From the NCBI GenBank assembly GCA_002305275.1, contig DBQO01000020.1:2963-66962 (forward strand): a DNA stretch of 64,000 nucleotides. Direction: 5' to 3'. A model generated the notes under the pieces. That model was given only the letters and a program-made list of their open reading frames with translations, was not told the origin of the DNA and made no database searches. The first letter of the stretch is position 1; every line of letters begins with the position of its first letter. Below are positions 1-64,000 of the stretch, in pieces. Made by a program: the position numbers and the translations under genes. Source of the DNA: Bacteroidales bacterium UBA1392. Lineage in GTDB: Bacteria; Bacteroidota; Bacteroidia; Bacteroidales; UBA932.

Positions 1-1
1 T

Positions 2-337
2 GATGAAGAATTTGATCAAACCTATAGATTTTTGGAGAAAATCAGGCCGGCATTTCTGCATATATTTCCCTATTCGAGAAGGGCCGGGACTCCGGCTGCG
101 GCTATGCCGGATCAGGTACCCGAAAATGTGAAAAGAGTACGTGTAGCACGACTTAAAGAGCTTTCCGATAGGTTAAATGAGGAATTTTGTGCTGCAAATA
201 AAGGTCGAACGCTGCCCGTGCTTTTTGAAAGCACCCGAAAGGGGGGTATGATGCTGGGGTATACCGACAATTATATAAAAGTAGAGCGTCCCTACGATCC
301 GGCGCTTATCGGCAGGATTTCGCAGGTGACGCTCTAA
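2..337 (+). CDS. radical-SAM methylthiotransferase (MiaB/MtaB/RimO family), C-terminal fragment; 5' end lies outside the window
   Basis: Frame 2 is open from base 2 (DEEFDQTYRFLEKIRPAFLHIFPYSRRAGTPAA...). This is the end of the radical-SAM core followed by a TRAM-like tail (GRTLPVLFES...YIKV). Stop TAA at 335-337. Confidence 0.7.
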   Translation, partial: DEEFDQTYRFLEKIRPAFLHIFPYSRRAGTPAAAMPDQVPENVKRVRVARLKELSDRLNEEFCAANKGRTLPVLFESTRKGGMMLGYTDNYIKVERPYDPALIGRISQVTL

Positions 338-357
338 ATCTCTACCTTTCGGTAAAC

Positions 358-2025
358 CTATTTCACAACCTTTATCTTTTCCCCGATCTCTTTGACTATA
401 GCACGTTTGAAGCGCTCATTGTAGCCCTTTTGAATAGGTCCCGGGGGAATTGTTGCCGAGTGCCCGTTGGTGATGAAGGCCCCTGTTTCATCCTGGCGTT
501 TGGTGTTTCCGTCTATATATTTTACGAGGAGGTATTTATCCAATTCGTTCCATTTCTCAAATAGCGCATCGGCTTCATTTATAGAGAATGTCGTAAGATA
601 TTTTACCGCTCTGCGAGGGGATTTTTTATGCAGGAGAAGGGCCTGTTCATCCGCAGAGGCGATTTTTTCCACCATTTCCTTTTCGTGGGCACGGACATTG
701 GCGACAACCTCAGCACCGATTTCGTCATAGCGCAAATATGCAAACTGCGCAATACGGTTGGTAAGCCAAAACATGGAAGTAGGAGAATACTCTATCATGC
801 TGCCGTTGCCGAGGGCATAGTGGTGAGAAATTGCTGTCGAAGAGGAGTATACGGGAGTCAGAGGTGAAGTGCCCGCATCATCTAAGGCAAACCAGAAGAT
901 TCCCCCTATCTCATCGGGGAACCGGTTACGAGCTTGTCCGACAAACCAAAATCCCGTCTGTTGAGTAGCAATTGCTCTTTCATTGATATACTCATCACCG
1001 TCGATTTCAAAACTCATAGGTCTCCAACGGTAGGGAAGTGTATTTCCTCCTGCTCCGATATCATTGCGCATATCGAAAGGCGTATCTTCAAAATGGTCCC
1101 TCATCATATCGGCAACCATGGTAACGGAGAGTTTATGTTTTGACTTGACAGAGAGAGGCAGCCTGTTTTTAGGATTATGCCCCGAAGCATGATCAATATA
1201 TTTGGACATATCTTCAGCGCCATGTTTATTAAAAAAACTCCAGACTCTCGCCTCGCATCCTCTCATGGCACCAAAATCGAGCGGACAATAGGTATCGGCG
1301 AAGCTGAATTCCTCATCCTTACCCTCAAATAGCCCCAGCTCCCTCGCATGTGAGATTACATCGGGTGAGAAGAGGCAATTTTCCGGATCATTAAGTGGAA
1401 ATGTGGTAATACGTGAACAGTTGGCATGGGCTGAAATATGGCCGTCAGGTATACGTACAGCCACCCAGACTGCTCCTTTACGGGTATTGACGCCATTTAC
1501 TACTTCGGGCTTGCGTGCGATGATTTCCAATATCCAGGCCTCCTCAGGATCAGCAAAGGAGATGGACTCTCCTGATGAGGCATAACCATATTGGTCGGCA
1601 AGCGAGGTATAAAGCAGTATCGCCTCACGTGCAGTCCGTGCCCTTTGCAGGGTAATATACATAAGTGATCCGTAGTCCAGTATGCCGTTGGGGTCCCTTA
1701 GCTCTTCCAACCCTCCCCAGGTTGATTCGCCTATGATAAGCTGGTGCTCATTCATGTTGCCGATGACGTTATAAGTCTTTTCTGCCTGAGGTATGGTACC
1801 GAGGTAGCGATCCTTGCCCCATTCATATACGGGGAGTAGTGTGCCTGCCTTGTATTTTGCTGCCGGATAGTGGACCAGCGTTCCATATCTGGTGTGACTG
1901 TCAGCCGCGTATGTGACCATTACGGATCCGTCGGTAGAGGCGCCTTTTGTAATGATAAGGTTGGTGCAAGTAAAACCTTTGATTGCTAATAGCAGAAGAG
2001 CTATTGTAAGTAGTGTACGTTTCAT
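358..2025 (-). CDS. C69-family (Ntn-type) dipeptidase, secreted
   Basis: 555 aa. Signal peptide followed by the nucleophile Cys context (GFTCTNLIITKGASTDGSVMV). Same architecture as the paralog at 46949-48565. Confidence 0.85.
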   Translation of the reverse strand: MKRTLLTIALLLLAIKGFTCTNLIITKGASTDGSVMVTYAADSHTRYGTLVHYPAAKYKAGTLLPVYEWGKDRYLGTIPQAEKTYNVIGNMNEHQLIIGESTWGGLEELRDPNGILDYGSLMYITLQRARTAREAILLYTSLADQYGYASSGESISFADPEEAWILEIIARKPEVVNGVNTRKGAVWVAVRIPDGHISAHANCSRITTFPLNDPENCLFSPDVISHARELGLFEGKDEEFSFADTYCPLDFGAMRGCEARVWSFFNKHGAEDMSKYIDHASGHNPKNRLPLSVKSKHKLSVTMVADMMRDHFEDTPFDMRNDIGAGGNTLPYRWRPMSFEIDGDEYINERAIATQQTGFWFVGQARNRFPDEIGGIFWFALDDAGTSPLTPVYSSSTAISHHYALGNGSMIEYSPTSMFWLTNRIAQFAYLRYDEIGAEVVANVRAHEKEMVEKIASADEQALLLHKKSPRRAVKYLTTFSINEADALFEKWNELDKYLLVKYIDGNTKRQDETGAFITNGHSATIPPGPIQKGYNERFKRAIVKEIGEKIKVVK

Positions 2026-2034
2026 AATCTATTA

Positions 2035-2826
2035 TCAAAATTCAATTGTGAGCCCGTCGTATGCAGGTTCTATGCTGAATGGTTGTTCGTGGAGTTCTTG
2101 TTTTAATTGTGCATGTTTAGGTAACTGGTGGGAGAGATGTGTGATAAAGGAGCGCTTTGCTCCAACTCTGCCGGCTACCTCCACAGCCTCGGGGAGTGAG
2201 TAATGGGAGATATGTGGCGTGCGTTTGACCGTATTGATGACAAAGAGCGATGTGTCTCTGAGTTTGTCATACTCTACATCCGGGATGTAATTGGCATCGG
2301 TTATATATGAAAGGCTGCCGATGCGGAATCCCAAAATAGGAAGACTGTAGTGCATCACCCTTATCGGAGTTATTGTAACCTTCCTCCCGTTGGCCCCTAT
2401 AATTGTGAAAGGATTTGAATCGATGATTTTTATGTTAAATTCAGGTATTCCGGGGTACTTATGTAGGGCAAATACATAGGAATACTCCATACGGAGAGAC
2501 TCCTCCACTCTCTCTTCGCAATAAATCGGGGTAGCGCATTTCTCCAAATAGTTGAGGGCACGAACATCGTCAAGTCCTCCCGTGTGATCTTTGTGCTGGT
2601 GTGTAAGAATGATGGCATCCAGATGGGAAATATTTTCGCGAAGCATCTGTTGTCTGAAGTCAGGTCCTGCATCTATGAGAATGGAAACCCCTTCATATAC
2701 CACTAGTGCTGAAGTCCTTAGTCTTTTATCCCGTACATCGGATGAAGAACAAACCTCACATTGACACCCTATCATAGGTATACCTTGTGACGTGCCTGTT
2801 CCTAAAAATGTAATCGTATTGCCCAT
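2035..2826 (-). CDS. MBL-fold metallo-hydrolase (PhnP-like)
   Basis: 263 aa. HxHxDH motif (LTHQHKDHTGG) and an N-terminal GTGTSQG plus CxCxxC segment. Confidence 0.8.
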   Translation of the reverse strand: MGNTITFLGTGTSQGIPMIGCQCEVCSSSDVRDKRLRTSALVVYEGVSILIDAGPDFRQQMLRENISHLDAIILTHQHKDHTGGLDDVRALNYLEKCATPIYCEERVEESLRMEYSYVFALHKYPGIPEFNIKIIDSNPFTIIGANGRKVTITPIRVMHYSLPILGFRIGSLSYITDANYIPDVEYDKLRDTSLFVINTVKRTPHISHYSLPEAVEVAGRVGAKRSFITHLSHQLPKHAQLKQELHEQPFSIEPAYDGLTIEF

Positions 2827-2853
2827 AACTCACAAAAGTAGTTAAAAAAAGAT

Positions 2854-2861
2854 TATTTTTG
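2854..2861 (+). promoter_or_regulatory. candidate Bacteroidota -7 promoter box
   Basis: TATTTTTG matches TAnnTTTG, about 30 nt upstream of ATG 2892. Confidence 0.4.
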
Positions 2862-2891
2862 CGTAAGAAACAGACCAATATACCCTTTAAT

Positions 2892-4085
2892 ATGAGCAAA
2901 AAAAGATTCAAAATTGGACTTCTTCCCAAAGTGTTGATTGCAATCGCTCTTGGAATACTCTTTTCACTATTCCTTCCGGAATGGGCAGTCAGGATTTTCA
3001 TAACCATCAATTCCATCTTCAGCAATTTTCTTGGTCTGATCATACCATTGCTCATTATAGGATTGATAGCTCCGGGTATTTTCGAGTTGGGTAAGGGTGC
3101 GGGGAAACTGCTGCTGATAACTGCCGCCATAGCCTACTTCTCTACGATATTTTCAGGTTTCTTCTCCTATTTCACCGCTAAGTGGAGTTATCCCCGCTTT
3201 CTGGGGGATTCGCTTACCTCACTTGGCAATATCGATATGTCCGGCGGTTTACAGCCCTATTTTACAATAGAGATGGAGCCTATTATGAGTGTTACGGCTG
3301 CTCTGGTCATTGCTTTTGTCATAGGCCTCGGCCTAACCTCCGTAAAAGGTGAGACTATGCGCAATTTTATGTTGGATTTCAAGGAGATAATATATATAGT
3401 CATTAAAGGGGTTATAATCCCACTTCTGCCACTCTTTATTTTTGGCATATTTCTCCAGATGGGAGCCGAAGGCAAAGTGAGTGCAATTATGGGAATGTTT
3501 ATCAAAATCATCGTGATTATCTTCATAATGCACATAATATTACTCGTGATGCAATTCGTAGTAGCCGGAGCTATAGCGCGTAAAAATCCTTTCAAAGCAC
3601 TTGCCACGATGCTACCGGCCTATATGACCGCCCTCGGCACTCAATCCTCCGCTGCAACCATCCCGGTAACCCTCGCCCAGACCATCAAAAACGGGGTGCG
3701 TGAAGAGGTGGCTGGTTTCGTAATCCCCTTATGCGCTACCATACACCTTGCAGGCAGTATTCTTAAAATTGTAGCTTGCGCTTACGCAATTTCCCTCAGT
3801 CTGGGAATGAATGTGGGACTTGACCTCTATGCAGGTTTTATATTAATGCTCGGAGTACTAATGGTAGCTGCTCCGGGTGTGCCGGGAGGTGCAATTATGG
3901 CCTCTATCGGTCTGATTGCTTCGATGCTCGGGTTCGATCCCTCCATGCAGGGTCTTATGATCGCCCTCTACATAGCTATGGATAGCTTCGGTACTGCCGC
4001 CAATGTCACGGGTGACGGTGCCATCGCACTTGTCATCAATACCATCAGAGCTAAATCTTCAAAAGAATCAGCAGTTGTCCAATGA
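2892..4085 (+). CDS. dicarboxylate/amino acid:cation symporter (DAACS, SstT/GltP-like)
   Basis: Polytopic membrane protein with a DAACS-like C-terminal region (AATIPVTL..., GDGAIALV). I chose ATG 2892 because the track's TTG 2859 lies inside the -7 box. Stop TGA overlaps the next ATG (ATGA at 4082-4085). Confidence 0.8.
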   Translation: MSKKRFKIGLLPKVLIAIALGILFSLFLPEWAVRIFITINSIFSNFLGLIIPLLIIGLIAPGIFELGKGAGKLLLITAAIAYFSTIFSGFFSYFTAKWSYPRFLGDSLTSLGNIDMSGGLQPYFTIEMEPIMSVTAALVIAFVIGLGLTSVKGETMRNFMLDFKEIIYIVIKGVIIPLLPLFIFGIFLQMGAEGKVSAIMGMFIKIIVIIFIMHIILLVMQFVVAGAIARKNPFKALATMLPAYMTALGTQSSAATIPVTLAQTIKNGVREEVAGFVIPLCATIHLAGSILKIVACAYAISLSLGMNVGLDLYAGFILMLGVLMVAAPGVPGGAIMASIGLIASMLGFDPSMQGLMIALYIAMDSFGTAANVTGDGAIALVINTIRAKSSKESAVVQ

Positions 4086-5680
4086 AGCGTCTATTATATT
4101 TTTTTCCTCTACTGGTCGTTGCACTCCTGTTCACTTCAGGTTGTAACCGTGCTCCCAAAGATGGCATTCATTCCATTACCGTCTGCACTACTACAGACCT
4201 GCACGGTGCCTATTTTGATTCTACCTATAACGAAGAGGCGCGACTCTCTTCGTTGGCCAATGTATCTGCCTACGTCAAACAACTTAGATCAAAGGGTATC
4301 AAGCCGGTACTGATAGATGTGGGAGACAATCTTCAGGGAGATAATGCAGCCTATTATTGCAACTATATTGATACGGTAAACGTGCATATTTTCGCAAGAG
4401 CTGCCGAATACATAGGCTACGATGCCATAGTAGTGGGCAATCACGATATTGAGGCGGGACATCAGGTCTATGACCGCTTCAGAGAGGGTAAAATCCCCTA
4501 TCTTGCATCCAACGCAATTATTGAGGGAAGTGATGGGGAACCCTATTTCCAACCCTATACTATCGTTACTCGCAAAGGAGTCAGGATAGCCATCATCGGT
4601 ATGACCAATGCCAATATTAAAAGTTGGCTCTCCGAAGAGCTCTGGGAGGGAATGGATTTCCTTAAAATATCCGATATTGCACAGGATTGGGTTGATGGCG
4701 TGCTTGACAAGGAAAGTCCGCATATCGTAATCCTTGCCTGCCATACGGGTAGTGGACACGGTCTTCCCGATATCGAAAATGAGGCGCGTTTTCTGGCTTC
4801 CAGTGTCAGGGGTGTGGATCTGGTGCTTGCCGGCCATGACCATCGTGCCGTTTCGGAAATTATCGACAACCCTGCCGGTGAGGTGTTGTTGATCAATGCA
4901 GGCGATCGTGCAACCCTTCTTGGGGAAGCCACATTTGAACTCGAAATTAAGGAGGGCAGTGTGATTTCAAAAAGAGTTGCTTCTTCGCGCCTGATCCCGA
5001 TGGCAGATGTAGAGCCTGATTCCCGTTATTCTGCTCGTTTTAAAAAGGATTTCAAGGCGGTCTATGAATTTGCTAATCGCGAAATGGGTACAATCTCTGA
5101 AGAGATCTATTTTGCCGATGCACTGGTGGGGCCCTCCTCATACATAGATCTTGTACACAAAGTGCAGCTGGATGCATCCGGAGCCGATATCTCCATCGCC
5201 GCACCTCTTTCGAGCAGCGGCATGATTCCTGCCGGAGTCATCAGATATCAGGACCTGGTTTTACTTTATAGATTTGAAAATTCATTGTTTGTCGTTGAAC
5301 TCACAGGTGCTCAAATCAGGGATTACCTGGAACTCTCATATTACAACTGGGTCAATAATATCGGTCCCGTTTATAATTTCGATTCTGCCGAAGGCATCAT
5401 CTACCGTGTGAAAAAGTCGGCACCGAGGGGCTCTATGGTGGAAATTATCTCAATGAGTGACGGATCACCATTCGATCCCTCAAGAAGCTACAAAGTGGCA
5501 ATAAGTTCATACAGAGCCAGCGGAGGAGGTAATCTGCTAAGGGATGGAGCAGGTGTAAGCCCTGATGCTCTGTCGGTTGTCGCCAGATATGGCGATATTA
5601 GAACCCTAATCGGAGAGTATATTTCTAAAGTGGGTACTGTGGTGCCGGAAACTCCAACCAACTGGATTTTTGTAAAATAA
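4082..5680 (+). CDS. bifunctional metallophosphatase/5'-nucleotidase lipoprotein
   Basis: 532 aa. Lipobox LFTSGC. Metallophosphoesterase motifs DVGDNLQGD, VVGNHDIE and AGHDH. Long C-terminal 5'-nucleotidase-type domain. Confidence 0.85.
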   Translation: MKRLLYFFPLLVVALLFTSGCNRAPKDGIHSITVCTTTDLHGAYFDSTYNEEARLSSLANVSAYVKQLRSKGIKPVLIDVGDNLQGDNAAYYCNYIDTVNVHIFARAAEYIGYDAIVVGNHDIEAGHQVYDRFREGKIPYLASNAIIEGSDGEPYFQPYTIVTRKGVRIAIIGMTNANIKSWLSEELWEGMDFLKISDIAQDWVDGVLDKESPHIVILACHTGSGHGLPDIENEARFLASSVRGVDLVLAGHDHRAVSEIIDNPAGEVLLINAGDRATLLGEATFELEIKEGSVISKRVASSRLIPMADVEPDSRYSARFKKDFKAVYEFANREMGTISEEIYFADALVGPSSYIDLVHKVQLDASGADISIAAPLSSSGMIPAGVIRYQDLVLLYRFENSLFVVELTGAQIRDYLELSYYNWVNNIGPVYNFDSAEGIIYRVKKSAPRGSMVEIISMSDGSPFDPSRSYKVAISSYRASGGGNLLRDGAGVSPDALSVVARYGDIRTLIGEYISKVGTVVPETPTNWIFVK

Positions 5681-5706
5681 ATCATTGCGGATAGGGGATT
5701 TTTATT

Positions 5707-5714
5707 TATCTTTG
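5707..5714 (+). promoter_or_regulatory. candidate -7 promoter box
   Basis: TATCTTTG matches TAnnTTTG, 14 nt upstream of ATG 5729. Confidence 0.35.
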
Positions 5715-5728
5715 TACATTGCGTTATT

Positions 5729-6010
5729 ATGGACGGAGAAGTGATCAATAGTTTGAAAGGAAAAATCGGGCAATTGATTGCAAGATGCGAAAAGCTCGAG
5801 AAGGAGAACGTACGCTTTTCAGAAAAGATCTCTGCTCTTGAAGCAACCAACGCAAAACAAATTGATATAATAAAACGATTAAAGGAACAGACAGAGAGAC
5901 AACAATTGATAGAGGCATTTGGGAACATGCCGGACCGGACGAAGGCGAAGAAGAGGGTTTCGGCCCTTATACGTGAGATAGACAGATGCATAAATCTGCT
6001 TAATGACTGA
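5729..6010 (+). CDS. small coiled-coil protein (possible ZapB-like partner of ZapA), hypothetical
   Basis: 93 aa, heptad-rich and charged. Lies directly upstream of zapA with a 5-nt gap. Confidence 0.6.
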   Translation: MDGEVINSLKGKIGQLIARCEKLEKENVRFSEKISALEATNAKQIDIIKRLKEQTERQQLIEAFGNMPDRTKAKKRVSALIREIDRCINLLND

Positions 6011-6015
6011 AGAAT

Positions 6016-6306
6016 ATGAAACAACGCATCACCATAAAGATTGCAGGGAAGGAATTTGAGTTGGATGTTGAGGCGGCGAGTGAAGAGAAGATACGAGCAG
6101 CAGTCAAAAGGATAAACCAAAGGATTTTTGAAAAATCAAATCGTTTTCCTATGGTACCCAGAGAGGAGATTTTGAGTGTAATACTCCTGGAAGAAGAGGT
6201 TCGGTTGGTAGAATTTGAAACACTCAGAGATAAGGAGAAAGAGAATTTATTGCAACAATTGCATACCCTGGACGAAAGATTGGGAGAGTATTTAATCGGC
6301 CGTTAG
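6016..6306 (+). CDS. zapA: cell division protein ZapA
   Basis: 96 aa. ZapA-like N-terminus (ITIKIAGKEFELDV...EEKIRAAVKRINQ) and the zapA-rny synteny typical of Bacteroidota. Confidence 0.75.
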   Translation: MKQRITIKIAGKEFELDVEAASEEKIRAAVKRINQRIFEKSNRFPMVPREEILSVILLEEEVRLVEFETLRDKEKENLLQQLHTLDERLGEYLIGR

Positions 6307-6567
6307 TTCCGCTCTTTGCTGAAATCAACGCTAAAAATCATCACGAGCCAACTCGATTGTTAAAAACAGGCCTCTCGTGACCCTGCAAGGGGGATTCCAT
6401 TTATGGGACATAGGAAGTTTGAGACAAATATCGGAGCTCAAATCTTATTTTATAAGATTTCTGATAGACCGGGCTAACGGCTTTTCTATAAATTGTAAGT
6501 ATTTCTGTTGTTCGCTTTTTTCAAAAAAGGGAATTTTTGCACTATTTAATACTATATACTTACAATC

Positions 6568-8106
6568 ATGTTAAACACAATTATTATTACAGCGATAGTT
6601 TCTGCCGTAGTTACGATAGGAGCCTATCTGCTCGTAAGGGACGTCATATTAAAGAAAAAGAAAGCACAAATCATCATCAACGCTGAAAAAGAGGGGGAAG
6701 ACATCAAAAAAGAGAAGATTTTTCAGGCTAAGGAAAAATTCCTCCAACTCAAGAGCGAACATGAGACCTTCATAAACGAACGCAATGCTCAGGTTCAGCA
6801 ATACGAAAATAAAGTAAAACAGAAGGAACTGGTTCTCAACCAGCAAAATTCCGAGCTGGGTCGTAAACAGAAAGAGGTGGACAGCATTCGCGAGAACCTC
6901 AAAAGTCAGCTCGATATTGTAAACCGCAAGAGCGAAGAATACGACAAATATAAAAACGAGGTAATTTCCAAACTTGAAGAAGTTGCAGAAATGACTGCGG
7001 CAGAGGCAAAAAACCAACTTTTGGAGAGTATGAAGGCCGAGGCCAAGACCGAAGCGATGTCCTATATCAGCGATGTGATGGACGAAGCGCGTATGACGGC
7101 CAGCAAAGAGGCAAAACGCATAGTAATAAATACCATCCAGCGTACTGCACCTGAGACGGCCATTGAAAATGCGGTTACTGTCTTCAATATAGAAAGTGAT
7201 GAGATCAAAGGACGTATCATTGGTCGTGAAGGGCGTAATATCCGTGCACTCGAAGCTGCCACCGGCGTGGAAATAGTTGTGGATGATACACCTGAAGCCA
7301 TTCTTCTCTCTGCATTCGACCCTGTCCGTCGTGAAGTGGCAAGACTTGCACTTCACCAGTTGGTAACAGATGGTCGCATCCACCCTGCACGCATAGAAGA
7401 GGTTGTGGCTAAGGTACAGAAACAGTTGGATGACGAGATTATGGAGACGGGGAAGCGCACCTGTATCGATCTGGGTGTCCACGGACTCCATATGGAATTG
7501 ATCCGCTTGATAGGCCGTATGAAGTACCGTTCATCTTATGGACAGAACCTACTCCAGCACTCGCGGGAAGTGGCAAATATTTGCTCCACCATGGCTGCCG
7601 AACTTGGTCTCAACGCAAAGGTTGCCAAACGTGCCGGCCTCCTGCACGATATAGGAAAGGTTTCCGATGAGGATTCTGAGCTGCCCCATGCTTTGCTGGG
7701 TATGCGTATTGCGGAACGATATAAGGAGAAGCCGGAAGTTTGCAATGCCATAGGCTCTCACCATGAAGAGATGGAGATGAAATCTCTCATAGCTCCGCTG
7801 GTAATGGTGGGTGATGCCATTTCGGGTGCCCGTCCGGGTGCTCGCCGCGAAGTTATCGAATCTTATATCAAACGTCTAAAAGATATGGAAGGCATTGCTC
7901 TTTCACATCCGGGCGTTACCAAGACTTATGCCATACAGGCCGGAAGGGAGCTGCGCGTAATAGTAGGGGCCGAAGAGGTTTCAGATCAGCAGTGTGATGC
8001 TCTGTCTGCCGACATAGCCCGCAAAATTCAGGAGGAAATGGTTTACCCCGGTCAAATCAAGATTACAGTGATCCGCGAGACTCGCAGTGTCGCATTTGCA
8101 AAATAA
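6568..8106 (+). CDS. rny: ribonuclease Y
   Basis: 512 aa. N-terminal TM helix, long coiled coil, KH domain ([15 protein letters not shown]) and HD domain (LLHDIGK). Confidence 0.95.
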
Positions 8107-8112
8107 ATTATC

Positions 8113-8415
8113 ATGGAAGAGAATAAAAACACAGGAATCAGTATCACTCCCGAAGTGGCAAGGGGAGTCTATTCTAACCTTGTATTTATCAACCACTCCA
8201 ATTCCGAGTTTGTGCTTGACTTTATACAGGTGATGCCGGGAATGCCCCAGCCTAATGTCAATAGCCGCATTATCCTGGCTCCGGAACATGCCAAACGTCT
8301 TTTGAAGGCGCTTGAGGATAATGTAGGCAAATACGAAATGACTTTTGGTGAGATCGTTATTCGAGAACCGCAGCCTGCCAATGTGCCTCCGATGGCATTC
8401 GGCGGAGAAGCGTGA
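8113..8415 (+). CDS. DUF3467-like small protein
   Basis: 100 aa. Has YSNLVFINHSNSEFVLDF, which I recall as characteristic of DUF3467. Lies 6 nt after rny. Confidence 0.7.
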   Translation: MEENKNTGISITPEVARGVYSNLVFINHSNSEFVLDFIQVMPGMPQPNVNSRIILAPEHAKRLLKALEDNVGKYEMTFGEIVIREPQPANVPPMAFGGEA

Positions 8416-8416
8416 A

Positions 8417-8451
8417 ATAGTATGTAGTGTGTAGTATGTAGTATGTAGTAA
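8417..8451 (+). repeat. heptanucleotide tandem repeat, 5 units (ATAGTAT GTAGTGT GTAGTAT GTAGTAT GTAGTAA)
   Basis: Read directly. Starts 2 nt after the TGA stop and contains no C. The first 26 nt are identical to 31347-31372. Confidence 0.9.
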
Positions 8452-8635
8452 AAGGGATTTAGGAGTTGGGATTTATGGAAAAGGAAGAAAGTTTTGTGAT
8501 TTTGAAATTTTATAACAATCCCACAGGATTTGGAGTCTCACAGAACTCTCTACATAAACCAAAAAATAGTTCCGAACTCATACCTAACTACTAAAAAACT
8601 TACTCATAACTACCGACTATTTACTTGAAACTATA

Positions 8636-8673
8636 AAAATGGGGATCAGTTTGTGATGTGACCCCCATTTTTT
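8636..8673. terminator. bidirectional intrinsic terminator between DUF3467 (+) and the oxidoreductase operon (-)
   Basis: AAAATGGGG...CCCCATTTT stem with an A-tract on the left and a T-tract on the right. Confidence 0.6.
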
Positions 8674-8694
8674 GTACTATTCGTATCTATTCCT

Positions 8695-9237
8695 TTACAA
8701 AATCTCAACTGCCTTCATTCCGATGCTGATTGCCTGCTCATTCATCGGTATCAGACCGTGATGGCGTTCCGGAAGGGACTTCCTGAGCCCTTCGAGGACA
8801 TTAGCCATAGTCACGATTGGCTTGACTTTGAGGTAGGCACCAAGAACAATCATATTGTAAGCTTTGGCATTGCCAAGTTTTGCAGCCTCATCTGCCGCAG
8901 CTATGCGACAAACTTTTATATCTTTCCTTTCGGGATGGCGCGTAATGCCATTAGGATCGTAAATGAGGACTCCTCCCGGCTTTACCCTACTCTCAAACTT
9001 GTCGAGCGACTGCTGATTGAGTATGATTGCAGTGTCAAATCTGCTGAGTATGGGCGAGCTGATCTTATTGTCGCTAAGAATAACGCTCACATTACAGGTG
9101 CCACCACGCATCTCAGGGCCGTATGACGGCATCCAAGTGACTTCCTGATCCTGCATTATGCCTCCATAAGCCAAAATTTTGCCCATAGAGAGGACTCCCT
9201 GTCCTCCGAAACCTGCTATAATAATCTCTTCTTTCAT
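8695..9237 (-). CDS. 2-oxoacid:ferredoxin oxidoreductase, gamma subunit
   Basis: MKEEIIIAGFGGQGV start, typical of gamma subunits. I chose ATG 9237 over the track's TTG 9258. Confidence 0.85.
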   Translation of the reverse strand: MKEEIIIAGFGGQGVLSMGKILAYGGIMQDQEVTWMPSYGPEMRGGTCNVSVILSDNKISSPILSRFDTAIILNQQSLDKFESRVKPGGVLIYDPNGITRHPERKDIKVCRIAAADEAAKLGNAKAYNMIVLGAYLKVKPIVTMANVLEGLRKSLPERHHGLIPMNEQAISIGMKAVEIL

Positions 9238-9274
9238 ATCATCTATTTTATTAATCAAAATAATACGGAGGTTC

Positions 9275-10036
9275 TTAACGATCCTTCAAATCACCAAGGG
9301 GATACTCGGGGAACATATTCTCCTCCATCCATTTATTTGCCTCTACGGGCGACACTTTCCATCCGGAATTACAGGTACTTACCACCTCGATAAATGATGT
9401 TCCTTTGTCCATCATGGAGTTTTCGAAAGCTTTGCGTATAGCTCTCTTGGCTTTGCGTACCGCACCGGGAGTCTGTACGGATTGCCTGGTCACGTAGCAA
9501 GTGCCATCGAGTTGAGCAAGAAGTTCGGTAATTTTTAGAGGGTAGCCGTTGAGCTTAACGTCACGTCCATAAGGGGTTGTGGCTGTCACCTGCCCGATCA
9601 GGGTGGTAGGAGCCATTTGGCCTCCGGTCATGCCGTAGATTGCGTTGTTGATAAAGATGACAACTATATTTTCCCCACGGTTGCAGGCATGCAAAATCTC
9701 GGCAGTACCTATAGAAGCTAGGTCACCGTCTCCCTGATATGTGAAGACATATTTGTCGGGCATCAGGCGTTTGGTGGCAGTTGCAAGTGCCGGAGCGCGT
9801 CCATGTGCAGCTTGCTGCCAGTCTATGTCAAGATAGTTGTAGGCGAACACGGAGCAGCCCACAGGAGAAATACCTATGGTCTTGTCCTGAATTCCCATCT
9901 CCTCAATAACCTCGGCAATAATCTTGTGGACCGTGCCGTGAGAGCAGCCCGGGCAATAGTGCATTACTGCATCCTTAAGTACGGGAGTTTTACCGTAAAC
10001 CTTGTTTTCAGGTTTTATTATATCATTGATCTCCAT
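9275..10036 (-). CDS. 2-oxoacid:ferredoxin oxidoreductase, beta (TPP-binding) subunit
   Basis: 253 aa. CPGCSHG and GDGD...NN TPP-binding motifs. Confidence 0.9.
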   Translation of the reverse strand: MEINDIIKPENKVYGKTPVLKDAVMHYCPGCSHGTVHKIIAEVIEEMGIQDKTIGISPVGCSVFAYNYLDIDWQQAAHGRAPALATATKRLMPDKYVFTYQGDGDLASIGTAEILHACNRGENIVVIFINNAIYGMTGGQMAPTTLIGQVTATTPYGRDVKLNGYPLKITELLAQLDGTCYVTRQSVQTPGAVRKAKRAIRKAFENSMMDKGTSFIEVVSTCNSGWKVSPVEANKWMEENMFPEYPLGDLKDR

Positions 10037-10041
10037 AGTCG

Positions 10042-11124
10042 CTATTTTTTGATTGTTTTGACAAATGCTTCATAAATCTCTTCAGGAGAGGGAATAACAC
10101 CTCCCTGGCGTCCATAGAAGTGTACGGGTACGCGGCCTGCAGCTATCCTGCGTACATCTTCCACCATTTGGCCGGAATTGAGCTCCACGGACATTATAGA
10201 TTTCATCCGGGGTACAAGTGCATCAAGTGCCTTTTCAGGGTAGGGATAGAGAGTGATGGGGCGCAGTACGCCAAGTTTAATGCCATCCTCACGGGCAAGC
10301 TCCACTACATTTTCTGAAATACGGGACATACAGCCGAATGCCACTATAAGATACTCCGCATCTTCAGTCTTATAGGTCTCATATCTGACCTCCTCTGACT
10401 CAATAGTTGCATATTTGTTTTGGAGATGGATGTTGTGGCGCTCCATTATATCTGCATCAAGTGCAAGAGACGTTACTATGTTGCCTGGTCTTGATGCCGG
10501 TTTGCCAAGCGTAGCCCAGGAATCACAGAGTGTTCTTACCTCTTCGTCAGTGCGGCGAGGTTTTGCAGGGCTGAGTTCCACTTTTTCCATCATTTGCCCA
10601 ACAATACCGTCTCCTAGAATCATCACGGGGTTGCGGTATTTGAATGCGAGTTCGAATGATAAATCCACGAAGTCGTACATATCCTGTACGGAAGCGGGAG
10701 CGAGTACAATTGTCCTATAGTCACCGTGACCGCCACCCTTAGTTGCTTGAAAATAGTCACTTTGGCTGGGTTGTATTGTACCCAGACCAGGGCCTCCACG
10801 CATTACATTGACTACCAGACAGGGAAGTTCACATCCTGCAAGGTAGCTTAGTCCTTCGCACATGAGGCTGATGCCGGGGCTGCTGGATGAGGTCATAACC
10901 TTTTTGCCGCAGGAGGCTCCGCCATAGACCATATTGATCGAGGATGTTTCACTCTCAGCCTGGAGTACTACCATACCTGTAGTCTCCCAGGGTTTTTCTT
11001 GCATCAGCGTCTCCATAACCTCCGACTGGGGGGTAATGGGGTAGCCGAAATAGCCGTCGCAGCCGCAGTTTATAGCAGCGTAGGCGATGGCTTCGTTTCC
11101 TTTCATTAAGATCTTTTCTGCCAT
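10042..11124 (-). CDS. 2-oxoacid:ferredoxin oxidoreductase, alpha subunit
   Basis: About 360 aa. N-terminus MAEKILMKGNEAIAYAAI...YPITPQSE. I chose ATG 11124 over the track's GTG 11148. Confidence 0.9.
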   Translation of the reverse strand: MAEKILMKGNEAIAYAAINCGCDGYFGYPITPQSEVMETLMQEKPWETTGMVVLQAESETSSINMVYGGASCGKKVMTSSSSPGISLMCEGLSYLAGCELPCLVVNVMRGGPGLGTIQPSQSDYFQATKGGGHGDYRTIVLAPASVQDMYDFVDLSFELAFKYRNPVMILGDGIVGQMMEKVELSPAKPRRTDEEVRTLCDSWATLGKPASRPGNIVTSLALDADIMERHNIHLQNKYATIESEEVRYETYKTEDAEYLIVAFGCMSRISENVVELAREDGIKLGVLRPITLYPYPEKALDALVPRMKSIMSVELNSGQMVEDVRRIAAGRVPVHFYGRQGGVIPSPEEIYEAFVKTIKK

Positions 11125-11134
11125 ATCTGTAATT

Positions 11135-11356
11135 TTAGATTTTGACACGATAAACGGTTATTACTGCATCCGGACATACGGTAGCGCAGTTGGCGCAGCC
11201 GATGCAGTTATCCGGATTGGCCATATATAAATAATTGTAACCTTTACTATTCACCTCTTTTGCAAGGGCTATAGTGCCGGTTGGACAATTTGGGATGCAT
11301 ACTCCGCATCCTTTGCATTTCTCGGTATCTACCGTGATAGCTCCTTTGATTGCCAT
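11135..11356 (-). CDS. 2-oxoacid:ferredoxin oxidoreductase, delta subunit (2x[4Fe-4S] ferredoxin)
   Basis: 73 aa with two CxxCxxCxxxCP motifs. Confidence 0.9.
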   Translation of the reverse strand: MAIKGAITVDTEKCKGCGVCIPNCPTGTIALAKEVNSKGYNYLYMANPDNCIGCANCATVCPDAVITVYRVKI

Positions 11357-11384
11357 ATACTTTTAAGTTTTATTGGTTTTAAAT

Positions 11385-11540
11385 TTATTTGCCCGAATAA
11401 AAATTGAACCCCTTGGTGACGCCCTCGATGATCGCATGCCATCTGAAAGCAATACCGATAATGCAAATTATGCCTATCCATATAAGTGCCTTTGTGGTGT
11501 AGCTCTGGGCACGGTACCAATCGCCAATTTTTTTAAACAT
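11385..11540 (-). CDS. 51-aa single-TM small protein, below the ORF-track length cutoff
   Basis: My translation: MFKKIGDWYRAQSYTTKALIWIGIICIIGIAFRWHAIIEGVTKGFNFYSGK. The ATG lies 6 nt after the acyl-CoA synthetase stop, and the stop lies 28 nt before the delta-subunit ATG. Confidence 0.5.
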   Translation of the reverse strand: MFKKIGDWYRAQSYTTKALIWIGIICIIGIAFRWHAIIEGVTKGFNFYSGK

Positions 11541-11546
11541 AATTAC

Positions 11547-13601
11547 TTATTTTTCTATTCTAATCCTGGCATCCACTGCCGTAACGCTCTTTTGGTTGCC
11601 CATTAGAGGATTTATATCCATTTCAAATATCTCCGGAGCACAACTGCAAAGAGCAGAGACTCGGCGGATGGTTTCGTTGAAGATGGCTTCATTAACCCCC
11701 TCCTGACCGCGCACACCCTCAATAAGTTTGTAACTCCTAAGTTGGCGGATCATCTCCTTGGCCTCTATGGCAGAGATGGGGGAGATGCCATAAGAAATAT
11801 CTTTAAGTACCTCAATATAGATACCTCCGAGACCGCACATTACCAGATGGCCGAATTTATCTTCCCTCTTGGCTCCAACAAAGAGTTGAGTGCCACTGAT
11901 CATAGGCTGGAGCAGGACTCCGATGCATCCATCTATGCGCATCATACGTTTGTACTCCATTTCGAGAGTGTGGTCGTCGCTGATGTTTAGCACGACTCCA
12001 CCCACATCGCTCTTATGCACGGGACCCACCACCTTCATAACCAGTGGCCAACCTATCTCTCTAGCAGCCTCAATGGCCTTCGAGTAGGTGGAGACCACCA
12101 ATTCTTTCACCCTATTGATGCCTGCCGCATCCAGTATGTCTTGCGTTTTCTCCGGCGAGAGGTATCCATTGTCGCTATTGTCAATAATGCTACGGATTTT
12201 TTCCTTATCCACCGGGGGATTCTCATTGCTGAGAATGGGTTCGAGTGTGTTGGCTATTCTTGCAAAGCAAGAACCGAACATCACCTCTTCGGGGAATGTT
12301 ATTCCTCCTTTGTTTCTAAATTGCTCTATCTCATCTTTGGCATTCACGATAGAGGTAAGGATGGGGAATATGGGCTTTTTACAAACTTTTTGCTTTTCAA
12401 GTATTGTGTCGTATGCGTCGTTACCGGAGACCAGGCCGGGATTGCCGAATATTACCGCCATACTATCCACATCGAAATCATGCTCACAGACATCTATGAT
12501 CTTGCCAAGTTGGGAGGCAGTACCGGTGGCAAGAAAGTCTATTGGGTTGGAGACTGAAGAACCGGGGTAGAGTTCTTTGAGAAGCGCCTTAGCCTTCTCC
12601 CCCTCAAAATGAGGAATTTCTATATCATTGGAAGAGAGCACGTCGGTGAGCATTACGGCAGGACCGCCGGCGTGAGTGATGAGGGCCATCTTACGACCTT
12701 TGACCTTGTTGAACATCAGTATGGCGGCGGTAGTTACAAGTTCCATGCGACTGAAGCATCTGATAATACCGGCCTTACGGAAGAGTGCACTTACAGCCTT
12801 ATCGGGAGAGGCCATAGCACCGGTATGTGAGGATGCGGCACGAGATCCCGCTTCGCTATACCCTGATTTGATAGCTACTACCCTTGCACCCTTACGGTAT
12901 AGGGAATATGCATGTTTAAGAAGCTTCTGAGGATCATTTATGCTTTCGATATAGAGCATCTTGACCGGCGCGCTTTTGCCATGCACATAGGATTGGTCAT
13001 AATACTCGAGCATATCTTCCACTCCGATCTGAGCCGAATTGCCGATGGAAAAAATAGATGCGAACTTCAATCCGAGCTGTATTGCCAGCTCCAGGATAAA
13101 TACGATGGTGGCTCCGGAGCCCGATACGAAATCAATACCTGTAGGGGAGAGTCTTGGAACAGGCTTGATGAAGACTCCTGTATAGGCGGGGGTGATTACT
13201 CCGACACAATTGGGTCCTATAAGTGCTGCTCCTACGTCGTTTGTCATCTCGACGATCCTCCGTTCGTATTCCGCTCCCTCTTTGCCGTCTTCGGCAAATC
13301 CTGCCGAAACTATAATGATGGCTCCGCAGTTTTTTTTGTAGCAAAGCGTTTCAACTGCACTCACACAAAATTGTGCGGGTATGGCAAGAATGGCAAGATC
13401 AACTTCGGGGATCCCATCTATGGTGAGGAATGTTCTGCAGCCCCTGATTTCTCCGGAAGCTTTGGGGTTAACTACGTAAATATTTCCCTGAAACCGTGTA
13501 GAAAGGAGGTTTTCGAGAATAGCTCCCCCGGGCTTGTGGATGTCATCACTACCCCCTACAACGACAATGGTCTTAGGCGAAATCAGCTGTTTTGTGATCA
13601 T
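11547..13601 (-). CDS. ADP-forming acetyl/acyl-CoA synthetase (fused CoA-binding, CoA-ligase and ATP-grasp domains)
   Basis: About 684 aa. N-terminal CoA-binding fold (IVVVGGSDD..KPGG), an internal succinyl-CoA-synthetase-like part, and a C-terminal ATP-grasp. I chose ATG 13601 over the track's TTG 13610. Confidence 0.85.
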   Translation of the reverse strand: MITKQLISPKTIVVVGGSDDIHKPGGAILENLLSTRFQGNIYVVNPKASGEIRGCRTFLTIDGIPEVDLAILAIPAQFCVSAVETLCYKKNCGAIIIVSAGFAEDGKEGAEYERRIVEMTNDVGAALIGPNCVGVITPAYTGVFIKPVPRLSPTGIDFVSGSGATIVFILELAIQLGLKFASIFSIGNSAQIGVEDMLEYYDQSYVHGKSAPVKMLYIESINDPQKLLKHAYSLYRKGARVVAIKSGYSEAGSRAASSHTGAMASPDKAVSALFRKAGIIRCFSRMELVTTAAILMFNKVKGRKMALITHAGGPAVMLTDVLSSNDIEIPHFEGEKAKALLKELYPGSSVSNPIDFLATGTASQLGKIIDVCEHDFDVDSMAVIFGNPGLVSGNDAYDTILEKQKVCKKPIFPILTSIVNAKDEIEQFRNKGGITFPEEVMFGSCFARIANTLEPILSNENPPVDKEKIRSIIDNSDNGYLSPEKTQDILDAAGINRVKELVVSTYSKAIEAAREIGWPLVMKVVGPVHKSDVGGVVLNISDDHTLEMEYKRMMRIDGCIGVLLQPMISGTQLFVGAKREDKFGHLVMCGLGGIYIEVLKDISYGISPISAIEAKEMIRQLRSYKLIEGVRGQEGVNEAIFNETIRRVSALCSCAPEIFEMDINPLMGNQKSVTAVDARIRIEK

Positions 13602-13621
13602 AGCTTCCAAATTTTACTATG

Positions 13622-13629
13622 CAAAGTTA
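13622..13629 (-). promoter_or_regulatory. candidate -7 promoter box for the acyl-CoA synthetase/oxidoreductase operon
   Basis: The minus strand reads TAACTTTG (TAnnTTTG), 20 nt upstream of ATG 13601. Confidence 0.35.
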
Positions 13630-13773
13630 TAAATTATTATCGAAAATATCAATAATAATTCAAAATCTACAAATAAATATGCTTTTAATTGCAAATTGTA
13701 ACCAATAGCCCCGATTTTGGTAATACTTGCTGAATAAATGTACTATTATAGTGACAATATGGATCTTATTTGT

Positions 13774-13781
13774 TATATTTG
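13774..13781 (+). promoter_or_regulatory. candidate -7 promoter box for mtaD
   Basis: TATATTTG, 21 nt upstream of ATG 13803. Confidence 0.35.
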
Positions 13782-13802
13782 TCAAATTTTAGATATTAAC
13801 TT

Positions 13803-15062
13803 ATGGGTACCATTTTGCTTAAACACGCTATCTTGAAAGGTAAACAAAAGGATATCCTCATAAAAGGGAATAGGATTGCGGTCATAGCAGACTCAATTCC
13901 TGTGAGGGCGGCGAGAGAAATTGATTGTACGGGAAAGAGTGTCACCCCGGGTTTTATCAACATGCACACTCATTCGGCGATGTCACTGCTGCGTGGCATC
14001 TCTGAAGATGTCCCGCTGACAGAGTGGCTCAATAACATTTGGTCGATTGAAAAACACCTTCAAAAAGAATATGTCTACTGGGGAGCAAAACTTGCAATTC
14101 TCGAAATGATAAAAACCGGCACCACCTGTTTTTTGGATATGTATTGGATGTCACCTCAGGTGGCTCAGGCAGTAGAGGAGATGGGTATAAGAGGAGTTTT
14201 GACCTATGTTTTCCTTGACAACTACGATACTGAAAAGTCTGAAAAGCAGAAGTCCGAATGTATTCGTATTCATGGCTATTCTAAAGAGTGGCACAAACGA
14301 TGCAAATTCGGAGTCTCCATTCACGCCGACTATACTGTTTCTCCACATACGATGGTATGGGCTTCAGGGTTTGCTAAAGAGAATGGCCTGATAATCAATA
14401 CACACATATCAGAGACTGAGAAGGAGGTGCTTTCAGATAAAGAAAAATATGGTAAGACACCGGTAGCTTTTTACGACTCTCTAGGCATCCTTGATTCCAA
14501 TGTCATCGCCGCTCATGCGTTATGGCTTGAGGATGAGGATATAGAGATTTTTGCCAAACGAGGCGTTACGGCAGTCCATAACGTCAATTCCAACTTGAAA
14601 CTAGGCTCGGGCTATAGGTTCAGATACGGTGACTTAAAGGCTGCGGGAGTTAATGTCTGTCTTGGTACTGACGGAGCAGCTTCTTCCAACAATCTCGATA
14701 TGCGCGAAAGCATGAAGACCATGTCCCTTTTGCAAAAAGGTTGGACGGGAGATACCACAATTCTGCCTCTTAATGAGCTTATGGATGTGGCTACTATCAA
14801 CGGCGCCCGTGCTTTGGGTATAGATACCGGCAGAATAGAGGAGGGAGCACTTGCTGATCTGGTATTGGTGGAGACTCGTTCAGAAGCATTTATCCCGAAT
14901 ATCAATTTTGAAAGCAATTTCATCTACTCAGCCAACAGCTCTTGTATTGACACAGTAATTTGTGATGGCAATATCCTGATGGAAGGGGGCAAGGTCGCCG
15001 GAGAGGAGCAATTATTGGAAAAAGCTGATGAAATGGCTTGGAAACTCATAAACGCAACATGA
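13803..15062 (+). CDS. mtaD: amidohydrolase, 5'-methylthioadenosine/S-adenosylhomocysteine deaminase-like
   Basis: 419 aa. The HxH metal motif ([13 protein letters not shown]) and overall layout are typical of MtaD. The genomic context (PNP, mtnA) supports the call. Confidence 0.7.
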
Positions 15063-15889
15063 TGGATCAAAGACTTAAAGCAATTTACGAAGCTGCCGAC
15101 TATATTCGTGAGCGTACAGGTGGATTTGTCCCTAAAGTGGGCATCATTCTTGGCAGCGGCCTTGGCAAACTTGCCGATTCAATAGAGAATCCGATAATTA
15201 TCCCTTACGCTGAAATACCGCGTTTTTCGCGCTCCACGGCTATAGGTCATAAAGGCAACCTGATTCTTGGCACCATTGCCGGGAAGCCTGTATGCGCCAT
15301 GCAGGGAAGGTTTCACTATTATGAAGGTTATCCTATGGATCAGGTAACCTTACCCGTTAGAGTTATGAAAGTACTCGGGATCGAGTATCTTTTTGTCTCG
15401 AATGCAGCAGGAGGAGTCAATTTGGATTATAAAGTGGGTGACTTGATGATTATAAGCGATCACATCAATCGTCTCCCTAATCCTCTCGTGGGACCCAATC
15501 TCGACCAATTCGGGCCACGTTTCCCTGACATGACGCGTCCTTACGACCTCAATCTTATCCGCAAAGCGGAAAATATCGCCGAAAAGGAAGGTATCAAACT
15601 CTTCAAGGGAGTCTATTTGGCCGGTAGCGGTCCCTCTTACGAGACTCCTGCCGAGTATCGATTTTTCCGTATGATTGGGGCGGATGCCATTGGGATGTCC
15701 ACCATTCCGGAGGTCATAGTAGCCCGACACATGGATCTTCCCGTATTCGGCATGTCTGTCATTACGAATGAAGCCCATGGCGATTTCGCAGAAGATTTTG
15801 TAAATGACGGTGATGATGTGGTAAGGGTGGCAGATGCAGCTGCGGGTACCATGACATATCTTTTCAGTAAACTAATAGGATCACTATAA
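15059..15889 (+). CDS. purine nucleoside phosphorylase, PunA type (possible methylthioinosine phosphorylase)
   Basis: [15 protein letters not shown] and GMSTIPE motifs. ATG 15059 overlaps the mtaD stop (ATGA). The track's 15038 start is an upstream extension. Confidence 0.85.
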
Positions 15890-16959
15890 TGTTGACAACA
15901 ATTTTTCCATACGATTCAGTGGAGTTGAGTTCCAATGGTCGTGAAGTGATAATACTTGACCAGTCTTTGCTTCCCAATCAGGAGAAATTTCTTCACCTGA
16001 CTACGGCAGAGCAGGTCTTTTTTGCCATCACTCTGATGAAGGTACGCGGTGCGCCTGCCATAGGTATTGCCGCGGCTTTCGGCTTGGCAATGTCAATCAA
16101 CAGGTCAAAATATAGGGAACTTGCCACTTTCGAAAAAGAATTTCTTCGTACAAAACGCTATCTATATATATCACGTCCTACGGCTGTCAATCTTATGTGG
16201 GCTTTGGACCGCATGGAGGATTGCTTTTACAAGGTCAAAAACAGTATAGACGATACTGACCAAACGGTAATAGACATCATAAAAAACGCCCTTATTGCTG
16301 AAGCGCGCTCCATTAAGGTTGAAGAGACCAGAATGTCGGTAGCTATTGCAGAGCATGGTGTATCATTGCTTACTCATGGCTGCGGTGTTCTAACTCACTG
16401 TAATGCCGGTCACCTGGCTACTTCTCGCTATGGCACGGCTTTGAGCCCGATTTATCTCGCTCACCAGAGGGGCTATTCTCCAATGGTCTACGTAGATGAG
16501 ACCAGACCATTATTGCAGGGAGCCCGCCTTACTGCCTATGAACTGATGAAAGCAGGGATAGACGTCACTCTTATTTGTGATAACATGTCCTCGATAGTTA
16601 TGAGTCAAAAGAGGGTGGACTCCGTTTTTGTCGGCTGCGACCGCGTAGCTGCCAATGGAGATGTTGCAAATAAAGTAGGTACCAGCGGTCTTGCCATTCT
16701 GGCAAAACATTACGGTGTGCCCTTTTATGTCTTTGGACCTTCCAGTACGATAGATTTTGATTGTGCTTCAGGCAGGGATATCGTTATTGAGGAGCGTCCC
16801 TCGTACGAGATGACGGACATGTATTTCAACAAGCCCATTGCCCCCAAGGGTACGAAGGTATTCAACCCTTCATTTGATATAACACCGGCAGAATTCATCA
16901 CCGGCATCGTTACAGAGAAAGGCATATTCAAGCCTGAGGAAATAACCAATATGAAATAG
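15889..16959 (+). CDS. mtnA: S-methyl-5-thioribose-1-phosphate isomerase
   Basis: 356 aa of the eIF-2B alpha/beta/delta-like family (VRGAPAIG, THCNAG, VGCDRVAANGD). The start overlaps the PNP stop (TAATG). Confidence 0.85.
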   Translation: MLTTIFPYDSVELSSNGREVIILDQSLLPNQEKFLHLTTAEQVFFAITLMKVRGAPAIGIAAAFGLAMSINRSKYRELATFEKEFLRTKRYLYISRPTAVNLMWALDRMEDCFYKVKNSIDDTDQTVIDIIKNALIAEARSIKVEETRMSVAIAEHGVSLLTHGCGVLTHCNAGHLATSRYGTALSPIYLAHQRGYSPMVYVDETRPLLQGARLTAYELMKAGIDVTLICDNMSSIVMSQKRVDSVFVGCDRVAANGDVANKVGTSGLAILAKHYGVPFYVFGPSSTIDFDCASGRDIVIEERPSYEMTDMYFNKPIAPKGTKVFNPSFDITPAEFITGIVTEKGIFKPEEITNMK

Positions 16960-16962
16960 GCT

Positions 16963-17763
16963 ATGGTGAGATTTTTAAGTCTCTCCAGTGGCAGCAATGC
17001 AAACTGTTATTATATTGGCAATGGCAATATGGGATTGCTGATTGATCTTGGTGTCGGTGTCAGAACTCTTAAAAAGCGTCTTGCCGAACATGCCATATCA
17101 TTTGACAATATTGACATGGTCCTGATTACTCACGACCATATTGACCATATTCGTAGTCTTGGTTCTTTCACGGAACGCTATAAAAAACCTGTTTTTGCTA
17201 CGGAAACCCTTCATAAAGCCTTACACACTCACTTCTGTACCCGAGGTTCTCATTCCGGTTGTGTCAATATCTTGGAGGAAGATGTATGCTACAGATACGG
17301 CGATATCGGGATAACAGCCTTTTCGGTTCCTCACGATGCCACTCAGACTTTGGGTTACCACATAGATTTTGAGGGCGTAAAGTTTACTTTTCTAACAGAT
17401 ATGGGACATCCCACGGATAAGGCGGTACAATATGCCTCCAAAGCCAACCATCTTATCGTAGAGGCAAATTATGATATAGATATGTTGTTGAGAGGACCAT
17501 ATCCCAAAAGCCTGAAAATGCGAATTCTTGAGGACACCGGCCATCTGTCGAATGATCAGACGGCCTCACTGGTCAGGAGAGCATTCCACCCTGAACTAAA
17601 AAGTATACATCTGGCGCATCTGAGTCATATTAATAACACTCCAAAACTGGCAATACATACAGTCAAAGATGCACTTTGCGAGATAGGCGTCAGGGTGGGA
17701 GAGGATGTGTTCCTGAATTGTTTGCCGCGTACCGACTCCTCTGAAATGATGGAATGTTCATAA
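16963..17763 (+). CDS. MBL-fold metallo-hydrolase (YycJ-like)
   Basis: 266 aa. LSSGSNANCYYI...LIDLG and HDHIDH motifs. Starts 3 nt after the mtnA stop. Confidence 0.8.
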   Translation: MVRFLSLSSGSNANCYYIGNGNMGLLIDLGVGVRTLKKRLAEHAISFDNIDMVLITHDHIDHIRSLGSFTERYKKPVFATETLHKALHTHFCTRGSHSGCVNILEEDVCYRYGDIGITAFSVPHDATQTLGYHIDFEGVKFTFLTDMGHPTDKAVQYASKANHLIVEANYDIDMLLRGPYPKSLKMRILEDTGHLSNDQTASLVRRAFHPELKSIHLAHLSHINNTPKLAIHTVKDALCEIGVRVGEDVFLNCLPRTDSSEMMECS

Positions 17764-17801
17764 CTTCTCAGATAGATTTATCGTATCGGCATAATTTTAG
17801 T

Positions 17802-17809
17802 TATATTTG
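17802..17809 (+). promoter_or_regulatory. candidate -7 promoter box
   Basis: TATATTTG, 42 nt upstream of ATG 17852. Confidence 0.35.
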
Positions 17810-17851
17810 CAGCAATAGAGAAAGAATTCGTAACCATAAAACAACAACAAT

Positions 17852-18250
17852 ATGAAAAAGATAATTCTGGCATTGTCGCTCTTGATTGCCGTAAGCCTAT
17901 TCACTTCGTGTGTTGACGAATACCCTGATTCAGACCTTTTGTTAGGTGCATGGTCTTCGTACGAGTGTTTCAAGCAAGGAGCAGAGCCTTTTTCTTATAC
18001 CCTTGAAAGATATCTATTTACAGAGGATGGTTATGTGGCTTTTTATGACAGAAGCGAATTCCAATTCAAGCTCCCTTATGGCTATAATGCTACTACGGGA
18101 ATTCTTGCAATTATGGATGGCACCGATGAGCAAGGCAATAAATTAACAATAGAGTATCCGGCCGTAATCGAATATGTTGAAACTGTCAAATCAGACGTTC
18201 TGACAATTTCTTATGGTGACGGATATACTATACGCTATCGCAAGCGATAG
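17852..18250 (+). CDS. small lipoprotein, lipocalin-like, hypothetical
   Basis: 132 aa with lipobox LFTSC. Confidence 0.6.
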   Translation: MKKIILALSLLIAVSLFTSCVDEYPDSDLLLGAWSSYECFKQGAEPFSYTLERYLFTEDGYVAFYDRSEFQFKLPYGYNATTGILAIMDGTDEQGNKLTIEYPAVIEYVETVKSDVLTISYGDGYTIRYRKR

Positions 18251-18251
18251 G

Positions 18252-18286
18252 GTAGTGTGTAGTGTGTAGTGTGTAGTGTGTAGTGT
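18252..18286 (+). repeat. perfect (GTAGTGT)x5 tandem repeat filling the convergent spacer
   Basis: Read directly. Begins 1 nt after the TAG stop at 18248-18250 and ends 11 nt before the stop of the minus-strand peptidase gene. Confidence 0.95.
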
Positions 18287-18297
18287 AGAACTCGGGA

Positions 18298-19965
18298 CTA
18301 ATCCACAAATTGCATTTTATAATAAGCCGCCGTGAGTTTTTCTCCGGTGGCTTTTTCTATCATTTCATTCCATTCGTAACGCATTCCGGGATTGAATACA
18401 TATTCCTGAAGCCATTCGCCAACCGCTTTATTTTCAAAATAGCAATCATTAGCCATATCTCCGCTATTGGTAACGTTGGTTACAATATAATGGTGCAATT
18501 GGGAAGCCAGCAGGGCTCCAAGCTGGTAGTTGTGGTAATAGCAAGGATAGAGTGCGATGTGGATTTTTGAGGCCCAGTCGGGTTGGTTGCGTCCTTCGGG
18601 GCGCTTGAGGAGTTGGTATTTCTCTACAAGATCCCACCAGAGAGTATTTAAGTCCTGTTCTGGATTGGCATACATCTCCTTTTCAAAGCGGTACATAACC
18701 TGTGTCCAGCGGCTGAAGACAAGTTGCTGGAGACGGAGCGAACGGATACAATCTTCATTTATGGCAGCTGCCTCTTTTTCGGGAAGACCCACCATGATCT
18801 TCATCCATTCCGTATTTCTGGACAACCTGTCAAACATCATTGCCACAGCCTCCGTAGTGAAACTATGCGCCGCTTCCCGTAGGAAGAGAGGGTTGCCAGC
18901 TGCATCGTGTCCGACAGCATAAACAGCGTGGCCGAATTCGTGTAGCATGGTGGACATCCACTGCTCGGTATCTGAAATGTTGCAGAGGACACGTACATCT
19001 CCGTTACGATCAATATCTATACAGTAAGCATGCTGATTTTTACCGTCACGTGGATAGAGGTCACTATTCATCATTACAGTGGTCACATCAAGACCGATGC
19101 TATTGTAGAAATCGGTAGTCATAGTTTCGAGGTTGTGCCCTTTGTAATATTTGTCAAAATCAACGGGGTAGAGATCGGGAGCCTCTTGGAAAAATCTTCC
19201 CTGGTAGTGCCAGGGCATCAATTTGTCTACGGGGATTTTGTATCTCGCGGAGAACATTTTATCCATATCCGCCTTGAGGGCGGCAAATCCCTCATTTGTC
19301 ATCTCGTCAAGCTCATCAAATAGTGCTGAAATCTCCTCCGGATCCTGTTCCGAAAGAGTTAAAGACATAGTGTGATAGTTGTCGAACCCTAGTGACTGAG
19401 CCAACTTATTACGAAGTCGAACAATCTCCAGTACGTCTTCTGCCACGAAAGTACCTATCGCTTTGTGGGCATTCCAAATCTCTTCGAGAGCTTTGTTGTC
19501 GGTGGATGTTCTTAGTATCTCTTCTACAAAATTGTCGTTTACCTTTTCTCCACGAAATTCAGCACGGAAACCGGCATATTTTTGTTCCAGTAGGCTCTCC
19601 TTCTCTATGATAAGATTTTGCAGAGTTGTGTCAGCCTGTCCCTTTAAAAAGGAGAGGTAGATTATATCCAATTCTCTTTTGAGTATCGGATTCTTTACCC
19701 TGCCGCTTTTACGCATTCGGCTGAGTTTGTCAAACAATACCTTATCCGAATAGATTTCGGCGGTTTTGATGCCGGCCTGTGCATACCTTTGAAAATCTTC
19801 GGGATTGCCGCTCGTAGTACCGGCCCAATAACTTTTTGATGATTCCACATAGAGTGGTAGTAGCTTGCCCTCTAGTTCGGATATGAGGGACTTTAGCTCT
19901 TTCTCAGGGTTACAGCTTGTCAACATAACGAGTGAAAGTAGCAGAAAAGTGTATATTTTTTTCAT
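18298..19965 (-). CDS. M2 (ACE-like) family zinc metallopeptidase lipoprotein
   Basis: 555 aa. Lipobox LTSC. HEFGH followed by ...LREAAHSFTTEAVAM, which parallels the ACE pattern HEMGH...LREGANPGFHEAIGD. Confidence 0.65.
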   Translation of the reverse strand: MKKIYTFLLLSLVMLTSCNPEKELKSLISELEGKLLPLYVESSKSYWAGTTSGNPEDFQRYAQAGIKTAEIYSDKVLFDKLSRMRKSGRVKNPILKRELDIIYLSFLKGQADTTLQNLIIEKESLLEQKYAGFRAEFRGEKVNDNFVEEILRTSTDNKALEEIWNAHKAIGTFVAEDVLEIVRLRNKLAQSLGFDNYHTMSLTLSEQDPEEISALFDELDEMTNEGFAALKADMDKMFSARYKIPVDKLMPWHYQGRFFQEAPDLYPVDFDKYYKGHNLETMTTDFYNSIGLDVTTVMMNSDLYPRDGKNQHAYCIDIDRNGDVRVLCNISDTEQWMSTMLHEFGHAVYAVGHDAAGNPLFLREAAHSFTTEAVAMMFDRLSRNTEWMKIMVGLPEKEAAAINEDCIRSLRLQQLVFSRWTQVMYRFEKEMYANPEQDLNTLWWDLVEKYQLLKRPEGRNQPDWASKIHIALYPCYYHNYQLGALLASQLHHYIVTNVTNSGDMANDCYFENKAVGEWLQEYVFNPGMRYEWNEMIEKATGEKLTAAYYKMQFVD

Positions 19966-19967
19966 GG

Positions 19968-20438
19968 TCAGAATTTTTTATTCATTTCCCATATAGAGTT
20001 GAGATTGAATATTGCAAGCTCATCCTCCTCTATGACCTCAAGCAGCAGGCGTTTAAGAGTCAGCTCCTTGACCTGGAACTGCGAAACAATGTTTGTATTG
20101 AAGTCTTTTTTACCTTGAAGAAGCCCATCGATAGGGAAACTGATATTTAGAATGTAGTTATCTTTGTCGTAAGAGAATGACCCGGTGTAGCTTGCAATCA
20201 TCATATTGGTTTTTGCCGTACCCTCCCAAATCTGGAATTTGAACGTTCCATTTTTTTCAAACACAAAAGAATAACGTGTTTCCGCATAATTGAGTTCAAT
20301 CTCACCTTCATAAACTTTTGCTACATCCCACTGACCATAAAGAAGATACTCCTCATTTATTAAATCCCTGACAAACTGACATCCGGAAAGAGAAATCAGA
20401 ACCGCCATTATAAGCGAAAATAGTGTCAATTTTTTCAT
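19968..20438 (-). CDS. small lipoprotein, hypothetical
   Basis: I chose ATG 20438 (MKKLTLFSLIMAVLISLSGC lipobox). The track's 20498 start adds 20 aa that overlap the upstream gene. Confidence 0.6.
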   Translation of the reverse strand: MKKLTLFSLIMAVLISLSGCQFVRDLINEEYLLYGQWDVAKVYEGEIELNYAETRYSFVFEKNGTFKFQIWEGTAKTNMMIASYTGSFSYDKDNYILNISFPIDGLLQGKKDFNTNIVSQFQVKELTLKRLLLEVIEEDELAIFNLNSIWEMNKKF

Positions 20439-20494
20439 AATTAGGATTTTAGTAACACACGAAGGTAATAAAAAAAAGAATAAATCGTACTCTT

Positions 20495-21253
20495 TCATTC
20501 AAAAAACATAGGTCCGAAATGTTCAGGCTTATGGAAATTGGGAGAGGGAATCGGTATCGGATGCCAGCTCAGATAGTGTGGAACGGGCATTTCATCCCCG
20601 CATTTATAAAAGTTCCCTCTGACTGTACGTCCTGAGAAACCGGAGAACTCTGAAAGAGAGTAAATGGACTTTGGGATAGCGATGGTGAGAGTCCACTCCT
20701 GTTCGCCGGCACGCTCACCAAAGGGTTCACTGCCGAGAGTTGACTCTCTTCTGATCTGACTTATTACTTCATCACCAAAACGGGTACGCTGCTTACGGTC
20801 AGGACCTCCTGCAAATGTGCCGTGACCTATACAGTTCATCTCAAGGTTGTAATAGATGGAATCTTTGTCGGATGGGATCATGAAAAATTCCACACAGGAG
20901 TCGGTGTAGGGTTTCGAGCCGGCATCATATCCGAAAGTTGCTCTGACACCCTCTTCCTTCACAACATACTGGAGATAGATCTCTTCCGCTGAATGTGCTA
21001 TGCGGAATTTCACCTCCGGTTTGTAACCATACTCCTTCCAGTTGATCACCGCGATGGGGTTAAATTCAATTTTTTCTCTCTCAAACATTGCGGCAACATC
21101 GGCTACGGAGGGTTTTGCAGAGTCGAAAACCACTTTTTTAACTCTCAATACAGGCATACTATTTGAACTTTCTTTGCCACCTCTATTGCAGTTACATCCG
21201 GTGAGCAATGTTAGGCTCAATAGAGCTATGGCTAAATGGACAATTTTTCTCAT
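20495..21253 (-). CDS. carbohydrate-binding family 9-like lipoprotein
   Basis: 252 aa. Lipobox LLTGC. The central region resembles CBM9/DOMON-like proteins as I remember them. The functional call is weak. Confidence 0.5.
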   Translation of the reverse strand: MRKIVHLAIALLSLTLLTGCNCNRGGKESSNSMPVLRVKKVVFDSAKPSVADVAAMFEREKIEFNPIAVINWKEYGYKPEVKFRIAHSAEEIYLQYVVKEEGVRATFGYDAGSKPYTDSCVEFFMIPSDKDSIYYNLEMNCIGHGTFAGGPDRKQRTRFGDEVISQIRRESTLGSEPFGERAGEQEWTLTIAIPKSIYSLSEFSGFSGRTVRGNFYKCGDEMPVPHYLSWHPIPIPSPNFHKPEHFGPMFFE

Positions 21254-21309
21254 GGTTTCAAAGGTATAAAAAAAGTAGTGATTGCATTGCTATTATCCTA
21301 TATTTTTAC

Positions 21310-21317
21310 TATTTTTG
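21310..21317 (+). promoter_or_regulatory. candidate -7 promoter box for ppdK
   Basis: TATTTTTG, 62 nt upstream of ATG 21380. Confidence 0.4.
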
Positions 21318-21379
21318 CAGTTTATGAATGGAAAAATAACAATTTGTCAAACAACAAAAAATAAAATATTTAATTATCT

Positions 21380-24097
21380 ATGACAAAAAGAGTTTACCGC
21401 TTTGGCGGCAAGAGTGCTGAAGGAAATGGCACTATGAAAAACCTCCTCGGAGGAAAAGGAGCTAATCTTGCAGAGATGTGTACTCTCGGGATGCCGGTTC
21501 CCGCAGGTTTTACGATCACCACTGATACCTGTACCGAGTATTTCGCACTTGGTGGCAAGTATCCCGATGGACTTAAGGAAGAAGTTGCAGCGGCTTTAAA
21601 AGCCACTGAAGAGATAATGGGAATGAAGTTCGGTGATGGCAAGAACCCCCTCCTGTTATCCTGTCGCTCGGGCGCAAGGATGTCAATGCCCGGTATGATG
21701 GAAACAGTCCTCAATATCGGTCTTTGCTCTGCCACAATTCCGGGACTTATCGAAAAGACAAAAAATCCCCGCTTCGTATATGATGCATACCGCCGTCTGA
21801 TTATGATGTATTCAGACGTGGTGATGGAGAAGTCTGAAGGCATCGAGCCTGAGGATGGTAAAGGTATCCGCGTACAGCTTGACAATATGCTGCACGACCT
21901 CAAGGAGAAGAAGGGCTATAATAGTGACACCGACCTGAACGAAGAAGATCTTAAAGACCTCTGCGACCGCTTCAAGGTGCGTGTAAAAGAGGTTCTCGGC
22001 AAAGAGTTTCCGGATGATGCACAAGCACAACTCTGGGGCAGTATCGGTGCGGTTTTCAAATCATGGAATGGTAAGAGAGCCATAGCTTATCGCCGTATCG
22101 AGGGTATTCCCGATGAATATGGTACCGCCGTCAACGTACAGTCAATGGTGTTCGGCAATATGGGATCAAATTCCGCCACCGGCGTAGCATTCTCCCGTAA
22201 CCCCGCTACCGGTGAGCACACTTTCTATGGTGAGTGGCTCGTAGATGCACAGGGAGAGGACGTAGTAGCAGGTATTCGCACCCCCAATCCCCTCAATGAA
22301 TCGACTAAGAATGAGCACAACAAGCACTTGGCCTCTCTTGAGAAGGCTATGCCTGAAGTATACAAGGAGCTCGACCATATCCAGGATCACCTTGAGCATC
22401 ACTTCTCTGATATGCAGGATATCGAGTTTACCATCCAGGATGGAAAACTCTGGATGCTCCAGTGCCGTGTTGGTAAGAGAACCGGTTTTGCAGCGCTAAA
22501 TATGGCGATGGATATGATAAAAGAGGGAATGATAGATGAAAAGACCGCAGTTATGAGAGTTGCCCCCAAGCAGCTTGACGAGATACTTCACCCGATCCTT
22601 GACCCTGAGGCAGAAAAGAAGGCTACTGTGATTGCAAAGGGTCTTCCTGCAGGTCCCGGAGGAGCTGTGGGGAAAATTGTCTTCACTTCAGAAGCTGCAA
22701 TTGAAGCAGCCGCAAAAGGGGAAAGGGTAATCCTTGTGCGTGAGGAGACCAACCCTGAAGACGTAGAAGGTATGCGCGCAGCTGTAGGATTGCTAACTTC
22801 GCGTGGCGGTATGACCTCTCACGCTGCTTTGGTAGCCCGTGGGTGGGGCAAGTGCTGTATTGTAGGCTGTGATGCCATCAAGTTTACAACCTCCGGTAAT
22901 AAGAGGGTTATGACTATAGGTAACAAGACTTATAAAGAGGGTGATATGTTCTCTCTCAACGGCACAAAAGGTCACGTATACGATGTAGCACTCAGCACAG
23001 TGGATGCTTCCGAGAATCCTCGATTCGTAGAGTTTATGACTATGGTGGATAAATTCCGTACGCTTGGAGTTCGTACCAATGCCGACACCCCTGAAGATGC
23101 TCTCAAGGCAATTGAATTTGGTGCCGAAGGTATTGGTCTCTTCCGTATTGAACATATGTTTTATGGTAAAGACTCTGAGGCTCCACTTTCAAAACTCCGC
23201 AAGATGATTCACGCCTCTTCTCTTAAAGAGAGAATTGATGCTCTGAAGGAGCTTGAGCCTTTTGTTGTTGATGCAACAAGGGAGACGATGCGTGTTATGA
23301 ACGGCAGGCCCGTGACATTCCGCCTCCTCGATCCTCCCTTGCATGAGTTCGTGCCCCAAACCCTTGAAAAACAGAAAGAATTGGCGAATGAACTTGGCAT
23401 CACCCTTGACGAGATTAAGGAGAGGGGAGAACTCCTCCATGAGGTCAACCCTATGATGGGTCACCGCGGAGTTCGTCTTGGTATCACCTATCCCGAGGTA
23501 AGCCACATGCAGTTTAAGGCTATTTTCACTGCAACGGCACAGCTCTTGAAGGAGGGTCTAACCCCGCAACCTGAAATCATGATTCCTGTAACCATCTCCC
23601 CCAAGGAGCTCGATTTCCAGAAGGCCATTTGCGACAAAGCTTTGGCAGAGGTCGAGGCAGCTGAGGGTGTTAAGATCAAATATCTCTATGGTACTATGAT
23701 CGAAATCCCCCGCGCAGTAATCCTTGCACCTGAGATGGCCAAGTCTGCTCAGTTCTTCTCATTTGGTACAAATGACCTTACCCAGATGACCTATGGTTTC
23801 TCAAGGGATGACATCGGTGCCTTTATGAATGACTATATGGAGCATGGAATACTCTCCTTTGACCCCTTCCAGACTCTTGATTTGAGTTCTGTCGGAAAAC
23901 TTGTAAAGTTAGGTCTTGATGGAGGACGCTCCACCAGTCCGAAACTTAAGGTTGGTATTTGCGGAGAGCATGGTGGCGACCCTGATTCGGTACGTTTCTG
24001 CCACCAGGTAGGGATGGACTATGTATCATGTTCACCTTTCCGTCTACCCATTGCAAGACTCGCAGCTGCTCAGGCAGCCATTGCTGACAAGAAGTAA
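21380..24097 (+). CDS. ppdK: pyruvate, phosphate dikinase
   Basis: 905 aa. ATP-grasp N-terminus, phosphohistidine swivel (GGMTSHAALVARG) and PEP-utilising C-terminus (FFSFGTNDLTQ). Confidence 0.95.
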   Translation: MTKRVYRFGGKSAEGNGTMKNLLGGKGANLAEMCTLGMPVPAGFTITTDTCTEYFALGGKYPDGLKEEVAAALKATEEIMGMKFGDGKNPLLLSCRSGARMSMPGMMETVLNIGLCSATIPGLIEKTKNPRFVYDAYRRLIMMYSDVVMEKSEGIEPEDGKGIRVQLDNMLHDLKEKKGYNSDTDLNEEDLKDLCDRFKVRVKEVLGKEFPDDAQAQLWGSIGAVFKSWNGKRAIAYRRIEGIPDEYGTAVNVQSMVFGNMGSNSATGVAFSRNPATGEHTFYGEWLVDAQGEDVVAGIRTPNPLNESTKNEHNKHLASLEKAMPEVYKELDHIQDHLEHHFSDMQDIEFTIQDGKLWMLQCRVGKRTGFAALNMAMDMIKEGMIDEKTAVMRVAPKQLDEILHPILDPEAEKKATVIAKGLPAGPGGAVGKIVFTSEAAIEAAAKGERVILVREETNPEDVEGMRAAVGLLTSRGGMTSHAALVARGWGKCCIVGCDAIKFTTSGNKRVMTIGNKTYKEGDMFSLNGTKGHVYDVALSTVDASENPRFVEFMTMVDKFRTLGVRTNADTPEDALKAIEFGAEGIGLFRIEHMFYGKDSEAPLSKLRKMIHASSLKERIDALKELEPFVVDATRETMRVMNGRPVTFRLLDPPLHEFVPQTLEKQKELANELGITLDEIKERGELLHEVNPMMGHRGVRLGITYPEVSHMQFKAIFTATAQLLKEGLTPQPEIMIPVTISPKELDFQKAICDKALAEVEAAEGVKIKYLYGTMIEIPRAVILAPEMAKSAQFFSFGTNDLTQMTYGFSRDDIGAFMNDYMEHGILSFDPFQTLDLSSVGKLVKLGLDGGRSTSPKLKVGICGEHGGDPDSVRFCHQVGMDYVSCSPFRLPIARLAAAQAAIADKK

Positions 24098-24106
24098 TTT
24101 GTTTCT

Positions 24107-24148
24107 AAAAGCTCCCGAACGCCTTAGTTGTGTTCGGGAGTCTTTTTT
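24107..24148 (+). terminator. intrinsic terminator after ppdK
   Basis: 9-bp stem CTCCCGAAC/GTTCGGGAG at 24112-24120 and 24132-24140, followed by TCTTTTTT. Confidence 0.75.
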
Positions 24149-24165
24149 GTTTTATTGGTGCAAAT

Positions 24166-24660
24166 ATGAGACAACCTGTACTGAAACCCTTCAATGATGC
24201 CCGTTCGATTGGTGTAATACTAAATCTCAGAAACTCCAATTGTCCCGATACAGTCGCTTTTCTAGATCAGGAAGCGGCCCGACACGGCATCAAACTCCAT
24301 TATCTTTTGGTAAACCTTCATAAGCATCCCATACCGCAATGGTGTCTTGATTCCAGAATGACCGTAATCAATTACAAACGTGACTTCACTCATACGGGCA
24401 AACTCAAGTCCGATACTGCGGATGCATTCATCAACACGGAATTTGATTTCTTGTTCTCTGTTTCAACCCATTTCCATCCTGTAGTAAAAAGAATTGCAAC
24501 TCTATCCAAGGCGGCTTTTAAAGTGGGCAAATATTTCTCGAGGGACAATCCCTATGATCTTACATACAGACCATCATACTCGGAAAGGGATCTGGAACTT
24601 TCAAAAGAGTATGTGGCCAACATACACCTTATCACACTATCTGACAATTCTGACAACTGA
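24166..24660 (+). CDS. hypothetical protein, coupled to the DUF368 gene
   Basis: I chose ATG 24166 because the track's start at 24130 lies inside the ppdK terminator hairpin. The gap to the next gene is 3 nt. Confidence 0.55.
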   Translation: MRQPVLKPFNDARSIGVILNLRNSNCPDTVAFLDQEAARHGIKLHYLLVNLHKHPIPQWCLDSRMTVINYKRDFTHTGKLKSDTADAFINTEFDFLFSVSTHFHPVVKRIATLSKAAFKVGKYFSRDNPYDLTYRPSYSERDLELSKEYVANIHLITLSDNSDN

Positions 24661-24663
24661 TAT

Positions 24664-25563
24664 ATGTCAAAATTAAGACACTACCTTCTCGTTACCGTCA
24701 AAGGCCTCTGTATGGGAGCTGCTGATGTAATTCCGGGAGTTTCAGGCGGTACAATCGCTTTTATTACCGGTATTTATGGCGAACTAGTCGAATCTATAAA
24801 GTCCATCGACCTCGGAGCAATCAAACTCCTTTTCACAGGGAAGTTCCGTGAATTTTGGCTCAAAATCAACGGCAATTTTCTCCTTGCACTTGTACTGGGC
24901 ATTCTGATAAGCATCTTTTCTTTAGCAAAGGTGATGCAATATCTGCTGGTACACCATCCCATACCTTTGTGGTCCTTCTTTTTCGGGCTTATCCTGGCTT
25001 CTCCCATCTATATAATAAAAGAGGTCGAGAGCAAGAAACTCATTCATCTGATTCCGACTATTGTCGGAATTGCAGTAGGAGTATTTATCTGCCTCATATC
25101 ACCCACCGAGACCACAGAAGCACTGTGGTTTGTATTCCTTTGCGGGGCCATCGGAATTTGCGCCATGATTCTTCCGGGGATCTCCGGCAGTTTTGTTCTG
25201 CTCCTTCTTGGAAAGTATGCCTTTATAATTGGTGCAGTGAGCGACCTGAATATTCCCGTTCTTCTGGTTTTTGCAGCCGGTGCAGTTATCGGTATAATAC
25301 TTTTCTCTAATTTCCTCTCCTGGTTGCTTAAGAAGGCCTACAACGGTACCTTGTTTTTCCTTTCAGGCCTGATGATAGGTTCTCTTGTTAAAGTCTGGCC
25401 CTGGAAAAAGCTCCTCGAGAGTGGAGTGGATCGTCCGGTACTCCCGGGAGAATATAGTGGGGATCCTCAATTGATTCAGGCTCTGATATGGTTTGCGGTG
25501 GGAGTGCTCCTCCTGTTCGGAATAGAATATCTCGCTAAAAGATTAAAATCTGCAAAACAATAA
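24664..25563 (+). CDS. DUF368-family integral membrane protein
   Basis: 299 aa, polytopic. Has the repeated IPGVSGGT / LPGISGSF motifs characteristic of DUF368. Confidence 0.8.
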   Translation: MSKLRHYLLVTVKGLCMGAADVIPGVSGGTIAFITGIYGELVESIKSIDLGAIKLLFTGKFREFWLKINGNFLLALVLGILISIFSLAKVMQYLLVHHPIPLWSFFFGLILASPIYIIKEVESKKLIHLIPTIVGIAVGVFICLISPTETTEALWFVFLCGAIGICAMILPGISGSFVLLLLGKYAFIIGAVSDLNIPVLLVFAAGAVIGIILFSNFLSWLLKKAYNGTLFFLSGLMIGSLVKVWPWKKLLESGVDRPVLPGEYSGDPQLIQALIWFAVGVLLLFGIEYLAKRLKSAKQ

Positions 25564-25587
25564 TATTGATGGAAAAGTGCCTAAAAA

Positions 25588-25618
25588 TTTGTACGTTGTG
25601 AAAAAATATGTACTTTTG
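25588..25618 (+). promoter_or_regulatory. rplS promoter (-33 TTTG plus -7 TACTTTTG)
   Basis: TTTG at 25588-25591 and TACTTTTG at 25611-25618 with 19-nt spacing, which fits the published Bacteroides consensus. The predicted leader is about 80 nt. Confidence 0.55.
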
Positions 25619-25702
25619 CAGTCCCAAAACGAAAAGCAACCTCTTGACATTAGTCTCGGAGGCTTCCGAAGCAGCAATGTTGCGCTAAAACTTTAATTTA
25701 AA

Positions 25703-26077
25703 ATGGATTTAATTAAGATCGCACAGGAAGCCTGTGCACAGGAATTAAAACAGCTTCCTGATTTCAAGGCAGGAGACACAGTTACAGTTACTTATAAGAT
25801 TAAGGAAGAAAACAAAGAGCGTTTCCAGAAGTTTCGTGGTATTGTAATCCAGAAACGCGGAGAGGGCGCTACAAAGACTTTTACAGTACGTAAGATCTCC
25901 AATGGAGTAGGTGTAGAGAGGATTTTCCCTCTATCATCACCCCTGATTGAGGATATCGAGGTCAACAAAGTTGGTGCAGTACGTAGAGCACGCATATTCT
26001 ACCTACGACAGCTCACCGGCAAGAAGGCACGCATCAAAGAGAAGAGAGTTGCCCGTCAGACCCCCAAAGCTGAATAA
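25703..26077 (+). CDS. rplS: 50S ribosomal protein L19
   Basis: 124 aa. FKAGDTVTV...[10 protein letters not shown]...[18 protein letters not shown] is a classic L19 sequence. Confidence 0.95.
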
Positions 26078-26091
26078 CAGTTTTTTCATAA

Positions 26092-26165
26092 GGCCCCATA
26101 GCTCAACTGAATAGAGTATTTGACTACGGATCAAAAGGTTACAGGTTTGAATCCTGTTGGGGTCA
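26092..26165 (+). tRNA. tRNA-Arg (anticodon ACG)
   Basis: I folded the 74-nt cloverleaf by hand. Acceptor GGCCCCA/TGGGGTC, D-stem GCTC/GAGT, anticodon stem TTTGA/TCAAA with loop CTACGGA, T-stem ACAGG/CCTGT. No CCA is encoded. Confidence 0.9.
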
Positions 26166-26204
26166 CAAGAGAGGGAGCGACAAATTTCGCTCCCTCTCTT
26201 GTGA
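26163..26204. terminator. 18-bp perfect hairpin between tRNA-Arg (+) and purL (-)
   Basis: TCACAAGAGAGGGAGCGA, loop CAAATT, TCGCTCCCTCTCTTGTGA. The left arm starts in the last 3 nt of the tRNA. There is no clear U-tract. Confidence 0.5.
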
Positions 26205-26240
26205 CAATTCGCGCCAATTTGCGCCAATTCACTCCAAATT

Positions 26241-26261
26241 CGGCTAACGGCCAACGGCCAA
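26241..26261 (-). repeat. heptamer repeat (TTGGCCG TTGGCCG TTAGCCG on the minus strand) spanning the purL stop
   Basis: Read directly. It encodes the last five purL codons (L-A-V-G-R) and the TAG stop. Confidence 0.8.
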
Positions 26262-29200
26262 ACACCAATTTCTTGCATTCACAAACATTTCTATCCACGG
26301 AGTTACCACATCGTTACGATGTCCGTACGGGTAATAGGCCCAGTTCCACGGGCGAACGCAGCGCTCCGGATGGGGCATCATGGCAAGGTGTCGTCCATCT
26401 TCGCTGCATACTCCTGCAACAGCTTCAGGTGAGCCGTTAGGATTGCCGGGATATGCATCGTAGCTATACTTGAGAGCTATGTTATACTCAGATATAGGCT
26501 TAGGAAACTCAAATTTACCCTCACCGTGAGCTATCCAGACTCCCAGTTTACAACCCTGAAGGGACTTTAGCATAATTGCAGGTGATTCGGGGATGGTAAC
26601 TCCTATAAATCCGCTCTCAAATTTGCCTGAGGCATTGTGACGTAGCTTAGGTGCGGAAGCCCTATCTGAAAGGCTAATATAACCAAGCTCTCCCATCAAT
26701 TGACACCCATTACAAACGCCAAGGCTTAGTGTATCTTTACGAGCAAAGAAACGCTCGATGGTCTCCTTTGCCCTTTTGTTATACATCAACGTACCTGCCC
26801 AGCCTTTAGCCGATCCGAGTGTGTCGGCGTTGGAAAATCCTCCTACAAAGACCACCATCTGAGCCTCTTCCAAAGTCTCTCGTCCGCTGGTTAAGTCGGT
26901 AGTGTGAACATCTTTTACTTCGAAGCCGGCCAGGTAGAGAGCCCATGCCATCTCCCTTTCTCCATTGGATCCTTTTTCTCTGATAATTGCTGCAACGGGA
27001 CGCTTTGAGGGCTGTTCAGGCCTCTTTCCTGAGAATCCATTGGGAAATCGATAGGTGAGGGGCTGGAGTTTGTATTGAGCGTATCTCTTGGCAGCTTTCT
27101 CTTCTCCTGACTGTAGTTTATCGAATAGATATGAAGTTTTGTACCAAGTATCGCGCATCTTGTCGATATCGATGTCCAGACTATATGATGAGAGTTTGAG
27201 AGTCAGCTTCCTTTCCTGTTGCCATTCTCCGATCTCGTAGAAATTGATGCCCTGGCGGGTCAGCAGGGAGGCAGCTTCTCCTCCTGAGGTCTGTATGATG
27301 ACTCCCGGAGCCTCGCAGAAAAGGGCATCAGGTGAGGTGAAACTCAAGTCAATATAGAGTCCTCCGGTTGTATTGGGGAAACAGGTTTCCAACAGGGTAG
27401 TAACCAGGCCTCCGGCTGAAATGTCATGTCCGGAGAGGATATGGCCGTTGCTTATCAGCTCCTGGATGGTATTGAAACATTTTGCAAAGTATGCGGCATC
27501 ATCTACGTCAGGAGTATCATTACCCAGGTAACACTTTGTTTGTGCATAAATTGAGCCTCCGAGTGGATATACGTCGGTATGTGTAAAGGGTATCCAGAGG
27601 ATGTCACTGCTCTTTGATATCAGGTTGGGGTGGACTGTCTTACGGATATCTTTTGCAGGGCCCACAGTGGAGACGATCAGAGTTCCGGGGGAGAGTACCT
27701 TTGTACCATCGGGATACTTTTGTGTCATTGACAAGGAGTCTTTTCCTGTGGGAATGTTGATGCCGAGTGCTATTGCAAAGTCAGATGCTGCGCGTACGGC
27801 GTTGTATAGGCGTACATCCTCGCCTTCGTTTTTGCAGGGCCACATCCAGTTGGCGCTCAAAGAGACACTTTTGATACCACCCTCTATCGGAGTCCAAACC
27901 ATATTGGTGAGAGCCTCGGCTATTGCCATTCTGGAACCGGCTTCAGAGTCTATCAAGGCTACGGCGGGAGCATGACCGATAGAGGTGGCAATGCCCTCGT
28001 TGTCGTCATAACCTATCGCTGTAACTCCGAGATTATTTAGCGGAAGTTGGATTTCACCCGTACTCTGTTGGCAGGCAATCAGTCCGGTAACGGAGCGGTC
28101 AACCTTGTTAATAAGCCAATCCTTGCAGGCCACTGACTCTATTTGCAGTACTTTTTCTATAGAGGATAGGAGTTCATCTGCAGAAAAATTGCTTGGAGAG
28201 GGTACACCTTTGTAATCGTAGTTGACGGTGTTGTCCGTCATGACTGTTCCGGGTGTAGTTCCAAGCATATCTTCTATAGTGAGGTCTATAGGTACCTCGC
28301 CTGTCTGAAAGTTTTTTAAAGTGAAGTTGTGTTGCCCCGTAGTTTTGCCTATTCTATATAGAGGCGCACGTTCTCTTTCGGCTATTCTGCTAAGTTCATC
28401 CACATCCTTACTCTTCATTACCAGTCCCATACGCTCCTGAGATTCGTTACCGATAATCTCTTTAGCGGAAAGCGTAGGATCGCCAACGGGGAGGCAGCTG
28501 ATGTCAATGGTGCCGCCACTATGTTCTACAAGCTCCGAGAGGCAGTTTAGATGTCCGCCGGCTCCATGGTCATGCACTGATATTATGGTGTTGTGCTCTT
28601 TCTCTGCGATAGCCCTAATGGTATTGTAGACGCACTTCTGCATCTCCGGGTTGGAGCGTTGTATTGCATTAAGCTCTATAGCATTGGCAAATTCTCCGGT
28701 GGCTACCGACGACACGGCTCCTCCACCCATTCCTATGCGATAATTGTCGCCTCCGAGCAGAATAATCTCATCATCTGCCTCGGGAGAACCCTTTAAGGAG
28801 TCTTTCTTTTTGGCGTAGCCCACACCTCCCGCGAGCATGATCACCTTGTCAAAGCCATAATCAATTCCCTCTTCCGAGTGTTCGAAGGTGTAGAGCGAGC
28901 CGCATATAAGGGGTTGTCCAAACTTATTGCCAAAGTCTGATGCACCGTTGGATGCCTTGAGGAGTATCTCCAATGGAGTTTGGTAGAGCCATTTTCTGGG
29001 AGGTCTGCACTCCCATACTCTCTCTTTTTCACCTTCAAAGCGGGGATACGAGGTCATATAAACCGCAGTTCCCGCTATTGGGAAGGCTCCTTTGCCACCT
29101 GCAATGCGGTCTCTGATCTCTCCTCCGGTACCTGTAGCTGCTCCGTTGAAGGGCTCCACCGTAGTGGGAAAATTGTGTGTTTCCGCTTTCAGCGAAATGA

Positions 29201-29921
29201 CGGTCTCATGTTTGCTTTTTACAAAAAAATCGGGTTTGTCGCCTGATGCAGGGTGGAAAAGGTGGACCAGCGGACCCTCGACAAATGCACAATTGTCCTT
29301 GTACGCAGAGACGATCCTATCCGGATTGAGTTTTGATGTCTTCTTAATCATACTGAAAAGGGATGAAGGCATCTCCTTTCCGTCTATAATGAATGTACCG
29401 TTGAAAATCTTGTGGCGACAATGTTCGGAATTGACCTGTGAAAAGCCGAACACTTCAGAATCTGTGAGAGGTCTGCCAATACGGTCGCTCAGAGCGTGCA
29501 AATAGGCAATTTCTTCTTCTGAAAGAGCGAGACCTTCCTCTATGTTGTATTTATCTAAATCGGTGATCTGTTTTACCGGTTCAAATATATTATCGGTTGT
29601 AAAAATCTCCTGGTCAAGTCCGTTGTAGAGGCGCTGGAGCATCTTGTCAATCTCAGCATCCGGTCCGGATACCGGAAAATACTCTTCCATCCTCACAATA
29701 CCTTCGATATTCATATTATGTGCAATCTCCGTTGCAGTGGTACTCCAGGGAGTCACCATCTCTCTCCTGGGGCCGGCGAAAAAACCCTCAATATTTTCCG
29801 TACCGAGGTGTTCAGCTCCGGAGAAGAGCCAAGTCAGAGCCTGAATATTGTCATTGCTTAGTTTTATATCGCTCTTAACGGCTACGATAGTGCCTGTACT
29901 ACATTTGAAGAATGAAATCAT
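26244..29921 (-). CDS. purL: phosphoribosylformylglycinamidine synthase, single-chain large type
   Basis: About 1225 aa with a C-terminal glutamine amidotransferase domain (LGVCNGCQ). I chose ATG 29921 (MISFFK...) over the track's TTG 29951. Confidence 0.95.
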   Translation of the reverse strand: MISFFKCSTGTIVAVKSDIKLSNDNIQALTWLFSGAEHLGTENIEGFFAGPRREMVTPWSTTATEIAHNMNIEGIVRMEEYFPVSGPDAEIDKMLQRLYNGLDQEIFTTDNIFEPVKQITDLDKYNIEEGLALSEEEIAYLHALSDRIGRPLTDSEVFGFSQVNSEHCRHKIFNGTFIIDGKEMPSSLFSMIKKTSKLNPDRIVSAYKDNCAFVEGPLVHLFHPASGDKPDFFVKSKHETVISLKAETHNFPTTVEPFNGAATGTGGEIRDRIAGGKGAFPIAGTAVYMTSYPRFEGEKERVWECRPPRKWLYQTPLEILLKASNGASDFGNKFGQPLICGSLYTFEHSEEGIDYGFDKVIMLAGGVGYAKKKDSLKGSPEADDEIILLGGDNYRIGMGGGAVSSVATGEFANAIELNAIQRSNPEMQKCVYNTIRAIAEKEHNTIISVHDHGAGGHLNCLSELVEHSGGTIDISCLPVGDPTLSAKEIIGNESQERMGLVMKSKDVDELSRIAERERAPLYRIGKTTGQHNFTLKNFQTGEVPIDLTIEDMLGTTPGTVMTDNTVNYDYKGVPSPSNFSADELLSSIEKVLQIESVACKDWLINKVDRSVTGLIACQQSTGEIQLPLNNLGVTAIGYDDNEGIATSIGHAPAVALIDSEAGSRMAIAEALTNMVWTPIEGGIKSVSLSANWMWPCKNEGEDVRLYNAVRAASDFAIALGINIPTGKDSLSMTQKYPDGTKVLSPGTLIVSTVGPAKDIRKTVHPNLISKSSDILWIPFTHTDVYPLGGSIYAQTKCYLGNDTPDVDDAAYFAKCFNTIQELISNGHILSGHDISAGGLVTTLLETCFPNTTGGLYIDLSFTSPDALFCEAPGVIIQTSGGEAASLLTRQGINFYEIGEWQQERKLTLKLSSYSLDIDIDKMRDTWYKTSYLFDKLQSGEEKAAKRYAQYKLQPLTYRFPNGFSGKRPEQPSKRPVAAIIREKGSNGEREMAWALYLAGFEVKDVHTTDLTSGRETLEEAQMVVFVGGFSNADTLGSAKGWAGTLMYNKRAKETIERFFARKDTLSLGVCNGCQLMGELGYISLSDRASAPKLRHNASGKFESGFIGVTIPESPAIMLKSLQGCKLGVWIAHGEGKFEFPKPISEYNIALKYSYDAYPGNPNGSPEAVAGVCSEDGRHLAMMPHPERCVRPWNWAYYPYGHRNDVVTPWIEMFVNARNWCLAVGR

Positions 29922-29948
29922 ATCACAAGAGATTTTGGAAATATCATA

Positions 29949-29956
29949 CAAAAGTA
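29949..29956 (-). promoter_or_regulatory. candidate -7 promoter box for purL
   Basis: The minus strand reads TACTTTTG, 27 nt upstream of ATG 29921. Confidence 0.35.
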
Positions 29957-30023
29957 GTGCTTTTTGAGAGATATATCAGTTTTATTCCCCAAATTTGTGA
30001 CAAGGATATAAACAAGTTATCAA

Positions 30024-31364
30024 ATGGAGTTTTCGGAGAGTCTGTATGACGAAATGCTTGAATGGCTTTTCACACGTTTTCCCTCATATCAGAGAGTAGG
30101 TGATAGGGCTTTTAAGCCCGGTCTGGCCACAATGCGTGAATTCATTTCCCAACTTGGAGAGCCTCAGTCAGCCTACAGTGTAATCCATATAGCCGGCACC
30201 AATGGTAAAGGTTCGGTTTCACACATGACTGCTTCGGCCCTTGCGTGCTGTGGAATGAAGGTGGGACTCTATACTTCTCCTCACCTCAGAGATTTCCGTG
30301 AGAGGATGAAAATCATATCGAAAGGGACGACAGGTTGTTCCTATGAGATGATCTCAAAAGAGGAAGTATTTGCTTTCATGGAGAGATACCGTGACTTCCT
30401 TGATACTTACAACCCCTCATTCTTTGAAATCACCACGGCTATGGCATTTGACTGGTTTCGTAGCAGAGGGGTTGAGTTAGCTGTGATAGAATGCGGGCTG
30501 GGGGGCCGTCTGGACTCCACAAATGTGGTAACTCCATTGCTCTCGGTGATTACCAATATAGGATTGGAGCATCGGGAATATCTTGGTCACACATTGGAAG
30601 AAATAGCTCGTGAAAAAGCGGGTATCATCAAGAGAGGGGTACCTGCACTTATAGGAGAGCGCCAGCCGGAGACAAGTAAGGTCTTTGAAGAGATCGCTGC
30701 TGAGGTGGCCTCTTCGGGACTCTTTTTTGCCGAGGAACTTCCACTTTTCTTGCCTTTGTCCCCTGAAGAAATAGACCTCAAAGGAGATTACCAGCAGCGC
30801 AATCTTCGCACCGTTTCTGCCATCTTTTCATTATTAATTGGAAAAGGATTGCTCCATGTCGCGGATAGCGGGTGTGATATTGCAGCGTTGTCTTACGGAG
30901 TCTCAAATGCCGCCACCTTTACCGGTCTGCATGGAAGATGGGAGACTCTTAGAAAGAGGGCAGATTCAGGCGGTATTGCAGGTAAGGCTCCTATAATATG
31001 TGATACTGCCCACAATGCCCACGCTTTGCGGTGGGTCAGGGAGCAGATTGACAAGATTTCTTGTGATTATGACAATATTTTCCTTATATTGGGAGTGGTT
31101 GCGGACAAGGATGTGGATGGCATAGCTTCCTATCTGCCCCGGGATGTCAACTTTATTTTGACCAATAGTGAAGGGGAGAGGGCTTTGCCTGCTGCAAAAC
31201 TGGCTGACAGGCTTTCGGATCACGGCATAAACGGTCGTATAACCCATTCAGTCAGTGAGGCGCTGGAGATGGCGGATTCATTGGCAGGCGAAGAGGATCT
31301 GATATTCATTTGCGGCAGCAATTTTGTCGTGGCAGAAGTGTTGGAGATAGTATGTAGTGTGTAG
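30024..31364 (+). CDS. folC: bifunctional folylpolyglutamate synthase/dihydrofolate synthase
   Basis: 446 aa, Mur-ligase fold (HIAGTNGKGS P-loop, ECGLGGRLDSTN). The last residues and the TAG stop lie inside the heptamer array. Confidence 0.9.
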   Translation: MEFSESLYDEMLEWLFTRFPSYQRVGDRAFKPGLATMREFISQLGEPQSAYSVIHIAGTNGKGSVSHMTASALACCGMKVGLYTSPHLRDFRERMKIISKGTTGCSYEMISKEEVFAFMERYRDFLDTYNPSFFEITTAMAFDWFRSRGVELAVIECGLGGRLDSTNVVTPLLSVITNIGLEHREYLGHTLEEIAREKAGIIKRGVPALIGERQPETSKVFEEIAAEVASSGLFFAEELPLFLPLSPEEIDLKGDYQQRNLRTVSAIFSLLIGKGLLHVADSGCDIAALSYGVSNAATFTGLHGRWETLRKRADSGGIAGKAPIICDTAHNAHALRWVREQIDKISCDYDNIFLILGVVADKDVDGIASYLPRDVNFILTNSEGERALPAAKLADRLSDHGINGRITHSVSEALEMADSLAGEEDLIFICGSNFVVAEVLEIVCSV

Positions 31365-31486
31365 TATGTAGTGTGTAGTGTGTAGTGTGTAGTGTGTAGT
31401 TTGTAGTGTGTAGTTTGTAGTGTGTAGTTTGTAGTGTGTAGTGTATAGTGTGTAGTGTATAGTGTATAGTGTGTAGTATGTAGTAA
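31347..31486 (+). repeat. heptanucleotide array, 20 units of [G/A]TAGT[G/A/T]T
   Basis: I counted it unit by unit. The 140 nt contain no C. TAG recurs every 7 nt, so all three forward frames are closed within 21 nt, while the complementary strand is open in all frames. Confidence 0.95.
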
Positions 31487-31524
31487 GGAGTGTTGCGGGT
31501 TACGAGGTGAGGGTTCGAGGAAGT

Positions 31525-31669
31525 TTAGAGTAATTAGAGTAGGTAGAGATAGGTAGAGTAAGTAGAGTAAGTAGAGTAAGTATAGTAGGTAGAGTAGGTA
31601 TAGTAGGTATAGTAGGTATAGTAGGTATAGTAGGTAGAGTAAGTAGAGTAAGTAGAGTAAGTAGAGTGA
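31525..31669 (+). repeat. nonanucleotide array, about 16 units (GTAGAGTAA / GTAGAGTAG / GTATAGTAG)
   Basis: I counted it unit by unit. There are 13 exact-length units from 31553 to 31669 plus three degenerate leading units. It contains no C. Confidence 0.9.
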
Positions 31670-31751
31670 GGAACGGACTAAGTAAGTAATAAAAATTATA
31701 AGTAAGTGATAATAAGTTTTAAGTAAATAATATTTCATATAATAGACAGTA

Positions 31752-32843
31752 ATGCAAAGGATTAGATTCGTTTCGGCAATTTTGCTTTTTGTGGCGGCAA
31801 TAGTTTTCTTTTTGGGATGCACTGAGGAAACGGTAGAGAAGAGGGTTGCACGCTTGCATAAGAAGATGTTTACAATCGATACTCACAACGATTTTTCCAT
31901 GTGGCTTGAGAATCCGAATGGTGACTATGGAGTAAAGGGAGGGCAGGTCTCATTCCAACAGATGCATGATGGCGGTTTGGATGCCGCTTTCTTTGCAGCG
32001 TATCAGGATCAGGGACCCATTGATCCGGAATTCCATCGTTTTGCGCGAGAATATGCAGACACACTGATATTTTGCCTGAAACAATATGCTGAGAAGCATA
32101 GCGACCTTGGTGCCGTTGCTACCTCCATAGAGGAGATGAAAGCGCTCAAGAAGGCGGGCAAGGTGGCACTCTTCCTCTCAATAGAGAATGCCTGCTGTAT
32201 TGGCGATTCACTGCCGCTGGTTCAATATTATTATGATCAGGGCGTAAGGATGATAGGGCTGACTCACAATGGCAACAATGCCATAGCAGATGCCGGAACC
32301 ACGAAAGTAAAATTGCACGGAGGTCTTTCTGATTTCGGTAAAGAGGTGATTGCTGAGATGAATCGTCTCGGTATTGTGGTTGACCTGTCTCACGCTTCCA
32401 GAGATGCTACTCTCCAGGCGGTTCAGGTAAGTAAAACCCCTATTATTGCGAGTCACTCCTGTGTTTTCGCGGTTCGAGAACTATCACGCAATCTTACCGA
32501 CGAAGAGATCATAGCAATTGCTGAAAAGGGAGGAGTAGTGCATCTGGCCCTCGATGCCTGGCTATTGCGTTATGGACCCGATTACGATGCTGCTTCGCTG
32601 GATGATTTTATGAAACATCTGCATTACGTCATTGACCTGGTCGGAATCGACCATGTAGGTGTAGGAAGTGATTTTGACGGAGGTGGCGGATTGACTGACT
32701 GTAAGGATATGAGCGAGTATCACAACCTCACCAAACGCCTGATCGAAGAGGGGTTCTCCGATGAGGAGATAATAAAGATCTGGGGAGGAAACTTCCTCCG
32801 GGTATTTGAGGCGGTAGAGCGTTACGCAAAAGAACAACGTTGA
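31752..32843 (+). CDS. M19-family membrane dipeptidase lipoprotein
   Basis: 363 aa. Lipobox FLGC. Motifs FTIDTHNDF, GLTHNG.N and VDLSH are typical of renal-type dipeptidases. Confidence 0.85.
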   Translation: MQRIRFVSAILLFVAAIVFFLGCTEETVEKRVARLHKKMFTIDTHNDFSMWLENPNGDYGVKGGQVSFQQMHDGGLDAAFFAAYQDQGPIDPEFHRFAREYADTLIFCLKQYAEKHSDLGAVATSIEEMKALKKAGKVALFLSIENACCIGDSLPLVQYYYDQGVRMIGLTHNGNNAIADAGTTKVKLHGGLSDFGKEVIAEMNRLGIVVDLSHASRDATLQAVQVSKTPIIASHSCVFAVRELSRNLTDEEIIAIAEKGGVVHLALDAWLLRYGPDYDAASLDDFMKHLHYVIDLVGIDHVGVGSDFDGGGGLTDCKDMSEYHNLTKRLIEEGFSDEEIIKIWGGNFLRVFEAVERYAKEQR

Positions 32844-32844
32844 T

Positions 32845-32900
32845 AGTTGCGAGTTTTGAAGTCCGAGTTCTTAGTTTTGAATTCTGCGGTTCGAGTCAGA
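32845..32900 (+). repeat. degenerate heptamer-periodic tract, 8 units, consensus AGTTYYG
   Basis: AGTTGCG AGTTTTG AAGTCCG AGTTCTT AGTTTTG AATTCTG CGGTTCG AGTCAGA. It starts 1 nt after the TGA stop and runs into the stop of the convergent AtoE gene. Confidence 0.7.
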
Positions 32901-34248
32901 TAGTCCAAATTAAGAATCCCAAGCTGATAATTATTCCTGAAATCAAAAGATTTATCAGGCAGTAGCCCATTATATCCCTTGCTCCGAGTTTGGCTATGGC
33001 GAGTGCCGGAATGGCCCAAAAAGGTTGTATCAGATTCGTCCAGGCATCGCCCCAGGCAATAGCCATTCCCGTGACGGCGGGGGAGACTCCCAAAGCAGCT
33101 CCCGCAGGCATCATTATAGGTCCCTGAACAGCCCATTGACCTCCGCCCGATGGTATGAATATATTGACCAGGCCTGCACTGAGGAAGGTCAGAAGGGGAA
33201 ATGTATTTTCATTAGAAATTTTAACGAATAGAGTGCTTATTTCTCCCGCTAGCGAAACACCCTCAGCGGAGGTTCCTGTCATTATACCCATTATTCCGGC
33301 ATAAAATGGAAACTGGAGCAGGATACCTGCGCTACCTGCCGCTGCTTTGTTGAGTGATTTGACATAGGCGATAGGGGTCTTATGAAACACTATTCCAAGG
33401 AAAAGGAAGAGCATTATCACTGAGTTTAAATCCAATGACTCGCCACGTACGAAGAGTTTCATTACGAGAAAAGCAAACCCCATCAAAGCTATAATCATGG
33501 AGATGACAATGCTATTTTCGGCCTTTTCAGCCGGAGTCGAGGGTTTGAAAGAGCTCTCATCCTCCTCTTCCTTCAGTAGTCTCGGGTCCACTTCCACCAC
33601 CTCTTTGCCATTGGGATGCATGAGGGAATTGGCTACTACCAATGCAATTATTACAAATAGGCAAATCCCCAGATTATATAGAGAAAGAATGGTATTGCCG
33701 ATTGCAATTGGTTCCGTCACCACACCCATTGTGACTGCGGAGAGTGCAGCACCGGGAGTGGCAAGTGCAAGAGGAATGGAGCCTGAGATGCCTCCATGCC
33801 ATACCAAAAATCCGCTATAAGCGGAGGCAATCAGCAGACGATAATCTACGCCCCGCATTTTACGTGCAATGGATTTGGCGAATACCACTCCGATTATGAG
33901 ACCGAAACCCCAGTTGATCCAGCAGGCCAGTGCCGAAACAAGGGAGACTAAAGCTATCGCCCCAACAGCTCTTTTAGGCATGGATGCCAATTTCTCGAGT
34001 CCCCTTTTGACAGCGGGGGCATCGGCCAAAGTGGAACCGCAGACCAATACCAGAGCCATTTGCATGGAAAAAGCGAGTAGTTCCCACACGCCATTGCCCC
34101 AATTGTTCAAGACTTCCAACGGTGTCTGTTTGCATACGGGTATTGCAACAGCAAATGAAATGAATGTTAGCAGCAAAGCAAAAATGAAGGGCTCAGGCAA
34201 ATACCTTTGTACTAAGCGCACACTGGCGTTGACCATTTTTCTGAACAT
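32896..34248 (-). CDS. short-chain fatty acid transporter (AtoE family)
   Basis: 450 aa, polytopic. The N-terminus (VRLVQRYLPEPFIFALLLT) is typical of AtoE/TIGR00366 proteins. Confidence 0.8.
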   Translation of the reverse strand: MFRKMVNASVRLVQRYLPEPFIFALLLTFISFAVAIPVCKQTPLEVLNNWGNGVWELLAFSMQMALVLVCGSTLADAPAVKRGLEKLASMPKRAVGAIALVSLVSALACWINWGFGLIIGVVFAKSIARKMRGVDYRLLIASAYSGFLVWHGGISGSIPLALATPGAALSAVTMGVVTEPIAIGNTILSLYNLGICLFVIIALVVANSLMHPNGKEVVEVDPRLLKEEEDESSFKPSTPAEKAENSIVISMIIALMGFAFLVMKLFVRGESLDLNSVIMLFLFLGIVFHKTPIAYVKSLNKAAAGSAGILLQFPFYAGIMGIMTGTSAEGVSLAGEISTLFVKISNENTFPLLTFLSAGLVNIFIPSGGGQWAVQGPIMMPAGAALGVSPAVTGMAIAWGDAWTNLIQPFWAIPALAIAKLGARDIMGYCLINLLISGIIISLGFLIWTI

Positions 34249-34274
34249 AATAACGGCTTTTGAGAATTAATTTT

Positions 34275-34302
34275 CAAAGTTACTCTAAAATAGATACTTT
34301 TG
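34275..34302. promoter_or_regulatory. divergent candidate -7 boxes for AtoE (-) and SulP (+)
   Basis: CAAAGTTA at 34275-34282 is the minus-strand form of TAnnTTTG. TACTTTTG lies at 34295-34302 on the plus strand. Confidence 0.35.
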
Positions 34303-34345
34303 TGCTCGAAATTGAAAAGATAATCGAATTAATTCAGCATTCTAA

Positions 34346-36070
34346 ATGAAAACCAGACTGGCGCAACTTTATAGACCTAAATTTTTCGAACTTTTTCAGA
34401 AAGGTAAATACGACAAACAGACTTTTGTACAGGATTTTATTGCGGGAGTAATTGTTGGTATAGTGGCTCTACCTCTTGCAATCGCTTTCGGTATCGCTTC
34501 CGGTGTTACACCACAACAGGGTTTGATTACCGCCGTTGTTGCCGGTTTTCTTACATCTTTATTAGGAGGGTCACATTTCCTGATAGGGGGTCCGACCGGA
34601 GCTTTTATCGTAATAGTGGCCGGCATTGTGGGAGAATTTGGAATCCAGGGTCTCATAATAGCTACCATTCTGGCGGGAATCATGCTGGTATTTATGGGGA
34701 TCTTCAAGCTGGGAACTTTGATAAAATTCATCCCTTATCCCATTATCATAGGTTTCACTTCGGGCATAGCCGTAACTATCTTTTCTACCCAGATCAAAGA
34801 TTTCTTTGGTATGACTATGGCGGAAGTCCCTTCCAGTTTTCTTGCCAAATGGGGTGCTTACTTCACCCATCTGGGTTCGATTTCCATTTCCGAGACTTTG
34901 ATGTCTCTTTTCTGCCTTGCCATAATCATTTTCTGGCCACGAGTCACTAAAAAAGTACCCGGCTCTCTGATCGCCATAATTGTAGGGACATTTATCTCAC
35001 TGCTGCTTTCCCGCTTTGCAGGAATAGACTTTGCAACAATAGGCAGCAAGTTTCCGGAACTTGCGGGAGGAATAGCAATTCCTGAGCCGGTAGCACCGAA
35101 AATCACCCTCGACAACGCCGTCAAACTCTTTCAGCCGGCATTTACCATTGCAATACTTTGTGCAATCGAGTCACTCCTTGCTGCGATGGTTGCAGACGGT
35201 GTTACCGGTAAGCGCCATAACTCCAATACCGAACTTATAGGACAGGGAATCACCAACATCATTACTCCTCTTTTCGGAGGAATTCCTGCCACCGGAGCCA
35301 TTGCACGCACCATGACCAATATCAACAACGGGGGTAAAACTCCCGTAGCAGGTATTATTCATTCCTTAGTGCTACTGATGATTTTCCTCTTCCTCATGCC
35401 TTATGCCATCTACATACCGCTCTCTTGTCTTGCAGCAATCCTTGTAATGGTAGCCTACAATATGAGTGAGTGGAGGACATTCAGGTATCTCCTCAAAGGC
35501 GACAGGGCCGATGTGATTGTGTTGCTGATTACCTTCTTCCTGACAGTGCTCATTGACCTGACTGTAGCTATTGAAGTAGGTCTCCTGATGGCTATCATAC
35601 TCTTTGTAAAACGCGTTTCCGAGACCTCTTCCATTACTGTTATTGAGACCGATTATCTGGCTGCAACTGAGAATGAAGAAAAAGCCCAGTTGGATAGTAC
35701 CGAACAACTTTCAGTTCCCAAAGGCGTAGAGATCTTTGAAATCGACGGACCCTTCTTTTTCGGGCTTGCCAGCAAGATTGACGAGCTTGACCGCACTACC
35801 AAACAAGATGTAGTCAAAGTACGCATAATACGTATGCGCAAGGTACCCTTTATCGATTCCACAGGGGTAAATAACCTTCGCAGCCTCTACAAACGTTCAA
35901 AGAAATCCGGTATTCAAGTTGTTCTCTCCGGAGTCCAGGATAATGTCTATGCTTCACTCGATAAGTTCGGTTTACTCCATGAAATAGGCAAGGAGTATGT
36001 TTTCCCTCACATTATCCCGGCTCTGGCAAAAGCCACCGAGATGGTGATGGTGAGTGAGAAGAAAAGGTAG
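34346..36070 (+). CDS. SulP-family anion transporter with C-terminal STAS domain
   Basis: 574 aa. Has the SulP N-terminal signature region (AGVIVGIVALPLAIAFGIASG), about 10-12 TM helices, and a STAS-like tail (FEIDGPFFFG...IDSTG). Confidence 0.9.
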   Translation: MKTRLAQLYRPKFFELFQKGKYDKQTFVQDFIAGVIVGIVALPLAIAFGIASGVTPQQGLITAVVAGFLTSLLGGSHFLIGGPTGAFIVIVAGIVGEFGIQGLIIATILAGIMLVFMGIFKLGTLIKFIPYPIIIGFTSGIAVTIFSTQIKDFFGMTMAEVPSSFLAKWGAYFTHLGSISISETLMSLFCLAIIIFWPRVTKKVPGSLIAIIVGTFISLLLSRFAGIDFATIGSKFPELAGGIAIPEPVAPKITLDNAVKLFQPAFTIAILCAIESLLAAMVADGVTGKRHNSNTELIGQGITNIITPLFGGIPATGAIARTMTNINNGGKTPVAGIIHSLVLLMIFLFLMPYAIYIPLSCLAAILVMVAYNMSEWRTFRYLLKGDRADVIVLLITFFLTVLIDLTVAIEVGLLMAIILFVKRVSETSSITVIETDYLAATENEEKAQLDSTEQLSVPKGVEIFEIDGPFFFGLASKIDELDRTTKQDVVKVRIIRMRKVPFIDSTGVNNLRSLYKRSKKSGIQVVLSGVQDNVYASLDKFGLLHEIGKEYVFPHIIPALAKATEMVMVSEKKR

Positions 36071-36087
36071 CCTTCCGGAAAATAGAA

Positions 36088-37374
36088 TTACCTAAAAAAA
36101 TTTTCCACTTTTGTGATTACCCCTTCGTCTGATGCCATGGCAATAAGGGAGGGCTTTAGGTAGACTACCTTGTGGTCGCGTTTGAAGCGCTCTTCTCCTC
36201 CGCCCGTGATATTAAGCATGGTAATCGCATCTTTTGGCATTTTCCCTGCATTGAAAGCATTGATCATGCCTTTCATGGCAACAGCTGATGCCGGATGTAT
36301 GTCAATCCCCTCAGTACGCAGGAATAGTGCCTGCATCTCCTTGATATCATTGTTGTCAGCAAGTTCCATATCTCCTCCGGCATCACTCATTGCATCATAG
36401 AGACCTCCGGCTACTGCGTAAGGGGGTCTTCTATTTGAAAGTACCTTGGCATCGATTGCAATTGCCTTGATGCGTGCCTCTTCGTCATCCATCGGCAGAA
36501 GAGTCTTGCTGCCTGCCTTCCAGGCATCATACATAGGAGTAAAGGGGATGTTTTGTGAAGGGAACAGTTTCATTTTATGGTTGCCGAAACGGCCATCCTC
36601 TATCAGTCGGAGATTGGCCTCCCAGGCAGCTATGGCTCCTGTGCCGCTTCCGATTGACTGGAAATAGCAATCGGGAATACGTCCGATTACCTCGGCCGCA
36701 GAAAGGACTGTTGTTGCCATACCATCCCTACGGGCCACATTCTTTGCTCCGCCTTCGGCAAAAAACTTCTCTGAGGTACACACTTTATCGGCCAGGGCAA
36801 TTGCATCGTAATAGTCACTGCCTTTCGGTGAACAGATAAGTTGTACACAGTCGTTAATGGGTTTTTCAAACCACAAAGCATCGATATTGTCCTCCGGGAC
36901 ACTCAGCAACAGGGGAATATTATTTTCAGAGCAGACCTTGGCAAAGGATCTTGCCGTATTACCTGCTGATGCCACTACCAATATTCCGCTCTTATTAGGT
37001 GAGAGCCTGCCACATACGGAATAGGCCTCCGTCTCCTTGAATGAACCTGTAGTCATATATGCATCCTTCTCCGGCCAGTAACCTGAAAAGGCAATATAGA
37101 GGTTGGAAAGGCCGAGATGCGAAGCAAGAGCCTCGCTTTTATATGTACGGGTTGCGGATGAGCCTTTGAGAGTCCGGCTTATGGGAAGCCAGTCGGCAAA
37201 ACGGTATATACCCTCTTCCTGACTTCCAAAGTCAATCTGTTTCTTTTCGTAAATGGCTCTGATAAGTGAAGGTTCCGTGCCCTGCGGGTCTGCAAGTAGC
37301 CAACCTGTGTCCTCAAATTGGCGGCCTGTGGCCACGTTTTCAAGCATATACTTTGTGGGTTTGAATTTCTTCAT
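36088..37374 (-). CDS. threonine-synthase-fold PLP enzyme, cysteate synthase-like
   Basis: 428 aa. PLP-lysine context TGSFKETEA. The block TYKSEALASHLGLSNLYIAFSGYWPE matches what I remember of archaeal/Bacteroidota cysteate synthase (TIGR03844) rather than canonical ThrC. Not verified by search. Confidence 0.55.
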   Translation of the reverse strand: MKKFKPTKYMLENVATGRQFEDTGWLLADPQGTEPSLIRAIYEKKQIDFGSQEEGIYRFADWLPISRTLKGSSATRTYKSEALASHLGLSNLYIAFSGYWPEKDAYMTTGSFKETEAYSVCGRLSPNKSGILVVASAGNTARSFAKVCSENNIPLLLSVPEDNIDALWFEKPINDCVQLICSPKGSDYYDAIALADKVCTSEKFFAEGGAKNVARRDGMATTVLSAAEVIGRIPDCYFQSIGSGTGAIAAWEANLRLIEDGRFGNHKMKLFPSQNIPFTPMYDAWKAGSKTLLPMDDEEARIKAIAIDAKVLSNRRPPYAVAGGLYDAMSDAGGDMELADNNDIKEMQALFLRTEGIDIHPASAVAMKGMINAFNAGKMPKDAITMLNITGGGEERFKRDHKVVYLKPSLIAMASDEGVITKVENFFR

Positions 37375-37462
37375 ATCTCTCTTATTTTATTACACATTAC
37401 TTTATCTTTTCATTCTTTCCTTTGCTTCTAAATACTTTCCACTCCATACTCCTCAATCAAAA
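37375..37462 (-). repeat. C-poor, heptamer-periodic spacer (minus-strand sense: TGAGGAG TATGGAG TGGAAAG TATTTAG ...)
   Basis: Read directly on the minus strand downstream of the TAG stop at 37463-37465. The periodicity is degenerate. Confidence 0.5.
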
Positions 37463-39298
37463 CTATTCCTCTTCTTCAATCAGACTTTCGGCAATAACTT
37501 GTGCAAAGTCAACTACCTTAATATCCGATTGCTTGCTAAATGTCTTCATACATAGCGGGCATGCGGTCACAATCCTGTCGGGGGAGTTGGCAGTAAGGTT
37601 GCGAATGGAATTCTCCGTAATGCGTCCTCTCTCTTCATGTGTGAGGGTAAGACTGCCCAGAGAACCACCACAGCAGATGCTCTCTTTTCGCTCTTTAGTT
37701 GCCGGCACCAACTCAGCAACCCTGGATAGAGCATTGCGGGGTGCATCATATATACCGCATCCACGCCCAAGTTCACAGGGATCGTGATATACGTACCTGA
37801 GCTCCCGTTTTCTCAATTTTATGACCCCTTCAGCGGCCAGTTGCTCGAAATACTCGGTGTAGTGCATCACCTGCACTCCTTCCAGATTGTAATCTTCCTT
37901 GAATATCCTATAGCAGATAGCACAGGATACCAACAGTATGGGTACACCGCTCTCCTTAATGATCCGGGTATTTTTCTCTATCAGTTTCTTCGCTTCCTCG
38001 GTGCGACCTGAGAGCAGTAAAGGTCTTCCACAGCAGACGGTCCCTTGCGAATCCATCAGAGTAAAATCTATATCTGCGTTTGTCAGCACTTTCTGCACCG
38101 ATTGTGAAATCGTCGGCGTCAAAGAGCTCATACAGCCTGCATAATAGAGAACCTTCTCTCCACCTACCGAAATTGCGGAGGTCAGCGCTCCATTAGGGAG
38201 CTTGTCGAGATAGCTGAAGTCCTGTTTGATATTGTAGGGCTGTTGCTTGCGGAGTGCCAGTCGTAGGTCTATTGCCGATATGTTGATGGGGCATAGGACC
38301 GAACATTTGCCACACATCAGGCACTTGTCGGCAATCGCCAGCGCCCGTGGCTGGTTTCTTCTTTTGAGTTGACGTATGTAGTAGACGGTGGTATTCTTGA
38401 GTCCCGCCTTATCAACACTCATGGGGCAGGCATCCAGACAAACACCGCAGCTCGGACAGGTGTAGAGCTCAGCAAGAGCATACCCCTTGCGTGGCCTCCG
38501 TACCCTGAGTCCCGCATTTTTTAGTGGGATCAAGAGTATCTCCGCGGGAATATGCATGTATCGGGTAAATGGAAGTACCATCATAAAGGTACCCAATGCG
38601 ATTGAGTAGGCCCACCAGGCTATAGTGAAATTTTCAGGTTTGCTGAGGATGCTGGCAAAGAGCCAGTTGACAGGTACGGTGAGAAAACTGCCTCCGCCCA
38701 CACCTGCGGTAAATCCTTCGGCTATCAGCCTAAGGGGAAATATAGCCCAGAGTGAGTAGAGTCCTACCCGATCCAGCAGAGTTAGTTTGGTAGTTCTCCG
38801 CATGCCCATCAATTTGGAACGGAAACGCTTGATAATGGCGAGAATTATACCGCTAAGCACTACCAATAGGAAAAAGTCCATCAGGAAAAAGAGGAGCGAG
38901 CCCTTGAGGGTCGTACTCTCCACTGCCATGAAGTAGCGGAAAAATATAGGATAATAAAACAATCCGCCCCTTTCGGGAATATAGAGGAATGTCTCAATGT
39001 GACCGATGACAATCAGCATAAACCAGCCGAAGGCAATGCTGGAGTGCATATATCCCAGCACCTTGTTGCGCTTCCATAACTTTACGTGCAAAAGGGAGTC
39101 GTAAAACAAGTCACGGAAATTCTTTGCAATTATTACAGGATTGACAAGAGATTTGTAGAGCTTGATGCGGTCTGCACGCTCAAGCTGGACAATGATTTTA
39201 ATCAGACCTATGATGCACCATAGGATTACGAAAATCATTCCTATCATGAAAGGGAGCACAAAGTAGTCGAACCCCGATATGAACCTCTCTCTCATCAT
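37463..39298 (-). CDS. membrane-anchored Fe-S/CCG-domain oxidoreductase (fusion of an HdrE/DsrM-like membrane domain with an HdrD/DsrK-like domain)
   Basis: 611 aa. The N-terminal ~250 aa carry about 5-6 hydrophobic helices with conserved His residues. Two 4Fe-4S motifs follow (CPSCGVCLDACP, CLMCGKCSVLCP). Then come two canonical CCG domains (C..VCCGRPL..CAIC and C..ICCGGSLG..CPLC). Confidence 0.8.
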   Translation of the reverse strand: MMRERFISGFDYFVLPFMIGMIFVILWCIIGLIKIIVQLERADRIKLYKSLVNPVIIAKNFRDLFYDSLLHVKLWKRNKVLGYMHSSIAFGWFMLIVIGHIETFLYIPERGGLFYYPIFFRYFMAVESTTLKGSLLFFLMDFFLLVVLSGIILAIIKRFRSKLMGMRRTTKLTLLDRVGLYSLWAIFPLRLIAEGFTAGVGGGSFLTVPVNWLFASILSKPENFTIAWWAYSIALGTFMMVLPFTRYMHIPAEILLIPLKNAGLRVRRPRKGYALAELYTCPSCGVCLDACPMSVDKAGLKNTTVYYIRQLKRRNQPRALAIADKCLMCGKCSVLCPINISAIDLRLALRKQQPYNIKQDFSYLDKLPNGALTSAISVGGEKVLYYAGCMSSLTPTISQSVQKVLTNADIDFTLMDSQGTVCCGRPLLLSGRTEEAKKLIEKNTRIIKESGVPILLVSCAICYRIFKEDYNLEGVQVMHYTEYFEQLAAEGVIKLRKRELRYVYHDPCELGRGCGIYDAPRNALSRVAELVPATKERKESICCGGSLGSLTLTHEERGRITENSIRNLTANSPDRIVTACPLCMKTFSKQSDIKVVDFAQVIAESLIEEEE

Positions 39299-39302
39299 AA
39301 TG

Positions 39303-39629
39303 TCAGATCTTGTATATTTTACATATTGAAAGGATCAGATGCCTCGTATTGATGCCTCTGGGGCAGACGATATGGCACTTGCCGCAAAGCATGCAGGACT
39401 TGAGCTGGGGAAGAAGATCCTTTTCGCATCCGCGTTGAAGGCTGAGCAGTACTTTTCTGAGATTGACATCTGTGAAAACACCTGCGGTACAACTTGCAGC
39501 GCAAGATCCACATGAGATACATTTCAATGCATCAGGTTCCATGGCACACAATTCATCGAATAGATGCATATTGGCATCATCGATATCAAGTGTAGAACTC
39601 GGTGTAAGATTATATCCGAAATCTATCAT
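39303..39629 (-). CDS. HdrC-like 2x[4Fe-4S] ferredoxin-domain protein
   Basis: 108 aa with CISCGSCAASC and CMLCGKCHIVCP. The ATG overlaps the upstream stop (TAATG). Confidence 0.75.
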   Translation of the reverse strand: MIDFGYNLTPSSTLDIDDANMHLFDELCAMEPDALKCISCGSCAASCTAGVFTDVNLRKVLLSLQRGCEKDLLPQLKSCMLCGKCHIVCPRGINTRHLILSICKIYKI

Positions 39630-40642
39630 TAAACCTCTTGTTTGAAATAGTGATCAATGGCCATAGCTGCCGCTCTGGCTTCATTGAGGGTCTCAGGAAT
39701 GGTTTTGGGACCGGTGGCAGCACCGGCAAAAAATATCCCCTTGCTATGGCTCTCAGTCGTACGGAAGAGCATATCCCGGGGCATGAAAAAACCATCTTCT
39801 CCGAGATGTACCCCGGTCATGGAGGCAATTTCGCGGTTTTCGTCATTAGGGGACATACCGGCCATAAGTACCAGAAGGTCCATAGTGACACGTATCGGTT
39901 TGCCGATAAGTGTATCTTCCGCCTTAACGACAAGTCTTCCCTCAATATTTTCAGAGACCTCCGAAACCCTGCCACGAACAAAGAGTATCCCATATTTGCG
40001 CTGGGCATTGAGGTAGAGATCCTCATATTTCCGGCCAAACATCCTCAAGTCCATATAGAAACAGTAAACGGTGGCGTCAGGATAGAGTTCCTTCATCTCG
40101 CAGGCCTGTTTGATGGCAGTAGCACAGCACACTTTAGAGCATTGGCGGTTGCCCGCTTTTTCATCTCTGGAGCCCACACAGTGGACAAAACCTATAACCT
40201 TCGGATCTTTTATCCTCGGATCTTCTCCCGTATTGAAGAAATCCTCGAGATCAGCATTTGTAATAACGTGGTTATATATGCCGTATCCGTATTCCTCTTT
40301 CTTCTCAGCCGGGAACAAAGAAAATCCTGTGGTAAAAAGAAGGGCATCTGCCTGTATCGAAATGCCATTGGAGCAGATTGCTACATATAGATGTTTGAGC
40401 TTGTTGATTGAGACTATATCCGTATCGGTAAACCATTTGATCCCATCCATATCGGAGGTAAGGGAGTTGAGAAGCTCCTCGGTAGATTCCCCATCCGGAA
40501 AGAGTTTATGCCACTTGGCAAGATGGCCTCCAAGGTGGGACTCTTTTTCGATAAGAATTGGAGTGTGGCCGAAATCGCGTATTTTGCGAGAAGCTTCTAT
40601 GCCGGCAGGACCTCCGCCAATTATAAGTACATTTCGTTTCAT
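39629..40642 (-). CDS. short HdrA-like FAD/[4Fe-4S] flavoprotein
   Basis: 337 aa. Dinucleotide fold IIGGGPAGIEAS. HdrA cluster signature CVGSRDEKAGNRQCSKVCC (CxGxRDx8CSxxCC). Confidence 0.8.
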   Translation of the reverse strand: MKRNVLIIGGGPAGIEASRKIRDFGHTPILIEKESHLGGHLAKWHKLFPDGESTEELLNSLTSDMDGIKWFTDTDIVSINKLKHLYVAICSNGISIQADALLFTTGFSLFPAEKKEEYGYGIYNHVITNADLEDFFNTGEDPRIKDPKVIGFVHCVGSRDEKAGNRQCSKVCCATAIKQACEMKELYPDATVYCFYMDLRMFGRKYEDLYLNAQRKYGILFVRGRVSEVSENIEGRLVVKAEDTLIGKPIRVTMDLLVLMAGMSPNDENREIASMTGVHLGEDGFFMPRDMLFRTTESHSKGIFFAGAATGPKTIPETLNEARAAAMAIDHYFKQEV

Positions 40643-40658
40643 TGAGTCATCTATTATA

Positions 40659-41729
40659 TCAACAACACTTGATGTTCATGGGAAATTCCGGCATTTTGAG
40701 GATTTTACCCCCACTGCCTTTATATTTATCTTCTTTGTTGTATTTTATTCCCATCTTATCCAGCAGGGGCTCTACTGCCACCTGATGCATCTGGAGTCCG
40801 AGATCCCAGGGATCATATCCCAACACCAGACCTGCAACCTCTTCATAGGTAAATACAGGAATGCCATAACCGTTTTCGCCATAGGTTTTACCGGTCTGTT
40901 CGGCGATCACATATTGCCATCTGTCCATGAAATAGGGGCACCCCGGACAGTTGGTAATGATCATGTCGGGCTTGTAAGGCTCCATCGATTCAAATTTCTT
41001 GTGAGTGTTGGACATCGAGTAACCGCGATTGGCTTTGACCAGATATTGCCTGAAACCAAATCCGCAGCAATGTCTGCGCTCCGGATAATCTATCACTTCT
41101 CCACCCCAGGAATCTATCATACCGGCAAGTACATAGGGATATTCCGCACCACCTACACCCTTTGAGGGGAACATTTTGGAATAGTGGCATCCTATATGCT
41201 CCACAACCCTCAGCGGCTCGCCTGTAAATTTATTGACAAGACGGTGCTTCGCCCTGGCAGCTATCTCGTTGCGAAATTTGTAAATGATGTCACTGGCGTG
41301 AGCAAGATATTCAGGCTTTTGCAATTCGCGTCTGCAAGATTTCCAGAGGTGCTCCCTTATTTTATCTTCAAGATCGGGAAAAGTCCTCCAGTCTTCCAGT
41401 ACCTCAGTGTAGAGACCAAATGAGGTAATGCAGGAACAAACGTAATTTTTGTAGCCGTGTTCAGCCATAAGAGCAAATTGGCGGGCTATGATAGTCATCA
41501 TTGTTTCCTGCGGTAGTGCCTCGGAGTGGTAGGCAATGCCTCCGCAAGTGGTATGATGTTCGGTTTCGAAAAAATCTTTACCGAGTTTGTTGCGAACTAT
41601 GTCGAGGAATGCCACTTCCGATCCCGGAAAAAAACTTTGGCGTATGCAACTTCTTACATAAAACCAGTGGTCATCGGGAATCTCTTTCTGGTAGTCCGAC
41701 CATATTTTCTGTTTCCCCTGAAATATCAT
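40659..41729 (-). CDS. HdrB-like CCG-domain protein
   Basis: 356 aa. The C-terminal CCG domain is canonical (GCHYS...HCCGFG...NCPGC). The N-terminal one is degenerate (SCIRQ...TTCGG...VCSC). Confidence 0.75.
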   Translation of the reverse strand: MIFQGKQKIWSDYQKEIPDDHWFYVRSCIRQSFFPGSEVAFLDIVRNKLGKDFFETEHHTTCGGIAYHSEALPQETMMTIIARQFALMAEHGYKNYVCSCITSFGLYTEVLEDWRTFPDLEDKIREHLWKSCRRELQKPEYLAHASDIIYKFRNEIAARAKHRLVNKFTGEPLRVVEHIGCHYSKMFPSKGVGGAEYPYVLAGMIDSWGGEVIDYPERRHCCGFGFRQYLVKANRGYSMSNTHKKFESMEPYKPDMIITNCPGCPYFMDRWQYVIAEQTGKTYGENGYGIPVFTYEEVAGLVLGYDPWDLGLQMHQVAVEPLLDKMGIKYNKEDKYKGSGGKILKMPEFPMNIKCC

Positions 41730-41745
41730 TTCGTTGCTTTTAAAA

Positions 41746-42441
41746 TTAACGGTTTAGATGATCCTTCTCTGTCTCCTCAAATGCCTTTTTTTCATATTCG
41801 TCGTAGGGGAGACCCATCTCTTTTGCTTTTATCTTAGAGGCCTCTTCTATTATCTCCATACGGCGCGTAGCGCCGGTCTGGTCAAATATCGCCTTGAGTT
41901 CTGCAAGCGATTCATCGGGTATCTTTCTTAAAATACCGGGTCCCTTTCCGTCGAAATTGGCACCGAGGCGCTCGTAGACCTCCTCCATGTTTTCATTCAC
42001 CCATTTGCCCGTCAGGCCATATTCAGGGTGTTCGCTATAGTGAAATGTTCGCGGATAGACGCAATAGCCATAGTTGAGTATATTGTTCTGCATACGGCGG
42101 GTCAATGGGAGCATTTGTCGTCCCTTTTCGCTTTCCACGAAATAACCCATTTCAATTGAGAGCGATCTTAGAGCCATTACCACAAGTCCGGGAGCATTGC
42201 GTCTGGGACAGCGTGTCACGCAGGACATGCACTCGCCACAGTACCATATCTGTTCACCCTTAAGTAATTCTTCTATTTGAGCGTCATCCTGGCTCTGGAC
42301 AATGTTGACTATGTTTTTAGGATTGTATTTGTAGAACTCGGCTGCCGGACAGATCGCAGTACAGGTACCGCAGTTGATACAGGCTTTCAAACCCTCTTTA
42401 ATGCGATAATCTTGGATCAATTTTTCGTATAGTTTGCCCAT
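41746..42441 (-). CDS. HdrC-like 2x[4Fe-4S] protein
   Basis: 231 aa with CINCGTCTAICP and CGECMSCVTRCP. Confidence 0.75.
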   Translation of the reverse strand: MGKLYEKLIQDYRIKEGLKACINCGTCTAICPAAEFYKYNPKNIVNIVQSQDDAQIEELLKGEQIWYCGECMSCVTRCPRRNAPGLVVMALRSLSIEMGYFVESEKGRQMLPLTRRMQNNILNYGYCVYPRTFHYSEHPEYGLTGKWVNENMEEVYERLGANFDGKGPGILRKIPDESLAELKAIFDQTGATRRMEIIEEASKIKAKEMGLPYDEYEKKAFEETEKDHLNR

Positions 42442-42463
42442 ACAGTTTTGGTTTTAGATAGGG

Positions 42464-42471
42464 CAAAGTTA
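42464..42471 (-). promoter_or_regulatory. candidate -7 promoter box for the Hdr-like cluster
   Basis: The minus strand reads TAACTTTG, 22 nt upstream of ATG 42441, in the 77-nt gap after carB. Confidence 0.4.
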
Positions 42472-42518
42472 ACAAAAAACCTATACAAACTACATAAATG
42501 CAAATAAAACCCGCTCTC

Positions 42519-45500
42519 TTATAAGGTATACTCGTCCCAGCTTTTTATCTGAATCTCCTCGACAGGCAGATTGCAAAAAGAGATAATAAATGCGGTAGCC
42601 AGCCGTGTGTTGGTGATTATGGGGATATTGAAGTCCACCGAAGCGCGGCGTATTTTATAGCCGTTGCTCAATTCGGATTCGGTGAGGTTTTTGGGTATGT
42701 TTACCACAAAATCTATCTCCCTGTTTTGTATCATCTCCAGCGCCCCGCGTTCCTCACCACTTTCACTCGGCCAGAGTACTCTGGTCGCGGGAACATTGTT
42801 CTCCACTAAGTATTTATAGGTGCCACCCGTAGCAAAAAGATTGTATCCATTTTTTACCAACAAACGGGAAGCGTTAAGCATTTCCGCTTTTTGGCGTGCA
42901 TCACCGGTGGAGAGCAGGATATTCTTTTTGGGAATGGTATAGCCCACGGAGAGCATGGATTTGAGAATGGCTTCATTGGTATCGTCTCCTATGCAGCCAA
43001 CTTCACCTGTAGATGCCATATCCACGCCCAGCACCGGATCGGCTTTTTGTAATCGCGAGAATGAGAACTGTGAGGCCTTGATACCTACGTAATCGAGGTC
43101 AAAAGCATTTCTGGCAGGAGGTACGGGATTCTCTCCGATCATCACTCTGGTAGCAAGTTCTATAAAATTGATCTTGAGGACCTTGGATACGAAGGGAAAG
43201 CTCCTCGATGCGCGGAGGTTGCACTCGATTACCTTGATATCGTTTTCTTTTGCGAGGAATTGGATATTAAAGGGTCCTGAAATGTTGAGTTCTCTTGCAA
43301 TCTTGCGGGCAATCTTCTTGATTCTCCTCGCTGTCTCGACATAGAGTTTCTGAGGAGGAAACTGTATCGTAGCATCACCGGAGTGTACTCCGGCAAATTC
43401 TATATGCTCGGATATTGCGTAGGCTATCACTTCACCCCGATTAGCCACGGCATCAAACTCAATCTCCTTGGCATGCTCTATAAATTCGCTCACCACCACA
43501 GGATGCTTTTTTGATACATTGGCTGCCAGAGAGAGGAATCTCTCAAGCTCGCCCTCATTGGAGCAGACATTCATTGCTGCACCTGAAAGCACATAAGAGG
43601 GACGCACGAGTACGGGAAATCCCACCGACGCCACAAATTGATTGATCTCTTCGAGGGTGGTCAGCTCCTGCCATTTGGGCTGGTCAACCCCTATGGTATC
43701 GAGCATTGAGGAGAATTTGTGCCTGTCTTCCGCCCTGTCTATACTCGATGCAGGTGTTCCCAAAACATTAACACCGTTCTGGGAGAGGCGTAGGGCGAGA
43801 TTGTTGGGGATTTGTCCTCCTACGGAGAGAATTATGCCGTGCGGAGCCTCGAGTTCATAAATGTCCATCACTCTTTCGAATGTGAGTTCATCGAAATAGA
43901 GACGGTCGCATATATCGTAGTCGGTGGAGACCGTTTCGGGATTATAATTGATCATAATGCCTCTCCATCCCACTTTACGGATAGTTTGGAGGGCATTTAC
44001 ACTACACCAGTCAAACTCCACTGAGCTGCCTATGCGGTAGGCACCCGAGCCGAGTACTATGATCGACCTGCGGTCATTTTCATACTTTATATCATGTTCC
44101 TGCCCGTTATAGGTCAGGTAGAGATAGTTGCTTTTGGCCGGAAATTCGCCTGCGAGAGTATCTATTTGTTTAACATAAGGCACAATACCGACCGATTTGC
44201 GATACTTTCTAATGCGTATTACCTGCTCTTCGCTGTCGATTTTGTCCTTGTATATCAGGCGTCCTATTTGAAAATCTGAAAAACCGAGCTGTTTGGAGAG
44301 CTTCAAGAGCTCCAGATCCACCTCTTCAGGTTTGTTGGCCTTTTCCAGCTCCCGGGATACAACTACTATGTTATAGAGCTTTTCAAGAAACCATTTATCG
44401 ATTTTCGTAAGTTCACATATTTCATCTACCGTATAACCCTTCTGAAAGGCCTTCGAAATGACAAAAATGCGGTTGTCGGTAGGTTCGCGCAATGCCTTGT
44501 CGATGTCTGGCACAACAATCTCCTTATTGGCCACAAATCCGTGGGCACCCTGTCCAATCATTCGCAGACCCTTCTGCATAGCCTCTTCGAAATTTCGGCC
44601 AATGGCCATAACTTCACCTACACTCTTCATACTGCTGCCAATCTCTCTGGAGACTCCGTGAAATTTGGAGAGGTCCCAGCGGGGAATCTTGCAGATCACA
44701 TAATCGAGCGCAGGCTCAAAAAATGCAGTTGTAGTGCGGGTAACGGCGTTTTTGAGTTCAAATAATCCATAGCCGAGAGCGAGTTTTGCAGCCACTGTGG
44801 CGAGCGGATAACCGGTAGCCTTGGATGCGAGGGCGGAACTCCTGGATAGGCGGGCATTTATTTCGATCACACGGTAATCGTCTGACAGGGTATCATAGGC
44901 AAACTGCACATTACATTCGCCGATAATCCCTACGTGGCGGGCTATCTTGATAGCCAGCTCCTTTAGCATGGAGATGTCGTGATTGTCGAGAGTCTGGCAG
45001 GGGGCTACTACTATGCTCTCTCCCGTATGTATGCCGAGTGGGTCGAAATTCTCCATATTTGCCACCGTGATGCAGTTGTCGTATCTGTCACGCACCACTT
45101 CGTACTCTATCTCTTTCCAGCCCTTAAGCGATTTTTCTACCAGTACTTGTGAGGAGTAGGAGAATGATTTTTCCGCTAGCAGGTTCAACTCCTCCTCGTT
45201 GTCGCAAAAGCCGCTACCCAGCCCACCGAGTGCATAGGCAGCTCTTAGAATCACCGGATAACCCAGCTCCAAAGCCGCTTTACGGGCATCTTCTATATTT
45301 CCTACAGCATGGCTCCTGATAATCTTAACCCCGATCTCTTCCATTTTTTTGTTGAAGAGATCCCTATCCTCAGTGTCGATGATTGCCTGGACGGGAGTTC
45401 CGAGCACCTTGAGGTTATATTTCCCGAAAACGCCCGCCTGGAAGAGCTTCACTCCGCAGTTAAGAGCGGTCTGGCCTCCGAATGCCAGTAGAATGCCATC

Positions 45501-45746
45501 CGGACGCTCCTTTTCTATCACTTTCTCTACGAAGTAAGGAGTCACGGGAAGAAAATAGATTTTGTCTGCAACACCTTCGGATGTCTGTACCGTGGCGATA
45601 TTGGGATTGATCAGGATGGTAAATATGCCCTCCTCTTTCATCGCCTTGAGAGCTTGTGAGCCTGAATAGTCAAATTCGCCCGCTTCACCTATCTTAAGTG
45701 CCCCGGAGCCCAGCAGGAGGACTTTCTTGATGCTTGTATCTATCAT
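42519..45746 (-). CDS. carB: carbamoyl-phosphate synthase large subunit
   Basis: 1075 aa with duplicated ATP-grasp halves and an MGS-like tail. The start overlaps the carA stop (ATGA). Confidence 0.95.
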   Translation of the reverse strand: MIDTSIKKVLLLGSGALKIGEAGEFDYSGSQALKAMKEEGIFTILINPNIATVQTSEGVADKIYFLPVTPYFVEKVIEKERPDGILLAFGGQTALNCGVKLFQAGVFGKYNLKVLGTPVQAIIDTEDRDLFNKKMEEIGVKIIRSHAVGNIEDARKAALELGYPVILRAAYALGGLGSGFCDNEEELNLLAEKSFSYSSQVLVEKSLKGWKEIEYEVVRDRYDNCITVANMENFDPLGIHTGESIVVAPCQTLDNHDISMLKELAIKIARHVGIIGECNVQFAYDTLSDDYRVIEINARLSRSSALASKATGYPLATVAAKLALGYGLFELKNAVTRTTTAFFEPALDYVICKIPRWDLSKFHGVSREIGSSMKSVGEVMAIGRNFEEAMQKGLRMIGQGAHGFVANKEIVVPDIDKALREPTDNRIFVISKAFQKGYTVDEICELTKIDKWFLEKLYNIVVVSRELEKANKPEEVDLELLKLSKQLGFSDFQIGRLIYKDKIDSEEQVIRIRKYRKSVGIVPYVKQIDTLAGEFPAKSNYLYLTYNGQEHDIKYENDRRSIIVLGSGAYRIGSSVEFDWCSVNALQTIRKVGWRGIMINYNPETVSTDYDICDRLYFDELTFERVMDIYELEAPHGIILSVGGQIPNNLALRLSQNGVNVLGTPASSIDRAEDRHKFSSMLDTIGVDQPKWQELTTLEEINQFVASVGFPVLVRPSYVLSGAAMNVCSNEGELERFLSLAANVSKKHPVVVSEFIEHAKEIEFDAVANRGEVIAYAISEHIEFAGVHSGDATIQFPPQKLYVETARRIKKIARKIARELNISGPFNIQFLAKENDIKVIECNLRASRSFPFVSKVLKINFIELATRVMIGENPVPPARNAFDLDYVGIKASQFSFSRLQKADPVLGVDMASTGEVGCIGDDTNEAILKSMLSVGYTIPKKNILLSTGDARQKAEMLNASRLLVKNGYNLFATGGTYKYLVENNVPATRVLWPSESGEERGALEMIQNREIDFVVNIPKNLTESELSNGYKIRRASVDFNIPIITNTRLATAFIISFCNLPVEEIQIKSWDEYTL

Positions 45747-46837
45747 AGTGCCGTCAGAAAAATATCAAAAAGATAACTTGTGTCTTTTGGATTTCCGGTC
45801 ATATCCGGAAAAAATTGAGTCGAGAAGAATTTATTGCTTTTGTGCCGGATTCCCTCGTTGGAGCCATCGTTCATATTGGTAAAAATGGGTTCCCAATCCT
45901 TGCTGAGGGTAGTTGTATCTACTGCATAACCATGGTTCTGCGTTGTAATGTAGCATCTGCTGCTATCGGTGGCCCGAACGGGCTGGTTATGGCTTCTGTG
46001 GCCGTATTTTAGCTTAAAGGTCCTGGCACCGGCAGCCCTTGCGAGCAACTGGTGCCCCATACAGATACCGAATATGGGTTTCCCGAGTCTCATAGTATGA
46101 CGTATGTGTTCTATTGTAGAAGCACAAAATTCAGGATTGCCCGGGCCGCTGGAGATAAGCAGACCATCATATCTCCCGACTGAGCCATCGTTGAAATCAT
46201 AGTTCCACGGGACCCTTATCACCTCGATGTTTTTTGAAATCAGATATCTCAACATGCTATGTCTGACACCGCAATCTATAAGCACCACTCTTTTGGAGCG
46301 CATCGCTCCCGGATAGGTGATGACCTCTTTACAACTCACTCTCGCAACAAGGCTCGTGGTGTTTGGATCTTCAACGTCCCATTGGGAGGATGCATCCTCA
46401 GGAACTATTCTTCCGAGCATGGAACCGTCATCACGGATCACCTTGGTCAGTTCCCGGGTATCCACTCCGTAAATGGCCGGTATCCTGTTTTCCCGGAGCC
46501 ATTGGTCGAGACTCTTGATTGCACTCCAGTGACTATATTTAAGGGAGTAGTCGGATATGATAAGTCCCCGGACGTGGATCCTGTCGGATTCAAAATGTTG
46601 CTGTACTCCTCCGGCCGTAATGGCTTCAGGGACTCCGTAATTTCCTATCAGGGGATATGTTGCGCAGAGGATCTGACCTTCGTAAGAGGGGTCGGTAAGG
46701 GACTCCGGATAACCGGTCATAGTAGTGGAAAACACCACCTCTCCATCGGCAGGGGCCATATAACCAAACGAATAGCCCTGAAATTCAAGGCCATTTTCCA
46801 ATTGAACGATAGATCGTGATCTATTTAGCAGTTGCAT
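45743..46837 (-). CDS. carA: carbamoyl-phosphate synthase small (glutaminase) subunit
   Basis: GICMGHQ catalytic Cys region and HRSHNQPV. I chose ATG 46837 over the track's TTG 46864. Confidence 0.9.
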   Translation of the reverse strand: MQLLNRSRSIVQLENGLEFQGYSFGYMAPADGEVVFSTTMTGYPESLTDPSYEGQILCATYPLIGNYGVPEAITAGGVQQHFESDRIHVRGLIISDYSLKYSHWSAIKSLDQWLRENRIPAIYGVDTRELTKVIRDDGSMLGRIVPEDASSQWDVEDPNTTSLVARVSCKEVITYPGAMRSKRVVLIDCGVRHSMLRYLISKNIEVIRVPWNYDFNDGSVGRYDGLLISSGPGNPEFCASTIEHIRHTMRLGKPIFGICMGHQLLARAAGARTFKLKYGHRSHNQPVRATDSSRCYITTQNHGYAVDTTTLSKDWEPIFTNMNDGSNEGIRHKSNKFFSTQFFPDMTGNPKDTSYLFDIFLTAL

Positions 46838-46901
46838 TGTTTGATGCGGTTTAAGATTGTGCAAAGATAATTATTTCATTGCGACTTGTATCTTTTTTGA
46901 C

Positions 46902-46909
46902 TATTTTTG
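46902..46909 (+). promoter_or_regulatory. candidate -7 promoter box
   Basis: TATTTTTG, 39 nt upstream of ATG 46949. Confidence 0.4.
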
Positions 46910-46948
46910 CGAACTTAATAGGTTACAAAACCGGAAAAATACTTAAAT

Positions 46949-48565
46949 ATGAAATTCAAAAATTCCACCTTGCTGATTGCAGCACTTTTTATCTTTACCG
47001 GCAATCTCTTTGCGCAGGAACTTTATGATCGTATGGAAGAGCAGTACAAGGAGAGTTGTACCTCCATTATGGTAGCTTCCGGGGCCTCATTTGATGGCTC
47101 GGTAATGGTAGGACATACCTGTGATGCCAATTACCGTACCTGGCTTACGATAGAGCCGCGTAAGAGTTTTACAATCGGTGACATGGAACCGGTCTATGAG
47201 GGAATGATGCATAATGAAGAGCCTTGGGATATGCGTAAGGTAGTGGAAAAAGGTCGTATCCCCGTGGTAGGAACGGAGACATATAGATTTTTGAATGTTG
47301 CCTATCCCTGCCTGAATGAAAAGCAGCTGGCCATAGGTGAGACTACTACCGAGGGGCGCCCTGAGCTGCTCAATAAGGCAGGTATCTTTTATATAGAAGA
47401 ACTCCAAAGGATGGCGCTTCAGTATTGTGCTACTGCGCGTGAAGCCATCTCGTTGATGGGTCGTCTGGCAGAGGAGTATGGTTATGCCGATTGGGGAGAG
47501 TGCCTTACAGTCGCTGATAAAAATGAGGTATGGCATTTTGAAATATATGGTTCAGGTCCCGGTAATCCAAGTGCTATGTGGGTAGCCCGGAGGATTCCGG
47601 ATGATCACGTGGGGATTTCAGCCAATATACCCCGCATTGGTAAGGTGGATTTCAATGATAAAGAGAATTTCATGTATAGTCGTGATCTCAAGGAGCGTGC
47701 TAAGAAAACGGGATTTTGGGATGGGAAAGAGGATTTTATTTTTCATAAAGTGGTCTCGGGAAGAAAACCATTCTCCATTCGGGAATTCCATGTGTTTTCA
47801 ACTCTTGCACCTTCGCTCGGCCTCACTTATGATGCAGACGAACTGCCTTTTTCCGTAAAACCTGATGAAAAGGTAACTCCTGAAATGTTGTTTGAACTCT
47901 ATCGTCAGACATACGAAGGCACCGAATACAATATGGTAAAAAATCTCTCATACACAGCTCATAGACGCGTTCGCCAGGCCGATGGGACTTACAAGGAATA
48001 TGACGAAATAGTTTACCCTCTCTCCTCATTTATGCCGCGCGACCTTATGAATATGCTCAATGAGATCAAACCGGGCATTATTGAGCGACAGCGTACTATA
48101 GCTGTTATACAATGCTCATACTCACATGTTACACAGCTCCGCAACTGGCTTCCCGATGAAATTGGAGGTGTAGCCTATTTTGCATTTGACAATCCGGCTC
48201 AAAGCCCCAGAATTCCCATCTATGCCGGGGCTACGGAGCTACCAAAGAGTTTCGCAGTGTGTGGACAGCACCGTTATCGCGAGGATGCTGCAATTTGGGC
48301 ATTCAGGGAGACCAACCGTATTGCTACCATCAACTGGGATAAGACCAGAAAGCTAATCGAACCTGAGATTGCGGCATACGAACGCGAGATGATGATTTCA
48401 AATAAAGTGGTCGAGGCGCAGGTTGTGGCGCTGCTCAAAGAGGGTAAAAAGGATGAGGTTACCGAGTTGCTAAACAGACATACGGGTTCATTTGCCTCCT
48501 CCGTGATGGCCCGCTGGCGTGAACTCAAAGGAAGAGTGTTGGAGATATTTATCAGGAGTATGTAG
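46949..48565 (+). CDS. C69-family dipeptidase, second copy
   Basis: 538 aa. Signal peptide, then ...ESCTSIMVASGASFDGSVMVGHTCD. The TAG stop lies inside the heptamer repeat. Confidence 0.85.
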   Translation: MKFKNSTLLIAALFIFTGNLFAQELYDRMEEQYKESCTSIMVASGASFDGSVMVGHTCDANYRTWLTIEPRKSFTIGDMEPVYEGMMHNEEPWDMRKVVEKGRIPVVGTETYRFLNVAYPCLNEKQLAIGETTTEGRPELLNKAGIFYIEELQRMALQYCATAREAISLMGRLAEEYGYADWGECLTVADKNEVWHFEIYGSGPGNPSAMWVARRIPDDHVGISANIPRIGKVDFNDKENFMYSRDLKERAKKTGFWDGKEDFIFHKVVSGRKPFSIREFHVFSTLAPSLGLTYDADELPFSVKPDEKVTPEMLFELYRQTYEGTEYNMVKNLSYTAHRRVRQADGTYKEYDEIVYPLSSFMPRDLMNMLNEIKPGIIERQRTIAVIQCSYSHVTQLRNWLPDEIGGVAYFAFDNPAQSPRIPIYAGATELPKSFAVCGQHRYREDAAIWAFRETNRIATINWDKTRKLIEPEIAAYEREMMISNKVVEAQVVALLKEGKKDEVTELLNRHTGSFASSVMARWRELKGRVLEIFIRSM

Positions 48566-48646
48566 TGTGGAGTATGTAGTGTGTAGTGTGTAGTGTGGAG
48601 TGAAGTATTGAGTTTCGAGTTAGTTATTAAGAATTGAGGATTTAGT
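48555..48646 (+). repeat. heptamer repeat (GGAGTAT GTAGTGT GGAGTAT GTAGTGT x3 GGAGTGA) grading into a degenerate AGTTnnG-type tract
   Basis: Read directly. The clear units span 48555-48603. A 7-nt periodic remnant (AGTATTG AGTTTCG AGTTAGT TATTAAG AATTGAG GATTTAG) runs up to ATG 48647. Confidence 0.8.
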
Positions 48647-49438
48647 ATGAAGATAAAAGGGTTGAAAAATTTTCGGGATTTGGGTGGTATTAAAGCAGGG
48701 GAGAGGTATTTGAGGAAGGGAGTTATCTTTCGAAGTGAAACACCGGTGAGAGTGCCGGAGGAGGAGATGCACAAGTTGAATGAACAGTTCGGGATTGATA
48801 CCATCATTGATCTTCGTACATTTCAGGAAATTGAAGATAACCCCTATAACGTGCCTGAAGGAGTGGAATATCTGCATATTCCGATGTTTGCGGAAGCAGT
48901 CATAGGTATTACAAAGGAAGCAGGCACAAATTATCGCCAATTCATTATAGAAACCCGTGACAGAGAGAGATTGAGGAGCGCTATCCCCGATATTGATATC
49001 CTTTATTCAGGTATTCTGGAAGAGACTTCCGTAGTAGAGATGACACGGAAGGTAATTCATACAATAATCTCCAATGTCCTGGATGGAAAAACTACCCTCT
49101 TTCACTGTTCATGGGGTAAGGATAGGGTTGGCGTAGTGGCAGCATTCCTACTTGAGCTTCTGGGAGTTGGTATGAAGGAGATTTTGAAAGATTATGTCCT
49201 TACCAACAGGGCCGTCAAACGCAAAGCATTATATGATGCAGCTCTTGTACTGATTTTCAAAAGGGATTGGGTTGTGACAAAGAAGGTGTGGCGCGGCTCG
49301 ATTGCCAGGCCCAATTATATTAAGGGCTTATTTATGGCTATTGAGAGAGAATATGGTTCTACCGAAAATTTCTTTAGAAAAGCCCTCGGAATCAGCGACG
49401 AATTGCGGGATTCTTTCCGCAGTCGCATGCTGGTATAA
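48647..49438 (+). CDS. protein-tyrosine phosphatase-like protein (Y_phosphatase3 type)
   Basis: 263 aa. N-terminal NFRDLGG. CX5R active site HCSWGKDRVG. Confidence 0.8.
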   Translation: MKIKGLKNFRDLGGIKAGERYLRKGVIFRSETPVRVPEEEMHKLNEQFGIDTIIDLRTFQEIEDNPYNVPEGVEYLHIPMFAEAVIGITKEAGTNYRQFIIETRDRERLRSAIPDIDILYSGILEETSVVEMTRKVIHTIISNVLDGKTTLFHCSWGKDRVGVVAAFLLELLGVGMKEILKDYVLTNRAVKRKALYDAALVLIFKRDWVVTKKVWRGSIARPNYIKGLFMAIEREYGSTENFFRKALGISDELRDSFRSRMLV

Positions 49439-49456
49439 TTCCTAATAAAAGGAAGA

Positions 49457-50758
49457 TCACCCTTTGTCGTTTTCGATGAGTTCGAGAAGTCTCTCTATGG
49501 CCTCTTCCTGAGGAACGGAACGCATTACAGGTGTTTTTCCACGGTAAAGAGTTACTTTTCCACCTCCTTCACCGACATACCCCCAATCTGCGTCAGCCAT
49601 TTCACCGGGACCATTGACTATACATCCCATTATTGCTATGCGTAGTCCTTTAAGATGGGAGGTACGTCTCTTCACTTCGTTGAAGGTCTCCTCCAGATTG
49701 TACTGTGTACGACCACAACCCGGACATGCAATATATTCAGGTCTGGTAAACTTTCTTCGGGTGGCTTGCAGCAGGAGGTCTCTGAAATACTCTTTTTTTT
49801 CCTCAGAAATAGGTACGCCGGCTATAGTGGCTCCGCTTAGGTCTATGTCATCAATCTTGCAGTCGAGCAGGGCAGGACCAAATTTGCAAGAGGCACGGAT
49901 TATCCATTCATTCCAGTTTTGTGCTGTCACGGGAAGATCACTATTCGGTTGAATACCGTTGCCCATCATTTGGGAGGATTTTACAATCTCTTTACCCGCC
50001 GCTATCTCATTTACAGGATTCTCGGTAAGTGATACGCGGATGGTGTCGCCTATGCCTGCGCTCAGAAGCGCAGAAATGCCTACCGCAGACTTGATGCGTC
50101 CCTCATCTCCGTTGCCCGCTTCCGTGACTCCCAAATGGAGTGGGTAAATCCTTCCCATCCTATCCATCTCTTCATAGAGGAGGCGATAAGCATCTGTCAT
50201 AACTCTTGTGTTACTTGCCTTGAGTGAGATGACTACCTTATGGAAATCCTTTTCAATGCACATCCGGAGCCACTCCATAACAGCCTCTTTCATGGCAAAA
50301 GGGGTATTACCGTAGAGGTGGGTAATTCTCTTACCGAGAGAGCCGTGATTGAGCCCTATCCTGATGGCAGTACCATATTTACGGCATTTATCCAGAAGTA
50401 GGGAGAATTTATTACAGGCCTCTTCGTGAACCGGCGCAAAATTACCGGGATTGATACGCACCTTATCCGCTACCTCTGCAGCTGCGAGAGCCACATTGGC
50501 CGAAAAGTGGACATCGGCTACAAGAGGTGTCATAATACCCTTAGAGCGCAGTTGCGCCTTTATCTGCCGCAATGCTTCTACCTCTCTAAGACCTTGAGTC
50601 GTCAGACGGATTATATCCGCACCTGCTGCCGCCATCTCTCTACACTGCGCAACAGATGCTTCAATGTCCCGTGTGTCGGTGTTGCACATGGTCTGCACCG
50701 ATACCGGAGCTCCTCCTCCGATATGTACACCTCCAATTGCAAAAGAAACTTTCTTCAT
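49457..50758 (-). CDS. ispG: 4-hydroxy-3-methylbut-2-en-1-yl diphosphate synthase
   Basis: 433 aa from ATG 50758. TIM-barrel part (VSVQTMCNT, RINPGN), then CPGCGRT and GCIVNGPGE. Confidence 0.9.
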   Translation of the reverse strand: MKKVSFAIGGVHIGGGAPVSVQTMCNTDTRDIEASVAQCREMAAAGADIIRLTTQGLREVEALRQIKAQLRSKGIMTPLVADVHFSANVALAAAEVADKVRINPGNFAPVHEEACNKFSLLLDKCRKYGTAIRIGLNHGSLGKRITHLYGNTPFAMKEAVMEWLRMCIEKDFHKVVISLKASNTRVMTDAYRLLYEEMDRMGRIYPLHLGVTEAGNGDEGRIKSAVGISALLSAGIGDTIRVSLTENPVNEIAAGKEIVKSSQMMGNGIQPNSDLPVTAQNWNEWIIRASCKFGPALLDCKIDDIDLSGATIAGVPISEEKKEYFRDLLLQATRRKFTRPEYIACPGCGRTQYNLEETFNEVKRRTSHLKGLRIAIMGCIVNGPGEMADADWGYVGEGGGKVTLYRGKTPVMRSVPQEEAIERLLELIENDKG

Positions 50759-50769
50759 AACATTAAATA

Positions 50770-51456
50770 TCACCAAAGATGTACAAAAAGTGAAACGCTA
50801 AGCATTATGTTGCGCGGATAGCAGAGCATCCAATACTCGTCACTGAATTTGTTGGTGTGATAGATGCTGTTGAGCGAAAATTTGTAGTTGCCTTCAAATT
50901 GAATTTCAAAGGGTTTGAATACCACGGCAAAACCGCCACCTGCCAGGATCCCGTAGTCGTGACGAATATCATACTGATCCCAGCCTCTCTCCCTTTCCGT
51001 GGAAAGACGGTAGCCGTAGTACCCGCCCGCATTGACCAGTATTCTGAACCTCGAAAAGTCTATTTTGAACTGTGAAACCAGCGGGATCTCAATGATCTCA
51101 TATCTCTCACCCCACTCTTCATATTTGGAATAGTAGCCCTCCTCGCCATAATTTACTCCAAACTGCACCCCAAAATTGAAAAGCTGGTCCCAGAGTGCGT
51201 GATAATAGGTATAGAGAAGGGAAAAGTTCTTGGGACATTGAATATACTCTTCACCTACAGTAGGAGAGGAGCTTACGGTACAGAAACCGTAACTATATCT
51301 GACCCCCAGCATGTGGATGTTTTTGTACTTTTGTGGCGGAGCAATGGAATCGATATTGACGAAATCATCATCCAAGTCACCTATTATCACATTTTCCTGG
51401 CCATGGAGCCGGAAAAAGAGCAGTATGGCAAAGAGTGTAAATAGTATCTTTTTCAT
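50770..51456 (-). CDS. outer-membrane beta-barrel protein, hypothetical
   Basis: 228 aa. Signal peptide, alternating aromatic/hydrophobic strands, and a C-terminal aromatic residue. ATGA overlap with the upstream gene. Confidence 0.6.
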   Translation of the reverse strand: MKKILFTLFAILLFFRLHGQENVIIGDLDDDFVNIDSIAPPQKYKNIHMLGVRYSYGFCTVSSSPTVGEEYIQCPKNFSLLYTYYHALWDQLFNFGVQFGVNYGEEGYYSKYEEWGERYEIIEIPLVSQFKIDFSRFRILVNAGGYYGYRLSTERERGWDQYDIRHDYGILAGGGFAVVFKPFEIQFEGNYKFSLNSIYHTNKFSDEYWMLCYPRNIMLSVSLFVHLW

Positions 51457-53249
51457 TTGAACATCTCCTTTATGTTGATGGTCTGCTCGAGGTCGGTCAT
51501 CTCGGGAAGTTTGATGATATAGACACCAGGGGAAGTCTGGTACATACGCACCTTTTCGGGCTGTCTTTTGTCGAGGAAATTACCCGAGTCAAACAACCCG
51601 TTCTGATTGCGGTCTTCCGTAATTCTCACCGAATAATCATCTGCTTTGAGATAGGGGAATAGGAGAGAAGTATCTCCGGAAACATTATATTTTCGGATGA
51701 CATTCTTACGCTCTTTGTCCACGAGCTCAACAATATATCTTGTGTCTACGCCATTCAGCACCAGAGTAATGGAGCTGGCATCCTCACTCTTTGGAAGGCT
51801 GAATTTGTTGCTTACTTCTGCATTGGGGAGGTTGTCCAGATTGAAAAATGCACCCTGAGGCACTATAAACTCATATTCGTGGCCATCTTTTATCTCCCTG
51901 TCCATATACATTATGAAACGACGGATTTCCTGAGGATCCCGTTCGAACTTGAATGTGATGGTATCTATCTGGTGTCTTGGGTTTTTTGCGGTAAGCACGA
52001 GCATATCTCTATTCCAACGTATTATCGGGAGTGCAGAGGTCAGACTTATACCATCATGTGCTATGTTCTCATTCTTGGCTGCGACATTGAACTTGAAGAC
52101 GGTATCTTTCGGCTGGTCTTTTTTCTGCTGACCGCCGGATGTACCCTCAGGCTTAGGTAGTCCCAGGGAGATATTTTCAATCGTATCGCGAAGCACTCCG
52201 GTAGAATCGGTTCTCTTGTAGCTTAGCTTAAGCAGCAGACTATCTTCCAGCTTGTAGGGAGTATTGATCCAGAAATCGAGGCTATCCTTTGCCGGAGCGT
52301 ACTGGATAATCACAGAGCTGTCCGCAACGCCGAAAAACTCGATATTCGAGATCTCGACATCGGGGGCATTGAAGGAGAGAAATCCCGATTTTTCACTTCT
52401 CCTGCCGCTGTTTTTGAGGAATTGGACACTTTGAAGTTCCGAAAACATAAGCAGCTCAAACATTGAGTTACGCTCCATGCATGCGAGGGTATCTTTCATG
52501 TCAAAGGACTTCAATTCGTATATGGAGTCGCGGACTACCTCTGTAGGTCTGATAAGCGTGTCCAGAAATGCAATCTGATCTTTTGTCGGATCATACCTGT
52601 TGTCATTGTCGCTATCTGTGAAGGCAACTATACGATAAAGTGTATCACTTATATTCCTTATGGAGAAAAAGCCCCATTCGTCACTCTTAGAGGCAGCATC
52701 GGGAAATATTTTGAAACAGGCTGAGTCGGAGTGGTCGGTATAGAGTGCTACGAGCGCCTTCTTGACCGGCTGGAGAGTCTGGCAATCAATAATGTTGCCG
52801 GTTATATAGAGAGAATCTACCGTATCACCTGTCGAAAAAGCATAAACAAGCCTCGGAGCTATGTTGCCCTCGTTGTTGTCGGCCAGCCCCTCTCCAAAGT
52901 CAAGAGTGTAGGTCCTGTTTTCGGCAAGAGTATCGGGAATGGAAAAAACGATGTTCTTACCCTTTATCTTGTGGGTGATTCTCTTTTTGATAGGCGGAGA
53001 GAGATAGATCTCAGCCACATTCTTTACCACCGTATATTCATCATAAGTAAGGGAGATGGTCCCATCATACCTGGGAAAGTTGGTGGCATTGAATTCGGGA
53101 TTTATCTTTAGGAGTACGGGTGGTATGGTATCTTTCGGACCTCCGCTTGGTGGCGTGGTAGTATTTGCGCATGATTTGGAAAGCAACAGGCACAATAGAA
53201 AGCCGGCCATGGCCAGCGCAGTCATCAATACTCTTCCATTCTTTTGCAT
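51453..53249 (-). CDS. Ig-like (SbsA/Big_5-type) domain lipoprotein
   Basis: I chose ATG 53249 (MQKNGRVLMTALAMAGFLLCLLLSKSC), which avoids overlap with relA/spoT. GGPKDTIPPVL is typical of this family. Confidence 0.6.
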   Translation of the reverse strand: MQKNGRVLMTALAMAGFLLCLLLSKSCANTTTPPSGGPKDTIPPVLLKINPEFNATNFPRYDGTISLTYDEYTVVKNVAEIYLSPPIKKRITHKIKGKNIVFSIPDTLAENRTYTLDFGEGLADNNEGNIAPRLVYAFSTGDTVDSLYITGNIIDCQTLQPVKKALVALYTDHSDSACFKIFPDAASKSDEWGFFSIRNISDTLYRIVAFTDSDNDNRYDPTKDQIAFLDTLIRPTEVVRDSIYELKSFDMKDTLACMERNSMFELLMFSELQSVQFLKNSGRRSEKSGFLSFNAPDVEISNIEFFGVADSSVIIQYAPAKDSLDFWINTPYKLEDSLLLKLSYKRTDSTGVLRDTIENISLGLPKPEGTSGGQQKKDQPKDTVFKFNVAAKNENIAHDGISLTSALPIIRWNRDMLVLTAKNPRHQIDTITFKFERDPQEIRRFIMYMDREIKDGHEYEFIVPQGAFFNLDNLPNAEVSNKFSLPKSEDASSITLVLNGVDTRYIVELVDKERKNVIRKYNVSGDTSLLFPYLKADDYSVRITEDRNQNGLFDSGNFLDKRQPEKVRMYQTSPGVYIIKLPEMTDLEQTINIKEMFK

Positions 53250-53262
53250 TGGTGTCGTTTTA

Positions 53263-55497
53263 CTAGCTGTTTGAGTTGAGTTCCACACGTTTAACGCTCT
53301 CTATTCCCTTTATGGCAGAGAGTGACTTGATGAGTTTGTCAAGGTCATCAGTATTGCGCACATAGAGATCTACACTCCCTTCAAATATTTCATCGTGTGT
53401 ATCGATACATATTTTGCGCATATTAACACCGAGTTGCAGGGAGATGACTTTGGACATGTCACTGATGACACCCATCCTATCGAGACCTCTAATGGAAATC
53501 CGTGCCAGATATGACATCATGAAGTGTTTACTCCACTTGGCCGAGACAATCCTGTCAGCCTGTTTTGCAGCAAGGTCGGTAGCCCTCTGGCAACTCTTTT
53601 TGTGAACAAGCACACTGCCGTCATCCTCTATAAATCCAACAACATTGTCCCCGGGAATAGGGGAGCAGCACTCGGCAATGGTAAATGTTGTAGTGCCTTT
53701 GGAGAGGTCTTCCCTTAATTCGTAGTCTTGATTTTTATCAATTTTGCCGGTATTGCGTACGGGAGTGAGGATTTTGACCCCCCACATCTGTACGTTACGC
53801 TTCTCTACGTTGGTTTTGAGTGCCGTTTCAAGGTCTGAAAGATCAATCAGTCCGATACCTATCTTGTGGTAGAGCTCGTCCTTGCTGCCCGCCTTATAGT
53901 AATCTATGAGTTTCTTGATTACACGGCTCTTGATGGTTATATTCCGTTCCTTCAGTTTGGATGTGAGGAACAACATTCCCTCCTTGATACTGTCTTTGGT
54001 TTCGGCCTTGATGGAGTCGAGGATGAAATTGCGCGCCCTGTTGGTGCGTATGAAGTCCAGCCATTCCCTCTTGGGTTTGCCGCTATCCGAGGTAATGATT
54101 TCCACCTGATCTCCATTGGAGAGCTCATGCGAAAGAGGCAGCAGTTTTTGGTTTACCTTAGCTGCGATGGCTCTATTGCCTACCTCCGAGTGTATTACAT
54201 AAGCGAAATCGAGTGCCGTGGAGCCCTTGGGCAGATTCTTGGATTCACCTCTCGGTGTAAATACATATATGTCGGAGCTGAGGAGTTCCTTGTGAAAGCT
54301 GTCCAGGAATTGAAGTGCATTGGAGTCGGGATCTTCGAGTATCTCGCGTACATGCTTAAGCCATATATCCAGCTCCACTTCTCCGGAAGTGGAGCAATCT
54401 GCCTTTTTGTAGATCCAATGGGCAGCCACGCCTCTTTCGGCTATGGAGTTCATCCTTTCGCTGCGGATCTGGACTTCTATCCATTTACCTTCCGGCCCCA
54501 TGACTGTCAGGTGCAATGCCTCGTATCCGTTGCTCTTGGGTTCTTTAACCCAGTCGCGTGTCCTGTCGGGCTTGTACTGATATCTTTCCGTAATAATGGA
54601 AAATATCTGCCAGCATTGTTCCCTCTCGCTCAGACCCTGCTTTGGCTCAAAAATGATACGTACAGCATATATGTCAAATATTTCCTCGAATGGGACATTT
54701 TTGGAAGTCATTTTTCTCCATATGGAGTAGGGGGTCTTAAGTCGTTTGAGTATCTCAACTTTGTATCCGGCTGCCTCCAGCCATGATTGTACTGGGTTGA
54801 CAAAATTGTCGATGCTGCTGGAACGCTCCAACATTACAGCTTCCAGCTTGGATTCAATGGCCCGGTAGGCCTCCGGCTCCCTATGGACGAGCCAGATATT
54901 TTCCATCTCCGACTTGATGCTGTAGAGACCGAGACGGTGTGCAAGCGGTATGAAGATATACATCGTCTCGCTGAGGATTTTGTCCCTTTTGTATTCTGGC
55001 ATAAAGCTGATAGTGCGCATATTGTGCAAGCGGTCTGCCAACTTGATGAGAACTATCCGGACATCGTCATTGAGAGTAAGCAGGATCCGTTTGAAATTTT
55101 CGGCCTGCATACTCTTGGAATAGGTAATGTTGTCACTGTCGAGAGCAGTCTTTATCTTGGTCAAACCATCGACCAGAGAGGCGATTTTGGGGCCGAAATG
55201 ATTTTGTATGTCTTCGACCGTGTAATGTGTGTCCTCCACTACGTCGTGCAATAGCGCTGCACAGATGGATTTGTTGCCCAATCCGATCTCTTGCACCACA
55301 ATCCTCGCCACTGCTATCGGATGGAGGATGTATGGCTCTCCGGAGCGTCTCCGTACACCTTTGTGAGCCTCATTGGCAAAATCAAAGGCCTTGAGCACCA
55401 GTTCAAACTCTTCCTGATTGGCGCAGCGCTTCAGACTGAATTTCTTCAGCGTTTCAAATTCCCTGTTTATGACATTGTAATCCTCTTCCGTAAACAT
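53263..55497 (-). CDS. relA: bifunctional (p)ppGpp synthetase/hydrolase (RelA/SpoT homolog)
   Basis: 744 aa. HD domain (ALLHDVVEDT), synthetase domain, TGS domain and a C-terminal ACT-like domain. Confidence 0.9.
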   Translation of the reverse strand: MFTEEDYNVINREFETLKKFSLKRCANQEEFELVLKAFDFANEAHKGVRRRSGEPYILHPIAVARIVVQEIGLGNKSICAALLHDVVEDTHYTVEDIQNHFGPKIASLVDGLTKIKTALDSDNITYSKSMQAENFKRILLTLNDDVRIVLIKLADRLHNMRTISFMPEYKRDKILSETMYIFIPLAHRLGLYSIKSEMENIWLVHREPEAYRAIESKLEAVMLERSSSIDNFVNPVQSWLEAAGYKVEILKRLKTPYSIWRKMTSKNVPFEEIFDIYAVRIIFEPKQGLSEREQCWQIFSIITERYQYKPDRTRDWVKEPKSNGYEALHLTVMGPEGKWIEVQIRSERMNSIAERGVAAHWIYKKADCSTSGEVELDIWLKHVREILEDPDSNALQFLDSFHKELLSSDIYVFTPRGESKNLPKGSTALDFAYVIHSEVGNRAIAAKVNQKLLPLSHELSNGDQVEIITSDSGKPKREWLDFIRTNRARNFILDSIKAETKDSIKEGMLFLTSKLKERNITIKSRVIKKLIDYYKAGSKDELYHKIGIGLIDLSDLETALKTNVEKRNVQMWGVKILTPVRNTGKIDKNQDYELREDLSKGTTTFTIAECCSPIPGDNVVGFIEDDGSVLVHKKSCQRATDLAAKQADRIVSAKWSKHFMMSYLARISIRGLDRMGVISDMSKVISLQLGVNMRKICIDTHDEIFEGSVDLYVRNTDDLDKLIKSLSAIKGIESVKRVELNSNS

Positions 55498-55509
55498 ACT
55501 CTACCTCCA

Positions 55510-56907
55510 TTAAAAATAGAGATCTCTAATACCCTGTTTTACCATGTTAAGTCTTTGTGCAACAAGATTCTTTCTCTGACCGGCAGGCATTTTAGCCACT
55601 TCCTTTTCAATCAGTTCATATCCCACCTTCTTTGTCTCCTCAGAAGCGTAATCCTCGAGATACTCTGCAAGTGTGATAATGGCATTGGGGGTACAGAAAT
55701 TTCCAATGAATCCCGGTATGGCAAATTCCATAAAATGCTCTCCGGTACGTCCCAAACGGTAGCATGAGGTACAGAAACTGGGAATATATTCTCTGGTAAG
55801 AAGCCATCTGATCACCTGATCGAGGTCGCGGGTATCTCCAATCCGGAACTGCTCTTTTTCCAGTTTCTGCTCATATTCCTCTTTTTGGTAGCCGCCTATC
55901 TCCAGTTTTGTGCCTGCATCTATTTGGGATACTCCGAAATCTATCACATCGTTCCTTACCTGACTGCTTTCACGGGCGGTCATAATTAGTCCCGTATAAG
56001 GTACGGAGAGACGCAGAATGGCCACCAGCATCTTAAACTGCTCGTCCGTCACGCGCCAGGGGAGATCCAAATCCATACCATGGGCGGGCTGGATGCGGGG
56101 AAAACTGATGGTGTGAGGACCCACCCCGTGAGTCTCCTTGAGATGGATTGCGTGAGCTACGAGTCCCAATACCTCGAAGCGCCAGTCGTAGAGTCCGAAC
56201 AGGGCTCCGATACCCATATCATCAATTCCCGCCTCAAATGCGCGGTCCATAGCGTGAAGACGCCAGAAGTAGTCGCCCTTGTGGGTGTTTTTAGGGTGTA
56301 CCCTCGCATAAGTTTCCTGGTGATAGGTCTCCTGAAATACCTGAAAAGTGCCGATGCCTGCCTCTTTTATGATCTTATAGCCCTCTACTTCTTGAGGGGC
56401 GGCGTTGATGTTCACACGGCGGATCTCTCCATTGCCTACTTTAGTCTGATAGCAGAGTCTTACCGTATGCGCAATGAACTCGGGTGAGTACATAGGGTGC
56501 TCTCCGTATACCAGAATCAAGCGCTTGTGACCTATATTTTCAAGGTTTATTACCTCATTGACCAATTCCTGGTCGCTAAGTGTTTTACGAACTGCGGTGC
56601 GGAGAGAGCGGCGGAAACCGCAATATTTACAATCATTGATGCAGTGGTTACCGATATAAAGGGGTGCGAAGAGTACTATTCTGTTGCCGTAAATAGCCCT
56701 TTTGAGTTCTCTTGCAGTTTCGTAAAGTTCCTCTTTCATCTCATCGGATTCTATTGCGAGCAGTTGGGCAGTCTCCGAGAGGGTCAGGGGCTCTTTTGCC
56801 TTGCTTTTGGCGAAAATGGCTCTAATTGCCTCCTTATCCTCCTTTGTCTCCCTTATAAGGGAATGGATAAGATCTTCGTCAATAAAATTTTTGTATTTAT
56901 TTTCCAT
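55510..56907 (-). CDS. hydG: [FeFe]-hydrogenase maturase HydG (radical SAM tyrosine lyase)
   Basis: 465 aa. CINDCKYC radical-SAM motif and the HydG-specific C-terminal cluster motif (FCTSCYRLGRTGEHFM...FCTPNA). Too long for ThiH. Confidence 0.75.
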   Translation of the reverse strand: MENKYKNFIDEDLIHSLIRETKEDKEAIRAIFAKSKAKEPLTLSETAQLLAIESDEMKEELYETARELKRAIYGNRIVLFAPLYIGNHCINDCKYCGFRRSLRTAVRKTLSDQELVNEVINLENIGHKRLILVYGEHPMYSPEFIAHTVRLCYQTKVGNGEIRRVNINAAPQEVEGYKIIKEAGIGTFQVFQETYHQETYARVHPKNTHKGDYFWRLHAMDRAFEAGIDDMGIGALFGLYDWRFEVLGLVAHAIHLKETHGVGPHTISFPRIQPAHGMDLDLPWRVTDEQFKMLVAILRLSVPYTGLIMTARESSQVRNDVIDFGVSQIDAGTKLEIGGYQKEEYEQKLEKEQFRIGDTRDLDQVIRWLLTREYIPSFCTSCYRLGRTGEHFMEFAIPGFIGNFCTPNAIITLAEYLEDYASEETKKVGYELIEKEVAKMPAGQRKNLVAQRLNMVKQGIRDLYF

Positions 56908-57915
56908 TTTTTGTTATTGGTTTAATATGTTGTTCAACAATCAGTTCATTTTTATCAATATCCTCCTCCTCCCCAATGGGATTTACCGGATGTTCATAGT
57001 CCACTTGCTGAAATCCGTACGAAAGTTGAGATCCGAAGAGGATTACTCCCCAACAGAGATTCATCCAGATCATCAGTAGCGGGATCGCTGCAAGCGCTCC
57101 GTAAACACCGCTCAGTCGTGTCACCATCAACTGGGTGTTTAGATAGAGATATTGTATACCTACAAATGCCACGCCTGAAACGATTGCTCCCTTTATGGCA
57201 GAGCTATATCTTACCCTCGTATGGGGGATGAATTTATATAAAAGGGAGAAGACCAATACGGCTACTCCGTAAAATACTACCCAGAACAGGTTTGTGGTAA
57301 GGAAACTGAAGGGGCCGAGATTTTCGCTGACTGATGAGAGAAATCTGATATAATAACCCCACCCGTAGAGGAAAAGGATTATCATGAAAGGGGAGAGAAT
57401 AAGAATGGCTATATAAGCTACTATCCTCTTTCCTATACCCGTATACTCCTTTACCACCCAGATGCGATTGAATGCCGACTCGACATTGATCATCAACCAG
57501 ATTACCAGCCAGGCAAATGCCCCGAAACTGATCCACCCGAAAGTACCCTTCTTGGTTGTAACCAGGATGTTATTGGCAAAGTTGAGCACTGCATCAATCA
57601 TCTGAGAACTGTTGGGGAAAGAGGAGTATAATAACTCGGAGAGCATTTTGTCGAGTCCGAAACCGCTGGCTACAAAGAGTATCAGTGCAACAATCGGTAC
57701 CATGGCCATCAAGCCGAAATAGCTAAGTGCAACGGCTTCCCGTGCAATCCTCTGTCCTGAAAAACCCCTGAAAGTGATAATCAGTGCCTTGAGATAGCGT
57801 ATGGCTCTCCTGCGGGCCTTTCCAAACTCGCTGAAATCCAGTCTCCAGATATCCCGGGTGAGAAATTTGAAGATTATCCGGTAAAGCTCTTTCATTCTTT
57901 GGATAAACAACCTCA

Positions 57916-57916
<1 letters not shown>
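56897..57916 (-). CDS. YihY/BrkB-family membrane protein
   Basis: 339 aa, 6 TM helices. The start overlaps the ligA stop (TAATG). Confidence 0.75.
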
Positions 57917-59964
<2,048 letters not shown>

Positions 59965-59997
59965 TTACAAAATTAGTACAATTTTATCAAAAAGTAG

Positions 59998-60005
59998 TAC
60001 ATTTG
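59998..60005 (+). promoter_or_regulatory. candidate -7 promoter box for the phosphofructokinase gene
   Basis: TACATTTG, 28 nt upstream of ATG 60034. Confidence 0.4.
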
Positions 60006-60033
60006 CAACCGGAAATTCAAATACGAACATTTT

Positions 60034-61266
60034 ATGAAAGAATCTATCATTATTTTAACAGGAGGAGGGCCCGCTCCCGGCATAAACACGGTTATAGGTA
60101 GCATAGCGAAAGCTTTTTTAGCGAGGGGATATAGGGTACTCGGCCTCCATGGTGGATATAAAGGACTTTTCACTCCCGACCCTTCATATACTGAAATAGA
60201 TTTTGTGATGGCCGACTCCATCTTCAACAGAGGCGGTTCACACCTTATGATGAGTCGATACAAGCCCACCGAAAAGGACTATGAAGGAAATTTTAACCAT
60301 AAACTTTTTCAGGACAACAATATCAAGCTGCTTGTGACAATAGGCGGTGACGATACGGCTTCTACTGCCAACAGGATCACCAAATTCCTCCAGGCAAGGA
60401 ATTACAAAATCTCCAATATCCACGTTCCCAAGACTATCGACAACGACCTTCCGCTTCCACTCAATACTCCAACATTCGGTTATCACTCAGCAAAAGCTGA
60501 GGGTACCCGTATCGCCACCACGGTATACGAGGATGCGAGGACCTCGGGCAACTGGTTTATCGTGGCCGCGATGGGGCGCTCCGCAGGCCATCTGGCCATA
60601 GGTATCGGCTCTTCCTGCCACTACCCGATGATAATCATCCCTGAGATGTTCAACAAATCCAAAATTACCGTAGACAAGATCATAAAACTCTCCATCTCCT
60701 CCATCATCAAGAGAAAATTGATGGGTATTCCCTATGGAGGAATAATGCTCTCCGAAGGAGTCTTCCATCTTCTGGATGAGGATGAGCTGAAGGCCACAGG
60801 CGTGAGATTTACTTACGATGAGCATGGACATCCCGAACTTGGCAAGATATCAAAGGCACAGCTCTTTAACGACATTCTGGAGATTGAGCTCAAAAAGCTC
60901 GGAATGAATATAAAGATGCGTCCCATTGAGATCGGTTATGACATCAGATGCCAGGCTCCCATCTCTTACGACCTGCTCTATTGTACCCAGCTCGGTTGCG
61001 GAGTGTATGAACTCTACACGCGCGGAGAGTCGGGATGTATGGTCTACGTGGATACTATCGGTCGTATCAAGCCCCTTTACCTCAAAGACTTTCAGGATCC
61101 CAAGACAGGTAAGATCCCCCCGCGTCTGGTGGACATCGAAGGTGATCAGGCACAGGGCATCTACAAACACATAGTACACTACATTACCCCTAACGACTAC
61201 GAGGCAGCCAAAGAGTACGTCAGCAACCCTGAAGAGTACGATTTCCACAAGATACTAAACTGGTAG
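60034..61266 (+). CDS. pfp: 6-phosphofructokinase family enzyme with PPi-dependent signature residues
   Basis: 410 aa. GGGPAPGIN, IGGDDTAS (Asp where ATP-PFKs have Gly) and PKTIDNDL (Lys where ATP-PFKs have Gly). Confidence 0.8.
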   Translation: MKESIIILTGGGPAPGINTVIGSIAKAFLARGYRVLGLHGGYKGLFTPDPSYTEIDFVMADSIFNRGGSHLMMSRYKPTEKDYEGNFNHKLFQDNNIKLLVTIGGDDTASTANRITKFLQARNYKISNIHVPKTIDNDLPLPLNTPTFGYHSAKAEGTRIATTVYEDARTSGNWFIVAAMGRSAGHLAIGIGSSCHYPMIIIPEMFNKSKITVDKIIKLSISSIIKRKLMGIPYGGIMLSEGVFHLLDEDELKATGVRFTYDEHGHPELGKISKAQLFNDILEIELKKLGMNIKMRPIEIGYDIRCQAPISYDLLYCTQLGCGVYELYTRGESGCMVYVDTIGRIKPLYLKDFQDPKTGKIPPRLVDIEGDQAQGIYKHIVHYITPNDYEAAKEYVSNPEEYDFHKILNW

Positions 61267-62753
61267 TGCAAGGGAAGGTGATCATATATCAGCTGTTATT
61301 AAGAGCTTTCGGCAAACGCAAGAGCGTCCCCGGAGGCTCTTACAGTATCAATGGCAGCGGTAAGTTTGACGACGTCACCGATGAAGTACTTAAAAAAATC
61401 AAAAAGCTCTCGGTCAGCGCCATCTGGTATACCGGAGTAATATCTCATGCAACCAAGACGCACTTCAATGGTATAAAGGATTGCAACGGCTCTATCGTGA
61501 AGGGAGAGGCAGGTTCCCCTTATGCCATTCGCAATTATTTCGACGTGAGTCCGGCTCTGGCCAATAATCACGACAACCGTATGGCGGAGTTTGAAGCACT
61601 AATCCATCGCACTCACAAGGCGGGGATGAAGGTTATCATAGATTTTGTGCCAAATCATGTGTTTCGGCAGTATGATACCTATTTTACGAAGGACAATTTC
61701 TACCTGCTGAACGGAGCGTTGGTGCTGCCGGAGTCTCTCAACTCCGATTATGTAGAAAATCCCGCCAAGGCCACGGGTAACGATGTGTTCCACACCTCTC
61801 CCTCCCTCCATGACTGGTATGATACTGTCAAACTCAACTACGACAACCATGGCACCTGGGTTAAAATGCTAGAAATCCTCAAATTTTGGGTGTCGAAAGG
61901 GGTGGATGGTTTCCGCTGCGACATGGTGGAATTGGTGCCTGCGGAGTTTTTCGGCTGGGCTTTCAGTGAGATAAAGTATCTCTACCCAAATACTTTTTTC
62001 ATTGCAGAGGTCTATGGCAAGGAGAATTACAGGAAATATCATGGGGTGGGCGGATTTGACCTTTTGTATGATAAATCGGGCTTCTATGATACTCTGAGGA
62101 GTATTATCTGCGATGGAGCAAGTACGAGATTGCTCACGGGAGAATGGCAATACCTCGGCGATCTGCAACCTCGTATGCTCAATTTTCTGGAAAATCACGA
62201 TGAGCAGCGCATTGCCTCGGATTTTTTTGCAGGTTCGGGCAGGGCGGCATTTCCGGCCCTTGCAGTCTCTCTGCTTTTCAATAAGGCACCATTCATGCTC
62301 TATTTCGGCCAGGAGTTCGGTGAGAGGGGGATGGAGAGTGAGGGCTTTAGCGGAGTGGACGGACGCACCTCGATTTTCGATTACTACAATGTGCCTTCGA
62401 TAAGACGCTGGTTGCTCGACCGGCTGACGGTGGATGAATTGGTGGTATACAAGGAGTATGTACGCCTGTTGAAGATAGCTACCTCAGATGCCATTTTTGC
62501 ATGCGGAGAGACCTACGATCTGATGTATGCCAATCCCGATTCCGAGCGATTTAACGGCAATCGCAAATTCGCCTTCATGCGGGGCTATGAAGGCTCATGT
62601 ATGCTTGTAGTGGCCAATTTTGGGGATCGCCATGCTGAGGTGGAAGTCAATATACCTAAGGAAGCCTATTCGTTTTTCGGTATAGAGAAAGAGGGGGAGA
62701 GGGTGAGGCTGAAAGTTGGAGCGCGAGATTATATGAGGGTGAATTTGGTTTAG
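61266..62753 (+). CDS. GH13 alpha-amylase-family glycoside hydrolase
   Basis: GH13 conserved regions DFVPNH, GFRCDMV, FIAEVY and FLENHD. The GTG start overlaps the previous stop by 1 nt, so the exact start is uncertain. Confidence 0.8.
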   Translation: MQGKVIIYQLLLRAFGKRKSVPGGSYSINGSGKFDDVTDEVLKKIKKLSVSAIWYTGVISHATKTHFNGIKDCNGSIVKGEAGSPYAIRNYFDVSPALANNHDNRMAEFEALIHRTHKAGMKVIIDFVPNHVFRQYDTYFTKDNFYLLNGALVLPESLNSDYVENPAKATGNDVFHTSPSLHDWYDTVKLNYDNHGTWVKMLEILKFWVSKGVDGFRCDMVELVPAEFFGWAFSEIKYLYPNTFFIAEVYGKENYRKYHGVGGFDLLYDKSGFYDTLRSIICDGASTRLLTGEWQYLGDLQPRMLNFLENHDEQRIASDFFAGSGRAAFPALAVSLLFNKAPFMLYFGQEFGERGMESEGFSGVDGRTSIFDYYNVPSIRRWLLDRLTVDELVVYKEYVRLLKIATSDAIFACGETYDLMYANPDSERFNGNRKFAFMRGYEGSCMLVVANFGDRHAEVEVNIPKEAYSFFGIEKEGERVRLKVGARDYMRVNLV

Positions 62754-62788
62754 TTATACGGGTTACGAGGTGCGGGTTGCGGGTTCAG
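62747..62788 (+). repeat. heptamer-periodic tract, 6 units, consensus GGTTNCG
   Basis: GGTTTAG TTATACG GGTTACG AGGTGCG GGTTGCG GGTTCAG. The first unit contains the GH13 TAG stop. Confidence 0.7.
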
Positions 62789-63039
62789 CTTCCAATTAGA
62801 CTTCAATAACATGGCTTCGAAAAGGAAAAAGTTTTCTTCGCCCATGTTATTGAAGTGACTCTGAGTATTTTTTTATAACTTTGAAATTTAACTTAGTTGT
62901 TATTCAATAAAAACCGGATACCATATAGTTCAAATTCTACTGTTTAAACAATATGAGCTCCGAATAAAAACAAAAATTTCTTCTCTTCATGTTATTTGAA
63001 ATCTCATGAAGAAGAAAATTAGAATTTAAAAACAGACTT

Positions 63040-64000
63040 ATGAAAAGACTTTTTATAATTTCCGCACTAGTTTTCTTGCTGGCGAATAGCGGCATGGCAC
63101 AGAATATCACCGGCTACTGGAAAGGCACTCTCAGTTTGGGTCCGACCGAGCTCGAACTCTGTTTTGACATTAAGCAATCCAATGGCACCATAACCGCTAC
63201 ACTCGATGTTCCCGCTCAGGGAGCCTATAACATTCCCGTTACATCGATTTCTTTCGAAATGATGAAACTCACGATGGCCATAGCACCGCTGAATGCCACT
63301 TACGAAGGCACAATGGTGCTGAATAACATAGTAGGAGAATTTACACAGATGGGCATGTCGCTGTCTCTCAATCTCTCCAAAGGTGAAAAGGCGGAAAAGC
63401 CCAGGCGCCCGCAGGAGCCAAAAGCTCCATTCCCCTACAAATCCGAAGAGGTATTTTTCAAAAATTCGAGAGAAGATTTTACTCTTGCAGGCACTTTTAC
63501 AATTCCCGAAGGGGAAGGCCCCTTTCCGGCCATGATTCTGGTAACCGGTAGCGGAGCTCAAAATCGTGATGAAGAGTTGATGGATCACAAGCCCTTCGCA
63601 GTGATTGCCGACTATTTGAGTCGCAACGGAGTGGCTGTTCTAAGATTTGATGATCGCGGAGTAGGTTCATCCGAGCCCGGCAATCCGGATGCTACCTCCT
63701 TTGACCTTTCCTATGATGCCGAGGCGGCATTTGACTATCTGCTCTCCAGGAAAGAAGTAATTCCGTTACTTTGCGGCATTACCGGCCATAGCGAAGGCGG
63801 TTATATCAACTTCATGGTGGCTCAGAGGCGTCCTGACGTTGCGTTTTTGATTTCTCTCGCAGGTCCGGCTGTTACCGGAGCAGAGGTGATGAAACTCCAG
63901 CAGGCTGAGGTCTATAGAGGAATGGGTATGCCCGAGCAGGCCATCGAGCAAAACAGAGTAATCTCAGAGCAAGTTTTCGCCATAGTGGAGAAATACGATA
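63040..64000 (+). CDS. secreted alpha/beta-fold serine hydrolase; 3' end lies outside the window; absent from the ORF track
   Basis: My translation of frame 1 from ATG 63040 is open to the window end. It reads MKRLFIISALVFLLANSGMAQNITGYWKG..., then VTGSGAQNRDEE, then the GHSEGG nucleophile elbow. Confidence 0.75.
   Translation, partial: MKRLFIISALVFLLANSGMAQNITGYWKGTLSLGPTELELCFDIKQSNGTITATLDVPAQGAYNIPVTSISFEMMKLTMAIAPLNATYEGTMVLNNIVGEFTQMGMSLSLNLSKGEKAEKPRRPQEPKAPFPYKSEEVFFKNSREDFTLAGTFTIPEGEGPFPAMILVTGSGAQNRDEELMDHKPFAVIADYLSRNGVAVLRFDDRGVGSSEPGNPDATSFDLSYDAEAAFDYLLSRKEVIPLLCGITGHSEGGYINFMVAQRRPDVAFLISLAGPAVTGAEVMKLQQAEVYRGMGMPEQAIEQNRVISEQVFAIVEKYD

Follow-up and report, generated by a model that had tools for sequence, protein, structure and literature searches.

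The locus analysed here is distantly related to the sulfur-oxidising sHdr complexes, whose production of sulfite has, to our knowledge, genetic support and no in vitro assay. Their sHdrB1 is the proposed catalytic subunit for the oxidation of sulfane sulfur to sulfite, and LbpA, TusA and DsrE reportedly always accompany them (PMC11094781). It has been stated to be unclear where anaerobes obtain, in situ, the sulfite that goes into their sulfonates (PMC6286981). The window, i.e., the whole stretch of 64,000 nt that we analysed, comes from an uncultured gut/digester Bacteroidales bacterium. It encodes five Hdr-like proteins upstream of a cysteate synthase (cysS), and no such complex joined to cysS is described in the literature that we searched. 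The features of the locus are as follows (positions in the window).

42464..42471, minus strand: TAACTTTG, a Bacteroidota -7-type promoter motif, candidate operon promoter
41746..42441, minus strand: hdrC1, HdrC1-like subunit of 231 aa with 2x[4Fe-4S] (Fer4_8, HdrC models)
40659..41729, minus strand: hdrB1, HdrB1-like putative catalytic subunit of 356 aa (CCG domain)
39629..40642, minus strand: hdrA, short HdrA-type flavoprotein of 337 aa with FAD and one [4Fe-4S] (Pyr_redox_2/HdrA core)
39303..39629, minus strand: 2x[4Fe-4S] ferredoxin of 108 aa in the HdrC2 position (Fer4_9)
37463..39298, minus strand: fusion protein of 611 aa with ~5 TM helices, 2x[4Fe-4S] and two canonical CCG domains (HdrD-like)
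37375..37462, minus strand: intergenic spacer of 88 nt between the 611-aa gene and cysS
36088..37374, minus strand: cysS, PLP-dependent cysteate synthase of 428 aa (TIGR03844, 9K3C)
34346..36070, plus strand: SulP/STAS anion transporter of 574 aa, convergent on cysS (Sulfate_transp and STAS domains)

The six minus-strand ORFs have exactly the coordinates and lengths given in an earlier note on this DNA. The intergenic distances from hdrC1 to cysS are, in order, 16, 16, -1, 4 and 88 nt, with a TAATG start/stop overlap between hdrA and the ferredoxin gene, and the SulP/STAS gene converges on cysS with a gap of 17 nt. Our analysis reproduces the packing and the convergent transporter that the note described, and a domain search recovered the Fer4, CCG and HdrA-core content that it had assigned to the five Hdr-like proteins. 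The ThrC-fold protein scored 455.3 bits on the cysteate synthase model TIGR03844 (cutoff 324.9) and 33.8 bits on TIGR00260, scores that exclude a threonine synthase. Aligned over its full length with 9K3C, the Alistipes cysteate synthase of known crystal structure, it shows 62% identity (E = 1.4e-174). Judged by these matches it is a true cysteate synthase, as had been supposed.

The five-gene arrangement is a fixed module, not a chance association: its order was complete in 72 of the 72 related genome loci that could be assessed. Directly downstream, on the same strand, cysS is found in 53 of 74 species-level genome loci, and it is displaced in 4 more solely by an inserted C10-peptidase cassette. 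The gaps between module and cysS range from -4 to 237 nt (median ~12, with some 4-nt overlaps). Since the upstream neighbours of the module belong to 15 different families, this linkage is not inherited synteny, and it is kept in more distant metagenome lineages whose membrane HdrD-like proteins are 50-54% identical. The adjacency pointed out in the earlier note is thus conserved in relatives across many flanking contexts. The gap between the homologous 611-aa gene and cysS is -4 to ~25 nt in most relatives, which argues for co-transcription, and the module and cysS apparently form one operon. The 88-nt spacer of the window contains no terminator-like site on the minus strand and no Rfam match. 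Its reported lack of a TAnnTTTG box did not hold: TAGTTTTG at 37458-37465 (minus strand) matches, at the start of the gap and in overlap with the stop codon (TAG) of the 611-aa gene. This match is probably without meaning, because relatives in which the gap is long have no counterpart of it and the window contains the motif about as often as chance predicts (46 found against 42 expected). Because of this same chance frequency, TAACTTTG, in the 77-nt carB-hdrC1 gap and ~23 nt upstream of the hdrC1 ATG, can be taken only as a candidate operon promoter.

In 17 of the clade's 74 loci the module is found without cysS. The same holds for Williamwhitmania-type genomes and for Altiarchaeales, where it stands beside nitrogenase-like genes. 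Surveyed from cysS, it is present in only 11 of 55 assessable loci, and most cysS genes, the characterised Alistipes cysS among them, are without it. The occurrences without cysS favour a general EtfD/HdrDE-like membrane electron module, which would exchange electrons between some unspecified thiol/disulfide or organic substrate and the quinone pool and have nothing to do with sulfite; its adjacency to cysS in one Bacteroidales clade would then be a historical accident or loose co-regulation. EtfD, the nearest structural relative of the membrane subunit, serves beta-oxidation, and none of the five Hdr-like subunits reached a curated equivalog cutoff in HMM searches, which is also in its favour. 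We nevertheless consider this unlikely. The adjacency outlasted at least 15 upstream contexts and divergence to 50-55% identity, at gaps of -4 to ~25 nt, and among the conserved neighbours cysS alone makes functional sense, the rest being housekeeping genes. The module has no Etf, dehydrogenase or other donor gene with it, and its operons share an orthologous MarR with a second type of cysS operon, described below. In our searches, no homologous cluster had already been assigned to a non-sulfur substrate.

In sister lineages, marR and cysS are separated by one of two cassettes, the five-gene module or a lone gene for an FNT small-anion channel. The two kinds of operon have orthologous flanks and are orthologous at marR (56-65% identity), cysS (65-73%) and sulP (73-76%), such that orthologous MarR proteins head hdr-cysS and FNT-cysS operons alike. 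This cassette swap agrees with the idea that module and channel each supply cysteate synthase with a small inorganic anion. FNT channels are known to carry formate, nitrite, hydrosulfide and lactate; we know of no demonstration for bisulfite. The SulP protein scored 404 on TIGR00815 (cutoff 380) and missed the DauA model (506, cutoff 614). It is a recurrent partner of cysS that is independent of the Hdr module: it adjoins cysS convergently in the window group and in L012, and co-directionally in L081, L096, L097, L100, L109, L110 and L115, while most module loci are without it. In the near-identical strain L001 it is shortened.

These transporters bear on another reading, in which the module removes sulfite or keeps it in balance, by menaquinol-driven reduction of excess toxic sulfite to sulfide or by other disposal. 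Its co-regulation with cysteate synthase would then come from a shared task, the handling of sulfite that enters via SulP or another route. The earlier note allowed for detoxification too, and SulP adjoins cysS in the window. The FNT channel, possibly an exporter of small anions, fills the same slot in variant operons, and the sulfite/sulfide and menaquinone couples lie close in potential, so that the direction could depend on concentrations. Yet most loci with module and cysS have no nearby transporter to import sulfite, and domain and HMM searches found here none of the sirohaem or multihaem sites of known sulfite reductases. A detoxifier translationally coupled just upstream of a sulfite consumer is also less parsimonious than a supplier, and the kinship with sHdrB1 points toward oxidation. 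We therefore regard removal as very improbable.

For the comparison with sHdr we used L089, a genuine type I shdr operon of Hyphomicrobium. The best matches in this operon were positionally consistent (C1 with C1, B1 with B1, A with A, ferredoxin with C2), at identities of only 25-34%. HdrC1 (Fer4_8, E = 7.9e-11; 85 bits on HdrC models, under their cutoffs) matched sHdrC1 at 89.7 bits and sHdrC2 at 40.8, and HdrB1 matched sHdrB1 at 115 bits and sHdrB2 at 51, its score against methanogen HdrB being about equal to its sHdr score. The 108-aa ferredoxin (Fer4_9, E = 2.2e-8) matched sHdrC2 best, if weakly (39 bits). In the PDB, HdrA is matched best by sHdrA 6TJR, along its entire length (E = 2.7e-65, 35% identity); of its 337 residues, only 94-329 align with methanogen HdrA.

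The cofactor ligands are conserved. In the alignment of relatives, HdrC1 has eight invariant cluster cysteines together with C127 and H138, and in HdrA C155, C168, C172, C173 and C194 are invariant. The HdrA motif was present as earlier described except in its spacing, which is C-x-G-x-R-D-x7-C-S-x2-C-C, with x7 instead of x8. HdrB1, the most conserved of the subunits (81% mean column identity), combines a degenerate 3-Cys N-terminal CCG site with a canonical 5-Cys C-terminal one; its C-terminal tail is flexible and ends in ...KCC. The 3-Cys site is shared with sHdrB1, of which it is diagnostic, and is missing from sHdrB2 and methanogen HdrB; the signature '(S/T)C(T/G) ... C-x-TSFG-x-Y' is likewise common to HdrB1 and sHdrB1. 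The AF2 model of HdrB1 (pLDDT 86) has a TM of 0.87 to HdrB 5ODC_B. Outside the Bacteroidales, HdrB1 has its nearest relatives among archaea (Altiarchaeales at ~44%, then Methanomassiliicoccales).

In the 611-aa protein, Fer4 and two CCG domains are preceded by ~5 predicted TM helices. Its best PDB match, in sequence and in fold, is mycobacterial EtfD 9OJN. The model of the membrane domain is poor (pLDDT 60), and this domain matched no curated family, cytochrome-b families included. H71, H85, H249 and all ten CCG cysteines are invariant in the family, Williamwhitmania and Altiarchaeales included, and H85 and H249, located where TM2 and TM5 end on the cytoplasmic side, are placed like the haem-b ligands H78 and H241 of EtfD. 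We propose that the protein may be a haem-b/menaquinone anchor. Of the membrane and perhaps quinone anchor suggested earlier, the helices support the membrane part; only the conserved histidines suggest the haem and quinone role.

Unlike EtfD, in which Thr and His substitutions make the clusters non-catalytic, the 611-aa protein is free of these and retains the full set of ten CCG cysteines that is canonical for catalytic HdrB/HdrD. This would suit canonical Hdr chemistry, i.e., a reductive S-S cleavage. A sulfite-bearing compound, for instance thiosulfate, S-sulfocysteine or another S-sulfonate, would be split into sulfite, for use by cysteate synthase, and a thiol or sulfide. Menaquinol and/or an unnamed donor at the HdrA flavin would provide the electrons, with the two arms possibly bifurcating or confurcating, and SulP would import the oxyanion. 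The canonical C-terminal site of HdrB1, the recurrence of the SulP oxyanion transporter beside cysS and the two-armed, flavin-centred architecture agree with such a cleavage, which explains the linkage to cysS and the exchange of module for FNT channel as well as our main hypothesis does. However, the conversion of thiosulfate to sulfide and sulfite lies at about -400 mV, far below menaquinol, the short HdrA is without bifurcating-type ferredoxin domains, no electron-donor module is encoded nearby and SulP is missing from most module loci. We find this cleavage distinctly unlikely.

We favour, tentatively and with somewhat less than even confidence, the reading that the complex is sHdr-like and quinone-linked and provides cysteate synthase with sulfite that it makes. 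The five genes would encode one membrane-bound redox complex on the sHdr plan, with the short HdrA flavoprotein, probably a dimer, at its centre. One arm would be HdrC1-HdrB1, and the other the 108-aa ferredoxin with the 611-aa protein, i.e., an HdrC/HdrB-like (HdrD) unit fused to a five-helix membrane domain. The unusual cluster site of HdrB1 would oxidise sulfide or sulfane/persulfide sulfur to sulfite. Electrons would reach menaquinone via HdrC1, the FAD and [4Fe-4S] of HdrA, the ferredoxin, then the 611-aa protein with its cubane and non-cubane clusters, and a haem b; fumarate reductase could in turn re-oxidise the menaquinol. The co-transcribed cysteate synthase would use the sulfite at once, converting it with O-phosphoserine to L-cysteate and phosphate. 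The standard potentials of HSO3-/HS- (about -116 mV) and menaquinone (about -74 mV) make the six-electron oxidation of sulfide with menaquinone slightly exergonic, and fumarate reduction and sulfite consumption would pull it. The identity of cysS, its adjacency and the sHdr core partly support the sulfite supply hypothesised in the earlier note, which goes beyond the evidence on the chemistry, the direction and the sulfonolipid destination. What we infer is that the five proteins form a complex, what it acts on, which way its electrons run, that haem b and quinone take part, and where the cysteate ends up, which may be in sulfonolipids; a CFAT/SulA gene was absent from every locus examined. 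If the favoured reading is true, a strict anaerobe in a sulfide-rich, sulfite-poor habitat could make a sulfonate, and the module is a testable candidate for what supplies strict anaerobes with the sulfite from which sulfonates are made.

Compared with the known systems, the locus departs from sHdr in its accessories and in one arm. Searches by tblastn with authentic sHdr accessory proteins and by Pfam (~15-20 kb each side) found no LbpA, DsrE, TusA or sHdrH in the window or in related module loci, bearing out what had been said of the first three in the window. All four defining accessories are therefore missing, and sulfur delivery lacks an account in the favoured reading. With two arms around a flavin, the architecture resembles that of bifurcating Hdr, whose HdrA has ferredoxin-type domains that the short HdrA lacks. 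The likeness of the subunit set to sHdr, remarked on earlier, holds for the C1-B1-A core, limited by the low identity and the missing accessories. On the sequence comparisons, the relationship to sHdr is real at the level of this core, and the C2B2 arm of sHdr is replaced here by a small ferredoxin and a membrane-fused HdrD-like protein.

Open reading frame calling in the window reproduced exactly the gene map and the gaps reported earlier. Five genes, which we call the module, are followed on the same strand by cysS, on which a sulP gene converges:

41746-42441, minus strand: hdrC1, HdrC-type dicluster ferredoxin of 231 aa (Pfam, NCBIfam)
40659-41729, minus strand: hdrB1, HdrB-type CCG protein of 356 aa (Pfam, NCBIfam)
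39629-40642, minus strand: hdrA, short HdrA-type flavoprotein of 337 aa (Pfam, NCBIfam)
39303-39629, minus strand: fdx, HdrC-type dicluster ferredoxin of 108 aa (Pfam, NCBIfam)
37463-39298, minus strand: TMhdrD, fusion protein of 611 aa (TM-HdrD) with about five TM helices, then a Fer4 dicluster and two CCG domains
36088-37374, minus strand: cysS, ThrC-fold protein of 428 aa, last gene of the series
34346-36070, plus strand: sulP, SulP/STAS protein of 574 aa, convergent on cysS at 17 nt

The successive gaps between the six minus-strand genes are 16, 16, -1, 4 and 88 nt. The genes carB and carA lie directly upstream of the module, with 77 nt between carB and hdrC1, and the flanks (about 15-20 kb on each side) carry housekeeping genes (purL, ppdK, ispG, relA, ligA, peptidases). 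None of the Hdr-like proteins of the window reaches a curated equivalog cutoff in NCBIfam. The cluster motif noted in HdrA is present, with a spacer of 7 residues rather than the 8 that had been claimed.

The 88-nt gap before cysS had been described as free of a TAnnTTTG box, which turns out to be wrong: TAGTTTTG matches the motif at 37458-37465, overlapping the TMhdrD stop codon where the gap starts. The motif occurs in the window at chance level, and we rejected TAGTTTTG as an internal promoter of this gap; it is not conserved among relatives. The element TAACTTTG (42464-42471) is better placed, about 23 nt upstream of the hdrC1 ATG. The 88-nt gap contains neither a terminator nor a conserved promoter (sigma-70 and terminator scans were at background), and an Rfam scan found no riboswitch or other RNA in the operon region, this gap included. 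Two features elsewhere in the window caught our attention. The intergenic stretch at 31348-31732, flanked by genes for a Mur-ligase-like protein and an M19 dipeptidase, is full of C-poor tandem arrays (TAGTGTG x19.6, TAGAGTAGG x15.7 and a 21-mer x2.6), where the local GC skew reaches up to 0.92. On the minus strand at 55510-56907, between relA and a BrkB-family gene, is encoded a 465-aa radical SAM protein with a BATS domain (HydG/ThiH/BioB-like).

Judged by its profile scores, the ThrC-like gene encodes a cysteate synthase, as the earlier note had supposed: it scores 455.3 bits with TIGR03844 (cutoff 324.9) and only 34 bits with the threonine synthase model TIGR00260. Its product is 62% identical over 427 residues, i.e., full length, to PDB 9K3C (E 1.4e-174), deposited under the name cysteate synthase. 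The source of 9K3C is Alistipes (100% match; relatives 84-87% identical are named 'cysteate synthase [Alistipes sp.]'). Cysteate synthase occurs in sulfonolipid-producing Bacteroidota (Alistipes, Chryseobacterium, Capnocytophaga) and in Methanosarcinales, where it belongs to the CoM pathway. A coenzyme-M-like pathway was rejected here because there are no comDE or other CoM genes near any locus. Sulfonolipid synthesis has been characterised in the genus Alistipes (PMC9304779, PMC11211663). There cysS is surrounded by genes for polyamines and for histidine utilisation, and no Hdr-like module is found within 9 kb of it, whereas the cysS of the window ends an Hdr-like operon.

The association between module and cysS is conserved in relatives. 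A scan of the TM-HdrD alignment against one genome per species gave 80 loci, all from uncultured Bacteroidales (Cryptobacteroides and Egerieisoma; MAGs from rumen, gut and digesters), at 55-92% identity. The order hdrC1-hdrB1-hdrA-fdx-TMhdrD is unbroken in 72 of the 72 assessable loci. The proposed adjacency also stood up: in 53 of 74 loci cysS comes directly after the module, on the same strand. In 4 more it is on the same strand 3.4-7 kb away, and in 17 it is missing from the flank. Where the two are adjacent, the gap between TMhdrD and cysS ranges from -4 to 237 nt (median about 12, with a 4-nt overlap in seven loci), and these short gaps argue for co-transcription more strongly than the 88 nt of the window. 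The genes upstream of cysS-adjacent modules belong to 15 different families, and every other recurrent neighbour is a housekeeping gene (MscS, RlmD, QueA, PyrD and similar). These neighbourhoods indicate that the linkage is under selection and is not inherited synteny.

In three of the four loci where cysS is displaced (L009, L010 and L017), a C10-peptidase cassette is inserted between TMhdrD and cysS. It consists of two genes on the opposite strand (e.g., L010:12126-15263), encoding a C10 peptidase with a Spi-inhibitor domain and a 424-aa protein of no assigned family, and cysS has moved by 3.4-4.3 kb. Where cysS is absent, the flank holds esterases, the peptidase cassette or unrelated genes, and on these replacements we rejected the idea of a hidden sulfur relay or alternative partner in its place. 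In 27 Cryptobacteroides-type loci, about 2.3 kb downstream of TMhdrD and on the opposite strand, there is a PlsC-like gene (weak PF01553 match; e.g., L073:14226-15398); it could be a lipid acyltransferase or mere conserved synteny.

The module and cysS also occur apart. Williamwhitmania-type genomes, a lineage with cultured relatives, carry all five genes tightly packed (40-66% identity per subunit) and no cysS; the module is at L083:9291-14281, and also in L084 and L085, and is followed by a 134-aa ORF without a Pfam match. All five subunits are found in Altiarchaeales too, at 34-46% identity. This copy (Ca. Altiarchaeales WOR_SM1, L086:4393-15685) has a NifX-like (Nitro_FeMo-Co) gene separating hdrC from hdrB, a further hdrC-hdrB pair upstream and two nitrogenase-like Oxidored_nitro genes just downstream on the opposite strand; the L086 locus contains no PALP gene. 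Searching from cysS instead, we found the module upstream in just 11 of 55 assessable metagenome loci. Each ranges beyond the other: cysS occurs more widely than the module, which in turn has a wider range, and a greater age, than its link to cysS. The module could therefore be a quinone-linked system unrelated to sulfite that lies beside cysS incidentally; with the cysS-free copies on one side and the selected linkage on the other, we consider this unlikely, while giving it some weight.

The regulated slot upstream of cysS shows a natural cassette swap. Lineages more distant than the scanned genomes, with TM-HdrD 50-54% identical, have an operon that is headed by marR and continues with the five hdr genes, cysS and, in some, sulP (L096, L097, L098, L118, L122, L125), flanked by carB and a thiolase/lysine-aminomutase block. 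Sister lineages have in the same neighbourhood marR, a FNT channel gene, cysS, sulP and eamA (L109:7742-13015; also L110 and L115), and the genes common to both forms are orthologous (MarR 56-65%, cysS 65-73%, SulP 73-76%, thiolase 72-80%). The FNT protein exceeds no cutoff more specific than that of the family as a whole (TIGR00790, 246 bits vs 232). Hence the regulated slot directly upstream of cysS holds either a five-subunit redox complex or a single small-anion channel, and the simplest common denominator of the two would be that each delivers (or removes) a small inorganic anion used by cysS. This swap under one MarR is a natural comparative system, and it hints at a possible new substrate for the FNT family, which bisulfite would be if this channel carries it. 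Removal is what one would expect if the module served sulfite disposal or homeostasis, an alternative to which we give very little credence.

MarR homologues, 38-46% identical to the one heading these operons, are also encoded downstream of cysS on the opposite strand at L045:13348-13785, L069:14098-14517 and L082:15145-15564; L069 has it about 1 kb from cysS, and L082 about 2 kb. SulP recurs beside cysS with or without the module; it points the same way as cysS in 7 loci and converges on it in L012 and the window group. The window SulP passes TIGR00815 (403.8 vs 380.45) and stays below the cutoffs of DauA (506 vs 614) and BicA (294 vs 880). At L001:13312-14790, in a locus otherwise 98-100% identical to the window proteins in the region, the SulP ORF was left uncalled by the gene caller and has 492 aa against 574 in the window, which suggests that it is truncated or decayed.

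The earlier note had tied an Hdr-like complex to the supply or detoxification of sulfite for cysteate synthase. The reading we prefer, tentatively, is that the module forms a menaquinone-linked, sHdr-like complex that would oxidise sulfide or sulfane sulfur to sulfite for use by cysteate synthase. The oxidation would take place at HdrB1, and the electrons would pass from HdrC1 to HdrA, the ferredoxin, the HdrD-like subunit, haem b and then quinone, while cysteate synthase would consume the sulfite. With menaquinone as acceptor, the oxidation of sulfide to sulfite is slightly exergonic at standard potentials; fumarate reduction and removal of the product would pull it. Sulfite would equally be freed by reductive cleavage of an S-S oxyanion (thiosulfate, S-sulfocysteine), which would also suit a neighbour that consumes sulfite; this seems improbable to us. 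Sequence analysis alone cannot tell the oxidative reading from its three rivals. We infer the formation of the complex, its substrate, the direction of the electrons, the haem, the quinone and what becomes of the cysteate, whether sulfonolipid or another product; neither the window nor the loci contain a gene for cysteate fatty acyltransferase (CFAT/SulA) or ketocapnine reductase.

In its broadest form, the oxidative reading would make the module a dedicated anabolic sulfide/sulfane-to-sulfite oxidase of strict anaerobes: a third sHdr-like architecture with a fused HdrD/cytochrome-b exit into the menaquinone pool and no lipoate carrier or TusA/DsrE relay, supplying sulfite for cysteate, and from it for sulfonolipids or further sulfonates, in the Bacteroidales that abound in gut, rumen and digesters. 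This is possible, but we regard it as doubtful. The finding is deduced from genomes, and there is real evidence against its being general. Since the five-subunit module is shared with Altiarchaeales, it could be an ancient and general source of sulfite for sulfide-grown anaerobes, and on this broad reading it might also allow sulfide oxidation to feed fumarate respiration. Cysteate synthase requires sulfite, and the gut, the rumen and anaerobic digesters, where these bacteria live, are rich in sulfide and poor in sulfite. Where anaerobes obtain the sulfite for sulfonate biosynthesis in situ is stated to be unclear (PMC6286981), and a genetically linked candidate supplier makes this question open to experiment. 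It is a concrete candidate for a recognised gap in the anaerobic sulfur metabolism of very abundant gut and rumen bacteria. The sulfonolipids of gut Bacteroidota are bioactive, with a reported action on TLR4 and a correlation with inflammatory bowel disease (PMC11525784), so control of the precursor supply would be of practical interest. The searchable literature held nothing relevant on an Hdr-like complex tied to cysteate synthase or sulfonolipids in bacteria and no description of the module in Bacteroidales or Altiarchaeales; the publications there naming both cysteate synthase and Hdr are all on methanogens.

The known proteins close to TM-HdrD include EtfD, EMO and the HdrDE/DsrMK type; its predicted architecture (about five TM helices, then 2x[4Fe-4S], then two CCG domains in one chain) fits theirs. 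Its eight cubane-cluster and ten canonical CCG cysteines are all invariant, as are H71, H85 and H249 (Williamwhitmania and Altiarchaeales included), but not H100. In the predicted topology H85 lies at the cytoplasmic end of TM2 and H249 at that of TM5, mirroring H78 and H241, the haem-b ligands in the structure of mycobacterial EtfD, where a cluster chain runs to haem b and menaquinone (PMC13083937). The best sequence match is EtfD (9OJN), in the CCG region only (E 1.6e-12), and EtfD is also the only full-length fold match (top-ranked by Foldseek). We used the latter as weak support, as TM is about 0.3 on a low-confidence AlphaFold2 model (pLDDT 60) built from a shallow alignment. Because the membrane domain on its own matches no Pfam or NCBIfam family at E <= 10, we treat the anchoring to haem b and quinone as putative. 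The CCG sites of EtfD are non-catalytic through Thr and His substitutions, whereas both sites of TM-HdrD are of the catalytic HdrB/HdrD type, and no locus contains etfAB, so that TM-HdrD has no Etf partner there. Scores against NCBIfam models of the DsrMK/HmcEF/TmcBC class are far from their cutoffs (DsrK 49 vs 400, TmcB 39 vs 735, HmcF 24 vs 750), as is that of TfrB. LutABC, glycolate oxidase (GlcF), GlpC and TfrB were rejected on weak partial HMM matches far below cutoffs.

Methanogen HdrABC (5ODC) shares with the module the fold of HdrB (TM 0.87, rmsd 2.6 A), the HdrC-type dicluster ferredoxin and, in HdrA, the thioredoxin-reductase-like core and the C-x-G-x-R-D...C-S-x2-C-C motif. Yet methanogen HdrA has about 650 aa, and the 337 aa of the module protein align to its core only, lacking the N-terminal, inserted and C-terminal ferredoxin domains used for bifurcation. 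The N-terminal site of HdrB is degenerate in the module (3 Cys) and canonical in methanogens; NCBIfam equivalog scores of methanogen-type HdrABC are all far below the cutoffs (258/1100, 138/450 and 85/350), and the CoM/CoB metabolism of methanogens is absent here.

The likeness to sHdr was examined directly. The best PDB match of HdrA is 6TJR, the short sHdrA of Hyphomicrobium denitrificans (full length, 35% identity), and with this sequence we retrieved a genuine type I shdr locus as reference (L089). It reads DsrE, sHdrC1, sHdrB1, sHdrA, sHdrH, sHdrC2, sHdrB2, hyp and LbpA, with TusA, SoxT-like and Sox genes nearby. BLASTP of the module proteins against this locus gave:

HdrC1: best match sHdrC1 (24.6%, 89.7 bits), next sHdrC2 (40.8 bits)
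HdrB1: best match sHdrB1 (27.4% over 340 aa, 115 bits), next sHdrB2 (50.8 bits)
HdrA: best match sHdrA (33.7%, 216 bits), no other match
108-aa ferredoxin: best match sHdrC2 (31%, 39 bits, weak), next sHdrC1 (34.3 bits)

The best matches are reciprocal and consistent by position (C1-C1, B1-B1, A-A, fdx-C2), but at just 25-34% identity. In both systems the genes run C1-B1-A and then on to a second ferredoxin/CCG arm, and HdrA is short (about 340 aa, FAD and one [4Fe-4S]). The suggested likeness to sHdr consequently holds for the C1-B1-A core but not for sHdrH and the C2B2 arm: the module has in place of sHdrC2-B2 the 108-aa ferredoxin and the membrane-fused HdrD-like protein, TM-HdrD has no BLAST match to sHdrB2, and tblastn with the L089 proteins found no sHdrH homologue in the window or the module loci. 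The same searches bore out that LbpA, TusA and DsrE are missing from the window, and they are missing from every module locus; neither these nor rhodanese are among the recurrent neighbours. LbpA and sulfur transferases (TusA, DsrE, rhodanese) are said always to accompany sHdr (PMC11094781). The lipoate-assembly genes of type I sHdr are also absent beside the module. Hosts differ as well, sulfur lithotrophs for sHdr and a strictly anaerobic fermenter lineage for the module, which, unlike type I sHdr, is linked to a biosynthetic gene.

HdrB1 is the most conserved subunit (81%); modelled with AF2 (pLDDT 86), it superposes on HdrB with a TM of 0.87. The signature 'KSC ... (S/T)C(T/G) ... C-x-TSFG-x-Y' is common to HdrB1 and sHdrB1 and absent in sHdrB2: in the N-terminal site (3 Cys), a lone Cys replaces the CC pair and 'C-x-TSFG-x-Y' replaces CxxC, while this site is canonical in sHdrB2 and methanogen HdrB. 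The C-terminal CCG site has 5 Cys in HdrB1 and 4 in sHdrB1, whose N-terminal extension of about 90 aa is absent from the module protein. The tail of HdrB1 (window 40659-40685) has a conserved LPxxLKC[CF] end; 98% of clade members have its penultimate Cys, which Williamwhitmania and Altiarchaeales lack. Within the clade this Cys does not track adjacency to cysS, being present either way, and the AF2 tail is disordered, which leaves the idea of a swinging arm unsupported. The HdrB1 family is narrow, with only 64 of 1.84 billion representatives at E <= 1e-30, and its nearest full-length relatives outside the core clade are from Williamwhitmania (66%) and Altiarchaeales (about 44%), followed by methanogen-type HdrB. 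For this reason we treat the module as a putative sister family of the sHdr core, in neither described sHdr type.

Type II sHdr (shdrC1B1AHB3-etfAB-emo) is proposed to transfer electrons to menaquinone (PMC11094781). By its published description, it shares with the module the C1-B1-A core, a fused C2/B2-type protein and an exit through a membrane HdrD-like quinone reductase, but its EtfAB, sHdrH and separate sHdrB3 are absent from the module. The sHdrB3 protein is described as binding only one non-cubane cluster (PMC11094781), whereas in the module a single polypeptide, with two fully canonical CCG sites, comprises both the fused C/B unit and the membrane anchor. The module would extend sHdr-like enzymes from dissimilatory sulfur lithotrophy to biosynthesis, with a new membrane-fused architecture and in an unexpected phylum and lifestyle. 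What appears to be new is the combination of an sHdr-like core having a membrane-fused second arm, free of lipoate and sulfur-relay accessories, with a conserved operon link to a biosynthetic consumer of sulfite.
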